Virus record (IMG/VR): IMGVR_UViG_2531839468_000024 | Direction: 5' to 3' (one strand) | Origin: a virus | Taxonomy: Duplodnaviria; Heunggongvirae; Uroviricota; Caudoviricetes | DNA: 12,209 bases | Shown: positions 1 to 12,209 of the stretch, one piece after another | How the letters are laid out: each line of letters begins with the position of its first letter | Position numbering within the stretch: position 1 is the first letter of the stretch | Notes under the pieces: generated by a model | Told to the model about the DNA's origin: nothing | Database searches by the model: none | Seen by the model: only the letters and a program-made list of their open reading frames with translations | Made by a program: the position numbers and the translations under genes

Positions 1-219
1 TGTTAATCCTACAATACCAAATAATGATAATACACCAATGACACTGACCGCGCCAAAGTATTTAAAGAAAATAGTTAATGATTCAACACTTATACCTTTC
101 CAATTTAAATAGCTTCTATAAGTATACAATTGCACAAAACACATGATAAAGAATAGGGGAAGGTATGACACTATAAATAGCGAAACTCTAGCACCTAAAT
201 GTAGTTTATTTACTCTCAT
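1..219 (-). CDS. Partial ORF (N-terminal fragment, continues past window start) encoding a strongly hydrophobic peptide; possible membrane protein
   Basis: Minus-strand frame open from ATG (reverse complement of 217-219) to position 1 with no stop; translation MRVNKLHLGARVSLFIVSYLPLFFIMCFVQLYTYRSYLNWKGISVESLTIFFKYFGAVSVIGVLSLFGIVGLT is hydrophobic; region is AT-rich. Not in the ORF track because it is unterminated in the window. Confidence 0.2.
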   Translation of the reverse strand, partial: MRVNKLHLGARVSLFIVSYLPLFFIMCFVQLYTYRSYLNWKGISVESLTIFFKYFGAVSVIGVLSLFGIVGLT

Positions 220-427
220 AACTACCCCACAGCCTACACGTCTAGTATTTTATGTTATTTCGAATAATTATGCATCAGATTACCATCCTACAATTGTGCA
301 TAAAACGAGCATTTTGCTGATTTTTCTGCGGATGCCTGAGACAGACAACCTCAAGCACCCGCAGCAATTTTACTTAACTCCCGCTACCTCGCCAATATGA
401 AATCAATAAGAAAGGTGCTCCATAAAA

Positions 428-1114
428 TCACTCCTTCTCTTCTTTATCGTAGTGGAGTTGACCAATTTTGATAAGAGGGCGTCCCTGAGATTTGCGGTGT
501 AGATTGGTATCGCGCAGAGAATACACACAGCCACAATATTCCTGCTGATAGAATTTTTCGCGCTTGCTGATTTCAATCATGCGGGACGAGCCGCCCTGCT
601 TGCGCCAGTTATAATCCCAGTACACCATGCCCGGATAATGCGCGACGGCTCGCCGCCCACAGTCGTTAACCTGCTGCATATTTTTCCAGCGTGAAATGCC
701 CAGTGAACTGCTGATCACACTGAAACCATTTTCAGCAGCGTACAGCGCTGTCCGCTCAAAACGCATGTCAAAACACATGGTACAACGGATCCCCCTCTCG
801 GGCTCCCATTCCATTCCTTTGGCACGTTCAAACCAGTTGTCTGTGTCGTAATCAGCATCAATAAATGGCACGCCGTGTTGTTCAGCAAAGCGAATATTCT
901 CATCCTTACGAATTAAATACTCTTTCTGAGGATGAATGTTCGGGTTGTAGAAAAAGATGGTATAGTCGATTCCCGAGGCCTGAAGCGCCTCCATCACTTC
1001 ACCGGAACATGGAGCACAGCAAGAGTGCAGTAGTAGTTTGTTTGCCCCGTTTGGGAGCTCCAATTTAGGCCGTTTGAAATCAGCAATAGTCATAAATATT
1101 TTTATTGGGGTCAT
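428..1114 (-). CDS. queH: DUF208 / QueH-like epoxyqueuosine reductase (Fe-S enzyme of queuosine tRNA modification)
   Basis: 228-aa ORF with [11 protein letters not shown] motif near the N-terminus plus later cysteines ([14 protein letters not shown]), as I recall for the QueH/DUF208 family. No clear Shine-Dalgarno for either candidate ATG (1114 or 1093). Confidence 0.55.
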
Positions 1115-1290
1115 GAAAATAGCACAGAGTGTAGCATCAGGGCTATCGGGAATAGATGTCTAAATCTGGTAATATCTGCTTTTGACGCAAAGCAGACAAC
1201 CACGCTAGCTCAATCCTGTGCCGTGAAAATGTCAATTCACATCTGAACTAATGCTCTTTAATCTAGTTACGTCTATAAATAACGAAAATT

Positions 1291-1689
1291 TCACTGATAA
1301 AATGCCAGTATGCGCTGCATAACTTCGCTCTTCCGGCACTCACAGCAAATTATGTTTTGGTGCCTGTCATAACGACGTATTTCTCCGTCAGGTAATGACC
1401 AGATAAGGTCCGGATCAACCACAGATGTTTTCTTCACCTTTGCCCTCGAGAGTTTTTTGCGGGCGTTTTGCCAGTCCTTACGAGCCTGTTCAGACGGGAA
1501 TAACCCGTAGCCAGAGTTATATACATCACCACTGGCAACCAGCTCTCTGGCGAGAACGCTCATCAGATATCTTGTCGCACCTGTCTTGGCTTCCAGTTGC
1601 CGTAACGTCTCGCGCCCACTCCGGCGTACTAGCTCAACAACCTGCCCCTTGATTTTTTCCCGCTCTTCTTGTGTAAAAACTTTTGCCAC
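1291..1689 (-). CDS. Hypothetical 132-aa protein downstream of the O-like replication gene
   Basis: GTG start preceded by a strong SD (AAGGGGGAC, reverse complement of 1692-1700); 40 bp downstream of the O-like stop, same strand. No family recognised. Confidence 0.5.
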   Translation of the reverse strand: MAKVFTQEEREKIKGQVVELVRRSGRETLRQLEAKTGATRYLMSVLARELVASGDVYNSGYGLFPSEQARKDWQNARKKLSRAKVKKTSVVDPDLIWSLPDGEIRRYDRHQNIICCECRKSEVMQRILAFYQ

Positions 1690-1729
1690 AAGTCCCCCTT
1701 AAAATTACCTCATGACCTGAAATCAAAAC

Positions 1730-2695
1730 TTATCCTCTGAAACCAGGCGGAATTTCTGTATCCGGTTCAGAAATATGATTAACACAACGCTGTACAGGTG
1801 AACGCCCCAGGCGGATGACCAGTTCGTCCCATTTTTCGCGGAGCTTTGACGGGCTCATGATGTTTTTTACCCAGAATGGATCCCGCTGTACCCGACCAAA
1901 CATTTCACAAATTTGTCTGTGGCTTCTGCCATCCAGCATCCGCATTGTGCGCACATCATTGGCCCAGACAGTCCAGTTAGGCTCTTTTGGTCGCATGATC
2001 TCGCCATCATCACTGGCGGCCTGTTCGTAGAGACCCACGATCCGCCCCCATATCCACTGCGCACACGCCAGATCCTCCTGGCTACCCCACTGGCGTTTTT
2101 TCGCACTAAACACAACTGCGCCAGGGTGCCGGATTAAAAAATCCTGTTCAGCCGTCTGCGGGTCCGGTTGCGAAGCTTCCGGACGAAAAGTGTTTTTATT
2201 CTCTGTAGTAATCTCTGTTGTATTCTCTGTAGGATCATCGGGCCATTTTGACCCGATGACATTGGGTCGTTTTGAACCAATGGAGCGTTTCATTTTGACC
2301 TCTTCCATCGTGTCATTTTGACCTGATGGAGCGGCGCATTTTGAACCGATGGATTCGCTCAATTTGCCATCATCTAAAAGCTCGCTCCCATAGTTAATCG
2401 TGTAGAAATTGGTCATATCGCGCTTTGATTTATTGAGCTTTTCACAACGCAAAAGCCCCAGCGTTTTCAGACTTGCAAACGCGCGCTTTAACGTTGACTC
2501 TGACCAGAATGGGAACTGTTCCAGCCATTGTTCCGTTGTGTTGTAAATCCAGCGAACACCATCACATTCCATGCCGGAATTGGTATCTCTCAACCAGTAA
2601 TGCAACTGCTGCAACACAATGGCTTCATTTAAGCCAATCTTCATCGCAAGCTGTGTGTTTATAACCAGTGGGCGTTCAGCAAAAAGAAGGCTCAT
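1730..2695 (-). CDS. Lambdoid replication initiator (O-like) with internal origin
   Basis: ORF track gives 1730-2749 (TTG start); I prefer the ATG at 2693-2695 (MSLLFAERPLVINTQLAMKIGLNEAIVLQQLHYWL...), giving a 321-aa product. The N-terminal region resembles replication-initiator DNA-binding domains; the iteron array lies inside the gene as in lambda O. Confidence 0.6.
   Translation of the reverse strand: MSLLFAERPLVINTQLAMKIGLNEAIVLQQLHYWLRDTNSGMECDGVRWIYNTTEQWLEQFPFWSESTLKRAFASLKTLGLLRCEKLNKSKRDMTNFYTINYGSELLDDGKLSESIGSKCAAPSGQNDTMEEVKMKRSIGSKRPNVIGSKWPDDPTENTTEITTENKNTFRPEASQPDPQTAEQDFLIRHPGAVVFSAKKRQWGSQEDLACAQWIWGRIVGLYEQAASDDGEIMRPKEPNWTVWANDVRTMRMLDGRSHRQICEMFGRVQRDPFWVKNIMSPSKLREKWDELVIRLGRSPVQRCVNHISEPDTEIPPGFRG
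2186..2233. repeat. AT-rich tract with three 11-12-bp direct repeats (ATTCTCTGTAG / AATCTCTGTTG / ATTCTCTGTAG) next to the iterons
   Basis: Repeats at 2198-2208, 2210-2220, 2222-2232. The tract lies downstream of the iterons in the coding direction of the O-like gene, matching the iteron-then-AT-rich layout of lambda ori. Confidence 0.5.
2244..2375. repeat. Iteron array: 5 good copies plus 1 degenerate copy of CATTTTGA(C/A)C-(N)-GATGG at 23-bp periodicity; putative replication origin
   Basis: Copies start at 2244, 2268, 2291, 2314, 2337 and (degenerate) 2360; read directly from the sequence. They encode a repetitive (S/V)IGSK linker in the O-like protein. Confidence 0.7.
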
Positions 2696-3197
2696 AATTC
2701 CATCCAGCTTTTTGTTGGTATTGCTGTCGATACGCAAGTTTGAAAGCAATTGCTTTTTCTATAAGTTCGTCAGTTTCACGATCCACTACGGCAGGATCAG
2801 CAAAAAGCAGTCCGGACTCCACCACATCGCCATATTCTTTGTTTAACCCGGCGATCATGTACGTGATGCTTTTTCCGTCACTAATTTCACGATGCAACCT
2901 GAAATCATTAATCCGGATAGCCTCCATAATTGCAGGCACTAGCGCCGTGAACTTTTCACGCTTATCCCTGGTGTCGATAGCCTTCCAGCGTTCGAATATC
3001 TTCACTCGATTAACGCCAAGCGCTCGCTGATCAACCGCGCCACCTTCATCTGTGACACGCTGAACATCGATGTTCGGGCGCTCTTTCAAAGCCCAGAATG
3101 CTTCAGTGATTAATATCGTCGCCTGCTCCTGTGTCATTCCTGGTCGACATATCCAGGCATCCAGAGCCTCACGAGCCTGTTCAGGAGTGATTTTCAT
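2676..3197 (-). CDS. Hypothetical 173-aa early protein at the CII position (possibly YdaT-like)
   Basis: ATG start at 3195-3197; overlaps the Cro-like gene stop by 17 nt and the O-like start by 20 nt, so it sits in a tightly packed rightward early operon. Family assignment is by position only. Confidence 0.45.
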   Translation of the reverse strand: MKITPEQAREALDAWICRPGMTQEQATILITEAFWALKERPNIDVQRVTDEGGAVDQRALGVNRVKIFERWKAIDTRDKREKFTALVPAIMEAIRINDFRLHREISDGKSITYMIAGLNKEYGDVVESGLLFADPAVVDRETDELIEKAIAFKLAYRQQYQQKAGWNYEPSFC

Positions 3198-3408
3198 TGT
3201 TCAACCGCCCCGCCCGCTTCGTCTTACGATATTCGTCATAAACCTTGGGATCATACAGAAGCTCGCCGCCAGATGCCTCCTGTAGACGCATCGCGCGACC
3301 TTCAGGAACCAGCTCTTGCCATTGAGAAACAGCAGATGGGTCAACGCCAGCAGCTTTCGCTACTTTGGCTTTCGTACCGTAAAAATTAATTACGTCTGAT
3401 TTAAACAT
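3181..3408 (-). CDS. dicC: Cro-like small DNA-binding protein (DicC/YdaS family)
   Basis: ORF track start at 3435 is TTG; the internal ATG at 3406-3408 has a strong SD (GGAGGT) and gives a 75-aa product, MFKSDVINFYGTKAKVAKAAGVDPSAVSQWQ..., with an HTH-like segment. Divergent from the repressor. Confidence 0.65.
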   Translation of the reverse strand: MFKSDVINFYGTKAKVAKAAGVDPSAVSQWQELVPEGRAMRLQEASGGELLYDPKVYDEYRKTKRAGRLNNENHS

Positions 3409-3485
3409 CGCACCTCCAATATTGAGTTTTCTCAATGCTAATCACTCAAGGAATCTCAAGTCAAGGGTTATTAAGATATCTAAAT
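3409..3485. promoter_or_regulatory. Divergent promoter/operator region between the Cro-like and repressor genes
   Basis: Inverted repeat ATTGAG-N4-CTCAAT at 3421-3436; further CTCAAG half-sites at 3445-3450 and 3455-3460. The core TTGAGTTTTCTCA recurs downstream of the repressor gene. Confidence 0.55.
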
Positions 3486-3893
3486 ATGAACGAGAAAACT
3501 TTAGGTCAACGCATTAGAGAAAGACGTAAGCAGGTAGGCTTAAGTCAAAACGGTTTAAGCAAAGCTGCTGGCGTATCTGGCTCATCAATTTCATTATGGG
3601 AAAGTGACCATACAGCCCCGCGCGGGCAAAATTTGCATCGCCTCGCCGAGGTATTGCAGTGTTCACCAACCTGGATACTGTTTGGCGACGAGGACAAAAC
3701 ACCAGCTCCCCCTGTTTCACTCGATAGTGCCTTAGACTTATCGGAAGATGAGTTAGAGATGCTGCGTTTGTATCGCGCACTTCCTAAATCAGAGCAACAA
3801 GCACAACTCAGCGAACTCCGCGCCCGCGTTGAGAATTTTAATCGCCTGTTCACCGAGCTATTAGAGGCTCGCAAACGCAACAAGCATCAATAA
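3486..3893 (+). CDS. dicA: DicA-like HTH (XRE-family) prophage repressor
   Basis: ATG at 3486 gives 135 aa. HTH near the N-terminus (QRIRERRKQVGLSQNGLSKAAGVSGSSISLWE) and a conserved VLQCSPTWILFGDEDK segment that I recall from Qin DicA. Weak or absent SD, consistent with a cI-like leaderless or weakly initiated message. Confidence 0.75.
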   Translation: MNEKTLGQRIRERRKQVGLSQNGLSKAAGVSGSSISLWESDHTAPRGQNLHRLAEVLQCSPTWILFGDEDKTPAPPVSLDSALDLSEDELEMLRLYRALPKSEQQAQLSELRARVENFNRLFTELLEARKRNKHQ

Positions 3894-3954
3894 TCATCCC
3901 TTCACAAAATTTTAAAGCCTTACATTTCAATGTATTGGCTTTATCTTGCGCCAA

Positions 3955-4016
3955 TGCTTGAGTTTTCTCATCAAAAAGCCTTGACGAAAAATAATGAGAA
4001 AACTAAATTACCTCCA
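3955..4016 (+). promoter_or_regulatory. Putative repressor-controlled promoter of the early-left (dicB-type) operon with two operator-like sites
   Basis: TTGAGTTTTCTCA at 3958-3970, identical to 3422-3434; inverted variant TGAGAAAACTAA at 3995-4006; candidate -35 TTGACG (3981-3986) and -10 TAAATT (4004-4009) with a 17-bp spacer. Confidence 0.5.
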
Positions 4017-4085
4017 TCAACACACCGCACGGTGTTCTCAGCAAACAGTTCCGCTACCCCGGCGTTAAGGGGAAATGAGGTCAGC

Positions 4086-4238
4086 ATGGATACTATCGAT
4101 CTTGGCAACAGCGAATCTCTGGTATGTGGCGTGTTCCCCAACCAGGACGGTACGTTCACCGCGATGACATATACCAAAAGCAAAACGTTTAAAACCGAAT
4201 CTGGCGCGCGTTGCTGGTTAGCCAGAAACACTGACTGA
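4086..4238 (+). CDS. ydfA: YdfA/YdaF-like (DUF1391) small protein
   Basis: The 102-aa ORF in the track is probably over-extended; the ATG at 4086 with SD GAGG (4077-4080) gives a 50-aa product, MDTIDLGNSESLVCGVFPNQDGTFTAMTYTKSKTFKTESGARCWLARNTD, matching the size and sequence character I recall for Qin YdfA / Rac YdaF. Confidence 0.6.
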   Translation: MDTIDLGNSESLVCGVFPNQDGTFTAMTYTKSKTFKTESGARCWLARNTD

Positions 4239-4249
4239 TGAGGCTGACG

Positions 4250-4615
4250 ATGGAATTTAAAGATTTACCGTCTGATGTACAGAAAACAGCAGCTCATACA
4301 TTGCATTCTGTGCTGCGAGAAATCGGGAAAGATATTGCAAGCGAGCCAGCAAAAGATCTGGCCCGGAAAATCAAGACCGCTTTCGTTGAGCTTTATAATG
4401 TTGGCACTGACTCTGAAACTGTCGAGACCAAGACCGTAAGTTCACCAATATTCTCACTTGAGCCAGGCGTATTATCAGGTGAAATATGCACCGAGATTTC
4501 CAGCGAACTGCTTCCGGTAATACGAGAAGCAATTTGCCGTCGCGGTTTGGATGGAAGTTACGATCATGACGTCCTGCAAGTTCTCAGGACAATGGTGACT
4601 TCACTGGGGATTTGA
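4250..4615 (+). CDS. Hypothetical 121-aa protein (position of ydfB/ydfC in Qin)
   Basis: ATG at 4250 with SD GAGG (4240-4243); the ORF track begins at 4238, overlapping the previous stop. No family recognised. Confidence 0.5.
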   Translation: MEFKDLPSDVQKTAAHTLHSVLREIGKDIASEPAKDLARKIKTAFVELYNVGTDSETVETKTVSSPIFSLEPGVLSGEICTEISSELLPVIREAICRRGLDGSYDHDVLQVLRTMVTSLGI

Positions 4616-4696
4616 TCCCTGCGTCCTCTAACCCGAGTTGTCAGGTTGACCATACGCTTAAGTGACAACCCCGCTGCAACGCCCTCTGTTATCAAT

Positions 4697-4754
4697 TTTC
4701 TGGTGACGTTTGGCGGTATCAGTTTTACTCCGTGACTGCTCTGCCGCCGTTTTT
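4697..4754 (+). ncRNA. dicF: DicF-like small regulatory RNA (ftsZ-targeting sRNA of dicB operons)
   Basis: TTTCTGGTGACGTTTGGCGGTATCAGTTTTACTCCGTGACTGCTCTGCCGCCG followed by a T-run (4750-4754); this matches DicF as I recall it, and it sits in a roughly 300-bp non-coding gap just upstream of the DicB-like ORF. No covariance-model search was possible. Confidence 0.65.
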
Positions 4755-4923
4755 AAAGTGAATTTTGTGATGCGGTGAATGCGGCTAAGCGCACGCGGAA
4801 CAGTTAAAACCAAAAACAGTGTTATGGGTAGATTCTCTGTATCCGGCGTTAATTGTTAACTGGTTAACGTCACCTGGAGGCACCAGGCACTGCATCACAA
4901 AATTCATTGTTGAGGACGCGATA

Positions 4924-5112
4924 ATGAAAACGTTATTACCAAACGTTAATACGTCTGAAGGTTGTTTTGAAATTGGTGTCACTATCAGTAACCCTGTATT
5001 TACTGAAGATGCCATTAACAAGAGAAAACAAGAACGGGAGCTATTAAATAAAATATGCATTGTTTCAATGCTGGCTCGTTTACGTCTGATGCCAAAAGGA
5101 TGTGCACAATGA
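4924..5112 (+). CDS. dicB: DicB-like cell-division inhibitor (62 aa)
   Basis: ATG at 4924 with SD GAGGA (4911-4915); 62-aa product MKTLLPNVNTSEGCFEIGVTISNPVF...; size, position after the DicF-like RNA and sequence match my recollection of Qin DicB. The 97-aa ORF in the track is an upstream over-extension. Confidence 0.75.
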   Translation: MKTLLPNVNTSEGCFEIGVTISNPVFTEDAINKRKQERELLNKICIVSMLARLRLMPKGCAQ

Positions 5113-5300
5113 ATTCAGCATTTGCGCTTGTTCTGACAGTTTTTCTTGTTTCCGGAGAGCCAGTTGATATTGCAGTCAGTGTTCACAGGACAATGCAGGA
5201 GTGTATGACTGCAGCAACCGAACAGAAAATTCCCGGTAACTGTTACCCGGTCGATAAAGTTATTCACCAGGATAATATCGAAATCCCGGCAAGTCTTTAA
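5109..5300 (+). CDS. ydfD: YdfD-like small membrane (lysis-type) protein (63 aa)
   Basis: ATG at 5109 overlaps the dicB stop (ATGA coupling, 5109-5112); N-terminal hydrophobic segment SAFALVLTVFLVSG; 63 aa as for Qin YdfD. Confidence 0.65.
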   Translation: MNSAFALVLTVFLVSGEPVDIAVSVHRTMQECMTAATEQKIPGNCYPVDKVIHQDNIEIPASL

Positions 5301-5393
5301 AACAGTTCCGTAATAAATATCCGGTTTCATTCTTATATGCCAGCAATGGCAGGGATTTGTTCATCCTTAAATCTGTCATGAGGTTAAAACAAA

Positions 5394-7864
5394 ATGAGTA
5401 AAGTCTTTATTTGCGCCGCTATTCCTGACGAACTGGCAACAAGGGAAGAAGGCGCTGTGGCTGTAGCCACAGCCATTGAAGCTGGCGACGAACGCCGTGC
5501 TCGAGCAAAATTTCACTGGCAGTTCCTGGAACATTATCCGGCTGCTCAGGACTGCGCTTATAAATTTATTGTCTGCGAGGATAAACCTGGCATACCCCGC
5601 CCTGCCCTCGATTCATGGGATGCTGAATATATGCAGGAAAACCGCTGGGATGAGGAGTCTGCTTCTTTTGTCCCGGTTGAGACTGAATCCGATCCGATGA
5701 ACGTCACTTTTGACAAGCTGGCCCCTGAAGTACAGAACGCTGTCATGGTTAAGTTCGACACATGTGAAAACATCACCGTTGATATGGTTATTAGCGCACA
5801 GGAATTGTTGCAGGAAGACATGGCAACATTCGACGGACATATCGTTGAAGCGTTGATGAAAATGCCAGAAGTTAACGCCATGTATCCGGAGCTTAAGTTG
5901 CACGCCATTGGGTGGGTTAAGCATAAATGTATTCCTGGTGCTAAATGGCCCGAAATTCAGGCAGAGATGCGCATCTGGAAAAAACGTCGCGAAGGTGAAC
6001 GCAAGGAAACCGGAAAATACACGTCTGTTGTTGATCTCGCCCGCGCCAGAGCCAATCAACAGTACACTGAAAATTCAACAGGAAAAATCAGCCCGGTCAT
6101 TGCTGCCATTCATCGCGAATACAAGCAGACATGGAAAACACTGGATGACGAACTGGCCTACGCTCTCTGGCCTGGTGATGTGGATGCCGGAAACATTGAC
6201 GGCAGCATCCATCGCTGGGCAAAAAAGAAGTTATCGACAACGACCGCGAAGACTGGAAGCGTATCTCGGCATCAATGCGCAAACAGCCTGATGCCCTTCG
6301 CTACGACCGCCAGACTATTTTTGGCCTTGTCCGTGAGCGTCCGATCGACATTCACAAAGATCCCATAGCACTGAACAAATATATCTGCGAATACCTGACG
6401 ACAAAGGGCGTGTTTGAGAGTGAAGAAACAGACCTGGGCACTGTTGATGTTCTCCAGTCATCAGAAACACAAACTGATGCAGTGGAAACTGAGGTATCTG
6501 ATATCCCAAAAAATGAAACCGCGCCGGAAGCTGAACCATCTGTAGAGCGTGAGGGGCCGTTCTATTTCCTCTTCGCAGATAAGGACGGAGAAAAATACGG
6601 TCGCGCAAACAAACTTTCTGGTCTGGATAAGGCACTGGCTGCTGGCGCCACTGAAATCACAAAAGAAGAATATTTTGCCCGAAAAAATGGCACATACACG
6701 GGCTTACCGCAAAATGTAGATACCGCTGAAGATTCAGAACAACCAGAGCCGATAAAAGTTACCGCTGACGAAGTAAACAAAATTATGCAGGCAGCCAATA
6801 TCAGCCAGCCTGACGCCGATAAGTTGCTTGCTGCATCACGTGGTGAATTTGTTGAAGGGATTAGTGACCCGAATGATCCGAAATGGGTTAAGGGGATCCA
6901 GACCCGCGATTCTGTGAACCAGAACCAGCATGAATCGGAACGGAACTACCAAAAAGCGGAACAAAACAGCACAAATGCGTTACAAAACGAGCCAGAAACG
7001 AAACAGCCTGAACCAGTGGCGCAACAGGAAGTGGAAAAAGTCTGCACCGCCTGCGGTCAGACCGGCGGCGGCAACTGCCCTGATTGTGGCGCGGTGATGG
7101 GCGACGCAACATACCAAGAAACATTCGATGAAGAGTATCAGGTTGAAGTTCAGGAAGATGATCCGGAGGAAATGGAAGGCGCTGAACATCCACACAAGGA
7201 GAACACTGGCGGCAATCAGCATCACAATAGCGATAATGAAACTGGCGAGACGGCAGATCACTCAATTAAGGTGAACGGTCATCACGAAATCACATCCACC
7301 AGCAGGACGTGTGACCATCTAATGATCGACCTTGAAACCATGGGAAAAAATCCTGATGCCCCGATCATCTCAATAGGTGCAATATTTTTCGATCCGCAAA
7401 CCGGAGATATGGGACCGGAATTTAGTAAGACTATCGATCTGGAAACTGCTGGCGGAGTCATTGATCGGGACACCATTAAATGGTGGCTTAAGCAATCACG
7501 CGAAGCGCAATCTGCCATTATGACCGATGAAATCCCGTTAGATGATGCACTGTTACAATTGCGGGAATTTATCGACGAAAACTCCGGTGAATTTTTTGTT
7601 CAGGTTTGGGGAAATGGAGCCAACTTCGACAACACGATTTTGCGCCGTTCATACGAACGGCAGGGGATCCCCTGCCCGTGGCGTTACTACAACGATCGCG
7701 ATGTACGCACAATCGTTGAGCTGGGGAAAGCCATAGACTTCGATGCCAGAACGGCTATTCCATTCGAAGGTGAGCGCCATAATGCACTTGATGACGCCCG
7801 TTACCAGGCAAAATACGTTTCAGTTATCTGGCAAAAACTGATCCCGAGTCAGGCTGATTCTTAA
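5394..7864 (+). pseudogene. YdfE-like large early protein (about 820 aa if fused): unknown N-terminal region, acidic linker, C4 zinc-ribbon-like motif and C-terminal DEDDh (DnaQ-like) 3'-5' exonuclease domain; reading frame broken near 6221-6227
   Basis: Two overlapping ORFs (5394-6368 and 6275-7864); the second frame is open from 6200, and one added base in the A6 run (6221-6226) joins them. Exo motifs: DLET (about 7327-7338), NGANFDNTIL, HNALDDARYQAKY. CTACGQTGGGNCPDCG at about 7045-7092. Confidence 0.65.
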
Positions 7865-7875
7865 TGTTCAACTGT

Positions 7876-7907
7876 CGCCGGTTGTGACTGGTATTCTGCA
7901 ACCGGCG
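7876..7907 (+). other. Stem-loop (9-bp stem CGCCGGTTG / CAACCGGCG, 14-nt loop) just after the exonuclease stop
   Basis: Perfect inverted repeat 7876-7884 / 7899-7907; no following T-tract, so not a canonical intrinsic terminator. Confidence 0.3.
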
Positions 7908-7936
7908 CTCGTCTGATGTAAGAGATAAAGAAATCG

Positions 7937-8065
7937 ATGAGCGAAGTAATCATGATTGTCTCTCCCGGCAAATGGGTATCCGAAGAGCAGTTAATTGCGC
8001 TGAAAGGAATAAAAAAAGGTACGTTAAAAAAGGCCCGGGAAAAATCGTTTATGGAAGGAAGGGAA
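7937..8065 (+). pseudogene. Excisionase-like small gene, 5' fragment (interrupted by IS66-family insertion)
   Basis: ORF reads MSEVIMIVSPGKWVSEEQLIALKGIKKGTLKKAREKSFMEGRE up to the IS boundary at 8066; the same frame resumes after the IS (10773 onward) to a stop at 10893-10895. Confidence 0.5.
8058..8065. repeat. Target-site duplication, left copy (GAAGGGAA)
   Basis: Identical 8-mer directly flanks both IS ends (8058-8065 and 10765-10772). Confidence 0.85.
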
Positions 8066-8148
8066 GTAACCGGCTCATTTAAACCGTCTGGTCTGTTTCC
8101 TCCGGCTCTACAAAAATAATGTCCATCATTTTTAATGGACACTATCGT

Positions 8149-8331
8149 ATGAAACACCGGACCTGGATCACTGAAGCTTTACGTCTTCACTTTGAAGAAC
8201 ATTTACCCCGGGTTGTGGCCGGGCGTCGCCTGAGTGTACCAAAATCAACAGTTTGTAGTATGTTCGTGCGCTTTCGGAGAGCTGGCCTTTCGGTGGCCTT
8301 TGCCCGCAGGCATGTCGGAGCAGGAACTTGA
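8149..8331 (+). CDS. IS-internal upstream ORF of unknown role (HTH-like basic peptide)
   Basis: ATG at 8149 (the track begins at 8119); MKHRTWITEALRLHFEEHLPRVVAGRRLSVPKSTV...; its stop overlaps an ATG at 8331 (TGATG). May be an accessory ORF or chance ORF within the IS left arm. Confidence 0.25.
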   Translation: MKHRTWITEALRLHFEEHLPRVVAGRRLSVPKSTVCSMFVRFRRAGLSVAFARRHVGAGT

Positions 8332-8461
8332 TGCCTGCCTATACGGACAATTTTTCCACGGTACCAGTCGTACGTCCTGAAAGCACCGTTATATCCGAAG
8401 CCCCCGAGGTAAAAAACGTCCCCGGCGGCCCAACTTCCCTTATGAGTTTAAAATCGCCTTA

Positions 8462-8797
8462 GTGGAGCAGTCACTACAGCCCGGAGCCTGTGTGGCGCAG
8501 ATCGCCCGGGAAAACGGAATCAACGATAACCTGCTCTTCAACTGGCGCCATCAATACCGGAAAGGTGGCCTGCTGCCTTCCGGAGAAAATATGCCGGCAC
8601 TGCTTCCCGTGACGTTAACGCCGGAGCCGGATAATAAAATCCCGGCCCCCGCACAGGAACCAGAGCAGATAAATACACCGTCCGACAGTCTGTGTTGTGA
8701 GCTGGTTCTGCCGGCCGGAACTCTCAGGCTTAAAGGTAAACTGACGCCGGCGTTATTACAGACACTTATCCGCGAAATAAAAGGGAGCAGCCACTGA
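8462..8797 (+). CDS. tnpA: IS66-family TnpA (orf1); conserved coding appears to extend upstream of the first in-frame start
   Basis: The first standard start in frame is GTG at 8462, but the same frame is open from 8381 and encodes KKRPRRPNFPYEFKIALVEQSLQPGACVAQIARENGINDNLLFNWRHQYRKG, matching the RRR-x-S-x-EFK...LF-WR-Q pattern I recall for IS66 TnpA. Confidence 0.6.
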   Translation: MEQSLQPGACVAQIARENGINDNLLFNWRHQYRKGGLLPSGENMPALLPVTLTPEPDNKIPAPAQEPEQINTPSDSLCCELVLPAGTLRLKGKLTPALLQTLIREIKGSSH

Positions 8798-9144
8798 TGA
8801 TATCTCTCCCTGCAGGTTCGCGTATCTGGCTGGTTGCAGGTATCACCGATATGCGAAATGGCTTTAACGGCCTGGCATCAAAAGTTCAGAACGTCCTGAA
8901 GGATGACCCGTTCTCCGGACACCTGTTCATCTTCCGCGGACGCCGGGGTGACCAGATAAAAGTGTTGTGGGCTGACAGTGACGGACTGTGCCTCTTCACC
9001 AAACGCCTGGAGCGGGGCCGCTTCGTCTGGCCAGTCACCCGTGACGGCAAGGTGCACCTTACTCCGGCTCAGTTATCCATGCTTCTTGAAGGTATCAACT
9101 GGAAGCACCCGAAACGAACGGAACGCGCTGGAATCCGCATATAA
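8797..9144 (+). CDS. tnpB: IS66-family TnpB (orf2)
   Basis: 115 aa, MISLPAGSRIWLVAGITDMRNGFNGLA...GHLFIFRGRRGDQIKVLWADSDGLCLFTKRLERGRF, the characteristic IS66 orf2 sequence; start overlaps the tnpA stop. Confidence 0.85.
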   Translation: MISLPAGSRIWLVAGITDMRNGFNGLASKVQNVLKDDPFSGHLFIFRGRRGDQIKVLWADSDGLCLFTKRLERGRFVWPVTRDGKVHLTPAQLSMLLEGINWKHPKRTERAGIRI

Positions 9145-9163
9145 CCCGTTGTAAAGTGAGGAT

Positions 9164-10734
9164 ATGGACACCTCACTTGCTCATGAGAACGCCCGCCTGC
9201 GGGCACTGTTGCAGACGCAACAGGACACCATCCGCCAGATGGCTGAATACAACCGCCTGCTCTCACAGCGGGTGGCGGCTTATGCTTCCGAAATCAACCG
9301 GCTGAAGGCGCTGGTTGCGAAACTGCAACGTATGCAGTTCGGTAAAAGCTCAGAAAAACTTCGTGCAAAAACCGAACGGCAGATACAGGAAGCACAGGAG
9401 CGAATCAGCGCACTTCAGGAAGAAATGGCGGAAACGCTGGGTGAGCAATATGACCCGGTACTGCCATCCGCCCTGCGCCAGTCTTCAGCCCGTAAACCGT
9501 TACCGGCCTCACTTCCCCGTGAAACCCGGGTTATCCGGCCGGAAGAGGAATGCTGTCCTGCCTGTGGTGGTGAACTCAGTTCTCTGGGATGTGATGTGTC
9601 AGAGCAACTGGAGCTTATCAGCAGCGCCTTTAAGGTTATCGAAACACAACGTCCGAAACAGGCCTGTTGCCGGTGCGACCATATCGTGCAGGCACCAGTA
9701 CCTTCAAAACCCATTGCACGCAGTTATGCCGGAGCGGGGCTTCTGGCCCATGTTGTCACCGGGAAATATGCAGACCATCTGCCGTTATACCGCCAGTCAG
9801 AAATATACCGTCGTCAGGGAGTGGAGCTGAGCCGTGCCACACTGGGGCGCTGGACAGGTGCTGTTGCTGAACTGCTGGAGCCGCTGTATGACGTCCTGCG
9901 CCAGTATGTGCTGATGCCCGGTAAAGTCCATGCTGATGATATCCCCGTCCCGGTCCAGGAGCCGGGCAGCGGTAAAACCCGGACAGCCCGGCTGTGGGTC
10001 TACGTCCGTGATGACCGTAACGCCGGTTCACAGATGCCCCCGGCGGTCTGGTTCGCGTACAGTCCGGACCGGAAAGGTATCCATCCACAAAATCACCTGG
10101 CCGGTTACAGCGGTGTGCTTCAGGCCGATGCTTACGGTGGTTACCGGGCGTTATACGAATCCGGCAGAATAACGGAAGCCGCGTGTATGGCTCATGCCCG
10201 GAGAAAATCCACGATGTGCATGCAAGAGCGCCCACCTACATCACCACGGAAGCCCTGCAGCGTATCGGTGAACTGTATGCCATCGAGGCAGAGGTCCGGG
10301 GCTGTTCAGCAGAACAGCGTCTGGCGGCAAGAAAAGCCAGAGCCGCGCCACTGATGCAGTCACTGTATGACTGGATACAGCAACAGATGAAAACACTGTC
10401 GCGTCACTCAGATACGGCAAAAGCGTTCGCATACCTGCTGAAACAGTGGGATGCACTGAACGTGTACTGCAGTAATGGCTGGGTGGAAATCGACAACAAC
10501 ATCGCAGAGAACGCCTTACGGGGAGTGGCCGTAGGCCGGAAAAACTGGATGTTCGCGGGTTCCGACAGCGGTGGTGAACATGCGGCGGTGTTGTACTCGC
10601 TGATCGGCACATGCCGTCTGAACAATGTGGAGCCAGAAAAGTGGCTGCGTTACGTCATTGAACATATCCAGGACTGGCCGGCAAACCGGGTACGCGATCT
10701 GTTGCCCTGGAAAGTTGATCTGAGCTCTCAGTAA
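9164..10734 (+). pseudogene. tnpC: IS66-family TnpC transposase, frameshifted (two ORFs, 9164-10354 and 10183-10734)
   Basis: N-terminal coiled-coil/leucine-zipper-like region, CPACGG zinc-finger motif, then ...[11 protein letters not shown] in one frame continuing as IHDVHA... in the next; one added base near 10208 would restore a single reading frame of about 520 aa. Confidence 0.8.
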
Positions 10735-10764
10735 ATATCAATACGGTTCTGACGAGTCGCTTAC

Positions 10765-10772
10765 GAAGGGAA
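10765..10772. repeat. Target-site duplication, right copy (GAAGGGAA)
   Basis: Identical to 8058-8065; directly abuts the IS right end. Confidence 0.85.
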
Positions 10773-10895
10773 TATAAGCATGTCGCTCATGACGGTATGC
10801 CATGGGATAACAGTCCATGCTTTTACAACCTGGAAGAAATTGATCGCTGGATTGAGCGCCAGGCATCAGCGAGACCAAGACGTCATCTTACTTGA
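10765..10895 (+). pseudogene. Excisionase-like small gene, 3' fragment
   Basis: Frame open across the IS right boundary: ...YKHVAHDGMPWDNSPCFYNLEEIDRWIERQASARPRRHLT stop. The C-terminal EEIDRWIE resembles the W-x-EID-x-W tail of AlpA/Xis-type proteins. Joining the fragments with a single copy of the duplication gives an 83-aa protein. Confidence 0.5.
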
Positions 10896-10929
10896 CTAAA
10901 AGCCACACTAACTAATGAGAGAAGTTGAA

Positions 10930-12209
10930 ATGAAATATCCGACAGGCGTGGAAAACCATGGAGGGAAATTACGTATCTGGTTTGTTTATAAAGGCGTAAG
11001 AGTCAGGGAAAATCTGGGGGTTCCTGACACAGCAAAAAACAGGCACGTTGCAGGTGAACTACGCTCCTCTGTTTGTTACGCAATAAAAACTGGTGTTTTC
11101 GACTATGCAAAACAGTTTCCCTCCTCACGCAATCTGGAAAAATTTGGTGAGGCCCGACAAGATTTAACCATAAAAGAACTGGCTGAAAAATTTCTGGCAC
11201 TGAAAGAAACTGAAGTCGCCAAAACATCACTCAACACATACCGTGCCGTCATCAAAAATATCCTGAGCATAATCGGTGAAAAAAATCTTGCCTCATCGAT
11301 TAATAAAGAAAAATTACTGGAGGTTCGTAAAGAGCTACTGACTGGATACCAGATCCCCAAAAGTAACTATATTGTTACACAACCAGGGAGATCGGCTGTA
11401 ACTGTAAATAATTACATGACAAATCTTAACGCCGTGTTCCAGTTTGGTGTTGATAACGGTTACCTGCCAGATAATCCGTTTAAGGGGATCTCGCCATTAA
11501 AGGAATCAAGAACCATTCCGGATCCTCTTTCGCGGGAGGAATTTATCCGTCTTATCGATGCGTGCAGAAATCAGCAAGCAAAAAATATATGGTGTGTTTC
11601 TGTTTATACTGGCGTTCGCCCTGGTGAGCTGTGTGCACTTGGATGGGAGGACATAGATCTGAAAAATGGAACAATGATGATCAGGAGAAATTTAGCAAAA
11701 GACCGTTTCACGGTACCAAAAACACAGGCGGGAACCAATCGGGTCATTCATCTTATTAAGCCAGCAATCGACGCTCTCCGGAGTCAGATGACATTAACGA
11801 GACTGAGCAAAGAGCATATCATTGATGTTCACCTCAGAGAGTATGGCAGAACAGAAAAACAAAAATGCACCTTTGTTTTTCAACCTGAAGTGTCAGCGAG
11901 AGTAAAAATTATGGTGACCATTTTACCGTTGACTCAATAAGGCAGATGTGGGACGCAGCGATAAAACGTGCCGGACTCCGCCATCGAAAATCATATCAGT
12001 CGAGACATACTTATGCCTGCTGGTCGCTGACAGCTGGTGCTAACCCGGCATTTATAGCAAACCAGATGGGCCATGCAGATGCGCAAATGGTATTTCAGGT
12101 ATACGGAAAATGGATGTCTGAAAACAATAATGCACAGGTAGCTTTGTTAAATACACAGTTAAGCGAGTTTGCCCCAACCATGCCCCATAACGAAGCAATG
12201 AAAAATTAA
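10930..12209 (+). pseudogene. int: Lambda-family tyrosine integrase, frame broken at an A5 run (11904-11908)
   Basis: Two ORFs (10915-11940 and 11946-12209); the downstream frame is open from 11889 and carries the catalytic HxxR (SRHTYA), second His (GHAD) and Tyr (VYGKW) region; the N-terminus PTGVE...LRIWFVYKGVRVRE is typical of lambdoid integrases. Confidence 0.8.

Follow-up and report, generated by a model that had tools for sequence, protein, structure and literature searches.

An intact queH gene inside a Qin-type lambdoid prophage of Escherichia coli: a probable moron making the last step of queuosine synthesis independent of cobalamin

The stretch of viral DNA analysed here (12,209 nucleotides, IMG/VR record IMGVR_UViG_2531839468_000024; hereafter the window) carries on its minus strand an uninterrupted open reading frame at positions 428..1114, whose longest version starts at an ATG at position 1114 and encodes 228 aa (an 11-residue peptide, not reproduced here, was located within this minus-strand product). 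A reading of the window from its letters alone, below called the sequence-only reading, had assigned this gene, without giving its strand, to the QueH (DUF208) family. This assignment was borne out by a profile search, in which the protein matched Pfam family PF02677 (QueH, formerly DUF208) with E=1.9e-65 and 220.6 bits, the gathering cut-off being 23.5. The match covers positions 1-174 of the 175 positions of the profile and is hence a full-length family match. In every genome inspected the RefSeq name of the gene is 'epoxyqueuosine reductase QueH'; the version annotated by RefSeq is 666 nt long. A search of NCBIfam with the QueH protein returned no family at E<=0.01; since RefSeq names the protein QueH, this miss reflects the model library rather than the protein. 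The intact ORF thus encodes a full-length member of the QueH family.

The true start of the gene is probably the ATG at position 1093 rather than that at 1114, because the 666-nt RefSeq version begins there, because the homologues start at about this place, and because the sequence of 1094-1114 drifts non-synonymously. In the homologue alignment, the chromosomal proteins start within 1-2 residues of the methionine encoded by ATG 1093. The window and REL606 alleles differ at four of six residues in the 1094..1114 stretch, and in an alignment of seven prophage variants nearly all changes in the 18 nt between the two ATGs are non-synonymous, in contrast to a dN/dS of ~0.05-0.1 over the rest of the gene. 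The peptide encoded by the seven codons from ATG 1114 to ATG 1093 differs between the prophage alleles, one of its forms being MTSINIF. No Shine-Dalgarno sequence was found before ATG 1114 or before ATG 1093. We therefore place the queH CDS at 428..1093 (minus strand, 221 aa), with limits as in RefSeq; this is the protein to which the Pfam match, the match to PDB entry 7lc5, the seven invariant cysteines and the AlphaFold model described below apply. The upstream in-frame ATG and the six codons that follow it (1094..1114, minus strand) are probably 5′ leader and not coding.

When PDB sequences were searched with phmmer, only entries of Thermotoga maritima QueH were matched (7LC5 and its relatives, E=5e-22), to which the identity of the phage-borne protein is only ~30%. 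Three sets of cysteines, namely CC (C9 and C10), CxxC and CGC, align between the protein and T. maritima QueH. In the 221-aa numbering, residues C25, C26, C29, C104, C107, C187 and C189 are invariant in 29 Enterobacterales homologues, so that both the CCAPC motif and the additional cysteines to which the sequence-only reading had pointed hold up. The set of conserved cysteines expected for a [4Fe-4S] cluster with an adjacent iron (CCxP[C/D], CxxC and CGC) is accordingly present in the alignment. The phage-borne protein has CCAPC where T. maritima QueH has CCAPD; the position of Asp13 of the latter, which is mutated to Asn in PDB 9DCO, is taken by a Cys that is the norm among the homologues of the phage-borne protein. 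We take Asp13 of T. maritima QueH to be a ligand of the extra iron. Similarly, we assume that the cysteines are ligands, in keeping with the PDB entries of the C9S and D13N mutants. In Rac-type alleles a cysteine that is not among the ligands (in the sequence NDCG) is replaced by Ser, but the seven candidate ligand cysteines never vary.

An AlphaFold2 model built with the 29 homologues as input had a pLDDT of 79 and a pTM of 0.79. When it was compared with the PDB using Foldseek, the five best matches were all QueH crystal entries (E=6e-11 to 3e-9, target-normalised TM 0.78-0.80), and folds of the PP-loop or adenine-nucleotide-hydrolase type ranked far below them. The predicted fold is thus best fitted by the Thermotoga QueH crystal structures (7LC5/7LC7/9DEU), with which the protein shares family, fold and the aligned CC, CxxC and CGC cysteines. 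Apart from the differences mentioned above, the basic C-terminal tail is longer in the phage-borne QueH, and the gene is chromosomal in T. maritima whereas the present one is phage-borne.

The first 1300 bases of the window are 100% identical to E. coli strain A1. Comparison with A1 and with the closest full-length relatives identifies the window as the left-hand early region of a Qin-type lambdoid prophage located beside rspB. On the plus strand the order is kwaB, kwaA – queH – DUF977 – O-like replication gene – ydaT/cII-like – cro, followed by cI-like – DicF – dicB – ydfD – exonuclease – xis – [ISCro1] – int – rspB. The genes cro, the replication genes, DUF977 and queH all lie on one strand, which is that of the early-right operon, and further to the left of queH the closest relatives have hokD, DUF968 and the Q antiterminator. 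This arrangement puts queH inside the prophage, at the position of the ren/nin region of lambda. The sequence-only reading had placed the gene directly beside a prophage remnant. This was wrong: queH sits between the DUF977/Ren-like gene on one side and hok/DUF968/RusA/Q on the other.

The DUF977-queH-hok/Q arrangement is common to strain A1, O104:H4, REL606, E10, M114 and phage HannyBb. In the O104:H4 outbreak strain the queH prophage is integrated at ompW; in strains E10 and M114 queH is present in Rac-type prophages next to trkG, and in E. coli B REL606 it is in the Qin prophage. Shigella flexneri and E. albertii have the same queH prophage arrangement. The isolated Escherichia phage HannyBb (45 kb) also carries queH, annotated there as hypothetical, and the gene is present on 187 IMG/VR viral contigs. 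A comparison of 88 copies revealed a common architecture on one strand: one of three unrelated replication modules, DUF977, queH, a variable slot, DUF968, RusA and Q. The DUF977/Ren-like gene (1291..1689, minus strand; 'DUF977 family protein' in RefSeq, and PHROG 142, 'Ren-like exclusion protein', with E=4e-44) is the constant upstream partner of prophage queH, being at most two ORFs upstream in 84/88 prophage copies and immediately upstream in 76/88. The slot between queH and DUF968 is occupied by hok/mok in 54 of the 88 copies, by a Dcm-like methyltransferase in 16/88 and by Kiwa in ~8/88. Where queH is missing from related prophages, its place is taken either by genes for an Stk-type kinase and a PP2C phosphatase or by genes for an AAA ATPase and an HNH endonuclease. 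The queH gene hence lies between conserved phage modules and its presence or absence is polymorphic among related phages, which is the location expected of a moron. The mobile cassette measures ~0.8-0.9 kb and includes, besides the gene, ~80 nt before ATG 1093 and ~95 nt after the stop codon.

More generally, the DUF977-hok interval is a hot spot for cargo, holding kinase/phosphatase genes, ATPase/HNH genes together with DUF5677, a gene for a 374-aa Dcm-like cytosine methyltransferase, Kiwa, or queH; examples include the prophages FORC 064 (L168), L169 (2000-3039) and L146/L164.

The left end of the window (1..219, minus strand, continuing left of it) contains the 5′ part of kwaA of a Kiwa system, a two-gene anti-phage defence system, which lies downstream of queH as a neighbour outside its function. 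In the nearest genome (L004, 10580-12219) KwaA and KwaB are full length and were recognised by PADLOC with E=1e-101 and E=3e-159, respectively. With a GC content of 30-33%, versus ~48% for queH and the prophage, Kiwa is the only part of anomalous composition. The sequence-only reading had considered queH to be cargo brought in by the prophage or by the island to its left. The prophage part of this proposal stands, but the island part does not: Kiwa is that island, and it was inserted downstream of queH and did not bring queH. Kiwa was apparently inserted in the leader of a hok/sok locus, and a truncated ISNCY transposase follows it. The downstream edge of the queH cassette is formed by a hok/sok-type leader remnant (326..382, minus strand) with a strong hairpin at 326-364, which belongs to a fold of -40.5 kcal/mol with z=-3.1. 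Within the remnant, positions 332-382 are homologous to the sequence that precedes hokD in prophages without queH. The 326-382 region thus resembles what is left of the 5′ part of a hok/sok module severed by the Kiwa insertion; Rfam gave no sok match at gathering score there.

Other elements of the window are as follows. In keeping with the Qin type of the prophage, the antisense sRNA DicF is encoded at 4698-4749 (plus strand; full-length match to RF00039 with 72.5 bits), ahead of dicB and ydfD. The excisionase and integrase genes are separated by an ISCro1 element of the IS66 family (tnpA, tnpB, transposase) at 8066-10764, which strain A1 lacks; the insertion is accompanied by an 8-bp alignment overlap, as expected for a target-site duplication, and the transposase frame of the element is split (9164-10354 / 10183-10734), with four gaps relative to the copy in strain Survcare321. 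The 2472-nt exonuclease gene (5394-7864) and the integrase gene (10915-12209) are each divided into two ORFs by a single-base indel relative to A1. Such indels may mean that a defective prophage is truly decaying, or they may stem from sequencing errors in homopolymers. The regions of the broken genes are otherwise 99.9% identical to A1, and queH itself is 100% identical.

In positions 1-1800, consensus scans detected neither a sigma-70 promoter in the DUF977-queH interval of the queH strand nor any terminator. Alignments of the loci, by contrast with the consensus scan, brought to light a promoter-like motif of the extended -10 type, TGcTACACT, at 1128..1136 (minus strand), 43 nt upstream of ATG 1093. 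It belongs to a stretch of ~80 nt preceding ATG 1093 that is conserved throughout the prophage variants, and it is unchanged in seven prophage variants whose sequences further upstream are unrelated. The same motif, TGCTACA(C/A)T, precedes chromosomal queH, at a distance from the start codon of 42-44 nt in Enterobacter, Kluyvera and Scandinavium and of 40 nt in one Erwinia; in other Erwinia there is a TACACT with GTGACA ahead of it at promoter spacing. A pattern of the extended -10 type was present in the interval from -62 to -25 at 25 of 80 loci, compared with a mean of 3.4 and a maximum of 9 for shuffled sequences. From these alignments we infer that the 1128-1136 motif is a native extended -10 promoter that was captured together with the gene. 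In the window allele, 5 nt are deleted just ahead of the TG of the motif, a place where a promoter of the extended -10 type should tolerate a deletion.

Between the DUF977 gene and the queH cassette there is a hairpin (1167..1202, minus strand) with a predicted stability of -16.5 kcal/mol and z=-3.65; none of 200 shuffled sequences was as stable. The Shigella-type variant has a different, G+C-rich hairpin at the same place. Because neither hairpin is followed by a U-tract, a role of the 1167-1202 hairpin as terminator is uncertain. The combination of hairpin, promoter-like motif and gene fits the pattern of a moron, short of proof. An Rfam scan detected no preQ1 or cobalamin riboswitch; DicF was the only match.

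Beyond Escherichia and Shigella, the proteins closest to the phage-borne one are encoded by chromosomal queH genes, with 88-91% identity in Enterobacter, Kluyvera and Scandinavium; identities of 78-86% were obtained for Erwinia, Pantoea, Serratia, Pectobacterium, Dickeya, Rahnella, Ewingella, Sodalis, Providencia, Proteus and Photorhabdus. The view that enterobacteria normally use QueG therefore applies to E. coli but not to the order, many members of which have a chromosomal queH with 78-91% identity, some of them in addition to queG. Both enzymes are on record for Pantoea endophytica, Pantoea sp. NPDC088449 and Enterobacter ludwigii. The DUF977 neighbour is absent at all these chromosomal queH loci. 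Instead, the flanks are ordinary genes that are syntenic within the genus or family, for example yciI and tonB on either side of queH in Serratia, dusC and a gene for a peptide-binding protein in Pectobacterium, and fixed blocks in Erwinia and Rahnella. Thus, the chromosomal and phage-borne proteins are near-identical, have the same length and contain the seven invariant cysteines, and the upstream TGCTACAyT motif is common to phage queH and its closest chromosomal relatives; the difference is that the chromosomal genes occupy genus-conserved non-phage neighbourhoods, whereas every Escherichia/Shigella copy examined for context sits in a lambdoid prophage. These comparisons suggest that phage queH was probably captured, with its own putative extended -10 promoter, from the chromosomal queH of a relative among the Enterobacteriaceae, and the chromosomal queH of Enterobacter, Kluyvera and Erwinia is the likely source lineage.

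Base composition was considered as evidence on the origin of the gene and set aside as uninformative. With a GC content of 48.3% and a GC3 of 53%, queH is indistinguishable from its prophage neighbours and from host genes; the comparison of composition proposed in the sequence-only reading consequently gave no foreign signal and no sign of a distant origin. In Serratia queH lies between yciI and tonB, and the queH prophage of O104:H4, integrated at ompW, is four genes from tonB. This proximity to tonB may be a coincidence or a hint to the site of capture.

At a coverage of at least 80% of its length, queH was present in 985/5426 complete E. coli genomes (~18%), and any part of it in 1047. These numbers, together with the prophage location in all contexts examined, confirm that the gene is accessory cargo and not a core gene of the species. 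A search with the K-12 queG gene as query found queG in all 5426 genomes at >=80% length and >=95% identity. The question whether the host also encodes queG is thereby answered at the species level, and it follows that every E. coli that carries queH also has QueG. Matches to queH on plasmids (62) are short and diverged; they were considered as a second system, but the one inspected was a 156-nt fragment next to a kinase fragment on an IS-rich plasmid, and we regard it as debris.

All 86 full-length prophage copies of queH that were retrieved are intact, and they comprise 21 nucleotide alleles and 10 protein alleles. Relative to the window allele, dN/dS is 0.03-0.12 where dS exceeds 0.05, and for the gene body it is ~0.05-0.1. 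The Rac-type alleles, at dS=0.40 and dN=0.023, give a ratio of 0.06. Prophage-resident queH is thus under strong purifying selection, also in prophages that look defective.

Reduction of epoxyqueuosine (oQ) to queuosine (Q) in tRNA, carried out by QueG or QueH, is the last step of the pathway and follows the steps of Tgt and QueA (PMC5372724; PMC9508795). QueG needs cobalamin for this reaction and QueH does not (PMC11906303; PMC5615194). Taken together, the results presented above make it probable that the gene encodes a functional QueH and is a moron of the lambdoid prophages of Escherichia and Shigella that makes the last step of Q synthesis cobalamin-independent. E. coli does not synthesise cobalamin de novo, and a cobamide is said, in the title of a 1988 paper by Frey et al. 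cited in PMC5372724, to be linked to oQ reduction in this bacterium. According to the proposed mechanism, the iron-sulfur enzyme QueH would act at position 34 of tRNA-Asp, -Asn, -His and -Tyr, where it would reduce oQ, with its epoxide, to Q, with its cyclopentene. Because QueG needs a cofactor that E. coli cannot make de novo, a lysogen with prophage QueH would complete Q whatever the supply of B12, as MetE backs up MetH. That the protein is an active enzyme is suggested by its 78-91% identity to chromosomal orthologues of a characterised family, and the promoter-like motif suggests that it would be expressed from its own promoter in the lysogen. The selective benefit of B12 independence is a conjecture, because we know of no established functional difference between oQ-tRNA and Q-tRNA, and because the gut contains corrinoids. 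A precedent for the coexistence of both enzymes is provided by S. aureus, which has QueH and QueG with different expression profiles, attributed to cofactor availability (PMC13443448).

Since the strand and position of queH are those of the early-right operon, and since no canonical promoter or terminator separates it from this operon in the consensus scans, the gene could instead be expressed by read-through from pR after induction and raise the Q content of host tRNA during phage protein synthesis. In line with this, a preprint reports that queG is induced in phage-infected Shewanella and that Q thereby increases at the cost of oQ, which implies that the oQ-to-Q step responds to infection. 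The extended -10 motif shared with the chromosomal copies, however, suggests autonomous transcription, and queH is intact in prophages that look defective, such as those of the window and the Qin prophage of REL606. Moreover, the fraction of NAU codons is 0.51 in phage late genes versus 0.54-0.63 in most sampled host genes. We consider a role as helper in the lytic phase unlikely, and the related idea that the phage needs Q for its own codons was dropped, the late genes having no NAU enrichment (0.51). The company that queH keeps could point to yet another role, in which a change at position 34 of the tRNA protects the lysogen or the phage from an anticodon-directed toxin or from a superinfecting phage: the slot next to queH also holds Kiwa, the Dcm-like methyltransferase, hok/sok, Stk plus PP2C and the AAA ATPase plus HNH genes, and the constant neighbour is annotated as a Ren-like exclusion protein. 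PADLOC, on the other hand, gave no defence-family match for either QueH or DUF977, the 78-91% identity to housekeeping chromosomal QueH gives no sign of neofunctionalisation, and we know of no toxin that tells oQ from Q. Such a function in conflicts is therefore very unlikely. Both the defence/exclusion slot beside a Ren-like protein and the preprint on the response of oQ-to-Q conversion to infection also underlie a broader proposal, namely that lambdoid phages use QueH to control the oQ-to-Q switch of host tRNA as a lever in conflict or host takeover; we regard this as quite unlikely. Were it true, about one in five E. coli strains would have a tRNA modification change imposed by a phage, and superinfection, sensitivity to toxins or the translation of NAU-rich genes would be affected.

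Phages use genes of the preQ0 pathway for modification of their DNA (PMC6884629), which raises the question whether the substrate of the prophage enzyme might be 7-deazaguanine-modified DNA or an epoxide other than that in tRNA. At the level of annotation, no DpdA/TGT-like protein, FolE, QueC, QueD or QueE is encoded by five prophages or by HannyBb, and PMC6884629 describes no oQ-type base as a modification of phage DNA; a substrate of this kind is extremely unlikely. The permanent redundancy of queH with queG would be in keeping with a captured host gene that hitch-hikes in the prophage with no selected function. Such neutrality is hardly credible given that the copies are intact without exception (86/86), that dN/dS stays at 0.04-0.12 up to dS=0.40, and that queH persists alongside three replication modules and at three or more integration sites. 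The reading of the gene as a cobalamin-independent QueH serving tRNA in the lysogen is thus the one we prefer.

The prophage enzyme resembles and differs from several known systems. E. coli QueG (b4166) catalyses the same reaction as QueH, oQ to Q in tRNA (PMC5372724), but has an unrelated fold (PF13484, PF08331), depends on cobalamin and is encoded by a core gene, none of which applies to prophage QueH. The 7-deazaguanine genes of phages (FolE, QueC/D/E, DpdA) are likewise queuosine/preQ0-pathway genes carried by phages; they form multi-gene sets acting on DNA, whereas prophage queH is a lone gene for the tRNA-specific last step. The nin/ren morons of lambdoid phages (hok/sok, the Stk kinase of Stx phages, Kiwa) occupy the same slot and show the same presence/absence polymorphism, but they act as toxin, exclusion or defence genes, whereas queH encodes a tRNA-modification enzyme of housekeeping type.

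A survey by Hutinet et al. in 2019 found no homologues of QueA, QueG or QueH in the viruses analysed (PMC6884629). This agrees with the statement in the sequence-only reading that a stand-alone queH is atypical of phage 7-deazaguanine gene sets, and the phage-borne queH described here contradicts the absence of QueH from viruses in that survey. The enzyme family and the RefSeq annotation are already known, and neither the enzyme nor its mechanism is new; it is the phage-borne status of queH that seems to have gone unremarked. We found no paper on queH as cargo of lambdoid prophages, which is weak evidence of absence as most subscription journals lay outside the search.

Provided that the enzyme works in lysogens, a prophage would enable about one in five E. 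coli strains to finish queuosine without vitamin B12. Carriers include the B lineage (REL606/BL21), O104:H4 and some O157:H7 and ST131 isolates, whereas K-12 is without queH and could not do so. In that case the strain difference would be relevant to studies of translation and to recombinant expression in minimal media, and a tRNA-specific queuosine enzyme would join the auxiliary genes of phages.

Two database records deserve mention. The phage family of QueH in PHROGs is phrog_3217 (E=8e-138), which is labelled 'unknown function'. Its profile starts at residue 34 and is consequently without the CCAPC motif, and this short profile suggests that starts were mis-called in the source phage genomes. 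A QueH with 78.5% identity, annotated as 'putative prophage protein', is present in records named 'Acinetobacter phage MD-2021a' (328-378 kb); both the length of these records and the degree of identity make them look like misassigned bacterial contigs.

Follow-up and report, generated by a model that had tools for sequence, protein, structure and literature searches.

The window, a stretch of 12,209 nucleotides (IMG/VR record IMGVR_UViG_2531839468_000024), carries a prophage of the mEp460/HannyBb type that sits at the Qin position, adjoining rspB. Its replication module lies on the minus strand and is given here in the coding direction:

3435..3464, minus strand: pR-like promoter match directed towards cro, the cII-like gene and O (consensus scan only, 9/12 positions)
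3181..3408, minus strand: Cro-like gene (PF14549 P22_Cro; RefSeq annotation of identical DNA)
2676..3197, minus strand: cII/YdaT-like gene (PF06254, phrog_163), its end overlapping the start of O
1730..2695, minus strand: O-type replication initiator gene, 321 aa, ATG at 2695 (phrog_391 'replication initiation O-like', E 3e-92)
2381..2695, minus strand: N-terminal domain of the initiator (aa 1-105), a presumed iteron-binding winged-helix domain, with helix/strand elements at residues 14-100 (low-confidence AF2)
1802..2149, minus strand: lambda-O-type C-terminal domain (aa 183-298), helical in the AF2 model
1733..1792, minus strand: DnaT-like C-terminal tail (aa 302-321), QRCVNHISEPDTEIPPGFRG
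1291..1689, minus strand: DUF977 / YdaW-like ('Ren-like') gene (PF06163, E 8e-29; phrog_142), at the position of lambda P

The initiator also matches two other 'replication initiation O-like' families (phrog_9773 and phrog_277). From the N-terminus onwards it comprises a presumed DNA-binding domain, a disordered linker encoded by the origin, a C-domain of the lambda O type and a tail resembling that of DnaT. Searches of Pfam and NCBIfam yielded no family for the protein beyond a weak NCBIfam DnaT match to the tail (DnaT positions 160-179). With BLASTP the C-domain aligns to lambda O at 34% identity over 148 aa (E 3e-27). The N-domain, on the other hand, has no match to Phage_rep_O (PF04492), the family that both lambda O and Gifsy-2 O match; it shows no detectable relationship to the N-domain of lambda O, and a PDB sequence search with it returned nothing meaningful. 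We read this domain, with low confidence, as winged-helix-like on the basis of an AF2 model (pLDDT 53, nine-sequence alignment) that serves for the layout of order and disorder only. In this model the origin-encoded residues 103-178 form a disordered linker; the iterons and 12-mers encode aa 106-166, and the lambda-O-like C-domain starts at about aa 183.

The O gene is widespread: many E. coli genomes carry it with 100% identity, and of 5,426 complete genomes searched with a 1,061-bp O-gene query, 1,743 match at least 80% of the query. Phage HannyBb has an O-like gene that is 97.5% identical to that of the window; 25 of 966 nucleotides differ, and only three of these differences (at 2232, 2240 and 2266) lie in the origin. 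If the pR-like match is a working promoter, it might drive transcription through the origin, as in lambda.

Iterons and AT-rich tract inside the initiator gene

The part of the gene between the two domains is built from two kinds of repeats (sequences are those of the coding strand):

2352..2374: iteron 1, degenerate, in register with the array, GATGATGGCAAATTGAGCGAATC
2329..2351: iteron 2, CATCGGTTCAAAATGCGCCGCTC
2306..2328: iteron 3, CATCAGGTCAAAATGACACGATG
2283..2305: iteron 4, GAAGAGGTCAAAATGAAACGCTC
2260..2282: iteron 5, CATTGGTTCAAAACGACCCAATG, with a core TCAAAACGA identical to the core of lambda iteron 1
2236..2258: iteron 6, the best dyad, CATCGGG-TCAAAATGG-CCCGATG, found as an inverted repeat
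2186..2233: AT-rich tract, candidate unwinding element, with three 12-bp repeats of the type TACAGAGAATAC at 2197-2232

The earlier note had described 23-bp-periodic iterons, five good and one degenerate, and had named a tandem-repeat finder as a check. Tandem Repeats Finder indeed recovers both a period-23 array (2270-2353) and a period-12 array (2200-2232). A repeat search adds the individual 23-bp copies at 2236-2258, 2260-2282, 2306-2328 and 2329-2351, with additional copies in register at 2283-2305 and 2352-2374, so that the dyad iterons extend over 2236-2374 at a spacing of 24, 23, 23, 23 and 23 bp. The best copies have inverted arms of 7 bp. Lag statistics point the same way: at lag 23 the self-identity of 2236-2375 is 0.547, whereas the remaining 140-bp windows and lags give 0.254 +/- 0.044 (z = 6.7). 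Two details of the earlier description had to be adjusted, as the array starts at 2236 instead of 2244 and the last iteron is separated from the first 12-mer by 3 bp rather than by the 10 bp given for the distance to the AT-rich segment.

The AT-rich segment itself holds the three repeats that had been reported, but its AT-richness is only moderate: A+T amounts to 68.8%, against 51.6% for the whole initiator gene. Nonetheless it is the most AT-rich 48 bp of the gene. The least stable 40 bp of the gene also fall within it (dG -44.6 against a mean of -55.1 +/- 3.5); the stability minimum begins at 2186 and the tract lies in the 99th percentile of the window. The lag-12 identity of the 12-mers is 0.83, a value reached by none of 21,789 control windows. 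In relatives from Rahnella, Edwardsiella, Proteus and Scandinavium the 12-mers are kept at the DNA level, in three to five copies. An inverted repeat to the right of the tract, comparable to the lambda palindrome, was sought in 2120-2240 and none was found. In the Proteus and Scandinavium relatives a GAATTC-centred, lambda-like sequence was seen by eye.

Since the repeats are part of a coding region, their nature can be read from how they relate to the reading frame. Counted along the gene, copies of the core TCAAAAYG begin at positions 352, 375, 398, 421 and 445 and hence occur in all three reading frames, being translated as GSK, GQN or VKM depending on the frame. When the gene is compared with relatives whose N-domains are 58-84% identical to its own, the iteron and 12-mer segments are more similar in nucleotides than in amino acids. 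The fraction of identical codons among identical residues is 0.88-1.00 in these segments against 0.36-0.59 in the folded domains, and synonymous sites in the repeat segment are frozen across genera. Natural variants differ by whole repeat units, either by the loss of 93 bp of iterons or by the gain of one or two 12-mers. By these sequence criteria the iterons and 12-mers are a DNA element rather than a protein repeat. The opposite explanation, a repetitive protein linker or chance periodicity with no DNA element involved, can draw on the coding nature of the segment and on the triple occurrence of IGSK in the protein, but it can hardly be maintained given that 23 bp is not a multiple of 3, that the core runs through all three frames, that nucleotides are better kept than residues down to the frozen synonymous sites, that the lag-23 signal is this strong and that the array is kept across genera together with the N-domain.

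The type of iteron follows the N-domain of the initiator and not its C-domain, as seen in Escherichia, Citrobacter, Rahnella, Edwardsiella and Proteus. All O genes whose N-domain is homologous contain TCAAAAYG at a spacing of 23, 24, 46 or 70 bp, regardless of the class of their C-terminus. The roughly 60 O genes with a different N-domain lack such an array; six of them contain single stray matches. The earlier note had considered that absence of the repeats from orthologous O-like genes would indicate chance repetition at the protein level; the repeats are present in the orthologues examined.

Overall, the data support the prediction that a lambdoid prophage has its replication origin at 2186-2375. 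A lambda-ori-like origin embedded in the O-like gene had been proposed before, and this reading agrees with the position and form of the element, its conservation as DNA and its co-variation with the N-domain; it is supported because the core occurs in three frames, the synonymous sites are frozen and the iteron type tracks the N-domain. Comparison with lambda also bears out the order in the coding direction, with the iterons preceding the AT tract. The origin is of a textbook type and belongs to a prophage family that is very common in E. coli; we found no earlier description of this origin. It provides a second specificity group of iteron and N-domain for work on how O-type initiators recognise DNA that is coding at the same time.

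Tail type and helicase-loader genes

Over its last 20 residues the initiator is identical at 14 positions to the C-terminal 20 residues of DnaT from E. coli K-12 (E 1e-7). The similarity is confined to this end: with hhalign, only 19 tail columns of the initiator align to DnaT, and a deeper relationship between the O C-domain and the DnaT DNA-binding domain was sought by the same method and not found. Pfam searches match neither the DnaT DNA-binding domain (PF17948) nor the DnaT N-terminal oligomerisation domain in the protein. The tail motif S-x-P-D-x-x-I-P-x-G-F-R-G is invariant in 11 DnaT orthologues. It is most probably the tail alone that has given the O protein of mEp460 its database label 'primosomal protein I'. 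DNA homology to a P-carrying relative (L005) ends at 1806, just before the tail; this relative shows the same synteny of cro, cII-like gene, O and DUF977 as the window, with P and a lambda-type tail in addition.

The statement of the earlier note that no helicase-loader gene follows O holds for the window and equally for HannyBb, mEp460 and PhiR42_1, all deposited as complete. The window lacks a P homologue, and the complete genome of HannyBb contains no homologue of P, DnaC or DnaB. Judged from these sequences, absence of a loader is a conserved property of complete phage genomes rather than a sign of decay.

To relate tail type to gene content we used 83 O homologues, 80 of which come from a set with one genome per species. 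(A scan of viral contigs gave only relatives that are at least 91% identical; these were excluded from the statistics and replaced by the one-genome-per-species set.) Homologues with W-rich, lambda-type tails have an adjoining P in 42 out of 42 cases. DnaT-type tails are found on 21 homologues and P accompanies none of them; a DnaC paralogue is present in two and nothing in the other 19. Split by motif, the 18 homologues with an IPxGFRG tail have P in no case, a DnaC-like gene downstream in two and nothing in 16, and the three with a looser GFR tail have nothing downstream. Among the O homologues these counts follow a clean either/or rule: P accompanies the W-rich tail, whereas the DnaT-type tail is accompanied by DnaC or by no loader. 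This is a correlation among related, recombining phages and as such does not identify the partner of the tail. The DnaT-like tail probably explains how this group of phages replicates without a helicase-loader gene of its own. A full-text literature search retrieved no paper describing the tail-loader rule, and an earlier description may exist.

The DnaT-type tail is present on mutually unrelated initiator scaffolds: those with a lambda-O-type C-domain, DUF1376 (YdaU), an HTH_36 initiator (P0136) whose C-terminal region is not of the O type, and initiators with a DnaT domain such as that of SPN1S. In the host, dnaT lies directly upstream of dnaC. YdaU (DUF1376) of the Rac prophage ends in the DnaT-type tail ..VNTVSLPDSAIPPGFRG and is followed by the DnaC-like YdaV; Gifsy-2 O and the initiator of Stx phage 75/02 bear the same type of tail, each again followed by a DnaC-like gene. 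The initiators of SPN1S, PAT1, Tritos and a Klebsiella phage have the tail and no loader. A search of 1.84 billion representatives with a 30-residue tail query gave 16 matches, mostly fragments, the query being too short for a census.

Proposed mechanism and its alternatives

The reading we favour, and hold to be rather probable, is that of a lambda-type origin placed in the linker of the initiator combined with a DnaT-like tail that recruits the host DnaB-DnaC, so that P is not needed. By analogy with lambda, dimers of the N-domain would bind the iterons and wrap the DNA, which would then melt at the 12-mers and the AT tract, aided by transcription from the pR-like promoter. The tail would act as a portable docking peptide and, most likely by contacting DnaC, would deliver the DnaB-DnaC complex of the host to the origin once this has opened. 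If the tail recruits DnaB-DnaC in this way, the phage would therefore need only one replication gene. The partner of the tail could instead be PriA, PriB, SSB or ssDNA.

Lambda O lacking its last 5 residues is inactive (PMC6022878). For DnaT, the structure of residues 154-179 is stated as unknown (PMC4132743), and a preprimosome structure paper from 2026 states that how DnaT recruits DnaB/DnaC is unknown, proposing the N-terminal domain rather than the tail as a possible recruiter (PMC13377028). Taken together, the either/or rule, the essential last five residues of lambda O and a DnaT tail to which no function is assigned lead to a testable hypothesis of how DnaT passes DnaB-DnaC to DNA in replication restart.

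A first alternative is that the tail mimics DnaT to dock on PriA/PriB and passes the origin to the host restart primosome. In DnaT a hydrophobic interface of the C-terminal domain contacts PriA and the linker contacts PriB, which is in favour of this route; the paper makes no statement about a part played by the extreme tail (PMC13377028). However, the published PriA contact is located in the folded C-terminal domain, which the window protein lacks, and neither the recurrent pairing of a GFRG tail with a phage DnaC paralogue nor the arrangement of the dnaT-dnaC operon is predicted. We regard docking on PriA/PriB as doubtful.

The origin might also be genuine by descent and inert here, a conserved relic in a decaying, Qin-like cryptic prophage. 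Relative to the closest genome, the exonuclease, IS66 tnpA and tnpC and the integrase are broken up by indels; xis and int are separated by an IS66 element, and the defence genes QueH and Kiwa follow DUF977 where phages carry nin and late genes. With indels and an IS66 element elsewhere in the prophage, this particular copy may therefore never fire. Still, the pR-like promoter, cro, the cII-like gene, O and the origin are all intact, and both the perfect identity of O in many E. coli genomes and the scarcity of origin differences from HannyBb (3 of 25) argue against a relic. Moreover, Rac is a defective prophage whose origin, oriJ, is still active. An inert relic is thus unlikely.

Similarly improbable is an unrecognised loader encoded by the phage, either DUF977 or another small gene, that delivers the helicase while the tail is otherwise employed. 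DUF977 takes exactly the position of lambda P, these phages contain many 'hypothetical' small genes, one of which could be a loader, and non-homologous phage loaders keep emerging (for example VdhL, PMC11087808). Against this, the genes that follow GFRG-tailed initiators are mutually unrelated (PerC, MT-A70, ParB-HTH, DUF1627, DUF1064, DUF977); the sole recurrent partner is DnaC-like and no other candidate gene is shared. DUF977 was rejected as a substitute for P: the same family follows P in L005 and is present in Rac-type modules, so that it coexists with loaders rather than replacing them.

Returning to recruitment by the tail, a more far-reaching version can be put forward tentatively and falls somewhat short of being the likelier outcome. 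Here the DnaT tail (..SEPDxxIPPGFRG, about 20 residues) would be a portable docking peptide for the DnaC machinery, defining a loader-free, one-gene lambdoid branch and supplying a missing link in restart. Enterobacterial temperate phages would then have grafted the tail onto at least four unrelated initiator scaffolds. If true, an initiator with this tail needs no phage loader, which amounts to a one-gene, P-independent branch of lambdoid replication, and the tail of DnaT links the restart preprimosome to DnaB-DnaC. It would also suggest that the host dnaT-dnaC operon may be a domesticated phage initiator-loader pair. The tail could serve as a simple sequence marker for predicting the host factors that a temperate phage needs.

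Comparison with known systems

The closest model is ori-lambda. As in lambda, the origin lies inside the initiator gene, between the parts coding for the N- and C-domains; the iterons are dyads with an A-rich core, placed about two helical turns apart, and share TCAAAACGA with lambda iteron 1; directly beyond them, in the coding direction, comes an easily melted tract; the C-domains of the two initiators are homologous; and cro, a cII-like gene and O are arranged in this order from a pR-like promoter. The differences are found in the details of the modules. The window has six iterons of 23 bp against four of 18-19 bp in lambda, its N-domain is not Phage_rep_O, and its AT tract consists of three 12-bp repeats and is less AT-rich (about 78% A+T in lambda) with no palindrome to its right. 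It has no P gene and a DnaT-like tail, whereas lambda O has a W-rich end (..NTDWIYGVDL).

The P-carrying relative L005 (protein P0034) shares the N-domain, the iterons, the 12-mers and the C-domain with the window, the DNA of the two being 80% identical between cro and residue 296 of O, and likewise has a DUF977 gene downstream. Its O, however, ends in ..DWNSADGWEDVL and is followed by a homologue of lambda P (PF06992), in place of the DnaT-type tail and absent P of the window.

Rac (ydaU-ydaV) is again an E. coli lambdoid prophage, with a cro-like gene (ydaS), ydaT and the initiator in the same order, a DnaT-type tail on YdaU and the DUF977-family gene ydaW downstream. Yet YdaU belongs to DUF1376 and is unrelated to the window initiator, and Rac encodes its own DnaC paralogue, YdaV, which has no counterpart in the window.

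E. coli DnaT matches the window initiator over its last 20 residues (14 identical), and several phages repeat the arrangement of its operon, in which the gene for a tail-bearing protein immediately precedes that for a DnaC-type loader. Only the tail aligns, the window protein being without PF17948 and the DnaT N-domain, and DnaT acts at abandoned forks via PriA and PriB rather than at a sequence-specific origin.

Finally, DopC of Cellvibrionales and Oceanospirillales is an O derivative in which C-terminal sequence of DnaT takes the place of the C-terminal part of lambda O (Brezellec et al. 2017, PMC5509034). Unlike the window initiator, it is the product of a domesticated chromosomal gene without iterons, is paired with the P-derived DopE and carries the DnaT C-terminal domain (HHpred match to 2ru8) instead of a lambda-type C-domain plus tail; it nonetheless provides a precedent for O/DnaT chimaeras (PMC5509034).

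Repeat anatomy of the origin

Two repeat arrays, found by repeat search and direct reading, lie within the initiator gene.

Features of the origin
1730-2695, minus strand: initiator ORF, 321 aa, ATG at 2695
2352-2374: iteron 1, degenerate 23-bp unit
2329-2351: iteron 2, 23 bp
2306-2328: iteron 3, 23 bp
2283-2305: iteron 4, 23 bp
2260-2282: iteron 5, 23 bp
2236-2258: iteron 6, 23 bp
2197-2232: three 12-bp units, beyond the iterons

Tandem Repeats Finder, a kind of check that the earlier note had proposed, recovers both a period-23 and a period-12 array within the ORF. Self-identity at lag 23 is 0.547 for 2236-2375 (control 0.254 +/- 0.044, z 6.7), and the 12-mers reach 0.83 at lag 12, which is equalled in 0 of 21,789 control windows. 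The five good iterons, the degenerate copy and the three adjoining AT-rich repeats of the earlier note are thereby confirmed, but the repeat units put the array start at 2236 (instead of 2244) and the gap to the 12-mers measures 3 bp (instead of 10). The best iterons are dyads, reading CATCGGG-TCAAAATGG-CCCGATG on the coding strand. At 68.8% A+T against 51.6% for the initiator gene, the tract 2186-2233 is AT-rich as claimed, though in a relative sense, because lambda's tract has about 78% (our own count). The least stable 40 bp of the gene begin at 2186 (-44.6 kcal/mol against -55.1 +/- 3.5).

Conservation of the origin and linkage to the N-domain

The iteron core TCAAAAYG begins at gene positions 352, 375, 398, 421 and 445; all three frames are used, and the peptides read across the cores are GSK, GQN, VKM, GSK and GSK. 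The comparison took in relatives from Escherichia, Citrobacter, Rahnella, Edwardsiella and Proteus with 58-84% identity to the window in the N-domain. Against the closest of these (loci L005, L006 and L007) the iteron segment has a nucleotide identity of 0.82-0.86 but an amino-acid identity of just 0.65-0.71. Among identical residues, the fraction of identical codons is 0.88-0.91 for the iterons, 1.00 for the 12-mers and 0.36-0.59 for the N- and C-domains; for the distant relatives L107, L114, L117 and L121 the iteron and 12-mer fractions are 0.57-1.00, with few residues behind them. Natural alleles vary by whole origin units: P0020 is shorter by exactly 93 bp of iterons, and P0100 and the Edwardsiella gene L114 carry extra 12-mers (four or five copies). 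In allele P0128 the whole origin is absent, along with part of the N-domain and linker. The earlier note had regarded repeats missing from orthologous O-like genes as evidence against an origin; the arrays are present in the relatives. Judged from these comparisons, the repeats are a DNA element. Periodicity by chance or as a protein repeat is excluded by the repeat statistics, the three-frame reading and the DNA-level conservation.

We looked for the TCAAAAYG array (23/24/46/70-bp spacing) in 80 homologues of the O C-domain, taken from one genome per species, and in the window, lambda and four other loci. Every gene with a window-homologous N-domain carries it, those of Rahnella (58%), Edwardsiella (65%) and Proteus (about 61%) among them, also when the C-terminal part is of another class. 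The array is lacking from about 60 genes whose N-domain is of a different kind; six of these show a single stray match. Therefore the iterons travel with the N-domain, as would be expected if the N-domain reads them. The 12-mers (ACAGAGAWTAC) are conserved nearly base for base in all array-bearing relatives. Just after them, L117 (Proteus) and L111 (Scandinavium) carry TTCGTCGCAGAATTCTGACGAATCC, similar to TTCGTCAGAGAATTCTGGCGAATCC right of lambda's AT tract; in the window a differing sequence follows (TTCGTCCGGAAGCTTCGCAACC), in which no inverted repeat was detected.

In the coding direction the order N-domain, iterons, AT tract, C-domain is that of lambda's annotated origin, in agreement with the earlier note, and the core TCAAAACGA is common to lambda iteron 1 and one window iteron. 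Anatomy, conservation, N-domain linkage and element order support the claimed lambda-ori-like origin in an O-like gene: it belongs to the lambda type, with an iteron specificity of its own.

The initiator and its prophage

The window represents a lambdoid prophage of E. coli that occupies the Qin position, adjoining rspB. The 1,061-bp stretch 1700-2760, which holds the O gene, occurs with 100% identity in many E. coli genomes and is 96.7-97.5% identical to the O-like genes found in HannyBb, mEp460_ev081 and PhiR42_1; against HannyBb, 25 of 966 nt of the gene differ, 3 of them inside the origin. PHROGs assigns the initiator to 'replication initiation O-like' (E 3e-92), while a Pfam search returns no family and no DnaT domain. 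Similarity to lambda O links residues 147-294 with the C-terminal half of that protein (34% identity, E 3e-27); no N-domain likeness was detectable in that comparison. In a low-confidence AF2 model the part encoded by the origin, residues 103-178, is a disordered linker flanked by a helix/strand N-domain, which we read as resembling a winged helix, and a helical C-domain. The O gene start overlaps the end of a cII/YdaT-like gene by 20 nt (2676-2695), which suggests translational coupling.

The origin may be inert in this prophage copy, given indels in other window genes and an IS66 element between xis and int. The cro-to-O segment, however, is intact, and the sequence upstream of cro has a pR-like promoter match directed towards the origin. 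The exonuclease gene (2.47 kb, 5394-7864) and the integrase gene (10915-12209) are each split by a single indel relative to strain 43905, through either pseudogenisation in a decaying prophage or assembly indel errors. The IS66-family element (8066-10764; ISCro1-like, with tnpA, tnpB and transposase) has tnpA and transposase as two ORFs each relative to the closest genome.

As in Qin, the antisense sRNA DicF is encoded in full length (4698-4749, plus strand; Rfam RF00039, 72.5 bits) upstream of dicB and ydfD. The immunity region (3313-4632; the CI-like repressor with its neighbours) has no match in an otherwise 99%-identical E. coli genome; its 152-aa CI-like repressor equals the annotated HannyBb repressor in size and position. 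The cro-like gene (3181-3408) contains the mosaic junction, which falls about 95 bp short of the gene's start. After the DUF977 gene comes a QueH epoxyqueuosine reductase gene (428-1114, minus strand; PF02677, E 2e-65), followed in the closest genome by Kiwa KwaB-like defence genes; because ATCC 25922 has a DUF4209 gene there, this spot is a variable cargo slot.

The C-terminal tail and its proposed part in helicase loading

The gene 3' of O is DUF977/YdaW-like and begins 41 nt past the O stop, which P genes overlap or abut in P-carrying relatives. As the earlier note had stated, no helicase-loader gene follows: P, DnaC and DnaB homologues are absent downstream. The complete 45-kb genome of HannyBb also lacks all three (annotation and tblastn), so the absence is not decay. 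DUF977 was rejected as a P substitute because the two coexist in L005.

The last 20 residues of the initiator, QRCVNHISEPDTEIPPGFRG, match 14 of the last 20 of K-12 DnaT (E 1e-7), whereas lambda O ends in ..LTNTDWIYGVDL. The likeness was first flagged by NCBIfam, and in a profile-profile comparison with DnaT the tail columns alone align. For 83 O homologues, grouped according to tail, loader genes were sought by tblastn in the 3 kb downstream.

Tail class and downstream loader gene
DnaT-type ..IPxGFRG: n = 18; P 0, DnaC-like 2, neither 16
Looser ..GFR: n = 3; P 0, DnaC-like 0, neither 3
..WNxxEAWExxL: n = 25; P 25, DnaC-like 0, neither 0
Lambda-like ..NTDWIxGV: n = 17; P 17, DnaC-like 0, neither 0

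DnaT-type tail and P are mutually exclusive; where the tail is of one of the last two classes, the P homologue overlaps the O stop codon or directly adjoins it. L005 shares the origin and the cro, cII-like, O, DUF977 synteny with the window but possesses P as well as a W-rich tail, and their DNA homology (80%) breaks off at 1806 (residue 296), immediately ahead of the tail. Homologues of O with 363-385 aa (L112-L118 and L121-L126, from Sodalis, Acerihabitans, Edwardsiella, Morganella and Proteus) form a fourth class, which has a C-terminal extension of about 50-70 aa with W-N-x-I-W and no P or DnaC downstream; some carry the window-type N-domain and iterons. This extension may be a third mode of helicase recruitment.

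By sequence the tail is portable, ending initiators of differing scaffolds. A DnaC-like gene follows it in Rac YdaU (DUF1376, then YdaV), Gifsy-2 O (Phage_rep_O N-domain) and the Stx phage 75/02 initiator (no Pfam family); no loader follows in SPN1S and PAT1 (DnaT DNA-binding domain, shown for SPN1S), Tritos, 640R1 and a Klebsiella phage, and the tail-bearing protein P0136 has an HTH_36 scaffold. The DnaT tail, here RQVNTVSLPDSAIPPGFRG, terminates YdaU (L169 3120-3977, Rac prophage of E. coli K-12), which together with the DnaC-like YdaV after it supports YdaU as the Rac initiator. A tblastn search of 50,697 phage records gives 46 enterobacterial tail matches; these are C-termini of replication proteins or DnaT itself, or fall in unannotated records; P follows the tail in none of the inspected records. 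Several tail-bearing genes are labelled 'primosomal protein I', probably on account of the tail alone.

The sequence data show the origin anatomy, DNA-level conservation, N-domain linkage, lambda-type C-domain, tail identity and mutual exclusion of DnaT-type tail and P; the mechanism we infer. In the manner of lambda, N-domain dimers would occupy the iterons and melt the 12-mer/AT tract; recruitment of host DnaB-DnaC by the tail would come next. DnaC is the most plausible contact, because a DnaC paralogue is the sole gene repeatedly accompanying the tail and host dnaT lies directly upstream of dnaC. An unrecognised phage-encoded loader may act instead, but the tail-bearing modules have no gene in common. 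Docking on PriA or PriB might also be considered, yet leaves the pairing of tail and DnaC paralogue unexplained.

Lambda O minus five residues is inactive (PMC6022878), and no structure has been assigned to DnaT residues 154-179 (PMC4132743). According to a 2026 preprimosome cryo-EM paper, the means by which DnaT brings in DnaB/DnaC is still unknown, with the N-domain favoured (PMC13377028). None of the papers covered by our literature search, which did not extend to the key 2006 review on modules of phage replication, states the tail rule. An O/DnaT chimaera, DopC, has already been described; unlike the window initiator it has the DnaT domain, and its partner gene is P-derived (PMC5509034). 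The present module is a variant of the lambda scheme, in which P is absent and a single phage gene carries a DnaT-mimicking tail.

Follow-up and report, generated by a model that had tools for sequence, protein, structure and literature searches.

A 13-bp motif repeated on both sides of the repressor gene in a defective mEp460/Qin-like lambdoid prophage of E. coli almost certainly marks candidate binding sites of a phage repressor, through which the promoters on both sides of that gene would be switched off. The prophage makes up the whole stretch of DNA analysed here (12,209 nucleotides; hereafter the window), and comparative analysis leads us to read the three copies of the motif as the operators of a P22/lambda-type immunity region, with a probability of roughly 0.85. 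What the sequences show is where the sites lie with respect to predicted promoters, how far they are conserved and how they co-vary with the DNA-binding domains. Such an architecture has been described before for phage P22, DicA/DicC of Qin and PaaR2 of CP-933P; novelty is limited to specificity, and the accepted picture of lambdoid immunity is unchanged by the present findings. In the literature searched, the motif string was not found in print, and mEp460 was represented by prophage-typing mentions only.

Results

Distribution of the repeated motif

The 13-mer TTGAGTTTTCTCA occurs exactly at 3422–3434 and 3958–3970, as a preliminary description of this DNA had claimed, and the inverted near-copy that it had placed over a candidate −10 is present at 3995–4007 with one mismatch in 13. 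The first copy is contained in the palindrome ATTGAG-TTTT-CTCAAT (3421–3436), and the 14-bp core of the motif is TTGAG-N4-CTCAA. That description had also suggested a search for further copies and held that a similar frequency across the genome would speak against operators; at up to two mismatches, the 13-mer was confined to these three sites in 12.2 kb, compared with a mean of 0.48 in shuffled sequences, among which three sites were reached in 2 of 200. The two intergenic spacers (77 and 192 nt) have a 13-nt word in common, while the longest in 2000 shuffles was 12 nt. With the centre left free and up to two mismatches allowed, TTGAG-N4-CTCAA was at chance level window-wide (6 found, 6.3 expected), and five of the six matches fell inside the 269 bp of the two spacers (0.14 expected; Poisson P ~4e-7, a post hoc test). 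A fourth near-copy at 3489–3501 (CGAGAAAACTTTA), in the first codons of the repressor, was set aside as a coding sequence with 3–4 mismatches and no counterpart in other types.

Table 1 Features of the immunity region, in window coordinates.
Feature	Position	Strand	Description and evidence
Cro-like gene (dicC homologue, 75 aa, P22_Cro family)	3181–3408	−	Pfam P22_Cro, E 3e-16; P22 Cro (PDB 1RZS), E 2e-12
Immunity cassette (~690 bp, exchangeable)	3315–4005 (approx.)		Identity to other types 30–70%; flanks 93–100%
OR1, perfect palindrome	3421–3436 (14-bp core 3422–3435)		Adjoins −10 and covers predicted +1 of leftward promoter
Leftward PR-like (dicCp-like) promoter, predicted	3435–3464	−	−35 TTGACT (3464–3459), 18-nt spacer, −10 TAGCAT (3440–3435); consensus scan
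OR2-like site, TCAAG-GAAT-CTCAA (TCAAGGAATCTCAA)	3446–3459		24 bp centre-to-centre from OR1
OR3-like palindrome, TTAAG-ATAT-CTAAA	3471–3484		25 bp from OR2; adjoins repressor ATG; unmentioned in the preliminary description
Repressor gene (dicA homologue, 135 aa, HTH_3)	3486–3893	+	Pfam HTH_3; ORF list; PGAP-annotated relative
Hairpin 3' of repressor stop codon	3913–3943	+	RNA fold −11.3 kcal/mol, z −2.7
OL2, TTGAG-TTTT-CTCAT	3958–3971		Directly upstream of −35 of rightward promoter
Rightward PL-like (dicBp-like) promoter, predicted	3981–4009	+	TTGACG, 17-nt spacer, TAAATT; consensus scan
OL1, ATGAG-AAAA-CTAAA	3994–4007		Between −35 and −10, overlaps −10; 36 bp centre-to-centre from OL2
Early-left operon start	4086–5112	+	ydfA 4086–4238; unnamed ORF 4250–4615; DicF sRNA 4698–4749; dicB 4924–5112

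Sites between the divergent genes

OR1 occupies the position of K-12 Oc and P22 OR1, and its centre lies ~57 bp ahead of the repressor ATG, which is not the geometry of lambda OR2/PRM. None of the 14 positions of its core varies among nine distinct type-A/A2 sequences, in which flanking bases do vary, and the site is unchanged in two Buttiauxella species. The leftward promoter beside it, predicted to function as a PR-like promoter, contains an AGTCAAG block conserved throughout the DicA-family and P22-type loci. The Cro-like gene that this promoter faces is labelled a Cro/CI family regulator in the PGAP annotation of strain A1.

Spacings of 24 and 25 bp separate the sites at 3422, 3446 and 3471, which align with P22 OR1–3, the second and third being weak matches. 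The CTCAAG half-sites that the preliminary description had reported within 3445–3460 were found at 3445–3450 and 3455–3460, but they are better understood as one 14-bp OR2-like site than as separate half-sites; the first reads TTCAAG in the A2 lineage and is not conserved there. The OR2-like site aligns column for column with P22 OR2 (CAAAG-GAAT-CTTAA) and is mostly kept across genera, with a weak left half and a good right half that carries the type-specific base; its two mismatches to the core put it at chance level as a motif match alone. Also at chance level by motif match alone is the OR3-like site, which overlaps the candidate −10 of the repressor promoter (TAAGAT, 3472–3477), retains the P22-type TTAAG half-site and aligns with P22 OR3. 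It is unchanged in Escherichia type A/A2 and in Buttiauxella, and its 14-bp core is identical in Citrobacter braakii (locus L088), where a flanking base alone differs (T to C). In K-12, DicA did not bind in vivo to the equivalent Om and Oa sites alone (PMC3441716).

Sites upstream of the early-left operon

On the other side of the repressor gene, OL2 aligns with P22 OL2 (TTAAG-TTTT-CTTCA), and its TGAGTTTTCTCA block is invariant across genera. The candidate promoter hexamers that had been proposed here, TTGACG (3981–3986) and TAAATT (4004–4009), have correct coordinates and a 17-nt spacer, and the pair was also chosen by our consensus scan. The promoters are consensus predictions, and such predictions are no more numerous overall than chance would give (3 found, 3.6 expected). 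The position of the PL-like promoter and near-identical hexamers are common to K-12 dicBp, types A2, B and C, and P22-type loci. Spacing between OL2 and OL1 is 35–36 bp in all DicA-family types and P22-type loci, and two clear sites only were found at OL. The 36 bp measured in the window correspond to ~3.4 helical turns, which is not obviously fit for side-by-side cooperativity.

The hairpin between the repressor stop codon and OL2 has a stem that is kept in A/A2 and partly in Buttiauxella, with a poor T-run, and may be a weak intrinsic terminator insulating the PL-like promoter from read-through. Downstream, the operon was identified from Pfam DUF1391, an Rfam match to DicF (72.5 bits) and the PGAP annotation of strain A1. 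Open reading frames, Rfam, a 99.8%-identical annotated locus and the K-12 map agree that the repressor gene is directly upstream of, and co-oriented with, ydfA-dicF-dicB. For K-12, one paper lists the DicA site at dicB as low-evidence and of unknown location (PMC7567609); the present comparison assigns two candidate operator positions to dicBp in all types of the family.

The repressor and its recognition helix

The repressor consists of an XRE/P22-C2-type helix-turn-helix (HTH) domain and a short helical C-terminal domain, and is 56% identical to K-12 DicA over its full length. Its N-terminal domain aligns gap-free to the DNA-binding domain of P22 C2 (1ADR, 2R1J; E 8e-16), while Pfam gave no Peptidase_S24 match in the 135 aa; RecA-mediated induction is therefore not expected, since the repressor has no S24 autocleavage domain. 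The C-terminal domain aligns with its PaaR2 counterpart at 31% identity (E 2e-7), and a PDB search with it returned nothing meaningful; the solved structure of PaaR2 covers the N-terminal domain only, so the oligomerization domain was compared by sequence. No Shine-Dalgarno sequence was found upstream of the repressor gene and paaR2 is leaderless (PMC8630535), which suggests that the repressor mRNA may be leaderless as well.

Type-A repressors carry the recognition helix SGSSISLWES, compared with S/A-[NH]-V-x-[IV]-S-Q-W-E-R in P22, K-12 and types B and C, and the differences fall at positions equivalent to P22 C2 residues 32, 33, 34, 37 and 40. TTGAG half-sites are likewise present in L086, L087 and L088, the three other loci whose helix contains ISLWES.

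Conservation and co-variation across immunity types

In the 31 loci of type A that were compared (155 kb), matches to the 13-mer with no more than one mismatch were confined to the three offsets, and at the same threshold it was absent from 240 kb of loci with the same flanks and other immunity types. Variable columns were depleted within OR1, OL2 and OL1 (3 of 42) relative to the sequence outside them (48 of 170; Fisher P 0.002). In Buttiauxella, repressor identity is down to 74–76%, yet TGAGTTTTCTCA and TGAGAAAACTAA stand as invariant blocks amid diverged spacers.

Within the DicA family, types A, B, C and K-12 each have their own 6-N4-6 palindrome in the same three places. The OR1 core of each type matches the OL of its own or related TTAG types with 0–4 mismatches at positions 31 and 67, whereas type-A cores compared with the OL regions of B, C and K-12 give at best 3–6 mismatches at other positions. 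Judged from these alignments, a change of repressor between immunity types goes with a change of the candidate operators. One cassette (~3315–4005) contains all of the sites and both HTH domains; its edges were taken from sliding identity against loci L013, L065 and K-12 L001, and it includes the N-terminal HTH part alone of the Cro-like gene (~3315–3408). Phages mEp460_ev081 and HannyBb carry the cassette at 99% identity, and region 3150–4300 is covered at ≥80% in 796 of 5426 complete E. coli genomes.

Discussion

Proposed regulation

The preliminary description had proposed an OR/OL-like layout in which one repressor controls both the divergent switch and the dicB-type operon, and the genes, site positions, co-variation and papers on homologues all argue for it. 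A dimer of the 135-aa DicA-like repressor would recognize TTGAG-N4-CTCAA through its P22-C2-type HTH. Bound at OR1 (3422–3435), it would cover the leftward −10 and +1 and block the Cro-like gene with the YdaT and replication genes behind it; bound at OL1 and OL2, it would bracket the −35, overlap the −10 and block ydfA-dicF-dicB-ydfD-exo-xis-int. The weaker OR2-like and OR3-like sites would complete a tripartite OR with the 24–25-bp spacing of P22, probably permitting cooperative filling, as well as repression of the repressor gene's promoter through Cro or at high dose. The same operator set is probably also used by the Cro-like protein, with another order of preference. Binding, repression and cooperativity are inferred, and any OR–OL looping would be through the C-terminal domain, as suggested by its homology to that of PaaR2, which is reported to octamerize (PMC8630535). 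Experiments on homologues are in agreement: DicA shows sequence-specific binding to Oc, repression of dicC and activation of dicA (PMC3441716), dicBp is repressed by DicA (PMC10448788), ChIP-seq places DicC on both sides of dicA with a palindromic motif TT[ACT]G...C[GAT]AA (PMC11430063), and PaaR2 and YdaS give footprints on OR and regulate a PL-like promoter (PMC8630535).

Alternative readings of the sites

The sites could instead be mainly operators of the Cro-like protein, or be divided such that the repressor takes G-type TTGAG (OR1, right half of OR2, OL1 and OL2) and the Cro-like protein A-type TTAAG at OR3, a reading that is possible and on balance doubtful. The Cro-like recognition helix, DPSAVSQWQE, is near that of P22 Cro (SDAAVSQWKE), and OR3, which lies over the repressor promoter and start codon and keeps a P22-type TTAAG half-site, has an identical 14-bp core wherever the Cro-like helix is SAVSQW, including the Citrobacter locus L088 with its differing OR1 and repressor helix. 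In K-12, moreover, Oa is not bound by DicA (PMC3441716) and DicC binds both sides of dicA (PMC11430063). However, all operators are common to both proteins in P22 and lambda, half-sites one base apart make overlapping binding likely, and the Cro-like protein still has to lower the activity of PL and PR, where the sites are of the G type; the conservation of OR3 could also come from the repressor promoter and start codon instead. Division of the sites is a refinement of the operator explanation rather than an exclusive rival to it. We tentatively suggest, at well under even odds, that half-site preferences have drifted apart in this immunity type, the repressor favouring TTGAG (OR1, OR2, OL1, OL2) and the Cro-like protein, with its P22-Cro-like helix, TTAAG (OR3), the repressor helix differing from that of P22 C2 by Val33Ser, Gln37Leu and Arg40Ser. 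If so, the filling order of the operators would be set by one base per half-site, and a natural series for the C2-type recognition code would be provided by P22, K-12, types A, B and C, and Citrobacter L088 as an intermediate.

It is very improbable that the inverted pair at 3958–3971 and 3994–4007 represents an RNA or DNA hairpin, acting as an attenuator or terminator of read-through from the repressor gene, rather than protein sites. The fold of 3950–4015 is significant (−11.2 kcal/mol, z −3.8 versus shuffles), but its arms are AU-rich, its 22-nt loop contains the −35, no T-run follows, and the predicted dicBp-like transcript begins downstream of it. Types B, C, K-12 and P22 have unrelated central bases in the two OL sites and hence no equivalent long hairpin, for which reason we rejected a hairpin as the primary function of OL2/OL1; it would also leave the third copy at OR1 unexplained. 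Still less probable is a recombination or module-junction sequence at the cassette boundary without regulatory function: the right edge of the cassette does coincide with OL1 and the −10 (~4005), but OR1 and OL2 lie well within it and its left boundary falls in the Cro-like coding sequence without a motif copy. Junction sequences would be expected to be common to immunity types, whereas the observed ones are type-specific, and no TTGAG core was found at the cassette edges of other immunity types in 240 kb. A chance or low-complexity coincidence of two promoter regions, as might be suspected from AT-rich spacers and from the chance frequency of the degenerate core, is effectively refuted by the lack of a shared 13-mer in all 2000 shuffles, by cores that are invariant over diverged lineages and genera, and by type-specific palindromes that co-vary with the repressor at equal positions.

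Implications

The immunity type described here is common in E. coli and would control DicF and DicB, inhibitors of cell division that also change phage susceptibility. With the operator known as TTGAG-N4-CTCAA, one could predict which Qin/mEp460-like prophages in one cell share immunity and which are independent, design reporter and derepression experiments for non-K-12 strains, and compare cleanly how P22-C2-type helices read DNA.

Comparison with known systems

As in lambda, the window has a divergent repressor/Cro pair in an exchangeable immunity cassette, with repressor transcription co-directional with PL, PL placed beyond the repressor gene and, as proposed here, one repressor at both operators. 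Unlike lambda, its repressor has no S24 domain and its OL has two clear sites only, and the operator sequences of the two are without detectable similarity.

The PaaR2/YdaS/YdaT region of CP-933P (O157:H7) is found at the same place upstream of ydfA in the same prophage family (L022–L025 and others), and likewise has a short CI analogue that lacks a peptidase domain and whose C-terminal domain is homologous, and a divergent Cro-like gene followed by a YdaT gene. For that region, experiments have demonstrated OR and OL operators together with PR-, PRM- and PL-like promoters (PMC8630535). It differs in the N-terminal domain of PaaR2, which is unrelated in sequence at the level tested, in an operator consensus of the GTTTAGTAA type with four inverted repeats at OR, and in a paaA2-parE2 toxin-antitoxin pair between the repressor gene and PL.

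With P22 immC the window shares homologous regulators (the C2 N-terminal HTH domain and P22 Cro), 5-N4-5 operators and three collinear OR sites at 24–25-bp spacing, of which OR2 and OR3 are weak candidate matches in the window. It also shares OL2 upstream of the −35 and OL1 between the −35 and −10, 35–36 bp apart, with the same −35, and the likeness extends to uncontacted bases (P22 OL2 TTAAGTTTTCTTCA versus TTGAGTTTTCTCAT in the window). The half-site is TTAAG in P22 and TTGAG in the window at OR1, OR2 (right half), OL1 and OL2, helix 3 reads SNVAISQWER as opposed to SGSSISLWES, and C2 has 216 aa with a C-terminal S24 autocleavage domain, whereas the 135-aa repressor ends in a short DicA/PaaR2-type domain. 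The early-left operon of the window, unlike that of P22, has ydfA, dicF and dicB.

The window follows K-12 Qin in gene order (a dicC-like gene, an opposite dicA-like gene, then ydfA ... dicF, dicB), with flanks 93–100% identical, a repressor of like 135-aa architecture, a candidate operator at the Oc position by the dicC start and two more bracketing the −35 of dicBp. Its sequence has the features of a DicA/DicC-type region, namely the divergent pair of a ~135-aa XRE-HTH protein without a peptidase domain and a P22_Cro-family Cro, the operon order and the operator positions. It stands outside the K-12 DicA specificity group in both operator and repressor helix: K-12 has GTTAGT-N4-ACTAAC (Oc = TTGTTAGTCATAACTAACAA), type-A cores show 5–6 mismatches in 12 to K-12 OL at unrelated positions, and the recognition helices of the repressor (SHVSVSQWER in K-12) and of the Cro-like protein both differ. 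Qin is cryptic, whereas complete phage genomes with type A have also been deposited.

Prophage context

The window carries a lambdoid E. coli prophage that belongs to the Qin/mEp460 group and is defective. Apart from three defects, it matches a near-identical prophage in E. coli strain A1 at 99.9%. The first is an IS66-family insertion of 2,699 bp in the excisionase gene xis (orfA, orfB and a frameshifted transposase), which is bordered by an 8-bp target duplication (8058-8065 and 10765-10772) and has no counterpart in the A1 prophage. The other two are single-base indels relative to comparison locus L002, which break the exonuclease and integrase genes; the exonuclease gene is intact in strain A1 and phage HannyBb as a single 2,472-bp ORF. 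The split genes reflect either a defective prophage or sequencing errors. The 121-aa ORF that follows ydfA had no Pfam match.

Coordinates of genes, predicted promoters and predicted operators
Feature	Position	Strand	Remarks
queH	428-1114	minus	epoxyqueuosine reductase, DUF208; prophage-borne, adjoins replication module
DUF977, O-like replication and YdaT (CII-like) genes	left part, after queH	minus	
Cro-like gene	3181-3408	minus	75 aa, P22_Cro family
OR1	3421-3436		predicted operator
Leftward promoter	-35 TTGACT 3464-3459; -10 TAGCAT 3440-3435	minus	predicted by consensus scan; 18-nt spacer
OR2-like site	3446-3459		predicted operator
OR3-like site	3471-3484		predicted operator
Repressor gene	3486-3893	plus	135 aa, HTH_3
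Hairpin	3913-3943		3' of repressor stop codon; -11.3 kcal/mol, z -2.7
OL2	3958-3971		predicted operator
Rightward promoter	-35 TTGACG 3981-3986; -10 TAAATT 4004-4009	plus	predicted by consensus scan; 17-nt spacer
OL1	3994-4007		predicted operator
ydfA	4086-4238		right of repressor gene
Unnamed ORF	4250-4615		121 aa, between ydfA and DicF; occupies K-12 position of ydfB and ydfC
DicF sRNA	4698-4749		
dicB	4924-5112		
ydfD, exonuclease gene, xis, int	right of dicB, in that order		exonuclease 5394-7864; integrase 10915-12209
IS66-family insertion	8066-10764		in xis

A repeated core at two predicted promoters

The sequence TTGAGTTTTCTCA occurs exactly at 3422-3434 and 3958-3970, and an inverted copy with one mismatch lies at 3995-4007. 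The preliminary description had placed this 13-bp core on both flanks of the repressor gene and an inverted near-copy over the rightward -10, and the coordinates it gave were all correct. These three sites were the only matches at up to two mismatches in 12.2 kb (0.48 expected), and the two intergenic spacers have a 13-nt word in common, an extent reached in 0/2000 shuffles. The looser palindrome TTGAG-N4-CTCAA (free centre, ≤2 mismatches) was not enriched window-wide (6 observed vs 6.3 expected), and five of its six matches fall within the two spacers (269 bp). Across 31 loci of the window's own immunity type (type A), the 13-mer at ≤1 mismatch was found at the three expected offsets only, and it was absent from 240 kb of non-A loci.

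The promoter scan recovered the same rightward -35 and -10 pair as had been proposed. OL2 is immediately upstream of this -35, and OL1 occupies the -35/-10 spacer and overlaps the -10; OR1 adjoins the leftward -10, with the predicted +1 falling within it. The hairpin may insulate the rightward promoter from repressor read-through. Since no Shine-Dalgarno sequence was found upstream of the repressor ATG (3486) and a TAAGAT hexamer (3472-3477) ends 8 nt upstream of it, the repressor mRNA may, on sequence grounds, lack a leader, as lambda cI mRNA has been shown to do. A leaderless mRNA was also demonstrated for paaR2 of the related CP-933P prophage (PMC8630535).

Two further repeats were observed. 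A weak fourth copy, CGAGAAAACTTTA (3489-3501, 3 mismatches), covers repressor codons 2-6 and lacks an equivalent in other immunity types. A perfect 14-nt inverted repeat (3344-3357 ACGCCAGCAGCTTT, 3561-3574 AAAGCTGCTGGCGT) encodes K-A-A-G-V with identical codons on opposite strands in the helix-turn-helix of the Cro-like and repressor genes, and is probably a by-product of related motifs.

Immunity types and conservation

Among 80 IMG/VR loci retrieved with ydfA as anchor, at least nine repressor types were found upstream of ydfA. Across L003-L082, these unrelated or distantly related modules occupy one slot upstream of a conserved ydfA leader and include DicA types, PaaR2 with the ParE2 toxin-antitoxin pair, and S24 CI-like repressors; shared sequence restarts at CATCAA(C/G)ACACCGCACGG, directly after the -10. 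Several E. coli/P22-type prophage contigs (L084, L085, L089, L111 and L112) sit in MAGs labelled Bacillota, Veillonella, Collinsella, Segatella and Oxalobacter, most likely through binning contamination.

DicA-like loci fall into four specificity types: A (with sublineage A2, ~91% identical), B, C and K-12. A 6-N4-6 palindrome particular to each type occupies the same three places, namely beside the Cro start, upstream of the ydfA-promoter -35 and between that -35 and the -10, with OL2 and OL1 35-36 bp apart centre to centre in all types. Their cores read TTGAG/CTCAA in type A, GTTAGA/TCTAAC in B, CTTAGA/TCTAAG in C and GTTAGT/ACTAAC in K-12, where the core is the experimentally defined Oc (PMC3441716). 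The type-A OR1 core differed from A/A2 OL sites by 1-3 mismatches in 12, compared with a best of 3-6, at unrelated positions, in B, C and K-12.

In 19 distinct OL and 9 distinct OR sequences of types A/A2, 3/42 columns in operator cores were variable vs 48/170 elsewhere (Fisher P 0.002), and highly variable columns immediately flank the cores. In two Buttiauxella species, with repressors just 74-76% identical to type A, the spacers have diverged apart from the blocks TGAGTTTTCTCA (OR1, OL2) and TGAGAAAACTAA (OL1), which show no change.

Identity to types B, C and K-12 was 93-100% up to ~3314 and from ~4005, and 30-70% between, and hence this interval is one exchangeable block. It holds the Cro-like HTH part, OR, the repressor gene, OL2, the -35 and OL1, and is a classical immunity region. 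Two deposited phages with complete genomes, mEp460_ev081 and HannyBb, carry it at 99% identity, which suggests that the block serves viable phages as well as a decayed relic.

Comparison with P22 and other known systems

The repressor N-terminal domain aligned without gaps to that of P22 C2 (E 8e-16), and the Cro-like protein aligned to P22 Cro (E 2e-12). In L112 and L113, whose Cro is identical to P22 Cro, the entire OR and OL are collinear with the window. P22 OL2 TTAAGTTTTCTTCA corresponds to TTGAGTTTTCTCAT, the OL -35 TTGACC to TTGACG, and OL1 TTAAGAAGTCTTAA to ATGAGAAAACTAAA. P22 OR2 (CAAAG-GAAT-CTTAA) aligns to TCAAG-GAAT-CTCAA, and the CTCAAG pair originally listed as extra half-sites, correctly positioned, is therefore better described as an OR2-like site, with the type-specific base in its good half. 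P22 OR3 ATTTAAGATGTCTTAAC aligns to a palindrome previously unlisted, TTAAG-ATAT-CTAAA (full extent 3469-3486, TATTAAGATATCTAAATA), which adjoins the repressor ATG and is P22 operator-like. This palindrome is identical in Buttiauxella and altered by a single flanking base in Citrobacter braakii. OR centre-to-centre spacings are 24 and 25 bp.

Recognition helices read SGSSISLWES in type A, SNVAISQWER in P22 C2, SHVSVSQWER in K-12 DicA and AHVTISQWER in types B and C. The remaining ISLWES-helix loci, from the two Buttiauxella species and C. braakii, also have TTGAG half-sites. In P22 C2-operator structures, the residues that contact bases include Val33 and Gln37. On that basis, Val33Ser and Gln37Leu could plausibly cause the shift from TTAAG to TTGAG, with which they correlate. 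The OR3 half-site is P22-type and follows the Cro-like protein, whose helix is P22-Cro-like; the repressor helix and the other operators, by contrast, have shifted to TTGAG. From this, partly separated specificities of the two proteins are conceivable, if somewhat unlikely.

Cross-type, footprint, cassette and P22 comparisons all support the OR/OL-like layout first proposed, in which one repressor would control both promoters. Such operator architecture is described for P22 and lambda. It was described for Qin by Bejar et al. 1988, as that work is cited in PMC10448788, and demonstrated experimentally for CP-933P (PMC8630535). DicA is a repressor of dicC and an activator of dicA; it binds Oc but did not bind Om or Oa alone (PMC3441716). 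It also represses dicBp, which is relieved by the antirepressor Rem, not RecA (PMC10448788). DicC ChIP-seq sites flank dicA on both sides (PMC11430063). Our literature search found no type-A operator sequence in print. The kind of system is thus well known, and what is new here is its specificity.

Follow-up and report, generated by a model that had tools for sequence, protein, structure and literature searches.

With high confidence, the region analysed here is identified as dicBF, the PL-type early-left operon of a lambdoid E. coli prophage of the Qin type that is integrated next to rspB, and would operate by the mechanism outlined below. It lies in a stretch of DNA of 12,209 nt, hereafter called the window. 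Judged by sequence, its core module is the known DicF-DicB-YdfD cassette of Qin-type prophages, which the original prediction had identified correctly and which was already known. The parts are present and intact in their expected arrangement, and the leader between dicF and dicB is conserved and base-paired; nothing was found that contradicts the identification. Positions 4633–6160, which start 64 nt before dicF, span ydfD and extend into the exonuclease gene, are 99.35% identical to K-12 DNA, and the gene order dicC-dicA-ydfA-...-dicF-dicB-ydfD-exo-xis-int is common to the window, K-12 Qin, E. coli strain A1 and phage Tritos. Of 5,426 complete E. coli genomes, about 3,772 carry the module, and 8 phage records contain it at full length. 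It comprises the following features:

4697–4754, + strand: DicF sRNA and its terminator (sRNA 4697–4749, stem 4712–4748, T-run 4750–4754), from Rfam, K-12 identity and fold.
4750–4916, + strand: structured leader, with a closing stem (4750–4777 with 4888–4916), inner hairpins (4781–4796, 4845–4871, 4873–4887) and a variable middle.
4924–5112, + strand: dicB (62 aa), Shine-Dalgarno GAGGA at 4912–4916, from Pfam PF05358, NCBIfam NF049927 and K-12 identity.
5109–5300, + strand: ydfD (63 aa), overlapping dicB by ATGA, with AAGGA at 5095–5099, from Pfam DUF1482 and K-12 identity.

Positions 4698–4749 (+ strand) match the DicF covariance model of Rfam (RF00039) over model positions 1–52 of 52 with 72.5 bits (E 9e-15), above the gathering score of 48. 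Comparison of 4697–4749 with the annotated 53-nt dicF of K-12 revealed 52 of 53 identical bases, the last base alone being different (C to G). The T-run follows directly at 4750–4754, as had been proposed, and the claim that the surrounding gap lacks convincing ORFs held equally, since 4616–4923 (308 bp) contains spurious ORFs only and none of note. By gene order, DicF sits within the dicB operon, 3' of the ydfA-type genes and 5' of dicB. In the predicted fold of 4697–4760, an interrupted GC-rich stem (4712–4748) precedes UUUUU and the 5' region is single-stranded. Taken alone this fold is unremarkable (z = -1.6), and a generic terminator scan did not list the hairpin because its stem is interrupted. 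DicF is identified by its covariance-model score together with near-identity to the experimentally defined K-12 RNA. An impression gained from 5 sequences, namely that the terminal G is the common state of DicF, was overturned by 94 copies, among which C is the commonest terminal base (~79) and G occurs in 13.

DicF acts as a repressor of ftsZ translation. The calculated DicF:ftsZ duplex energies are -38.9 kcal/mol for the window DicF and -38.5 kcal/mol for K-12 DicF; whole-molecule duplex folding is non-discriminating here, as 49 of 500 shuffles were at least as good. For this reason, we relied on the identity of the validated pairing bases, and the bases that pair with targets in K-12 DicF (PMC5069750) are unchanged in the window. 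This bears on the question whether the hairpin at 4712–4754 might be a mere intrinsic terminator of the early-left operon, devoid of a trans-acting RNA function. A stem followed by a T-run and sited between genes would fit a terminator, and in Kil-type relatives this place is taken by another terminator hairpin, which stays under the threshold of the DicF model. However, 52 bases of a validated K-12 sRNA are unchanged, including the single-stranded, target-pairing 5' region and the loop (PMC5069750), and conservation 5' of the stem would not be needed for a terminator alone, which leaves a pure terminator as a most improbable reading.

The two small genes downstream proved to be what the original prediction had called DicB-like and YdfD-like. 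The product of the 62-aa ORF is identical to K-12 DicB at 62 of 62 residues, the gene carrying one synonymous change, and it scores far over the cut-offs of its families (Pfam PF05358, 136.8 bits versus 27; NCBIfam NF049927, 132.8 bits versus 100, residues 1–62 of 62). DicB acts via MinC and blocks Z-ring formation (PMC10448788), and given the identical protein, a MinC-dependent Z-ring block by the window DicB is very likely. The 63-aa product shares 61 of 63 residues with K-12 YdfD (changes V6A and G62S), matches Pfam PF07358 DUF1482 with 92 bits (cut-off 25), is annotated in RefSeq as 'lysis protein YdfD' and starts, according to its translation, with the expected hydrophobic stretch, MNSAFALVLTVFLVSG; no NCBIfam model matched it. 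G62S is private to the window, being absent from every other copy examined, and falls inside the C-terminal motif ...IPAGL, which is invariant in all other respects. YdfD is a lysis protein acting through IspG, and removal of the C-terminal residues adjoining position 62 weakens lysis (PMC8835842). The predicted ATGA overlap of the two genes is present at 5109–5112 and kept in 74 of 74 copies examined, which suggests translational coupling of dicB and ydfD. The functions that had been quoted for DicF (ftsZ), DicB (MinC) and YdfD (lysis) agree with the literature (PMC10448788, PMC5069750, PMC8835842).

Control of the operon can be assigned to a divergent pair of regulator genes and to candidate sites around them:

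3181–3408, - strand: dicC, Cro-like regulator, from NCBIfam NF007282, Pfam P22_Cro and RefSeq coordinates of strain A1.
3422–3434, no strand: putative operator-like near-palindrome TTGAGTTTTCTCA in the dicC-dicA gap, OR-like, from a pattern scan.
3486–3893, + strand: dicA, CI-like repressor, heteroimmune allele, from NCBIfam NF007257 and Pfam HTH_3.
3958–4009, + strand: predicted PL-like promoter region, TTGACG-17-TAAATT at 3981–4009 with operator-like copies at 3958–3970 and 3995–4007, from a consensus scan and repeats.

Both regulators match their subfamily models (DicA, NF007257, 238.8 bits, cut-off 101; DicC, NF007282, 164.7 bits, cut-off 130), so that the description of the DicA/DicC switch as intact stands for the reading frames. 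It needs qualification as to the allele, which is heteroimmune, the DNA-binding halves being unlike those of K-12: the HTH half of DicA has diverged while its C-terminal half is conserved, and the N-terminal half of DicC represents another allele in the protein comparison. The TTGAGTTTTCTCA pattern, allowing up to two mismatches, occurs three times in the window versus 0.48 expected, that is once between dicC and dicA and twice at the operon promoter; three operators per region have been described (PMC10448788). K-12 has its own repeat at the place equivalent to 3422–3434, and, relative to the ydfA start, the two promoter-proximal copies map to -128 and -91, as compared to -133 and -96 for the K-12 repeats. 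Promoter-like sites as such are no more frequent in the consensus scan than in shuffled sequence (4 versus 3.0), and the sole reason for retaining the site at 3981–4009 is that it is bracketed by operator-like repeats whose positions correspond to those in K-12. Promoter and operators are putative assignments.

Between this switch and DicF lie three further features:

4086–4238, + strand: ydfA homologue (DUF1391), first gene of the operon, from Pfam DUF1391 (90.8 bits), phrog_751 and RefSeq A1 coordinates.
4238–4615, + strand: 125-aa ORF (121 aa as called by RefSeq) in place of K-12 ydfB/ydfC, from phrog_33007 (275 bits).
4633–4696, + strand: conserved 64-nt stretch directly 5' of DicF, with a small hairpin (4637–4643 with 4662–4668) in the predicted fold.

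The 125-aa ORF has no Pfam match and no DNA match to K-12, and PADLOC returned no defence-system match for it, DicB or YdfD; it is joined to dicF in 397 of 4,049 matching E. coli genomes. Homology to K-12 starts exactly at 4633, and 4633–4696 is the same in K-12, Tritos, Ec43905 and A1 except for position 4636. This stretch would be the context of the RNase E cut that creates the 5' end of DicF (PMC10448788, PMC9438474). Upstream of 4633, K-12, Tritos and Ec43905 have in common a leader of ~130 nt that is missing from the window. In K-12, the 5' end of a 190-nt DicF species depends on RNase III and lies ~137 nt 5' of mature DicF (PMC10448788), and because the upstream leader is missing, the step that generates this species may be absent in the window variant.

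The spacer between DicF and dicB measures 169 nt, of which ~165 nt are structured. Its fold has a z of -5.8, and the 19-nt arms of the closing stem are 95% complementary. Across 9 sequences, 91% of cells are paired as compared to 37–43% when the partners are slid, 9 pairs show double changes, and RNAalifold recovers the same architecture. An Rfam search matched the leader to positions 21–154 of 206 of the STnc100 model (RF02076) with 32.5 bits (E 1e-5), which is below the gathering score of 47 and makes it a relative, not a member, of this family. Both RNAs have a closing helix around inner hairpins and share the blocks GGUGAAU and CACC-GGAGGCACC-GGCACC; the leader differs in matching only part of the model and at a sub-threshold score. 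As to RNase III, published accounts differ, describing a 5' cut that yields 190 nt or a 3' cut that yields 72 nt (PMC10448788, PMC9438474). For the 72-nt DicF form that RNase III produces (PMC9438474), the 3' end would fall at 4768, midway along the 5' arm of the leader. Judging from this mid-arm position and from the length of the stem, the RNase III cleavage described for K-12 probably takes place in the closing stem.

The same leader precedes other genes. The spacer at 4756–4908 is conserved in the kil/kilR leaders of Rac-type and Stx-type lambdoid phages (Rac-SA53, Shigella phage 75/02 Stx, PhiR5_2, pPE4) and in the terB leader of phage P7, at 77–84% overall with two nearly invariant blocks. 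These leaders stop ~20 nt short of the next start codon and likewise belong to the early-left operon ahead of exonuclease VIII. The relatives differ in that the next gene is Kil (TerB in P7), not DicB, and in that the upstream terminator hairpin has another sequence and scores below the DicF gathering score. Sequences related to dicF in Rac and elsewhere are probably the subject of a 1994 study by Faubladier & Bouché. Tentatively, and with less confidence than doubt, we suggest that the spacer is a structured 'toxic-gene leader', mobile in its own right and akin to STnc100, which would be placed directly ahead of different genes that interfere with the host (dicB, kil/kilR, terB) and behind different terminator-type small RNAs, in lambdoid and P1-like phages, and could gate translation or mRNA stability via RNase III. 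In the window, where the K-12 upstream leader is missing, DicF would on this proposal mature by its terminator and RNase E alone.

Two candidate pairings were rejected. Complementarity of GCGTCCTC (4621–4628) to the dicB Shine-Dalgarno sequence GAGGACGC (4912–4919) was treated as chance, because about one 8-nt inverted repeat is expected in 331 nt by our own estimate and no variation is available. Pairing of GGTGACGTT in the 5' region of DicF (4702–4710) with AACGTCACC in the leader (4866–4874) is unsupported: the leader block with AACGTCACC is equally conserved in phages that have no DicF, and position 12 of DicF varies in 12 copies without any change in the leader core, in a scan that required an exact core.

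The mechanism that we propose takes all molecular functions and RNase steps from the K-12 experiments in the cited papers, by analogy. DicA would repress the promoter just 3' of dicA (predicted at ~3981–4009), and a lapse of repression would produce a polycistronic RNA running via ydfA and the 125-aa ORF into dicF, where the DicF terminator (4712–4754) would end most transcripts. An RNase E cut at 4696/4697 would then release the 53-nt, Hfq-dependent DicF, whose 3' part would pair with the ftsZ ribosome-binding site and thereby block FtsZ synthesis; xylR, pykA and manX would be further repressed targets. Read-through transcripts would enter the leader, and its closing stem (~20–28 bp) would probably be cleaved by RNase III, giving rise to the 72-nt form of DicF and to a dicB-ydfD mRNA that starts just before the dicB Shine-Dalgarno sequence. 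DicB would bring MinC to the septum and thus block the Z ring, and would also inhibit ManYZ-dependent phage DNA entry. YdfD, made from the overlapping ATGA start, would inhibit IspG so that dividing cells lyse, an effect that DicB would counteract.

The original prediction also regarded the flanking context as more complete than in K-12. This is correct insofar as O-like replication, CII/YdaT-like and Ren-like genes, a full-length exonuclease gene, xis and int are all present; it does not extend to their condition, for the right-hand part of the window has decayed:

5394–7864, + strand: RecE-type exonuclease gene, frameshifted by loss of 1 nt (A7 to A6) at 6221, from two overlapping ORFs and Pfam.
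7937–8065, + strand: 5' part of xis, codons 1–43, interrupted, from its translation compared with A1 xis.
8066–10764, + strand: IS66-family element (ISCro1-like), with an 8-bp target duplication GAAGGGAA (8058–8065, 10765–10772).
10773–10895, + strand: 3' part of xis.
10930–12209, + strand: integrase gene (intQ homologue), frameshifted (A6 to A5) at 11904, from alignment to A1 and translation.

In silico removal of the IS element and one copy of the duplication makes xis whole again (83 aa). The element is missing at this site in strain A1, and strain 43905 has it at a different site, annotated as ISCro1 tnpA/tnpB/transposase; the junction in one piece was found in no complete genome. The exonuclease matches Pfam Rv2179c-like with 227 bits, its gap having been placed by comparison with A1, and 14 of 3,535 matching records share its frameshift allele. 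Positions 11051–12209 are 99.4% identical to K-12 intQ, and the same int adjoins rspB in A1 and 43905, rspB lying just beyond the window. None of 2,710 matching records has the integrase frameshift allele. Both frameshifts fall in homopolymers and may be read errors.

Damage of this kind raises the possibility that a decaying prophage carries the module along in silent form, with recognisable parts that have lost expression and selection in the source strain. In addition to the split xis and the two frameshifts, the private G62S change in a conserved motif of YdfD would fit this reading. We nevertheless consider it quite unlikely: DicF and DicB have no damaging change (52 of 53 bases, 62 of 62 residues), the DicA/DicC frames and the operator-like repeats are intact, and the possible read errors weaken the case for decay. 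Moreover, the K-12 Qin prophage is equally defective and yet makes DicF in stationary phase, with dicBp switched on in a subpopulation (PMC10448788). Conversely, the operon might be the host-takeover part of a still inducible phage, imposing a transient lytic division block like lambda Kil rather than serving as a domesticated host regulator. The same block is indeed found in the PL-type operon of the isolated phages Tritos, HannyBb, PhiR42_1 and mEp460, the last of which has been noted as a functional relative (PMC10448788), and the window has kept intact replication-type genes (O-like, CII/YdaT-like, Ren-like) left of the switch. However, if the sequence is correct, excision is unlikely with xis split and int frameshifted, and the window holds only the left arm of the prophage, without late genes; this alternative is unlikely.

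The dicBF operon has been under study since the late 1980s. As the operon is known and present in most E. coli genomes, the discovery value is small, and the benefit of the analysis is chiefly to annotation: the window can be labelled as the early-left arm of a Qin-type prophage with a heteroimmune DicA/DicC allele, in which 'more complete than K-12' does not equal functional. The conserved structured leader ahead of dicB is a modest point of interest, as it is common to kil genes of other phages, is weakly connected to a catalogued RNA family and may have a role in controlling these toxic genes.

The closest known system is Qin of K-12 MG1655 (dicF b1574, dicB b1575, ydfD b1576), which has the same gene order from dicC to int on the same chromosomal side, with int next to rspB, as well as the same ATGA overlap and the same dicF-dicB spacer. 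It differs in the DNA-binding halves of DicA/DicC and in the operator repeats, which belong to another allele, and in having ydfB/ydfC where the window has the 125-aa ORF. In K-12 Qin, IS2 interrupts the exonuclease gene and intQ is truncated, whereas the window has a full-length, frameshifted exonuclease gene, the IS66-family element in xis and a frameshifted int, and keeps replication-region genes that are lost from K-12 Qin. Full-length matches to 4633–5300 (96.9–99.3%) are present in the isolated temperate phages Tritos (OV696610), HannyBb, PhiR42_1 and mEp460_ev081. Tritos shows the order in intact form, that is CI, three small ORFs, DicF (annotated), DicB, YdfD, exonuclease VIII, excisionase and integrase, and is distinguished from the window by its intact exo, xis and int, its K-12-type ydfB/ydfC and its long upstream leader. 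A broader analogy may be drawn to the PL operon of lambda, likewise a repressor-controlled early-left operon with a small division inhibitor upstream of recombination and integration genes; the likeness lies in the way of working, and no sequence relationship is claimed. In lambda, an RNase III-sensitive hairpin sits immediately 5' of a Shine-Dalgarno sequence in the N leader. The dicBp promoter has been equated with PL, and DicA/DicC with CI/Cro (PMC10448788), whereas lambda Kil differs from DicB in acting directly on FtsZ, not via MinC (PMC3961180).

Across the whole window, the sole Rfam match at gathering thresholds was DicF (RF00039) at 4698-4749 on the + strand, which scored 72.5 bits (threshold 48; E-value 9e-15) and covered the full model. 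The original prediction, which had placed a DicF-like sRNA at 4697-4749, followed by a T-run and by DicB-like and YdfD-like genes, is borne out. The module comprises the following features:

DicF sRNA: 4697-4749, followed by the T-run at 4750-4754, + strand; Rfam RF00039 and identity with K-12
dicB: 4924-5112, 62 aa; Pfam DicB, NCBIfam NF049927
ydfD: 5109-5300, 63 aa; Pfam DUF1482

The annotated K-12 dicF (53 nt) matches at 52 positions and differs at one, the last base being C there and G in the window. Among the collected loci, C is commonest at this position and G occurs in 13 of 94 copies, so that the window carries an ordinary minority variant. The T-run was seen when the sequence was read, and reading of 4300-5700 likewise recovered a 308-bp gap lacking convincing ORFs (4616-4923) between a 125-aa ORF and dicB, as well as the two small ORFs with their ATGA overlap at 5109-5112. 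The 62-aa product reaches 136.8 bits with Pfam DicB and 132.8 bits with NF049927 (cut-off 100), and aligns with K-12 DicB at 62/62 residues, with one synonymous base change in the gene. The 63-aa product, which scores 92 bits with DUF1482 and is named 'lysis protein YdfD' by RefSeq in matching genomes, is identical to K-12 YdfD at 61/63 residues (V6A, G62S). The ATGA overlap is retained in all 74 copies examined, which fits coupled translation of dicB and ydfD. As a side observation, G62S (codon 62, window 5292) lies inside an otherwise conserved ...IPAGL motif and is absent from ~74 other copies: the C-terminus reads ...IPASL in the window and ...IPAGL or ...IPAGF in every other 63-aa copy listed. 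In K-12 YdfD, removal or change of the last residue weakens lysis (PMC8835842); G62S adjoins residues reported necessary for full lysis activity.

The window represents the early-left arm of a Qin-type lambdoid E. coli prophage. E. coli strain A1 matches positions 1-8065 and 10765-12209 at 99.9% identity, and its gene order there is KwaB-like gene, QueH, DUF977, O-like replication gene, YdaT-family gene, Cro/CI-type regulators, DUF1391, dicB, ydfD, exonuclease, excisionase, integrase and then rspB. From dicC to intQ, the order is unchanged in K-12 Qin, rspB likewise being adjacent; at the megablast level, K-12 matches are confined to 4633-6160 (99.35%), 11051-12209 (intQ), part of dicC/ydfX, and ydfA. 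The 901-bp block 4500-5400, counted as matched when at least 80% of it was covered, is found, often in multiple copies, in 3,772 of 5,426 complete E. coli genomes. The segment 4633-5300 is present at full length with 96-99% identity in eight phage records, including Tritos, HannyBb, PhiR42_1 and mEp460_ev081. In Tritos (OV696610), DicF is annotated in the record itself, and an intact series of CI, small ORFs, DicF, DicB, YdfD, exonuclease VIII, excisionase and integrase is present. The DicF-DicB-YdfD module was correctly identified; it is a textbook element that is already known, since most E. coli genomes carry it, as do isolated phages.

Further loci were noted in these prophages. In the Tritos locus (L005), positions 734-908 hold hok/sok (111.7 bits with Rfam sok) beside an annotated HokD toxin, on the far side of the immunity region, as is relB-hokD in K-12 Qin; this arm lies beyond the window. 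At the left edge of the window, the - strand of 1-219 encodes the first 73 residues of KwaA (PADLOC PDLC00212, 102.8 bits). As a KwaB-like gene comes next in related genomes, the prophage appears to carry a Kiwa anti-phage system. Flanked by the Kiwa genes and the Ren-like/DUF977 gene is a QueH-like (epoxyqueuosine reductase) gene (428-1114, - strand) according to the RefSeq annotation of matching genomes; PHROGs lists its family, phrog_3217, with function unknown.

The spacer between DicF and dicB is a conserved structured RNA leader. Two of its 19-nt segments, the arms 4759-4777 and 4888-4906, show 95% complementarity. In the fold of 4750-4923, a 28-pair closing stem (4750-4777 with 4888-4916) encloses three inner hairpins, with an energy of -64.6 kcal/mol (z = -5.8) that no shuffle reached. 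Alignment with more diverged copies gathered from phage records revealed nearly invariant blocks at ~4756-4808 and ~4843-4908, with variation in the mid-spacer and in the adjacent genes. In nine sequences, 91% of cells fall in standard pairs as compared to 37-43% with slid partners, the former figure being inflated because the structure was derived from one of the aligned sequences; nine pairs carry changes on both sides. RNAalifold on its own returned the same closing stem and hairpins. The Rfam family STnc100 (RF02076) has the same architecture, its match to the leader remaining sub-threshold (32.5 bits versus 47, E-value 1e-5). A passage in PMC9438474, citing Faubladier et al. 1990, describes a 72-nt species whose alternative DicF 3' end arises when RNase III processes the full-length RNA. 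Counted from 4697, 72 nt lead to 4768 in the middle of the 5' arm, and the closing stem is therefore probably the RNase III site behind this species. Two perfect complementarities were also noticed, one of 9 nt between the single-stranded DicF 5' region 4702-4710 and the invariant leader block 4866-4874, the other of 8 nt between the variant-specific segment 4621-4628 and the dicB Shine-Dalgarno sequence 4912-4919. Both are near the chance level for 331 nt and gain no support from variation.

A mosaic breakpoint lies at 4633, 64 nt ahead of DicF, where similarity to K-12, Tritos and strain 43905 sets in abruptly. These three have in common another ~130 nt of leader that is missing from the window and strain A1; in the latter two, a 125-aa ORF (phrog_33007, no known function; 4238-4615) replaces ydfB/ydfC. 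Among 4,049 E. coli genomes matching the query, 397 have this type of junction with DicF. A 190-nt DicF species has an RNase III-dependent 5' end (PMC10448788), which by position would fall in the segment missing from the window. The remaining 64 nt (4633-4696) are conserved and include the RNase E cut site for 53-nt DicF.

The flanking context had been regarded as more complete than in K-12. This holds for gene content; the genes are not intact, however, as two frameshifts and an IS element in xis are present:

6216-6221: frameshift in the RecE-type exonuclease gene, A7 to A6
11899-11904: frameshift in the integrase gene, A6 to A5

Compared with A1, a run of seven As is one shorter at 6221, yielding ORFs of 324 aa and 529 aa, and a run of six is one shorter at 11904. 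Of 3,535 matching records, 14 share the exonuclease allele; the integrase allele is absent from all 2,710 records matched. As both frameshifts lie in homopolymers, they may reflect real decay or read errors. An IS66-family (ISCro1-like) element of 2,699 bp (8066-10764) interrupts xis after codon 43 and is flanked by the 8-bp target duplication GAAGGGAA; its removal in silico restores the full 83-aa excisionase. The IS/xis junction was found in one piece in no complete E. coli genome, and strain 43905 carries the same IS elsewhere, downstream of xis.

The DicA/DicC switch had been called intact. Both ORFs indeed reach NCBIfam subfamily cut-offs, but their DNA-binding halves differ from K-12:

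3181-3408, - strand: dicC, DicC subfamily cut-off reached
3486-3893, + strand: dicA, DicA subfamily cut-off reached

In both proteins, the C-terminal half is close to K-12 and the N-terminal DNA-binding half is different; for 3310-4014, megablast returned no K-12 match. The 13-bp near-palindrome TTGAGTTTTCTCA occurs at 3422, at 3958 and, with one mismatch on the other strand, at 3995 (three matches versus 0.48 expected). The copies at 3958 and 3995 bracket a promoter-like site, TTGACG-17-TAAATT (3981-4009), such sites being in number not above chance. A different repeat, TGTTAGTCAT..CTAA, lies in the dicC-dicA gap of K-12 and again at two sites ahead of ydfA; the offsets of these two from the ydfA start are -133/-96, as compared to -128/-91 for the window copies. 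Equivalent positions with different sequences indicate that the architecture was kept while recognition sequence and recognition helices were swapped, and the window pair looks like an ordinary heteroimmune allele. DicA is the repressor of dicBp, which has been equated with lambda PL, with operators in both regions (PMC10448788); operon promoter and operators in the window are predicted.

Functions quoted in the original prediction agree with the literature, in which DicF blocks ftsZ translation via its 3' part and other targets via its 5' part (PMC5069750), DicB acts with MinC and, in addition, prevents phage entry that depends on ManYZ (PMC10448788), and YdfD binds IspG and lyses dividing cells, which DicB offsets (PMC8835842). 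When window results and K-12 literature are combined, a PL-type promoter would be held off by DicA and derepression would yield a polycistronic RNA, from which termination at 4754 and an RNase E cut at 4696/4697 would release DicF to block ftsZ translation and other targets through its 3' and 5' parts, respectively. Read-through RNA would carry dicB and ydfD; DicB would work with MinC and also block ManYZ-dependent phage entry, and YdfD, binding IspG, would lyse dividing cells unless offset by DicB.

Relatives of the leader also precede other genes. An IMG/VR scan with a 30-nt invariant leader core gave at least 120 matches; among the 120 listed, the following ORF is 62-aa DicB in ~85 contigs and a 77-aa ORF in ~12, the latter looking, by its first residues, like the Kil-annotated gene of Rac/Stx-type phages. 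Leader relatives ahead of kil genes may already be described in a 1994 paper. In kil-type phages, the hairpin in the DicF position differs in sequence and falls below the Rfam DicF threshold. The stem plus T-run element found there, GGCGGACATC...GATGTCCGCC, lies at ~1215-1262, ~1165-1212 and ~1140-1180 in three such phage loci (L006, L009 and L011, respectively) and may represent a separate small RNA of terminator origin. In Rac-SA53, Shigella phage 75/02 Stx, PhiR5_2 and pPE4, the leader ends ~20 nt before kil or kilR, and in P7 it ends ~40 nt before terB.

Follow-up and report, generated by a model that had tools for sequence, protein, structure and literature searches.

The window analysed here, a 12,209-nt stretch of Caudoviricetes DNA (IMG/VR record IMGVR_UViG_2531839468_000024), carries an early-left operon that ends in an exonuclease gene split between two reading frames. 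In this part of the window, we identified the following features:

4698-4749, plus strand: DicF sRNA (Rfam DicF, 72.5 bits)
4924-5112, plus strand: dicB (Pfam DicB)
about 5109-5300, plus strand: ydfD/DUF1482 gene (Pfam DUF1482)
5394-6368, plus strand: ORF 1, 324 aa (ORF list and translation)
5394-6227, plus strand: first part of the exonuclease gene, codons 1-278 in frame 0, identical to residues 1-278 of WP_085004590.1
6221-6226, plus strand: frame-breaking run of six A, read in frame 0 as A_AAA_AAG; seven A in nearly all other copies
6227-7864, plus strand: second part of the exonuclease gene, codons 279-823 and stop in the -1 frame, identical to residues 279-823 of WP_085004590.1
6275-7864, plus strand: ORF 2, 529 aa, in the -1 frame relative to ORF 1
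7937-8065, plus strand: 5' part of the excisionase gene (Pfam DUF1233; comparison with intact xis)

The two ORFs, 5394-6368 and 6275-7864, are one gene, the "exonuclease" of Qin/mEp460-type lambdoid prophages. The single A run at the ORF overlap consists of six A in the context GCA AAA AAG, and a single ORF of 823 codons results if one A is added or if base 6227 is read twice. Because the run is one A short, frame 0 continues out of frame past 6227 until a stop at 6368, and the translated product comprises residues 1-278 followed by 46 out-of-frame residues. Over its 823 aa, the repaired product shows 100% identity to RefSeq WP_085004590.1, named "exonuclease" and annotated in E. coli FDAARGOS_1277, and it is 99.5% identical to the exonuclease of phage HannyBb. 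It also matches PHROG 2082 ("exonuclease") from end to end (1827.8 bits, residues 1-822 against profile positions 1-822 of 823). The sequence-only reading had proposed one gene broken by an A-run indel, encoding a fused protein of about 820 aa; both the indel and the fusion hold, and the length is exactly 823 aa.

This gene is the last in the DicA-repressed early-left operon dicF-dicB-ydfD-exonuclease and lies directly before xis-int, an order shared by annotated relatives. In the window, the excisionase gene is cut by an IS66-family element (8066-10764). An annealase gene is absent from the operon, as had been read from the sequence, in the window as well as in intact phages and prophages, where xis and int follow the exonuclease gene directly. 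In Rac-type phages, recE (encoding exodeoxyribonuclease VIII) and the adjacent recT occupy the equivalent slot, closing the early-left operon ahead of xis-int.

The gene is already known: it is annotated in RefSeq and has its own PHROG (2082) and its own Pfam domains, YdfE_N and YdfE_C. At a coverage of at least 80%, it is present in approximately 3537 of 5426 complete E. coli genomes (about two thirds), and it is also found in the viable lambdoid phage isolates HannyBb, Tritos, and mEp460. All full-length matches have 2472 nt, compared with 2471 nt in the window copy. The K-12 gene ydfE (b1577) of the Qin cryptic prophage is a copy of it, located at the same chromosomal prophage site with the gene order dicB-ydfD-ydfE; as had been noted in the sequence-only reading, it is truncated, being a 921-nt pseudogene cut by IS2E with approximately the first 255 codons left before the element, whereas the window copy is full length except for 1 nt. 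The suggestion that the window might hold a fuller version of an unstudied protein has to be given up, as the window copy is the broken one and thousands of genomes, as well as phages, carry annotated intact copies. The gene is under purifying selection, with a dN/dS relative to mEp460 of 0.28 for the whole gene; the value falls to 0.08 in the N-terminal domains and to 0.11 in the nuclease domain described below, and it is 0.52 for residues 436-641, a stretch that includes the acidic linker.

The catalytic features lie in the C-terminal part of the repaired product:

7316-7831, plus strand: DEDDh 3'-5' exonuclease domain, residues 642-813 (Pfam PF16473; catalytic D646, E648, D746, H796, D801)
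7328-7339, plus strand: Exo motif DLET, residues 646-649
7613-7642, plus strand: Exo motif NGANFDNTIL, residues 741-750
7778-7816, plus strand: Exo motif HNALDDARYQAKY, residues 796-808

The C-terminus is a DEDDh domain with predicted 3'-5' exonuclease activity, in agreement with the three Exo motifs noted earlier. It matches Pfam PF16473 (Rv2179c-like) at E 2.3e-67, well beyond what chance would give, with an alignment that spans model positions 2-177 of 177 and scores 226.5 bits where the cut-off is 27. The five catalytic residues are invariant in an alignment with T4 DexA and five stand-alone homologues. In the AlphaFold2 (AF2) model, the domain is predicted to have a DnaQ-like fold (pLDDT approximately 80-94), and Foldseek placed T4 DexA first (8KEL, E 8.9e-11), followed by RNase T and Orn. 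T4 DexA also heads the PDB matches by sequence (E 9e-7) and is the closest solved structure (PDB 8KEL/8KEN), with all five DEDDh catalytic residues aligned; unlike the window protein, DexA is a stand-alone protein of 227 aa with extra loops, and it shares 26% identity with the window domain. The family namesake, Rv2179c of Mycobacterium tuberculosis, is a stand-alone bacterial exoribonuclease, and its relationship is distant, since phmmer returned no match to it at E ≤0.01 among PDB sequences.

Upstream of this domain, several predicted domains and motifs can be distinguished:

5394-5681, plus strand: domain 1, small alpha/beta, residues 1-96 (putatively equivalent to Pfam YdfE_N, PF27430)
5706-6071, plus strand: domain 2, helical in the AF2 model, residues 105-226 (putatively equivalent to Pfam YdfE_C, PF27432)
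6126-6412, plus strand: domain 3, helical, residues 245-340, homologous to the non-catalytic part of RecE; contains the frameshift (AF2 pLDDT >90)
6554-6697, plus strand: domain 4, small beta/alpha in the AF2 model, residues 388-435, with the motif GPFY...GRANK
6821-6850, plus strand: KLLAASRGEF motif, common to RecE (BLASTP, alignment)
7043-7087, plus strand: Cys4 motif CTACGQTGGGNCPDC, CxxC-x7-CxxC, putative zinc ribbon (C551, C554, C562, C565)
7088-7315, plus strand: acidic linker, predicted to be disordered (pLDDT approximately 30)

Much of this region is related to RecE. The NCBIfam RecE model NF007259 matches residues 246-625 over model positions 271-602 of 877 (E 5.9e-84), with a score of 282.7 bits that does not reach the equivalog cut-off of 1269. 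In BLASTP, residues 262-625 are 40% identical to residues 278-591 of an 866-aa RecE, and residues 474-621 (148 aa) are 74% identical to Rac-SA53 RecE. The two proteins have in common the KLLAASRGEF motif, a near-identical Cys4 ribbon, and an acidic linker. The ribbon had been noticed before, with a spacing of x9 that has to be corrected to x7; it is near-identical in E. coli RecE proteins, is missing from more distant relatives, and has low AF2 confidence. The acidic, disordered linker had likewise been described correctly, with 21 D+E against 3 K+R in residues 554-641. The GPFY...GRANK motif is kept in many distant relatives and is missing from K-12-type RecE, whose N-terminal region also differs from the first ~245 residues of the window protein (YdfE_N/YdfE_C).

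The homology to RecE stops at residue 625 (RecE 591), approximately 15 residues before the catalytic domain. The C-terminal PD-(D/E)XK (lambda-Exo-like) nuclease domain is absent from the window protein, with the DEDDh domain in its place; RecE combines its own PD-(D/E)XK 5'-3' nuclease with an adjacent recT, whereas the window gene encodes a DEDDh 3'-5' nuclease and has no recT. By homology, the protein is a RecE-type scaffold with a swapped nuclease domain. The earlier statement that the fold differs from that of RecE is right for the catalytic domain and missed the relationship of the non-catalytic residues 246-625. As only the catalytic domain differs, the earlier case against a recombination exonuclease loses force.

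In distant relatives, the part of the protein upstream of the nuclease (hereafter, the platform) is joined either to a RecE-type PDDEXK nuclease (DUF3799) or to a domain that weakly matches Rad52_Rad22. The latter domain, at the C-terminus of a sister clade (residues about 530-803 in Kosakonia P0334, for example), has weak matches in 8 of 12 members, all sub-threshold (best E 0.0026), and hhalign aligned it only weakly with human RAD52 (probability 2%); searches of Pfam, NCBIfam, and PDB sequences gave no significant match. We therefore regard it as only a probable Rad52-like annealase. The co-occurrence of the platform with a RecE nuclease or this probable annealase ties it to recombination functions. 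Since no informative structural match was found for the N-terminal domains, the term platform is used as a description that implies no mechanism.

Overall, the protein is probably a phage DNA-end-processing 3'-5' exonuclease belonging to a recombination/replication module, with DNA as its likely substrate. This reading is suggested by the slot before xis-int that is shared with recE-recT in Rac, by the DNA exonuclease T4 DexA as the best solved relative, and by the homology to RecE together with the recombination-type partners of the platform. The normal 823-aa protein is a mosaic of YdfE_N, YdfE_C, a RecE-like middle, and a DexA/Rv2179c-type DEDDh nuclease that occupies the exact place of the PD-(D/E)XK 5'-to-3' nuclease of RecE. 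The enzyme may act after induction or infection on DNA ends in the 3'-5' direction, with the RecE-like platform perhaps tethering the nuclease to DNA or to protein partners. A literature search found no biochemical or genetic data on the YdfE-type exonuclease. A 3'-5' polarity yields none of the 3' tails needed for RecT/Red-beta-type annealing, which argues against an end-processing role. Also on that side are the lack of an annealase gene in the operon and the anti-phage defence activity of DEDDh nucleases from mobile elements, namely EcD (PMC12153337) and the TONDOs (PMC13344964).

It is worth noting that the architecture is the noteworthy part: a very common E. coli prophage gene encodes a RecE look-alike with a predicted DexA-type 3'-5' nuclease. 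We know of no function for the N-terminal part of RecE, and the natural domain swaps seen here provide a comparative handle on it. Full-length RecE is used in linear-linear recombineering (PMC11611040). The enzyme can be easily cloned from mEp460-type phages, and it could bear on recombineering or on phage-host conflict. In a broader version that we consider doubtful, YdfE_N/YdfE_C and the RecE middle would form a portable recombination "hub" to which lambdoid phages attach one of three effectors: a 5'-3' PD-(D/E)XK nuclease, a 3'-5' DEDDh nuclease, or a Rad52-like annealase. Under this view, the DEDDh form would constitute an uncharacterised single-protein system, perhaps working with host RecA or RecFOR or perhaps hiding 3' ends from host sensors, and its end processing would be opposite in polarity to that of all known phage recombination exonucleases; setting the three forms side by side would then open the role of the RecE N-terminal part to direct testing.

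Several other functions have to be weighed against DNA-end processing. Among them, a superinfection-exclusion or defence nuclease is unlikely but survives best. In this case, the protein would degrade the modified DNA of incoming phages, similar to EcD, or the 3' ends of RNA phages, similar to the TONDOs, and its N-terminal domains might serve as an auxiliary or targeting module. EcD (also "HREX"; HAK9828821.1) is an E. coli DexA homologue that degrades 5hmC-DNA and protects against T4 (PMC12153337). It is an E. coli-encoded member of the same DexA/Rv2179c DEDDh family, and it was expression from a plasmid that protected E. coli from T4. TONDOs are ISG20 homologues that act on RNA-phage 3' UTRs (PMC13344964), and, like the window protein, they are borne on mobile elements and combine a DEDDh exonuclease with an auxiliary domain, so that prophage and plasmid nucleases of this general build are known to act against RNA phages; the paper does not mention DexA, Rv2179c, or the family of the window protein. 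Defence is also favoured by the gene's retention across most E. coli genomes, frequently within defective prophages. By contrast, the locus is a repressor-controlled early-left operon and not a moron position expressed in lysogens, a PADLOC search gave no match, and cryptic prophages readily lose the gene by IS insertion or frameshift. In addition, DexA residues W152 and D169, reported for 5hmC recognition (PMC12153337), and the tetramer residue D90 align with Y, A, and D, respectively, such that D90 is retained and the 5hmC residues W152 and D169 are not, with the alignment position of D169 being uncertain owing to the 26% identity.

EcD itself is a different protein, which also counts against defence. 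The cloned EcD begins at the DEDDh domain, and its primers specify MIDTET... as the N-terminus and ...TIPETY as the C-terminus; the corresponding termini of the window domain are MIDLET... and ...IPSQADS. Identity of the two is ruled out by these termini, and none of the 120 closest domain homologues carries the EcD termini; a 20-mer scan for EcD in viral contigs returned a chance match only.

Counter-defence is clearly improbable as a function. The DEDDh domain would here destroy cyclic or linear signalling oligonucleotides of the host, or retron msDNA, early in infection, as would fit the early expression, the operon shared with the host-directed dicB and dicF, and structural neighbours that include the oligoribonucleases Orn and REXO2 (degraders of pGpG-type dinucleotides). 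However, by sequence and fold DexA and RNase T are closer than Orn, no match to known anti-defence families was found, and the linkage of the platform to a RecE nuclease and a probable annealase points to DNA recombination instead. The degradation of signalling oligonucleotides, as put forward in the sequence-only reading, is unsupported, the nearest characterised relatives being the DNA exonucleases T4 DexA and E. coli EcD (PMC12153337).

An RNA exonuclease of the Rv2179c type, trimming the 3' ends of DicF, phage early transcripts, or host RNAs, is a decidedly unlikely alternative. RNA is possible as a substrate because the namesake of the Pfam family is an exoribonuclease; the Pfam annotation reads 3'-5' exoribonuclease, many RefSeq copies are named "3'-5' exoribonuclease", and the gene shares its transcript with the sRNA DicF. 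On the other hand, DexA, the nearest characterised and solved relative, is a DNase (PMC12153337), and a DNA substrate is also favoured by the RecE-derived scaffold and by the platform's recombination-type partners.

Finally, the split in the window copy might be functional, with separately expressed ORFs or with a dnaX-like programmed -1 frameshift that gives a short and a long product. The window copy does carry a classic slippery heptamer of the dnaX type in the zero frame (A_AAA_AAG in GCA AAA AAG), and A6 is also seen in several other assemblies, on unrelated prophage backgrounds. However, an uninterrupted A7 run is present in 99.6% of 3570 records, with the exact A6 variant being the best match in only 14. 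The arrangement is not conserved among homologues: mEp460 has AAAAAAT, in frame, at the site of the run, and in distant homologues the residues here are K-T-E or K-R-E. A stimulatory RNA structure was not found 3' of the run (-17.6 kcal/mol for positions 6228-6300, z -0.73 relative to shuffles), and the break falls within the folded domain at residues 245-340. The distribution among records, the non-conserved run, and the lack of a downstream structure led us to reject a programmed frameshift or two separate genes, and a functional split, extremely improbable in our judgement, is already largely refuted.

Either mutational decay or a sequencing error in the homopolymer accounts for the A6 lesion, as is indicated by similar homopolymer indels in neighbouring genes of the window: the IS66 and int genes downstream contain five further 1-nt indels, four of them in homopolymers. 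PGAP flags the A6 copies as "frameshifted", that is, as pseudogenes. Positions 1-5393 differ from FDAARGOS_1277 by 4 substitutions and one 99-nt indel, with zero 1-nt indels. Some residual expression may persist in A6 copies, as a few ribosomes slipping -1 on A_AAA_AAG would restore the normal protein exactly.

The exonuclease gene (5394-7864, + strand) is split in the window into two ORFs:

5394-6368, + strand: ORF 1, 324 aa
6275-7864, + strand: ORF 2, 529 aa, in the -1 frame relative to ORF 1

The sole homopolymer within the overlap of the two ORFs is the A6 run at 6221-6226, which is one A short of the usual A7 and has the first-frame context TGG GCA AAA AAG AAG. Adding one A at this run, or equivalently reading base 6227 twice, gives an open 823-codon ORF with no stop, and the repaired product is identical over all 823 residues (100%) to WP_085004590.1, the annotated exonuclease of E. 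coli FDAARGOS_1277; the phage HannyBb exonuclease shares 99.5% identity with it. The two frames are thus one gene of about 820 aa, as the sequence-only reading had proposed. The DLET (residues 646-649 of the repaired product), NGANFDNTIL (residues 741-750), and third Exo (HNALDDARYQAKY, residues 796-808) motifs that it listed are all present, as is its cysteine motif (CTACGQTGGGNCPDC, residues 551-565), although with a spacing of x7 instead of x9. Such small corrections apart, that observation of a YdfE-like early protein fused to a DEDDh exonuclease is confirmed, and the interpretation attached to it is partly supported.

The product is predicted to be a DEDDh exonuclease with intact catalytic residues on a RecE-like scaffold. 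Residues 642-813 match Pfam PF16473 (Rv2179c-like 3'-5' exoribonuclease domain; E 2.3e-67), with RNase_T as a weak second match, in agreement with the DEDDh family membership suggested earlier for the C-terminus. Among PDB sequences, the C-terminal domain matched T4 DexA only (8KEL/8KEN, E 9e-7), and Foldseek with the AF2 model of the domain also placed DexA at the top (E 8.9e-11), with RNase T and oligoribonucleases ranking next. When the domain is aligned with DexA and with stand-alone homologs from enterobacteria, D646, E648, D746, H796, and D801 are the same in every sequence. The exonuclease, which belongs to PF16473 and PHROG 2082, probably works as a DexA-type exonuclease. Stand-alone DEDDh versions of 180-191 aa (homologs P0239, P0250, P0266-P0268, P0273, and P0285-P0332; 57-90% identity) occur in many enterobacteria, including Salmonella, Klebsiella, Citrobacter, Enterobacter, and E. 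coli, and this nuclease therefore circulates alone as well as fused to the platform, i.e., the YdfE_N/YdfE_C domains and RecE-like middle region.

The NCBIfam model of RecE (exodeoxyribonuclease VIII) is matched by residues 246-625 with an E value of 5.9e-84, over model positions 271-602 only and with a score far under the equivalog cut-off. In BLASTP, the exonuclease shares 40% identity with the 866-aa RecE (residues 262-625 against RecE 278-591) and 74% over 148 aa with Rac-SA53 RecE, and the KLLAASRGEF motif, a near-identical Cys4 ribbon, and an acidic linker are common to both proteins. Only Escherichia proteins, of either kind, have the ribbon; more distant relatives lack it. The RecE homology ends about 15 residues ahead of the catalytic domains. 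Judging from these alignments, the exonuclease is a scaffold of the RecE type that carries a DEDDh 3'-5' nuclease in place of the PD-(D/E)XK 5'-3' nuclease. It was rejected as a RecE equivalog on account of its score, the lack of a PD-(D/E)XK domain, and the lack of a RecT neighbor; what it has in common with RecE is the non-catalytic region. The AF2 model of residues 1-443 (mean pLDDT 82) contains four domains joined by disordered linkers:

Residues 1-96: alpha/beta domain
Residues 105-226: helical domain
Residues 245-340: helical domain
Residues 388-435: small beta/alpha domain

In a single pairwise comparison with the mEp460 allele, dN/dS was 0.28 for the whole gene, 0.08 for residues 1-226, 0.27 for residues 245-435, 0.52 across the linker and ribbon, and 0.11 in the DEDDh domain, which indicates purifying selection on both ends of the protein in a viable phage.

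Residues 1-278, used as the query of an exhaustive HMMER search, retrieved 100 representative proteins, and when the long relatives were sorted by the domains of the exonuclease and of RecE, the YdfE_N-plus-middle platform was found joined to three different C-termini: the DEDDh domain (e.g., P0122 and P0123), a RecE-type nuclease (P0144, P0191, and P0193; Pfam DUF3799, PDDEXK-like, in P0144), and, in the most numerous group, a domain of ~275 aa with the motif KKSLTDAxKKALSxLGFSAD (P0125-P0215, alignment A4). The ~275-aa domain has no significant match in Pfam, NCBIfam, or PDB; its top weak Pfam match is Rad52_Rad22 in 8 of 12 members (best E 0.0026, sub-threshold), and hhalign against what we take to be the human RAD52 sequence gave 98 collinear columns with E 0.022 and a low probability. 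These similarities point to a probable Rad52-like annealase, which would make the protein a platform-annealase fusion. One protein of this type, P0334 of a Kosakonia sacchari prophage (L015 6001-8412), is encoded at the same early-left position, between kilR and xis-int. The PHROGs name for this sister clade, "exonuclease" (phrog_2489, phrog_7838), may be a mis-annotation. Fusion to a RecE-type nuclease and to a probable Rad52-like annealase ties the platform to recombination functions; that it is a portable recombination hub, of which the exonuclease would be a 3'-5' resection variant, we consider doubtful. The domain swap and the three-effector platform offer a route to studying the RecE N-terminal region and draw attention to a very widespread, uncharacterized phage enzyme.

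The prophage in the window is lambdoid, of the Qin/mEp460 type, and the exonuclease gene is accompanied in it by the following features:

Minus strand: QueH, DUF977, replication protein O, and YdaT/CII-like gene
3435-3893, + strand: DicA-like repressor
+ strand, after the DicA-like repressor and before DicF: ydfA
4698-4749, + strand: DicF sRNA, full length (Rfam RF00039, 72.5 bits)
4924-5112, + strand: dicB
+ strand, between dicB and the exonuclease: ydfD/DUF1482 gene
+ strand, 3' of the exonuclease: excisionase gene, broken by an IS66-family element at 8066-10764
+ strand, after the interrupted excisionase gene: integrase

DicF lies upstream of dicB and the ydfD/DUF1482 gene, which marks the operon as that of dicB in a Qin-like prophage. 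The gene order dicB-ydfD-exonuclease-xis-int is common to annotated relatives, and no annealase gene was found in the HannyBb and mEp460 stretches examined. The K-12 ydfE, described in the sequence-only reading as truncated, is indeed a 921-nt pseudogene cut by IS2E. The QueH-like gene (epoxyqueuosine reductase, DUF208; 428-1114, - strand), which RefSeq names QueH in relatives, adjoins the prophage replication genes.

Overall, the exonuclease gene is a conserved phage early gene. Megablast with the 2471-nt region, counting matches of at least 80% coverage, located it in 3537 of 5426 complete E. coli genomes at a median of two places per genome, and the top matches listed were all 2472 nt long and annotated as "exonuclease" or "3'-5' exonuclease". 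Full-length copies are also present in 17 phage records, including HannyBb, PhiR42_1, Tritos, and mEp460. The gene is already known, being annotated everywhere, and the window holds no more than a damaged example of it; a literature search found no paper on this DEDDh exonuclease protein.

The gene occupies the recombination-gene place of lambdoid phages. The analogy with DexA, a 3'-5' DNA exonuclease (PMC12153337), and the recombination-type partners of the platform suggest that the exonuclease would degrade DNA 3' ends and, after induction, serve phage recombination or replication. We regard this role as somewhat probable, with the main doubt attaching to the biological role and less so to the identity. 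Alternatively, it might be a defense nuclease, since EcD, an E. coli DexA homolog, gives protection from T4 (PMC12153337) and ISG20-like "TONDO" exonucleases with auxiliary domains guard against RNA phages (PMC13344964). However, the gene is located in a repressed early operon and has no PADLOC match, EcD is not the same protein, and the exonuclease does not conserve the residues reported for 5hmC recognition. An RNase is suggested by the Pfam family name, and a counter-defense enzyme acting on signaling nucleotides has no direct support.

The damage itself is rare: a 69-nt probe with the A6 run at its center matched exactly in 14 of 3570 records, the other probe matches listed being 70 nt, i.e., the A7 form, and PGAP labels the gene "frameshifted" in all three A6 genomes inspected. 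The run is not conserved (AAAAAAT, K-N, in mEp460; K-T-E or K-R-E in distant homologs), the predicted folding of the 73 nt 3' of it is no stronger than that of shuffled sequence (z -0.73), and the break falls within the confidently folded domain at residues 245-340 in the AF2 model. The frameshift is therefore a lesion, and a functional split or programmed frameshift is essentially refuted. Since A_AAA_AAG, the heptamer in the zero frame, is by its nature prone to slippage, as at dnaX-type sites, and a -1 slip there would restore the exact normal protein, the A6 allele could nevertheless be leaky.

The lesion may be either genuine or a sequencing error. Five further 1-nt indels relative to E. 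coli E7 (8292, 8351, 8410, 10203, and 11903; all but one in A or T runs) lie downstream in IS66 tnpA, the IS66 transposase, and the integrase, splitting tnpA, transposase (9164-10354/10183-10734), and int (10915-11940/11946 onward). This pattern is typical of homopolymer miscalls, and these indels reflect either such miscalls or an overall decay at this end of the prophage. By contrast, the A6 allele is found repeatedly, in several assemblies with differing prophage backgrounds. Over positions 1-7900, only 4 substitutions, one 99-nt indel, and the single A at the run distinguish the window from FDAARGOS_1277; the 99-nt difference, at ~5095 in the dicB-ydfD interval, corresponds to an extra partial DUF1482 copy in FDAARGOS_1277. 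The ISCro1-like IS66-family element (8066-10764) separates xis into fragments at 7937-8065 and 10765-10895 and has an 8-bp duplication of its target, GAAGGGAA. In E. coli E7, this IS interrupts the same xis gene ~40 nt further downstream, and owing to this difference in position, the two look like insertions made independently into one small gene.

What the first reader, a model, noticed from the sequence alone, without database searches (positions are those of the whole stretch)
6221..11908. Four reading-frame breaks that one added base in or beside a short A/T run would each repair
The exonuclease gene (A6 at 6221-6226), IS66 tnpA upstream region (A6 at 8411-8416), tnpC (AAAAT at 10204-10208) and integrase (A5 at 11904-11908) each change frame in a way that a single inserted nucleotide would correct. 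A consistent -1 pattern at homopolymers is typical of sequencing or assembly under-calling, but it is also how prophage genes commonly decay. Other A6/A7 runs in the window (for example 8025-8031 and 7375-7380) are in frame, so the effect is not uniform.
Basis: seen in the sequence. Interest (0 to 1): 0.4.

Follow-up and report, generated by a model that had tools for sequence, protein, structure and literature searches.

The report
One-base A-run losses breaking prophage genes
Four genes of a dead prophage and its resident insertion sequence in a pig-pathogenic E. coli are each broken by the loss of one A from a short A run; this is ordinary gene decay, three of the four breaks also occur in independently sequenced genomes, and one cannot be told from a sequencing error.

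Summary
Against intact orthologues, the window lacks one A at 6221-6226 (exonuclease), 8411-8416 (ISCro1 tnpA), 10204-10207 (tnpC) and 11904-11908 (integrase). Adding one A restores an 823-aa exonuclease, a 523-aa transposase and a 426-aa integrase.

The window is contig AFDT01000031.1 of porcine ETEC '3030-1': a Qin-like cryptic prophage beside rspB, with ISCro1 inserted in xis.

- **Exonuclease A6:** also in 5 complete RefSeq genomes and several independent run assemblies, one identical over 1.7 kb.
- **tnpA A6 and tnpC A4:** both recur in other genomes.
- **Integrase A5 and a five-change patch in tnpA:** found only in this assembly.

The adjacent 9.7 kb of chromosomal genes in the same contig has as many A/T runs and no indel. 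General homopolymer under-calling is therefore unlikely. The same integrase is broken at other A runs in many genomes.

Verdict: known, ordinary slipped-strand pseudogenisation. Only the integrase break and the tnpA patch remain possible artefacts. Low interest.

The parts
5394..7864 (+). Prophage exonuclease gene (YdfE_N/YdfE_C region plus a C-terminal Rv2179c-like 3'-5' exonuclease domain). It is split into a 324-aa ORF (5394-6368) and a -1-frame remainder (ORF from 6275 to 7864).
   Evidence: ORF list. Annotated as an intact 823-aa '3'-5' exonuclease' in L001, L002 and L040. Pfam Rv2179c-like E = 1.3e-67 on the C-terminal fragment. Repair gives 823 aa.
6221..6226 (+). A6 run, one A shorter than the A7 of intact alleles. 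It is the frameshift site of the exonuclease. In the 0 frame it reads GC[A AAA AAG], a canonical -1 slippery heptamer.
   Evidence: and direct reading. The same allele is in 5 complete genomes and on 39 contigs.
7937..8065 (+). 5' 43 codons of the excisionase gene xis (DUF1233), cut off by the IS insertion.
   Evidence: Maps to xis of L001. Pfam DUF1233 profile positions 1-39 of 70.
8058..8065 (.). Left copy of the 8-bp target-site duplication, GAAGGGAA.
   Evidence: An 8-bp overlap of the flanking alignments to L001.
8066..10764 (+). ISCro1 (IS66 family), 2699 bp, carrying tnpA, tnpB and tnpC.
   Evidence: 99.6-99.8% identical to annotated ISCro1 copies.
8119..8797 (+). tnpA, broken by three indels (net +1). 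It also carries window-specific substitutions at 8341, 8407 and 8585.
8292..8293 (+). GG where all other copies have a single G (+1).
   Evidence: The 70-aa product is found only in 3030-1.
8351..8355 (+). T5 where all other copies have T4 (+1).
8411..8416 (+). A6 where the reference ISCro1 has A7 (-1) in tnpA.
   Evidence: A6 is also in L003, L004 (same 8233A/8476A haplotype), L041 and L042.
8797..9144 (+). tnpB, intact (115 aa).
   Evidence: PF05717 TnpB_IS66.
9164..10734 (+). tnpC (DDE transposase), split into a 396-aa ORF (9164-10354) and a C-terminal remainder.
   Evidence: Repair gives 523 aa, identical to the L002 transposase.
10204..10207 (+). A4 where the reference has A5 (-1). It is the frameshift site of tnpC.
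   Evidence: A4 is also in L026-L034 and in 3 complete genomes.
10765..10772 (.). Right copy of the target-site duplication, GAAGGGAA.
10773..10895 (+). 3' 41 codons of xis, displaced by the IS.
   Evidence: Alignment to L001 9924-10075. TGA at 10893-10895 read directly.
10930..12209 (+). Tyrosine integrase gene, split into an N-terminal ORF (ending at 11940) and an 87-aa C-terminal ORF (11946-12209). The break falls inside the catalytic domain.
   Evidence: The Pfam Phage_integrase profile is split into positions 4-86 and 114-165 of 172.
11904..11908 (+). A5 where relatives have A6 (-1). It is the frameshift site of int and is private to this assembly.

Best explanation
The window is the integrase-proximal end of a Qin-like cryptic lambdoid prophage next to rspB in porcine ETEC '3030-1'. 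An ISCro1 element has inserted into xis, so the prophage can no longer excise and its recombination genes are under no selection.

The four frame breaks are one-base contractions of short A runs. Replication slippage (slipped-strand mispairing) produces exactly this kind of mutation. Each break turns a dispensable mobile-element gene (exonuclease, IS tnpA, IS tnpC, integrase) into a pseudogene.

**Shown:**
- Intact orthologues carry one more A at each site.
- The exonuclease, tnpA and tnpC alleles exist in independently sequenced genomes.
- Indels are absent from the flanking core genes of the same contig.

**Inferred:**
- The slippage mechanism.
- That tnpC A4 and integrase A5 are real in this particular strain.

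My estimate that each change is a real mutation in strain 3030-1:

| Change | Estimate |
|---|---|
| exonuclease A6 | about 0.95 |
| tnpA A6 | about 0.85 |
| tnpC A4 | about 0.65 |
| integrase A5 | about 0.5 |
| tnpA +G/+T patch | about 0.4 |
For: - **Closest relative.** E. coli A1 differs from the contig over 19.2 kb (IS excluded) by 11 substitutions and exactly two indels, the -A at 6221 and the -A at 11904. A1 has intact exonuclease, xis and integrase and no IS.
- **Exonuclease A6.** The 131-bp stretch is 100% identical in 5 complete RefSeq genomes. The 324-aa frameshifted product is on 39 contigs. Run assembly ERR4561346 is identical to the window over 5394-7116. PGAP marks the gene 'frameshifted' in strain E4.
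- **tnpA A6.** It occurs on the same 8233A/8476A IS haplotype in two complete genomes. It also occurs in pEC581_3 and E7476, where PGAP marks tnpA 'frameshifted'.
- **tnpC A4.** The 396-aa product is on 22 contigs, including identical run-assembly contigs seen in 17 and in 20 or more samples.
- **Control.** The next 9731 bp of core genes in the same contig has 97 substitutions and 0 indels against strain E4, with 111 A/T runs of 4 or more against 106 in 4633-12209. Adding window 1-3312 to the control, changed runs are 5 of 106 against 0 of 164, Fisher p = 0.009.
- **Parallel decay.** The same integrase is broken by one-base changes at other A runs (reference positions 105, 350, 926, 932, 974) in other genomes, including complete ones. 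Its 87-aa C-terminal ORF is called on 1000 or more contigs. Two run assemblies have further -A losses in the exonuclease, at 6508 and 6682.
- **Relaxed selection.** xis is split by the IS, with an 8-bp duplication.
Against: - **Integrase A5 is unique to this assembly.** It is in 0 of 3048 places in complete genomes, in no other contig of the 15-billion-protein collection, and in no metagenome or representative-genome contig. The repaired integrase sequence exists exactly on 132 contigs, so the break is either very recent or an error.
- **tnpC A4 sits on a different IS haplotype here.** The window has 8233A/8476A; the other A4 copies have 8233G/8476G. The shared allele is therefore recurrence, not descent, and does not prove it is real in this strain.
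- **The tnpA patch looks like local poor consensus.** Five changes unique to this assembly (+G 8292, T>A 8341, +T 8351, T>A 8407, A>G 8585) lie within 294 bp of a 2699-bp IS. The rough chance of such clustering is 7e-4. None of 4376 copies is more than 97.4% identical across this stretch. A badly assembled multi-copy repeat would look like this.
- **No reads could be examined.** The sequencing platform of this 2011-era draft is not given by any tool result.
Confidence: 0.72

Rival explanations
1. All four breaks, plus the two extra bases in tnpA, are homopolymer miscalls of the draft assembly. This would be platform under- and over-calling, or a poor consensus. The real genome would then have intact genes.
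For: - Every indel lies in or beside a mononucleotide run.
- The integrase A5 and the tnpA +G/+T changes are seen in no other sequence.
- The repaired exonuclease and integrase proteins match, residue for residue, proteins found on 138 and 132 contigs.
- Indels are over-represented against the closest genome: 2 indels to 11 substitutions over 19.2 kb.
- Four of the six indels lie in a multi-copy IS, where consensus quality is typically worst.
Against: - The exonuclease A6 allele exists with an identical flanking haplotype in independent assemblies and in complete genomes.
- tnpA A6 and tnpC A4 are natural alleles elsewhere.
- There is no indel in 9.7 kb of adjacent core sequence, nor in window 1-3312, despite 164 A/T runs of 4 or more.
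- The other ten runs of 6 or more in the affected segment have the expected length.
Confidence: 0.1
2. A mixed case. The exonuclease and tnpA A6 changes, and probably tnpC A4, are true mutations. The integrase A5 and the tnpA patch (+G, +T, three substitutions) are local assembly or consensus errors.
For: The private changes are exactly those with no independent support. The tnpA changes cluster within 294 bp of a repeat element. The rest of the unique sequence is almost identical to strain A1: 1 substitution in 11.2 kb to the right of the IS.
Against: The contig's unique regions look accurate, so an isolated error in the single-copy integrase would be the only one in about 11 kb. The integrase is demonstrably prone to real A-run frameshifts in other lineages.
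Confidence: 0.35
3. The exonuclease break is a working -1 recoding site. Ribosomes slip on A_AAA_AAG, so the gene yields both a 324-aa YdfE-like protein and some full-length 823-aa exonuclease.
For: - The 0 frame reads GCA AAA AAG, so the heptamer A_AAA_AAG (6221-6227) is in register.
- The downstream ORF is in the -1 frame, and a -1 slip would recreate the wild-type A-K-K-E-V sequence exactly.
- From established knowledge of dnaX and IS911, A_AAA_AAG is the most slip-prone heptamer in E. coli.
- The A6 allele occurs on at least three diverged haplotypes.
Against: - Only 5 complete genomes carry A6, out of 5759 matching places in 3572 genomes. The rest are at most 99.2% identical, and all those examined are in frame.
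- There is no significant downstream structure (z = -0.73).
- No correctly spaced Shine-Dalgarno-like stimulator is evident by eye.
- Some A6 lineages have further frameshifts downstream, at 6508 and 6682. That is decay, not maintenance.
Confidence: 0.04

Closest known systems
Frameshift pseudogenes made by slipped-strand mispairing at mononucleotide runs in cryptic prophages and IS elements (for example E. coli K-12 Qin: intQ and ydfE pseudogenes)
   Same: - Same prophage type and chromosomal site (dicB, DicF, ydfD ... int beside rspB).
- One-base contractions of A runs in int, the exonuclease and IS genes.
- The same integrase is frameshifted at other A runs in many genomes.
   Different: The particular combination is specific to this assembly: IS in xis, exonuclease A6, integrase A5 and a doubly broken ISCro1. 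The integrase A5 allele has not been seen elsewhere.
Homopolymer-length errors of pyrosequencing, semiconductor or long-read assemblies
   Same: One-base length changes confined to mononucleotide runs. Two other 'complete' genomes examined here carry ISCro1 copies full of one-base deletions (L036 BEN2908 and L043 B-2207). These are either badly decayed copies or errors of this type.
   Different: Here the changes are few, are absent from 13 kb of control sequence with more runs, and three of the four recur in independent assemblies.
Programmed -1 ribosomal frameshifting on A_AAA_AAG (dnaX, IS3-family transposases such as IS911 and IS1203)
   Same: The exonuclease A6 allele puts A_AAA_AAG in the 0 frame with the rest of the gene in the -1 frame. 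An IS3-family 'programmed frameshift' is annotated in a related locus (L002).
   Different: No stimulatory structure. The configuration is a rare derived allele rather than the conserved state. IS66-family elements are not known to use frameshifting (my own knowledge, not tested here).
ISCro1 (IS66 family)
   Same: 99.6-99.8% identical over 2699 bp, with tnpA-tnpB-tnpC order and an 8-bp target duplication.
   Different: tnpA and tnpC are both frameshifted, so this copy cannot make its own transposase. tnpA carries a patch of changes seen in none of 4376 copies.

Membership tests
Slipped-strand (homopolymer) frameshift pseudogene | Intact orthologues differ by exactly one repeat unit at the break, and repair restores the full-length ORF. 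| tested here: met
   True for the exonuclease, tnpC and the integrase. tnpA needs three edits.
Slipped-strand (homopolymer) frameshift pseudogene | The mutant allele is reproducible in independent sequencing. | tested here: inconclusive
   Met for exonuclease A6, tnpA A6 and tnpC A4. Not met for integrase A5 or the tnpA +G/+T changes. No second sequencing of this strain is available.
Slipped-strand (homopolymer) frameshift pseudogene | The affected genes are dispensable or under relaxed selection. | tested here: met
   All breaks lie in prophage or IS genes. xis is already destroyed by the IS. Core genes nearby are untouched.
Sequencing or assembly homopolymer artefact | Length errors are spread over homopolymers regardless of gene class. 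| tested here: not met
   0 of 164 A/T runs changed in 13 kb of control sequence against 5 of 106 in the mobile-element segment, Fisher p = 0.009.
Sequencing or assembly homopolymer artefact | Reads disagree with the consensus at the site, or support it only weakly. | not testable with these tools
   No reads or quality values for AFDT01 are accessible.
Programmed -1 ribosomal frameshift site | Slippery heptamer X_XXY_YYZ in the 0 frame, with the downstream ORF in the -1 frame. | tested here: met
   Exonuclease: A_AAA_AAG at 6221-6227, with the ORF from 6275 in the -1 frame. tnpC and the integrase have no canonical heptamer (read).
Programmed -1 ribosomal frameshift site | The frameshift arrangement is conserved among homologues. 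| tested here: not met
   Only 5 complete genomes carry A6, out of 5759 matching places. Relatives examined are in frame. Some A6 lineages carry additional breaks.
Programmed -1 ribosomal frameshift site | A stimulatory downstream structure. | tested here: not met
   6228-6300 folds at -17.6 kcal/mol, z = -0.73 against shuffles.
IS66 family (ISCro1) | tnpA-tnpB-tnpC organisation, DDE_Tnp_IS66 transposase and an 8-bp target duplication. | tested here: met

The most novel reading that the evidence does not exclude
The recurrent exonuclease A6 allele could be a functional recoding switch rather than a dead gene. Contraction of A7 to A6 creates an in-register A_AAA_AAG heptamer. Ribosomal -1 slippage on it would yield mostly a 324-aa YdfE-type protein plus a small fraction of exact wild-type 823-aa exonuclease. 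The allele is seen on at least three diverged prophage haplotypes.
Probability: 0.04. Interest if true: 0.4.

Novelty: already known. Interest (0 to 1): 0.1.

Why it matters
It matters mainly for annotation. These ORF fragments should be labelled as pseudogenes of an exonuclease, IS66 tnpA and tnpC, and an integrase, not as separate small proteins. Users of this draft should not treat the integrase break or the tnpA patch as established.

Biologically, it is one more example of a cryptic prophage being locked in place. An IS sits in xis, and the neighbouring recombination genes then erode at A runs. The data also show that a few A runs in this prophage family and in ISCro1 lose a base repeatedly in independent lineages. 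No new mechanism is implied.

Tried and rejected
- **Independent sequencing of the same lineage.** I looked up the xis/IS junction ORF. It is unique to this assembly, so it gives no check of the integrase or the tnpA patch.
- **A donor for the tnpA patch (gene conversion).** I scanned species-representative genomes and metagenome contigs for an exact 21-mer spanning two of the changes, and found no hits. Megablast against 4376 tnpA copies gave at best 97.4% identity.
- **The integrase A5 allele elsewhere.** No hits in complete genomes, metagenomes or representative genomes.
- **The sequencing platform.** Literature searches for '3030-1' and 'AFDT' found only PMC4358887. That paper links AFDT01 to porcine ETEC strain 3030-2 but does not describe the sequencing.
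- **Programmed frameshifting.** Considered and rejected as the main explanation: there is no stimulatory structure and the allele is rare.
- **Phase variation (contingency locus).** Considered and rejected. The runs are only 4-7 bases, the variant alleles are rare, and the genes are mobile-element housekeeping genes.
- **Single origin or recurrence of exonuclease A6.** A6 lies on haplotypes as far from each other (8-21 differences) as from the A7 haplotype L002 (8-17). With only two non-A6 references, recurrence and recombination cannot be separated.
Full report
**What the window is.** Exact look-up of the broken ORF products identifies the source as contig AFDT01000031.1 of Escherichia coli '3030-1' (GCA_000225085.2). 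The window is contig positions 2-12210. PMC4358887 uses AFDT01 accessions for porcine enterotoxigenic strain 3030-2.

Comparison with annotated complete genomes shows the integrase-proximal end of a Qin-like lambdoid prophage next to rspB. The gene order is queH, DUF977, O-like, ydaT, cro/dicC, repressor, DUF1391, DicF RNA (4698-4749), dicB, ydfD, a 3'-5' exonuclease, xis and int.

An ISCro1 element (IS66 family, 2699 bp) lies at 8066-10764. It is flanked by the 8-bp duplication GAAGGGAA (8058-8065 and 10765-10772) and splits xis after codon 43.

**Checking the observation.** blastn against two relatives, and a run-length scan over 34 loci, show the window is one A short at each of the four named sites:

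| Site | Gene | Window | Relatives |
|---|---|---|---|
| 6221-6226 | exonuclease | A6 | A7 (or A6T) |
| 8411-8416 | tnpA | A6 | A7 |
| 10204-10207 | tnpC | A4 | A5 |
| 11904-11908 | integrase | A5 | A6 |

Adding one A in silico gives the following:
- an 823-aa exonuclease, 818/824 alignment positions identical to a relative;
- a 523-aa transposase identical to the reference;
- a 426-aa integrase, 423/427 identical.

One added A still leaves several stops. The window also has an extra G (8292-8293) and T5 instead of T4 (8351-8355). Only all three edits restore the 225-aa protein.

The association with runs is far beyond chance (P about 1.6e-5). Both real slippage and homopolymer miscalls predict that association, so it does not separate them.

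**Are the breaks real? Site-by-site evidence.**

- **Exonuclease A6.** The 324-aa frameshifted product occurs on 39 contigs. The places read include two large NCBI assemblies and at least seven run assemblies. One run assembly (ERR4561346) is identical to the window over 5394-7116. Five complete RefSeq genomes are 100% identical over the 131 bp around the site, and PGAP calls the gene 'frameshifted' in strain E4. This break is real.
- **tnpA A6.** The window's IS shares the haplotype 8233A / A6 / 8476A with copies in two complete genomes. A6 also occurs on the other IS haplotype in plasmid pEC581_3 and in strain E7476, both annotated 'frameshifted'. It is very probably real.
- **tnpC A4.** The 396-aa product is on 22 contigs, including run-assembly contigs seen in 17 and in 20 or more samples. 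Three complete genomes match exactly, although two of those IS copies are riddled with one-base deletions and are weak witnesses. The other A4 copies carry 8233G/8476G, not the window's haplotype. The allele is therefore natural and recurrent, but its presence in this strain is not independently shown.
- **Integrase A5.** It is absent from all 3048 matching places in complete genomes. Its N-terminal fragment is unique among about 15 billion proteins. The exact 26-mer is absent from metagenome and species-representative contigs. Unresolved.
- **The tnpA patch.** Five changes lie within 294 bp of the IS and are unique to this assembly: +G 8292, T>A 8341, +T 8351, T>A 8407 and A>G 8585. Apart from changes shared with other copies, the rest of the IS is clean. 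The clustering (rough P of 7e-4), in a multi-copy element, is what a local consensus problem would look like. It could also be a real mutational cluster in an already dead gene.

**Is there general under-calling?** The next 9731 bp of the same contig (rspB to ynfF) has 97 substitutions and no indel against strain E4. It also has no indel against two other genomes over 6.9 kb. It contains 111 A/T runs of 4 or more, against 106 in window 4633-12209. Window 1-3312 has no one-base indel against a 99.4% relative. Changed runs are 5 of 106 in the mobile-element segment against 0 of 164 in the controls (Fisher p = 0.009).

Against the closest complete genome, E. coli A1, the 19.2 kb outside the IS shows 11 substitutions and exactly two indels, the exonuclease and integrase -A. 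The assembly is therefore accurate in unique sequence, and systematic homopolymer under-calling is not supported. One or two isolated errors cannot be excluded.

**Context that favours decay.**
- The same integrase gene is frameshifted in other genomes by one-base changes in other A runs. These are reference positions 105, 350, 926, 932 and 974, the 932 allele being found in complete genomes.
- Its 87-aa C-terminal ORF is called on at least 1000 contigs.
- Two run assemblies that share exonuclease A6 have lost a further A from the A6 runs at 6508 or 6682.
- In the window, xis is already destroyed by the IS. The integrase and exonuclease are therefore useless to the element and free to erode.
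- The integrase break separates the two halves of the catalytic domain, so no active recombinase can be made.

**Mechanism.** The best-supported reading is replication slippage on short A runs in genes under relaxed selection, following or accompanying IS insertion into xis. This is inferred from the pattern; no experiment was done.

One small extra point. The exonuclease A6 allele reads GC[A AAA AAG] in the 0 frame, with the rest of the gene in the -1 frame. Occasional ribosomal -1 slippage would therefore regenerate the exact wild-type protein. There is no stimulatory structure (z = -0.73), the allele is rare, and some carriers decay further. I therefore treat this as leaky suppression at most, not a programmed device.

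**Comparison with what is known, and verdict.** This is the familiar erosion of a cryptic prophage and of IS copies by homopolymer frameshifts, as in the intQ and ydfE pseudogenes of K-12 Qin (my own knowledge). It is not a member of the programmed-frameshift class. The heptamer is present, but conservation and a stimulator were tested and not found.

Of its two alternative readings, decay is favoured. An artefact remains possible only for the integrase site and the tnpA patch. Nothing here is novel, and interest is low.

Noticed in passing
window 8058-8065, 8066-10764, 10765-10772; L001 about 10072-12770; L002 about 11364-14064: ISCro1 has inserted independently at three different points of the small xis-int region of this prophage in different genomes. 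The window has it in xis codon 43, L001 just upstream of the int start, and L002 inside int. This may be a local insertion hot spot.
   Followed up: partly
window 8292-8585: Five changes unique to this assembly cluster in 294 bp of tnpA: +G, T>A, +T, T>A and A>G. None occurs in 4376 other ISCro1-like tnpA copies or in the metagenome and representative-genome scans. The cause is unknown: local consensus error or a real mutational cluster.
   Followed up: partly
window 10930-12209; loci L015-L023, L035: The same integrase is frameshifted at at least five other A runs in other E. coli genomes. The commonest seen here is A5 to A4, 43 nt upstream of the window's site. The 87-aa C-terminal ORF is called on 1000 or more contigs.
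   Followed up: yes
window 6508-6513 and 6682-6687; loci L011, L010: Two run assemblies that share the exonuclease A6 allele have each lost another A from a further A6 run in the same gene. This is stepwise decay.
   Followed up: partly
window 4698-4749: DicF small RNA (Rfam RF00039, 72.5 bits) upstream of dicB, as expected for a Qin-type prophage.
   Followed up: no
L040 (NZ_CP029328.1, E. coli A1 from an Australian echidna): Nearly identical to the porcine ETEC contig over 19.2 kb (11 substitutions), with intact exonuclease, xis and integrase and no IS at this site. It is a useful 'before' state for this locus.
   Followed up: yes
L036 (BEN2908) and L043 (B-2207), ISCro1 copies: These IS copies in 'complete' genomes carry many one-base deletions throughout. 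They are either badly decayed copies or homopolymer or long-read errors. Their agreement with the window at the tnpC site is weak evidence.
   Followed up: no
source record: GenBank names the strain '3030-1', but PMC4358887 uses AFDT01 accessions for strain '3030-2'.
   Followed up: no
window 3312-4003 and about 3978, about 4011, about 1138: The immunity region differs from some relatives (no match to L001, 97% to L002). There are small intergenic indels relative to relatives (a 4-5-bp gap near 1138, single bases near 3978 and 4011). None breaks a reading frame.
   Followed up: partly

Follow-up and report, generated by a model that had tools for sequence, protein, structure and literature searches.

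An ISCro1 insertion in the excisionase gene of a Qin-type prophage of Escherichia coli ETEC strain 3030-2

Next to the integrase gene of a prophage in a porcine ETEC strain, a small open reading frame is interrupted by an insertion sequence (IS). The locus raises the questions of what was inserted into which gene, whether the prophage could still excise, and whether the insertion stands alone. We addressed these questions in a stretch of 12,209 nucleotides (hereafter, the window) from contig AFDT01000031.1, part of the draft assembly of strain 3030-2.

Anatomy of the insertion and the interrupted gene

The features on which the analysis relied are given below by position in the window.

5394..7864, + strand: gene for the 3'-5' exonuclease of the prophage, a homologue of YdfE (full length in strain A1, 823 aa); Pfam Rv2179c-like, 1.3e-67
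7937..8065, + strand: xis 5' part, codons 1-43
8058..8065, no strand: left copy of the target-site duplication (TSD), 8 bp, GAAGGGAA
8066..10764, + strand: ISCro1 (IS66 family), 2,699 bp, in the orientation of xis and int
8066..8087, no strand: left terminal inverted repeat, GTAACCGGCTCATTTAAACCGT, 22 nt, 73% complementary
8119..8797, + strand: tnpA (reference length 225 aa); one-base indels +G at 8292, +T at 8351 and -A at 8411
8797..9144, + strand: tnpB (IS66 Orf2-like accessory protein), 115 aa; PF05717, 4.7e-40
9164..10734, + strand: tnpC, DDE transposase, 523 aa in reference copies; one A lost from an A5 run at 10204
10743..10764, no strand: right terminal inverted repeat, ...ACGGTTCTGACGAGTCGCTTAC
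10765..10772, no strand: right copy of the TSD, 8 bp, GAAGGGAA
10773..10895, + strand: xis 3' part, codons 44-83 and stop
10930..12209, + strand: tyrosine integrase gene (int), IntQ-type, 426 aa in reference genomes; one A lost from an A6 run at 11904

The direct repeat GAAGGGAA was found, base-exact, at 8058-8065 and 10765-10772, where the preliminary description had placed it, and there was no further copy on either strand of the window. Dinucleotide shuffles gave an expectation of 0.41 copies per window, and the relevant chance, that of the 8-mers abutting both element ends being the same, is about 4^-8. The 2,699 bp between the duplications start with GTAACC and finish with GCTTAC, which agrees with the GTAA-initiated imperfect inverted repeats reported earlier. 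These ends are of the IS66 type (GTAACCGG... from 8066, ...GCTTAC to 10764), and the terminal inverted repeats of 22 nt are 73% complementary (8066-8087 and 10743-10764).

The reading frame of the small gene is open for 43 codons from 7937 to the left IS boundary at 8065 and resumes at 10773 to reach a stop at 10895. Joining 7937-8065 to 10773-10895 gave 252 nt, encoding the 83 aa and stop that had been proposed. As sequenced, the 5' stub runs into the IS as a 60-aa fusion ORF ending at 8119 (43 aa plus 17 IS-encoded residues), and the C-terminal half, separated after codon 43 of 83, is without a start codon. The reconstructed 2,000 bp was identical (100%) to strain PI24, uninterrupted and in a single BLAST piece, and at least 80% of it was present in 2,485 genomes, in which the annotated products are an exonuclease, an excisionase family protein and an integrase. 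No rearrangement has followed the insertion, as the flanks join perfectly in related genomes; the perfect 8-bp duplication and the contiguous empty site in PI24 supported the original view of a simple insertion.

The rebuilt 83-aa protein is WP_000005552.1; strains PI24 and A1 encode the same protein, annotated as excisionase. It matched Pfam DUF1233 (PF06806) over profile positions 1-69 of 70 with E = 1.6e-31 and a score of 108 bits, the cut-off being 22, and its nearest solved structure was a putative excisionase, 2KVV; an NCBIfam search of the protein gave no match. Homologues of the reconstructed ORF exist, including the identical protein in four isolated lambdoid phages. The reconstructed stop lies 34 bp before the ATG of int, with both genes in the same orientation, and rspB follows int. 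These data confirmed that an excisionase-like gene next to int had been interrupted. The additional label of AlpA-like had to be dropped, as the Pfam scan (E <= 0.01) returned DUF1233 only, without AlpA (PF05930).

The assignment of the element to the IS66 family was upheld by Pfam and NCBIfam matches for TnpA, TnpB and TnpC and by 99.7% nucleotide identity to PGAP-named ISCro1 copies. We based the name ISCro1 on PGAP labels ("IS66-like element ISCro1 family") and on the length in a published ISCro1 insertion of 2,699 bp with an 8-bp TSD (PMC12115866). The Pfam domains identified in the window IS, HTH_Tnp_1, TnpB_IS66, LZ_Tnp_IS66, zf-IS66, DDE_Tnp_IS66 and DDE_Tnp_IS66_C, represent all three genes, and the reference copy scored above the NCBIfam cut-offs for IS66_access_TnpA (293.9 bits), IS66_TnpB (128.9 bits) and transpos_IS66 (477.9 bits). 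Copies of ISCro1 matched at 99.7-99.8% over the full 2,699 bp, and 1,493 genomes had matches of at least 80% coverage. Relative to the ISCro1 copy of strain A1, the window copy had 4 substitutions and 4 one-base indels. Its tnpB is intact and identical to the reference, the match of tnpA to the reference is confined to the first 58 aa, and tnpC is as the reference for the first 348 aa, with DDE_Tnp_IS66 divided between two ORFs. As sequenced, the copy is not autonomous, with three frameshifts in tnpA and one in tnpC that are possibly sequencing errors; it could be mobilised in trans, its ends being intact. The frameshifts in these two genes had been missed in the preliminary description.

The host prophage is a Qin-type (mEp460-like) lambdoid prophage at rspB. 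Gene-order comparison identified rspB, rspA and ynfA as the downstream neighbours and dicB and ydfD as the upstream neighbours, giving the order dicB-ydfD-ydfE(exonuclease)-int with rspB adjacent; the contig does not reach the opposite end of the prophage. Rac was also considered as the locus, prompted by the PGAP label "xisR" on some copies, and was excluded by the rspB/rspA/ynfA flank and by comparison with K-12. That label is a family name and not a statement of orthology.

We consider it very probable that one copy of ISCro1 transposed into xis of the Qin-type prophage beside rspB in 3030-2, an explanation that takes in the consequence for excision and the reading of the frameshifts set out below. 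Judging from its family, and consistent with the anatomy of the insertion, the IS66-family DDE transposase TnpC would have joined both ends of the IS to target DNA whose strands were cut with an 8-bp stagger, and repair of the gaps would have duplicated GAAGGGAA. The event itself is ordinary and of a kind already known. Insertion of a known IS into a prophage accessory gene is routine and is one usual route to "grounded" prophages.

Recurrent ISCro1 insertions in xis and the 5' half of int

To look for the same insertion, 600-bp queries of the two junctions were run against 5,426 complete E. coli genomes, and neither junction gave a single-piece match. An exact 40-mer junction scan of GTDB representative genomes also gave no match, and the 60-aa Xis-IS fusion, searched for as an identical protein, was found in the source contig alone. 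Other ISCro1 insertions in xis or the 5' half of int were present in 135 of the 5,426 genomes. The first junction query detected copies in the window orientation only (69 genomes), and a chimeric query with the IS reversed identified those in the other (66 genomes), indicating no orientation bias in this region.

Nineteen mapped copies, from 18 fetched genomes and the window, occupied 16 distinct sites in about 0.8 kb, and each of the 18 other insertions had a perfect 8-bp TSD. Three 8-bp targets had each received two insertions, one in either orientation, in strains of differing background. Identical searches with control anchors found insertions in 0 genomes for the adjacent exonuclease gene and in 5 genomes for the 3' half of int. 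A position count over the 16 sites, with 20 nt on each side, revealed no target motif shared by the TSDs or their flanks; the sites showed mild A-richness only, matching the regional composition. The comparisons with PI24 and K-12 hint that other IS types (IS2, IS3 and IS1) may cluster in this interval too.

Based on these distributions, we tentatively suggest, at somewhat less than an even chance, that ISCro1 has a genuine regional and site-level preference for a stretch of ~0.8 kb, made up of xis and the 5' half of int, in Qin/mEp460-type prophages. Choice at the level of the site is indicated because three targets were reused, when about 0.2 coincident pairs would be expected under uniform use of the region. 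Such a preference could be guided by a protein bound to the stretch or by the local structure of its DNA, which has 40-44% GC, and not by a sequence motif. To our knowledge, no target preference has been described for ISCro1, and we know of no well-characterised mechanism of target-site choice in the IS66 family. In the literature on ISCro1 and IS66 target preference we found nothing on the prophage xis-int region; an IS hot spot in which ISCro1 is involved has been reported upstream of afaA (PMC8764528).

Alternatively, with no preference of the transposase for this DNA, the excess of ISCro1 could reflect selection or tolerance, the insertions either locking a useful cryptic prophage in place or silencing xis and int, in which case that in the window would be one of many "grounding" events. 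An insertion at any of the 16 mapped sites would damage xis, int or the upstream region that the two share, the same interval was lost in K-12 by an IS2-associated deletion, and no motif is common to the TSDs and flanks. However, insertions in the 3' half of int were rare though they would inactivate Int equally, the exonuclease gene had none though it is dispensable, and selection would not readily account for 8-bp targets that were each hit twice in opposite orientations. We regard selection or tolerance as a possible but rather doubtful source of the excess.

If target preference is the true cause, the region would offer a compact natural target for the study of site choice by an IS66-family transposase, and would point to a recurring means for one IS to immobilise a single prophage family across E. 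coli lineages. This recurrence of insertions is of more interest to workers on transposition than the single insertion.

Origin of the frameshifts

Six indels distinguished the window from near-identical references, and each made a base run longer or shorter by a single base. A runs of 5-7 bases accounted for four of them, and three were clustered in a 120-bp stretch of tnpA. As sequenced, the frame of int breaks after residue 326, and the RHT box (residue 359) and the His and Tyr near residues 382 and 392 would be missing from the 336-aa product. The Arm-binding, SAM-like core-binding and catalytic domains are represented, and the reference protein aligns through the RHT, GH and VY motifs. 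At 6221, an A7 run has lost one A, which divides the exonuclease gene into ORFs of 324 and 529 aa.

The integrase had previously been described as broken. One A is indeed missing at 11904, but the allele is private to this draft, being absent from 2,976 other genomes, and sequencing error is the likelier origin because five other homopolymer-length indels accompany that of int in the window. From the sequence comparisons, int, tnpA, tnpC and the exonuclease gene more likely owe their frameshifts to errors of a 2011-era draft than to mutation. Early drafts were typically made by pyrosequencing, which is prone to run-length errors.

Were the frameshifts real, the prophage would be doubly locked, with neither Xis nor a catalytic Int, and the ISCro1 copy would be a dead, non-autonomous relic. 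The indels are in the deposited contig, slippage in base runs does decay cryptic prophages and old IS copies, and int or exonuclease genes at this locus are broken in other genomes too. In addition, the 5.9 kb of core chromosome downstream had one indel, which was intergenic, and none in its coding sequence; as an error-prone assembly would not obviously leave such a region untouched, part of the frameshifts in the prophage and the IS may be genuine. Set against this are the extreme ratio of indels to substitutions (2:0 in the 3,929 bp of flanks compared with PI24, and 4:4 in the IS), the change of a single base in run length at every one of the six indels with three of them so close together, the private int allele and the early date of the draft assembly. 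We think it unlikely that the frameshifts are real mutations. With draft error as the preferred reading, the pseudogene calls for int, the exonuclease gene, tnpA and tnpC in the 3030-2 contig are not to be trusted at face value.

It is extremely improbable that the IS-xis junctions themselves are an assembly artifact, with a repeat misplaced in the contig, for although the contig comes from a draft and E. coli genomes commonly have several copies of ISCro1, a mis-join would not yield a perfect 8-bp duplication at both termini with flanks that restore a known gene, and the same type of insertion occurred nearby in 18 other genomes, with its own TSD in each.

Excision and comparison with known systems

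Without Xis, the adjacent tyrosine integrase would be unable to perform excisive attL x attR recombination efficiently. Loss of xis should strongly reduce excision, and the Qin-type prophage of ETEC 3030-2 is probably unable to excise. That the prophage would be fixed in the chromosome, as was first proposed for the insertion together with the broken integrase, we infer from the biology of lambda and Rac. A role of Xis in promoting Int-dependent excision and binding the att arm has been demonstrated for a distant homologue only, XisR, a protein that binds attR and without which Rac excised 9- to 14-fold less (PMC4632033).

In Rac, XisR and IntR likewise form a pair in which a small DUF1233-type Xis is encoded immediately upstream of an Arm-domain tyrosine integrase. 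The relationship is a distant one, with 26% identity between Xis and XisR (E = 2e-5) and 43% between Int and IntR. Rac is also a different prophage, with its attachment site by ttcA, whereas the window prophage is by rspB. Phages mEp460_ev081, HannyBb, Tritos and PhiR42_1 encode the identical 83-aa excisionase in an intact gene; these are isolated phages, so that the interrupted gene is part of a module which viable temperate phages still use.

ISCro1 was catalogued first in Citrobacter rodentium ICC168 and is widespread in E. coli. The window element is the same in its 2,699 bp, its tnpA-tnpB-tnpC genes, its GTAA/TTAC termini, its 8-bp TSD and its 99.7% identity (PMC3072379; PMC12115866). Unlike annotated copies, it has four one-base indels, with tnpA and tnpC broken as sequenced, and no other assembly was found to have an insertion at exactly this site.

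The closest counterpart of the interrupted locus is the cryptic prophage Qin of K-12 (ydfE - IS2E - intQ - rspB), which occupies the same locus with the order dicB, ydfD, exonuclease/ydfE, int and rspB and is 99.4-99.7% identical to the window in the parts common to both. The IS had been noted as different from the IS2 of K-12, and this was correct, as MG1655 Qin carries an IS2E remnant between ydfE and intQ. In K-12, the equivalent of window positions 6161-11050 is replaced by this IS2 remnant, so that K-12 lacks the 3' two-thirds of the exonuclease gene, xis in its entirety and ~120 bp at the start of int. In the window, unlike in K-12 Qin, all of these parts are present, and xis is only split, by another IS.

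The interrupted gene and the inserted element

The left junction (8058-8066) read ...TTTATGGAAG-GAAGGGAA-GTAACCGGCTC... and the right junction (10764-10773) ...GAGTCGCTTAC-GAAGGGAA-TATAAGC.... A scan of both strands of the window found GAAGGGAA in these two copies only (0.41 copies expected from shuffles), and they bracket 2,699 bp that begin with GTAA, end with TTAC and carry terminal inverted repeats of 22 nt (73% complementary). The xis ORF has 43 open codons from 7937 to the insertion sequence (IS); its frame picks up again at 10773 and stops at 10895, and the joined halves encode an 83-residue protein. As it stands, xis is broken after codon 43, and the remaining stub runs 17 codons into the IS, which points the same way as xis and int. 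On rechecking, the preliminary description had the duplication, the IS ends, the xis frame and the 83-residue reconstruction all correctly placed.

The empty site, rebuilt as 7066-8065 plus 10773-11772, matched E. coli PI24 at 2,000 of 2,000 bases in a single piece, and 2,485 genomes carried at least 80% of it, annotated in the order exonuclease, excisionase family protein, integrase. This makes the two flanks contiguous in the absence of the IS, the point on which the preliminary description had asked for a comparison with related genomes. As it had also proposed, the event was a simple insertion, with the 8-bp duplication intact, the flanks rejoining as in PI24 and no rearrangement since. 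Judging from the family, an IS66-type DDE transposase would have made a staggered 8-bp cut in the target, followed by gap repair.

The rebuilt protein was identical to the annotated excisionase WP_000005552.1 and matched Pfam DUF1233 ("putative excisionase", 1.6e-31); its nearest solved relative was 2KVV, a putative excisionase, and the Pfam search returned no AlpA match. We assign the interrupted gene to the DUF1233 excisionases, outside the AlpA family, so that of the earlier label "Xis/AlpA-like" only the first half is retained.

The ORFs of the IS matched HTH_Tnp_1 (tnpA), TnpB_IS66 (tnpB) and LZ_Tnp_IS66, zf-IS66, DDE_Tnp_IS66 and DDE_Tnp_IS66_C (tnpC), in keeping with the IS66 membership first proposed. 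A megablast search of 5,426 complete E. coli genomes found the IS at 80% query coverage or more in 1,493; full-length copies were all 2,699 bp, 99.7-99.8% identical, and labeled by PGAP as "IS66-like element ISCro1 family transposase" with TnpA and TnpB. In the reference copy from strain A1, the IS66 TnpA, TnpB and transposase scored far over the NCBIfam cut-offs. The length of 2,699 bp and an 8-bp duplication are likewise on record for a published insertion of ISCro1 (PMC12115866); ISCro1 was first catalogued from Citrobacter rodentium, where 24 copies are present (PMC3072379). Because of these protein matches, the near-identity, the PGAP label and the published length and duplication, we identify the element as ISCro1, a known IS66-family member. 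It has every structural feature of IS66/ISCro1 elements except, as sequenced, a full set of intact ORFs.

Frameshifts in the window sequence

Alignment of the window to PI24, strain A1 and one reference ISCro1 copy called six indels. Every one of them lengthens or shortens a base run by one base and disrupts a gene.

Indels in the window (position, run in reference to run in window, gene)
6221, A7 to A6, exonuclease
8292, G1 to G2, tnpA
8351, T4 to T5, tnpA
8411, A7 to A6, tnpA
10204, A5 to A4, tnpC
11904, A6 to A5, int

As sequenced, Int ceases to match after residue 326 of 426 and lacks the RHT (residue 359) as well as the His and Tyr of the C-terminus; TnpA and TnpC have only their first 58 and 348 residues, respectively, in common with the reference. 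That the frameshifts in int, the exonuclease gene, tnpA and tnpC are real mutations seems doubtful to us. The adjoining 5.9 kb of core DNA, with one indel only, and that intergenic, would favor it. Against it, the flanks had two indels and no substitutions relative to PI24 over 3,929 bp, the A5 int allele was found in none of 2,976 other genomes with the same int region, and three of the six indels fall inside 120 bp; the IS itself had four indels and four substitutions. This pattern fits draft-assembly error better than evolution, and such error is the likely, if unproven, cause. The 2011-era drafts of the source project were presumably made by pyrosequencing. The "broken integrase" of the preliminary description is thus present in the sequence, as a base-run indel in a private allele, and is probably an assembly error. 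The disruption of xis stands whether or not the frameshifts are real: base-calling artefacts do not take the form of an IS bordered by a target duplication.

The core-DNA indel downstream of the window lies at 14748 of the source contig, between rspA and ynfA, where G1 becomes G2 beside an A7 run relative to PI24; the same 5.9 kb had 38 substitutions.

ISCro1 insertions around xis and int

The window's own insertion was not recovered elsewhere by junction searches, and an exact-protein search with the 60-residue Xis-IS fusion found the junction in no other assembly. ISCro1 lay nearby, within about 0.8 kb, in 69 genomes in the window orientation and in 66 in the opposite orientation (chimeric query with the IS reversed), counts that are inflated by clones (e.g., O26:H11) and over a range bounded by the search design. 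We fetched 18 of these genomes and mapped the IS ends. With the window, the 19 insertions occupied 16 distinct positions, each with its own perfect 8-bp duplication, spread over the region upstream of xis, xis itself, the spacer before int and the 5' half of int (empty-site 7911-8730, or window 7911-8065 plus 10773-11437).

Three 8-bp targets, CGTTAAAA, GAAAATCT and CGCCGTGT, bore ISCro1 in both orientations (window-equivalent 8022-8029, 11008-11015 and 11430-11437; fetched loci L015 vs L022, L007 vs L020, and L013 vs L018), in strains that differ in neighboring protein variants, which implies that each of the three sites was hit independently more than once, at exactly the same position. Uniform use of 820 positions predicts about 0.2 coincident pairs, versus the three shared targets. 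Controls of identical design gave no genomes when anchored in the exonuclease gene (6666-6965) and five in the 3' part of int (11600-11899), and an even spread of 14,207 ISCro1-like places over 5-Mb genomes gives about 2.3 per 0.82 kb, versus 135 observed.

A preference of ISCro1 for the xis-int stretch may be real, and selection for prophage lock-in could add to the clustering. The mapped sites shared no target motif; AT content in the neighborhood peaks in this stretch (40-44% GC vs 45-55% in the exonuclease gene). No account of this hot region turned up in the searchable literature, in which a different IS hot spot with ISCro1 is reported upstream of afaA (PMC8764528). If true, the preference would hold some moderate interest for specialists in transposition.

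Other elements were also seen here. The right edge of the K-12 IS2E remnant falls inside the stretch repeatedly hit by ISCro1, and two other genomes, H51 and H52, have an IS3-family element in the 2-kb junction region. Strain D1 (L005, 4409-6344) carries an internally deleted ISCro1 of 1,936 bp at the xis 3' end, with two intact termini and a perfect duplication (GACCAAGA), annotated with tnpA and an N-terminally truncated transposase only, and no tnpB.

The prophage and its relatives

The window corresponds to 2-12210 of AFDT01000031.1 (GCA_000225085.2), from porcine ETEC strain 3030-2 (PMC4358887); rspB lies just after it, and the other end of the prophage is beyond the contig. We place the locus in the Qin prophage because, in PI24 and A1, dicB and ydfD precede the integrase gene and rspB, rspA and ynfA follow it. 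The prophage also has an epoxyqueuosine reductase QueH-like gene (428-1114, minus strand), which adjoins DUF977 and YdaT-toxin genes and a Cro/CI-type switch (strain A1 annotation and source-contig Pfam matches). Strain A1 has a Kiwa KwaB-like gene just upstream of the equivalent region.

Going by lambda and Rac biology, the prophage should be held in place through the loss of Xis, because without Xis excisive recombination should drop strongly. The finding is correct yet ordinary, since IS insertion in prophage recombination genes is a textbook path of prophage decay.

Isolated phages HannyBb, mEp460_ev081, Tritos and PhiR42_1 (n = 4) encode the identical 83-residue excisionase, so that the rebuilt ORF, for which a lack of homologues had been considered, has identical ones in these phages besides the annotated protein. 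Rac XisR, an experimentally shown excisionase that binds attR and whose deletion cuts excision 9- to 14-fold (PMC4632033), was 26% identical to the rebuilt Xis (E = 2e-5), and Rac IntR was 43% identical to the Arm-domain tyrosine integrase encoded downstream of xis. At the same place, K-12 MG1655 has ydfE', an IS2E remnant and intQ', in agreement with the IS2 that the preliminary description placed there. In the alignment, the remnant (1650843-1651548) stands in for window-equivalent 6161-11050, and K-12 has thereby lost xis entirely, two-thirds of the exonuclease gene (its 3' part) and ~120 bp at the start of int; the locus in the window is a fuller version of the K-12 Qin prophage.
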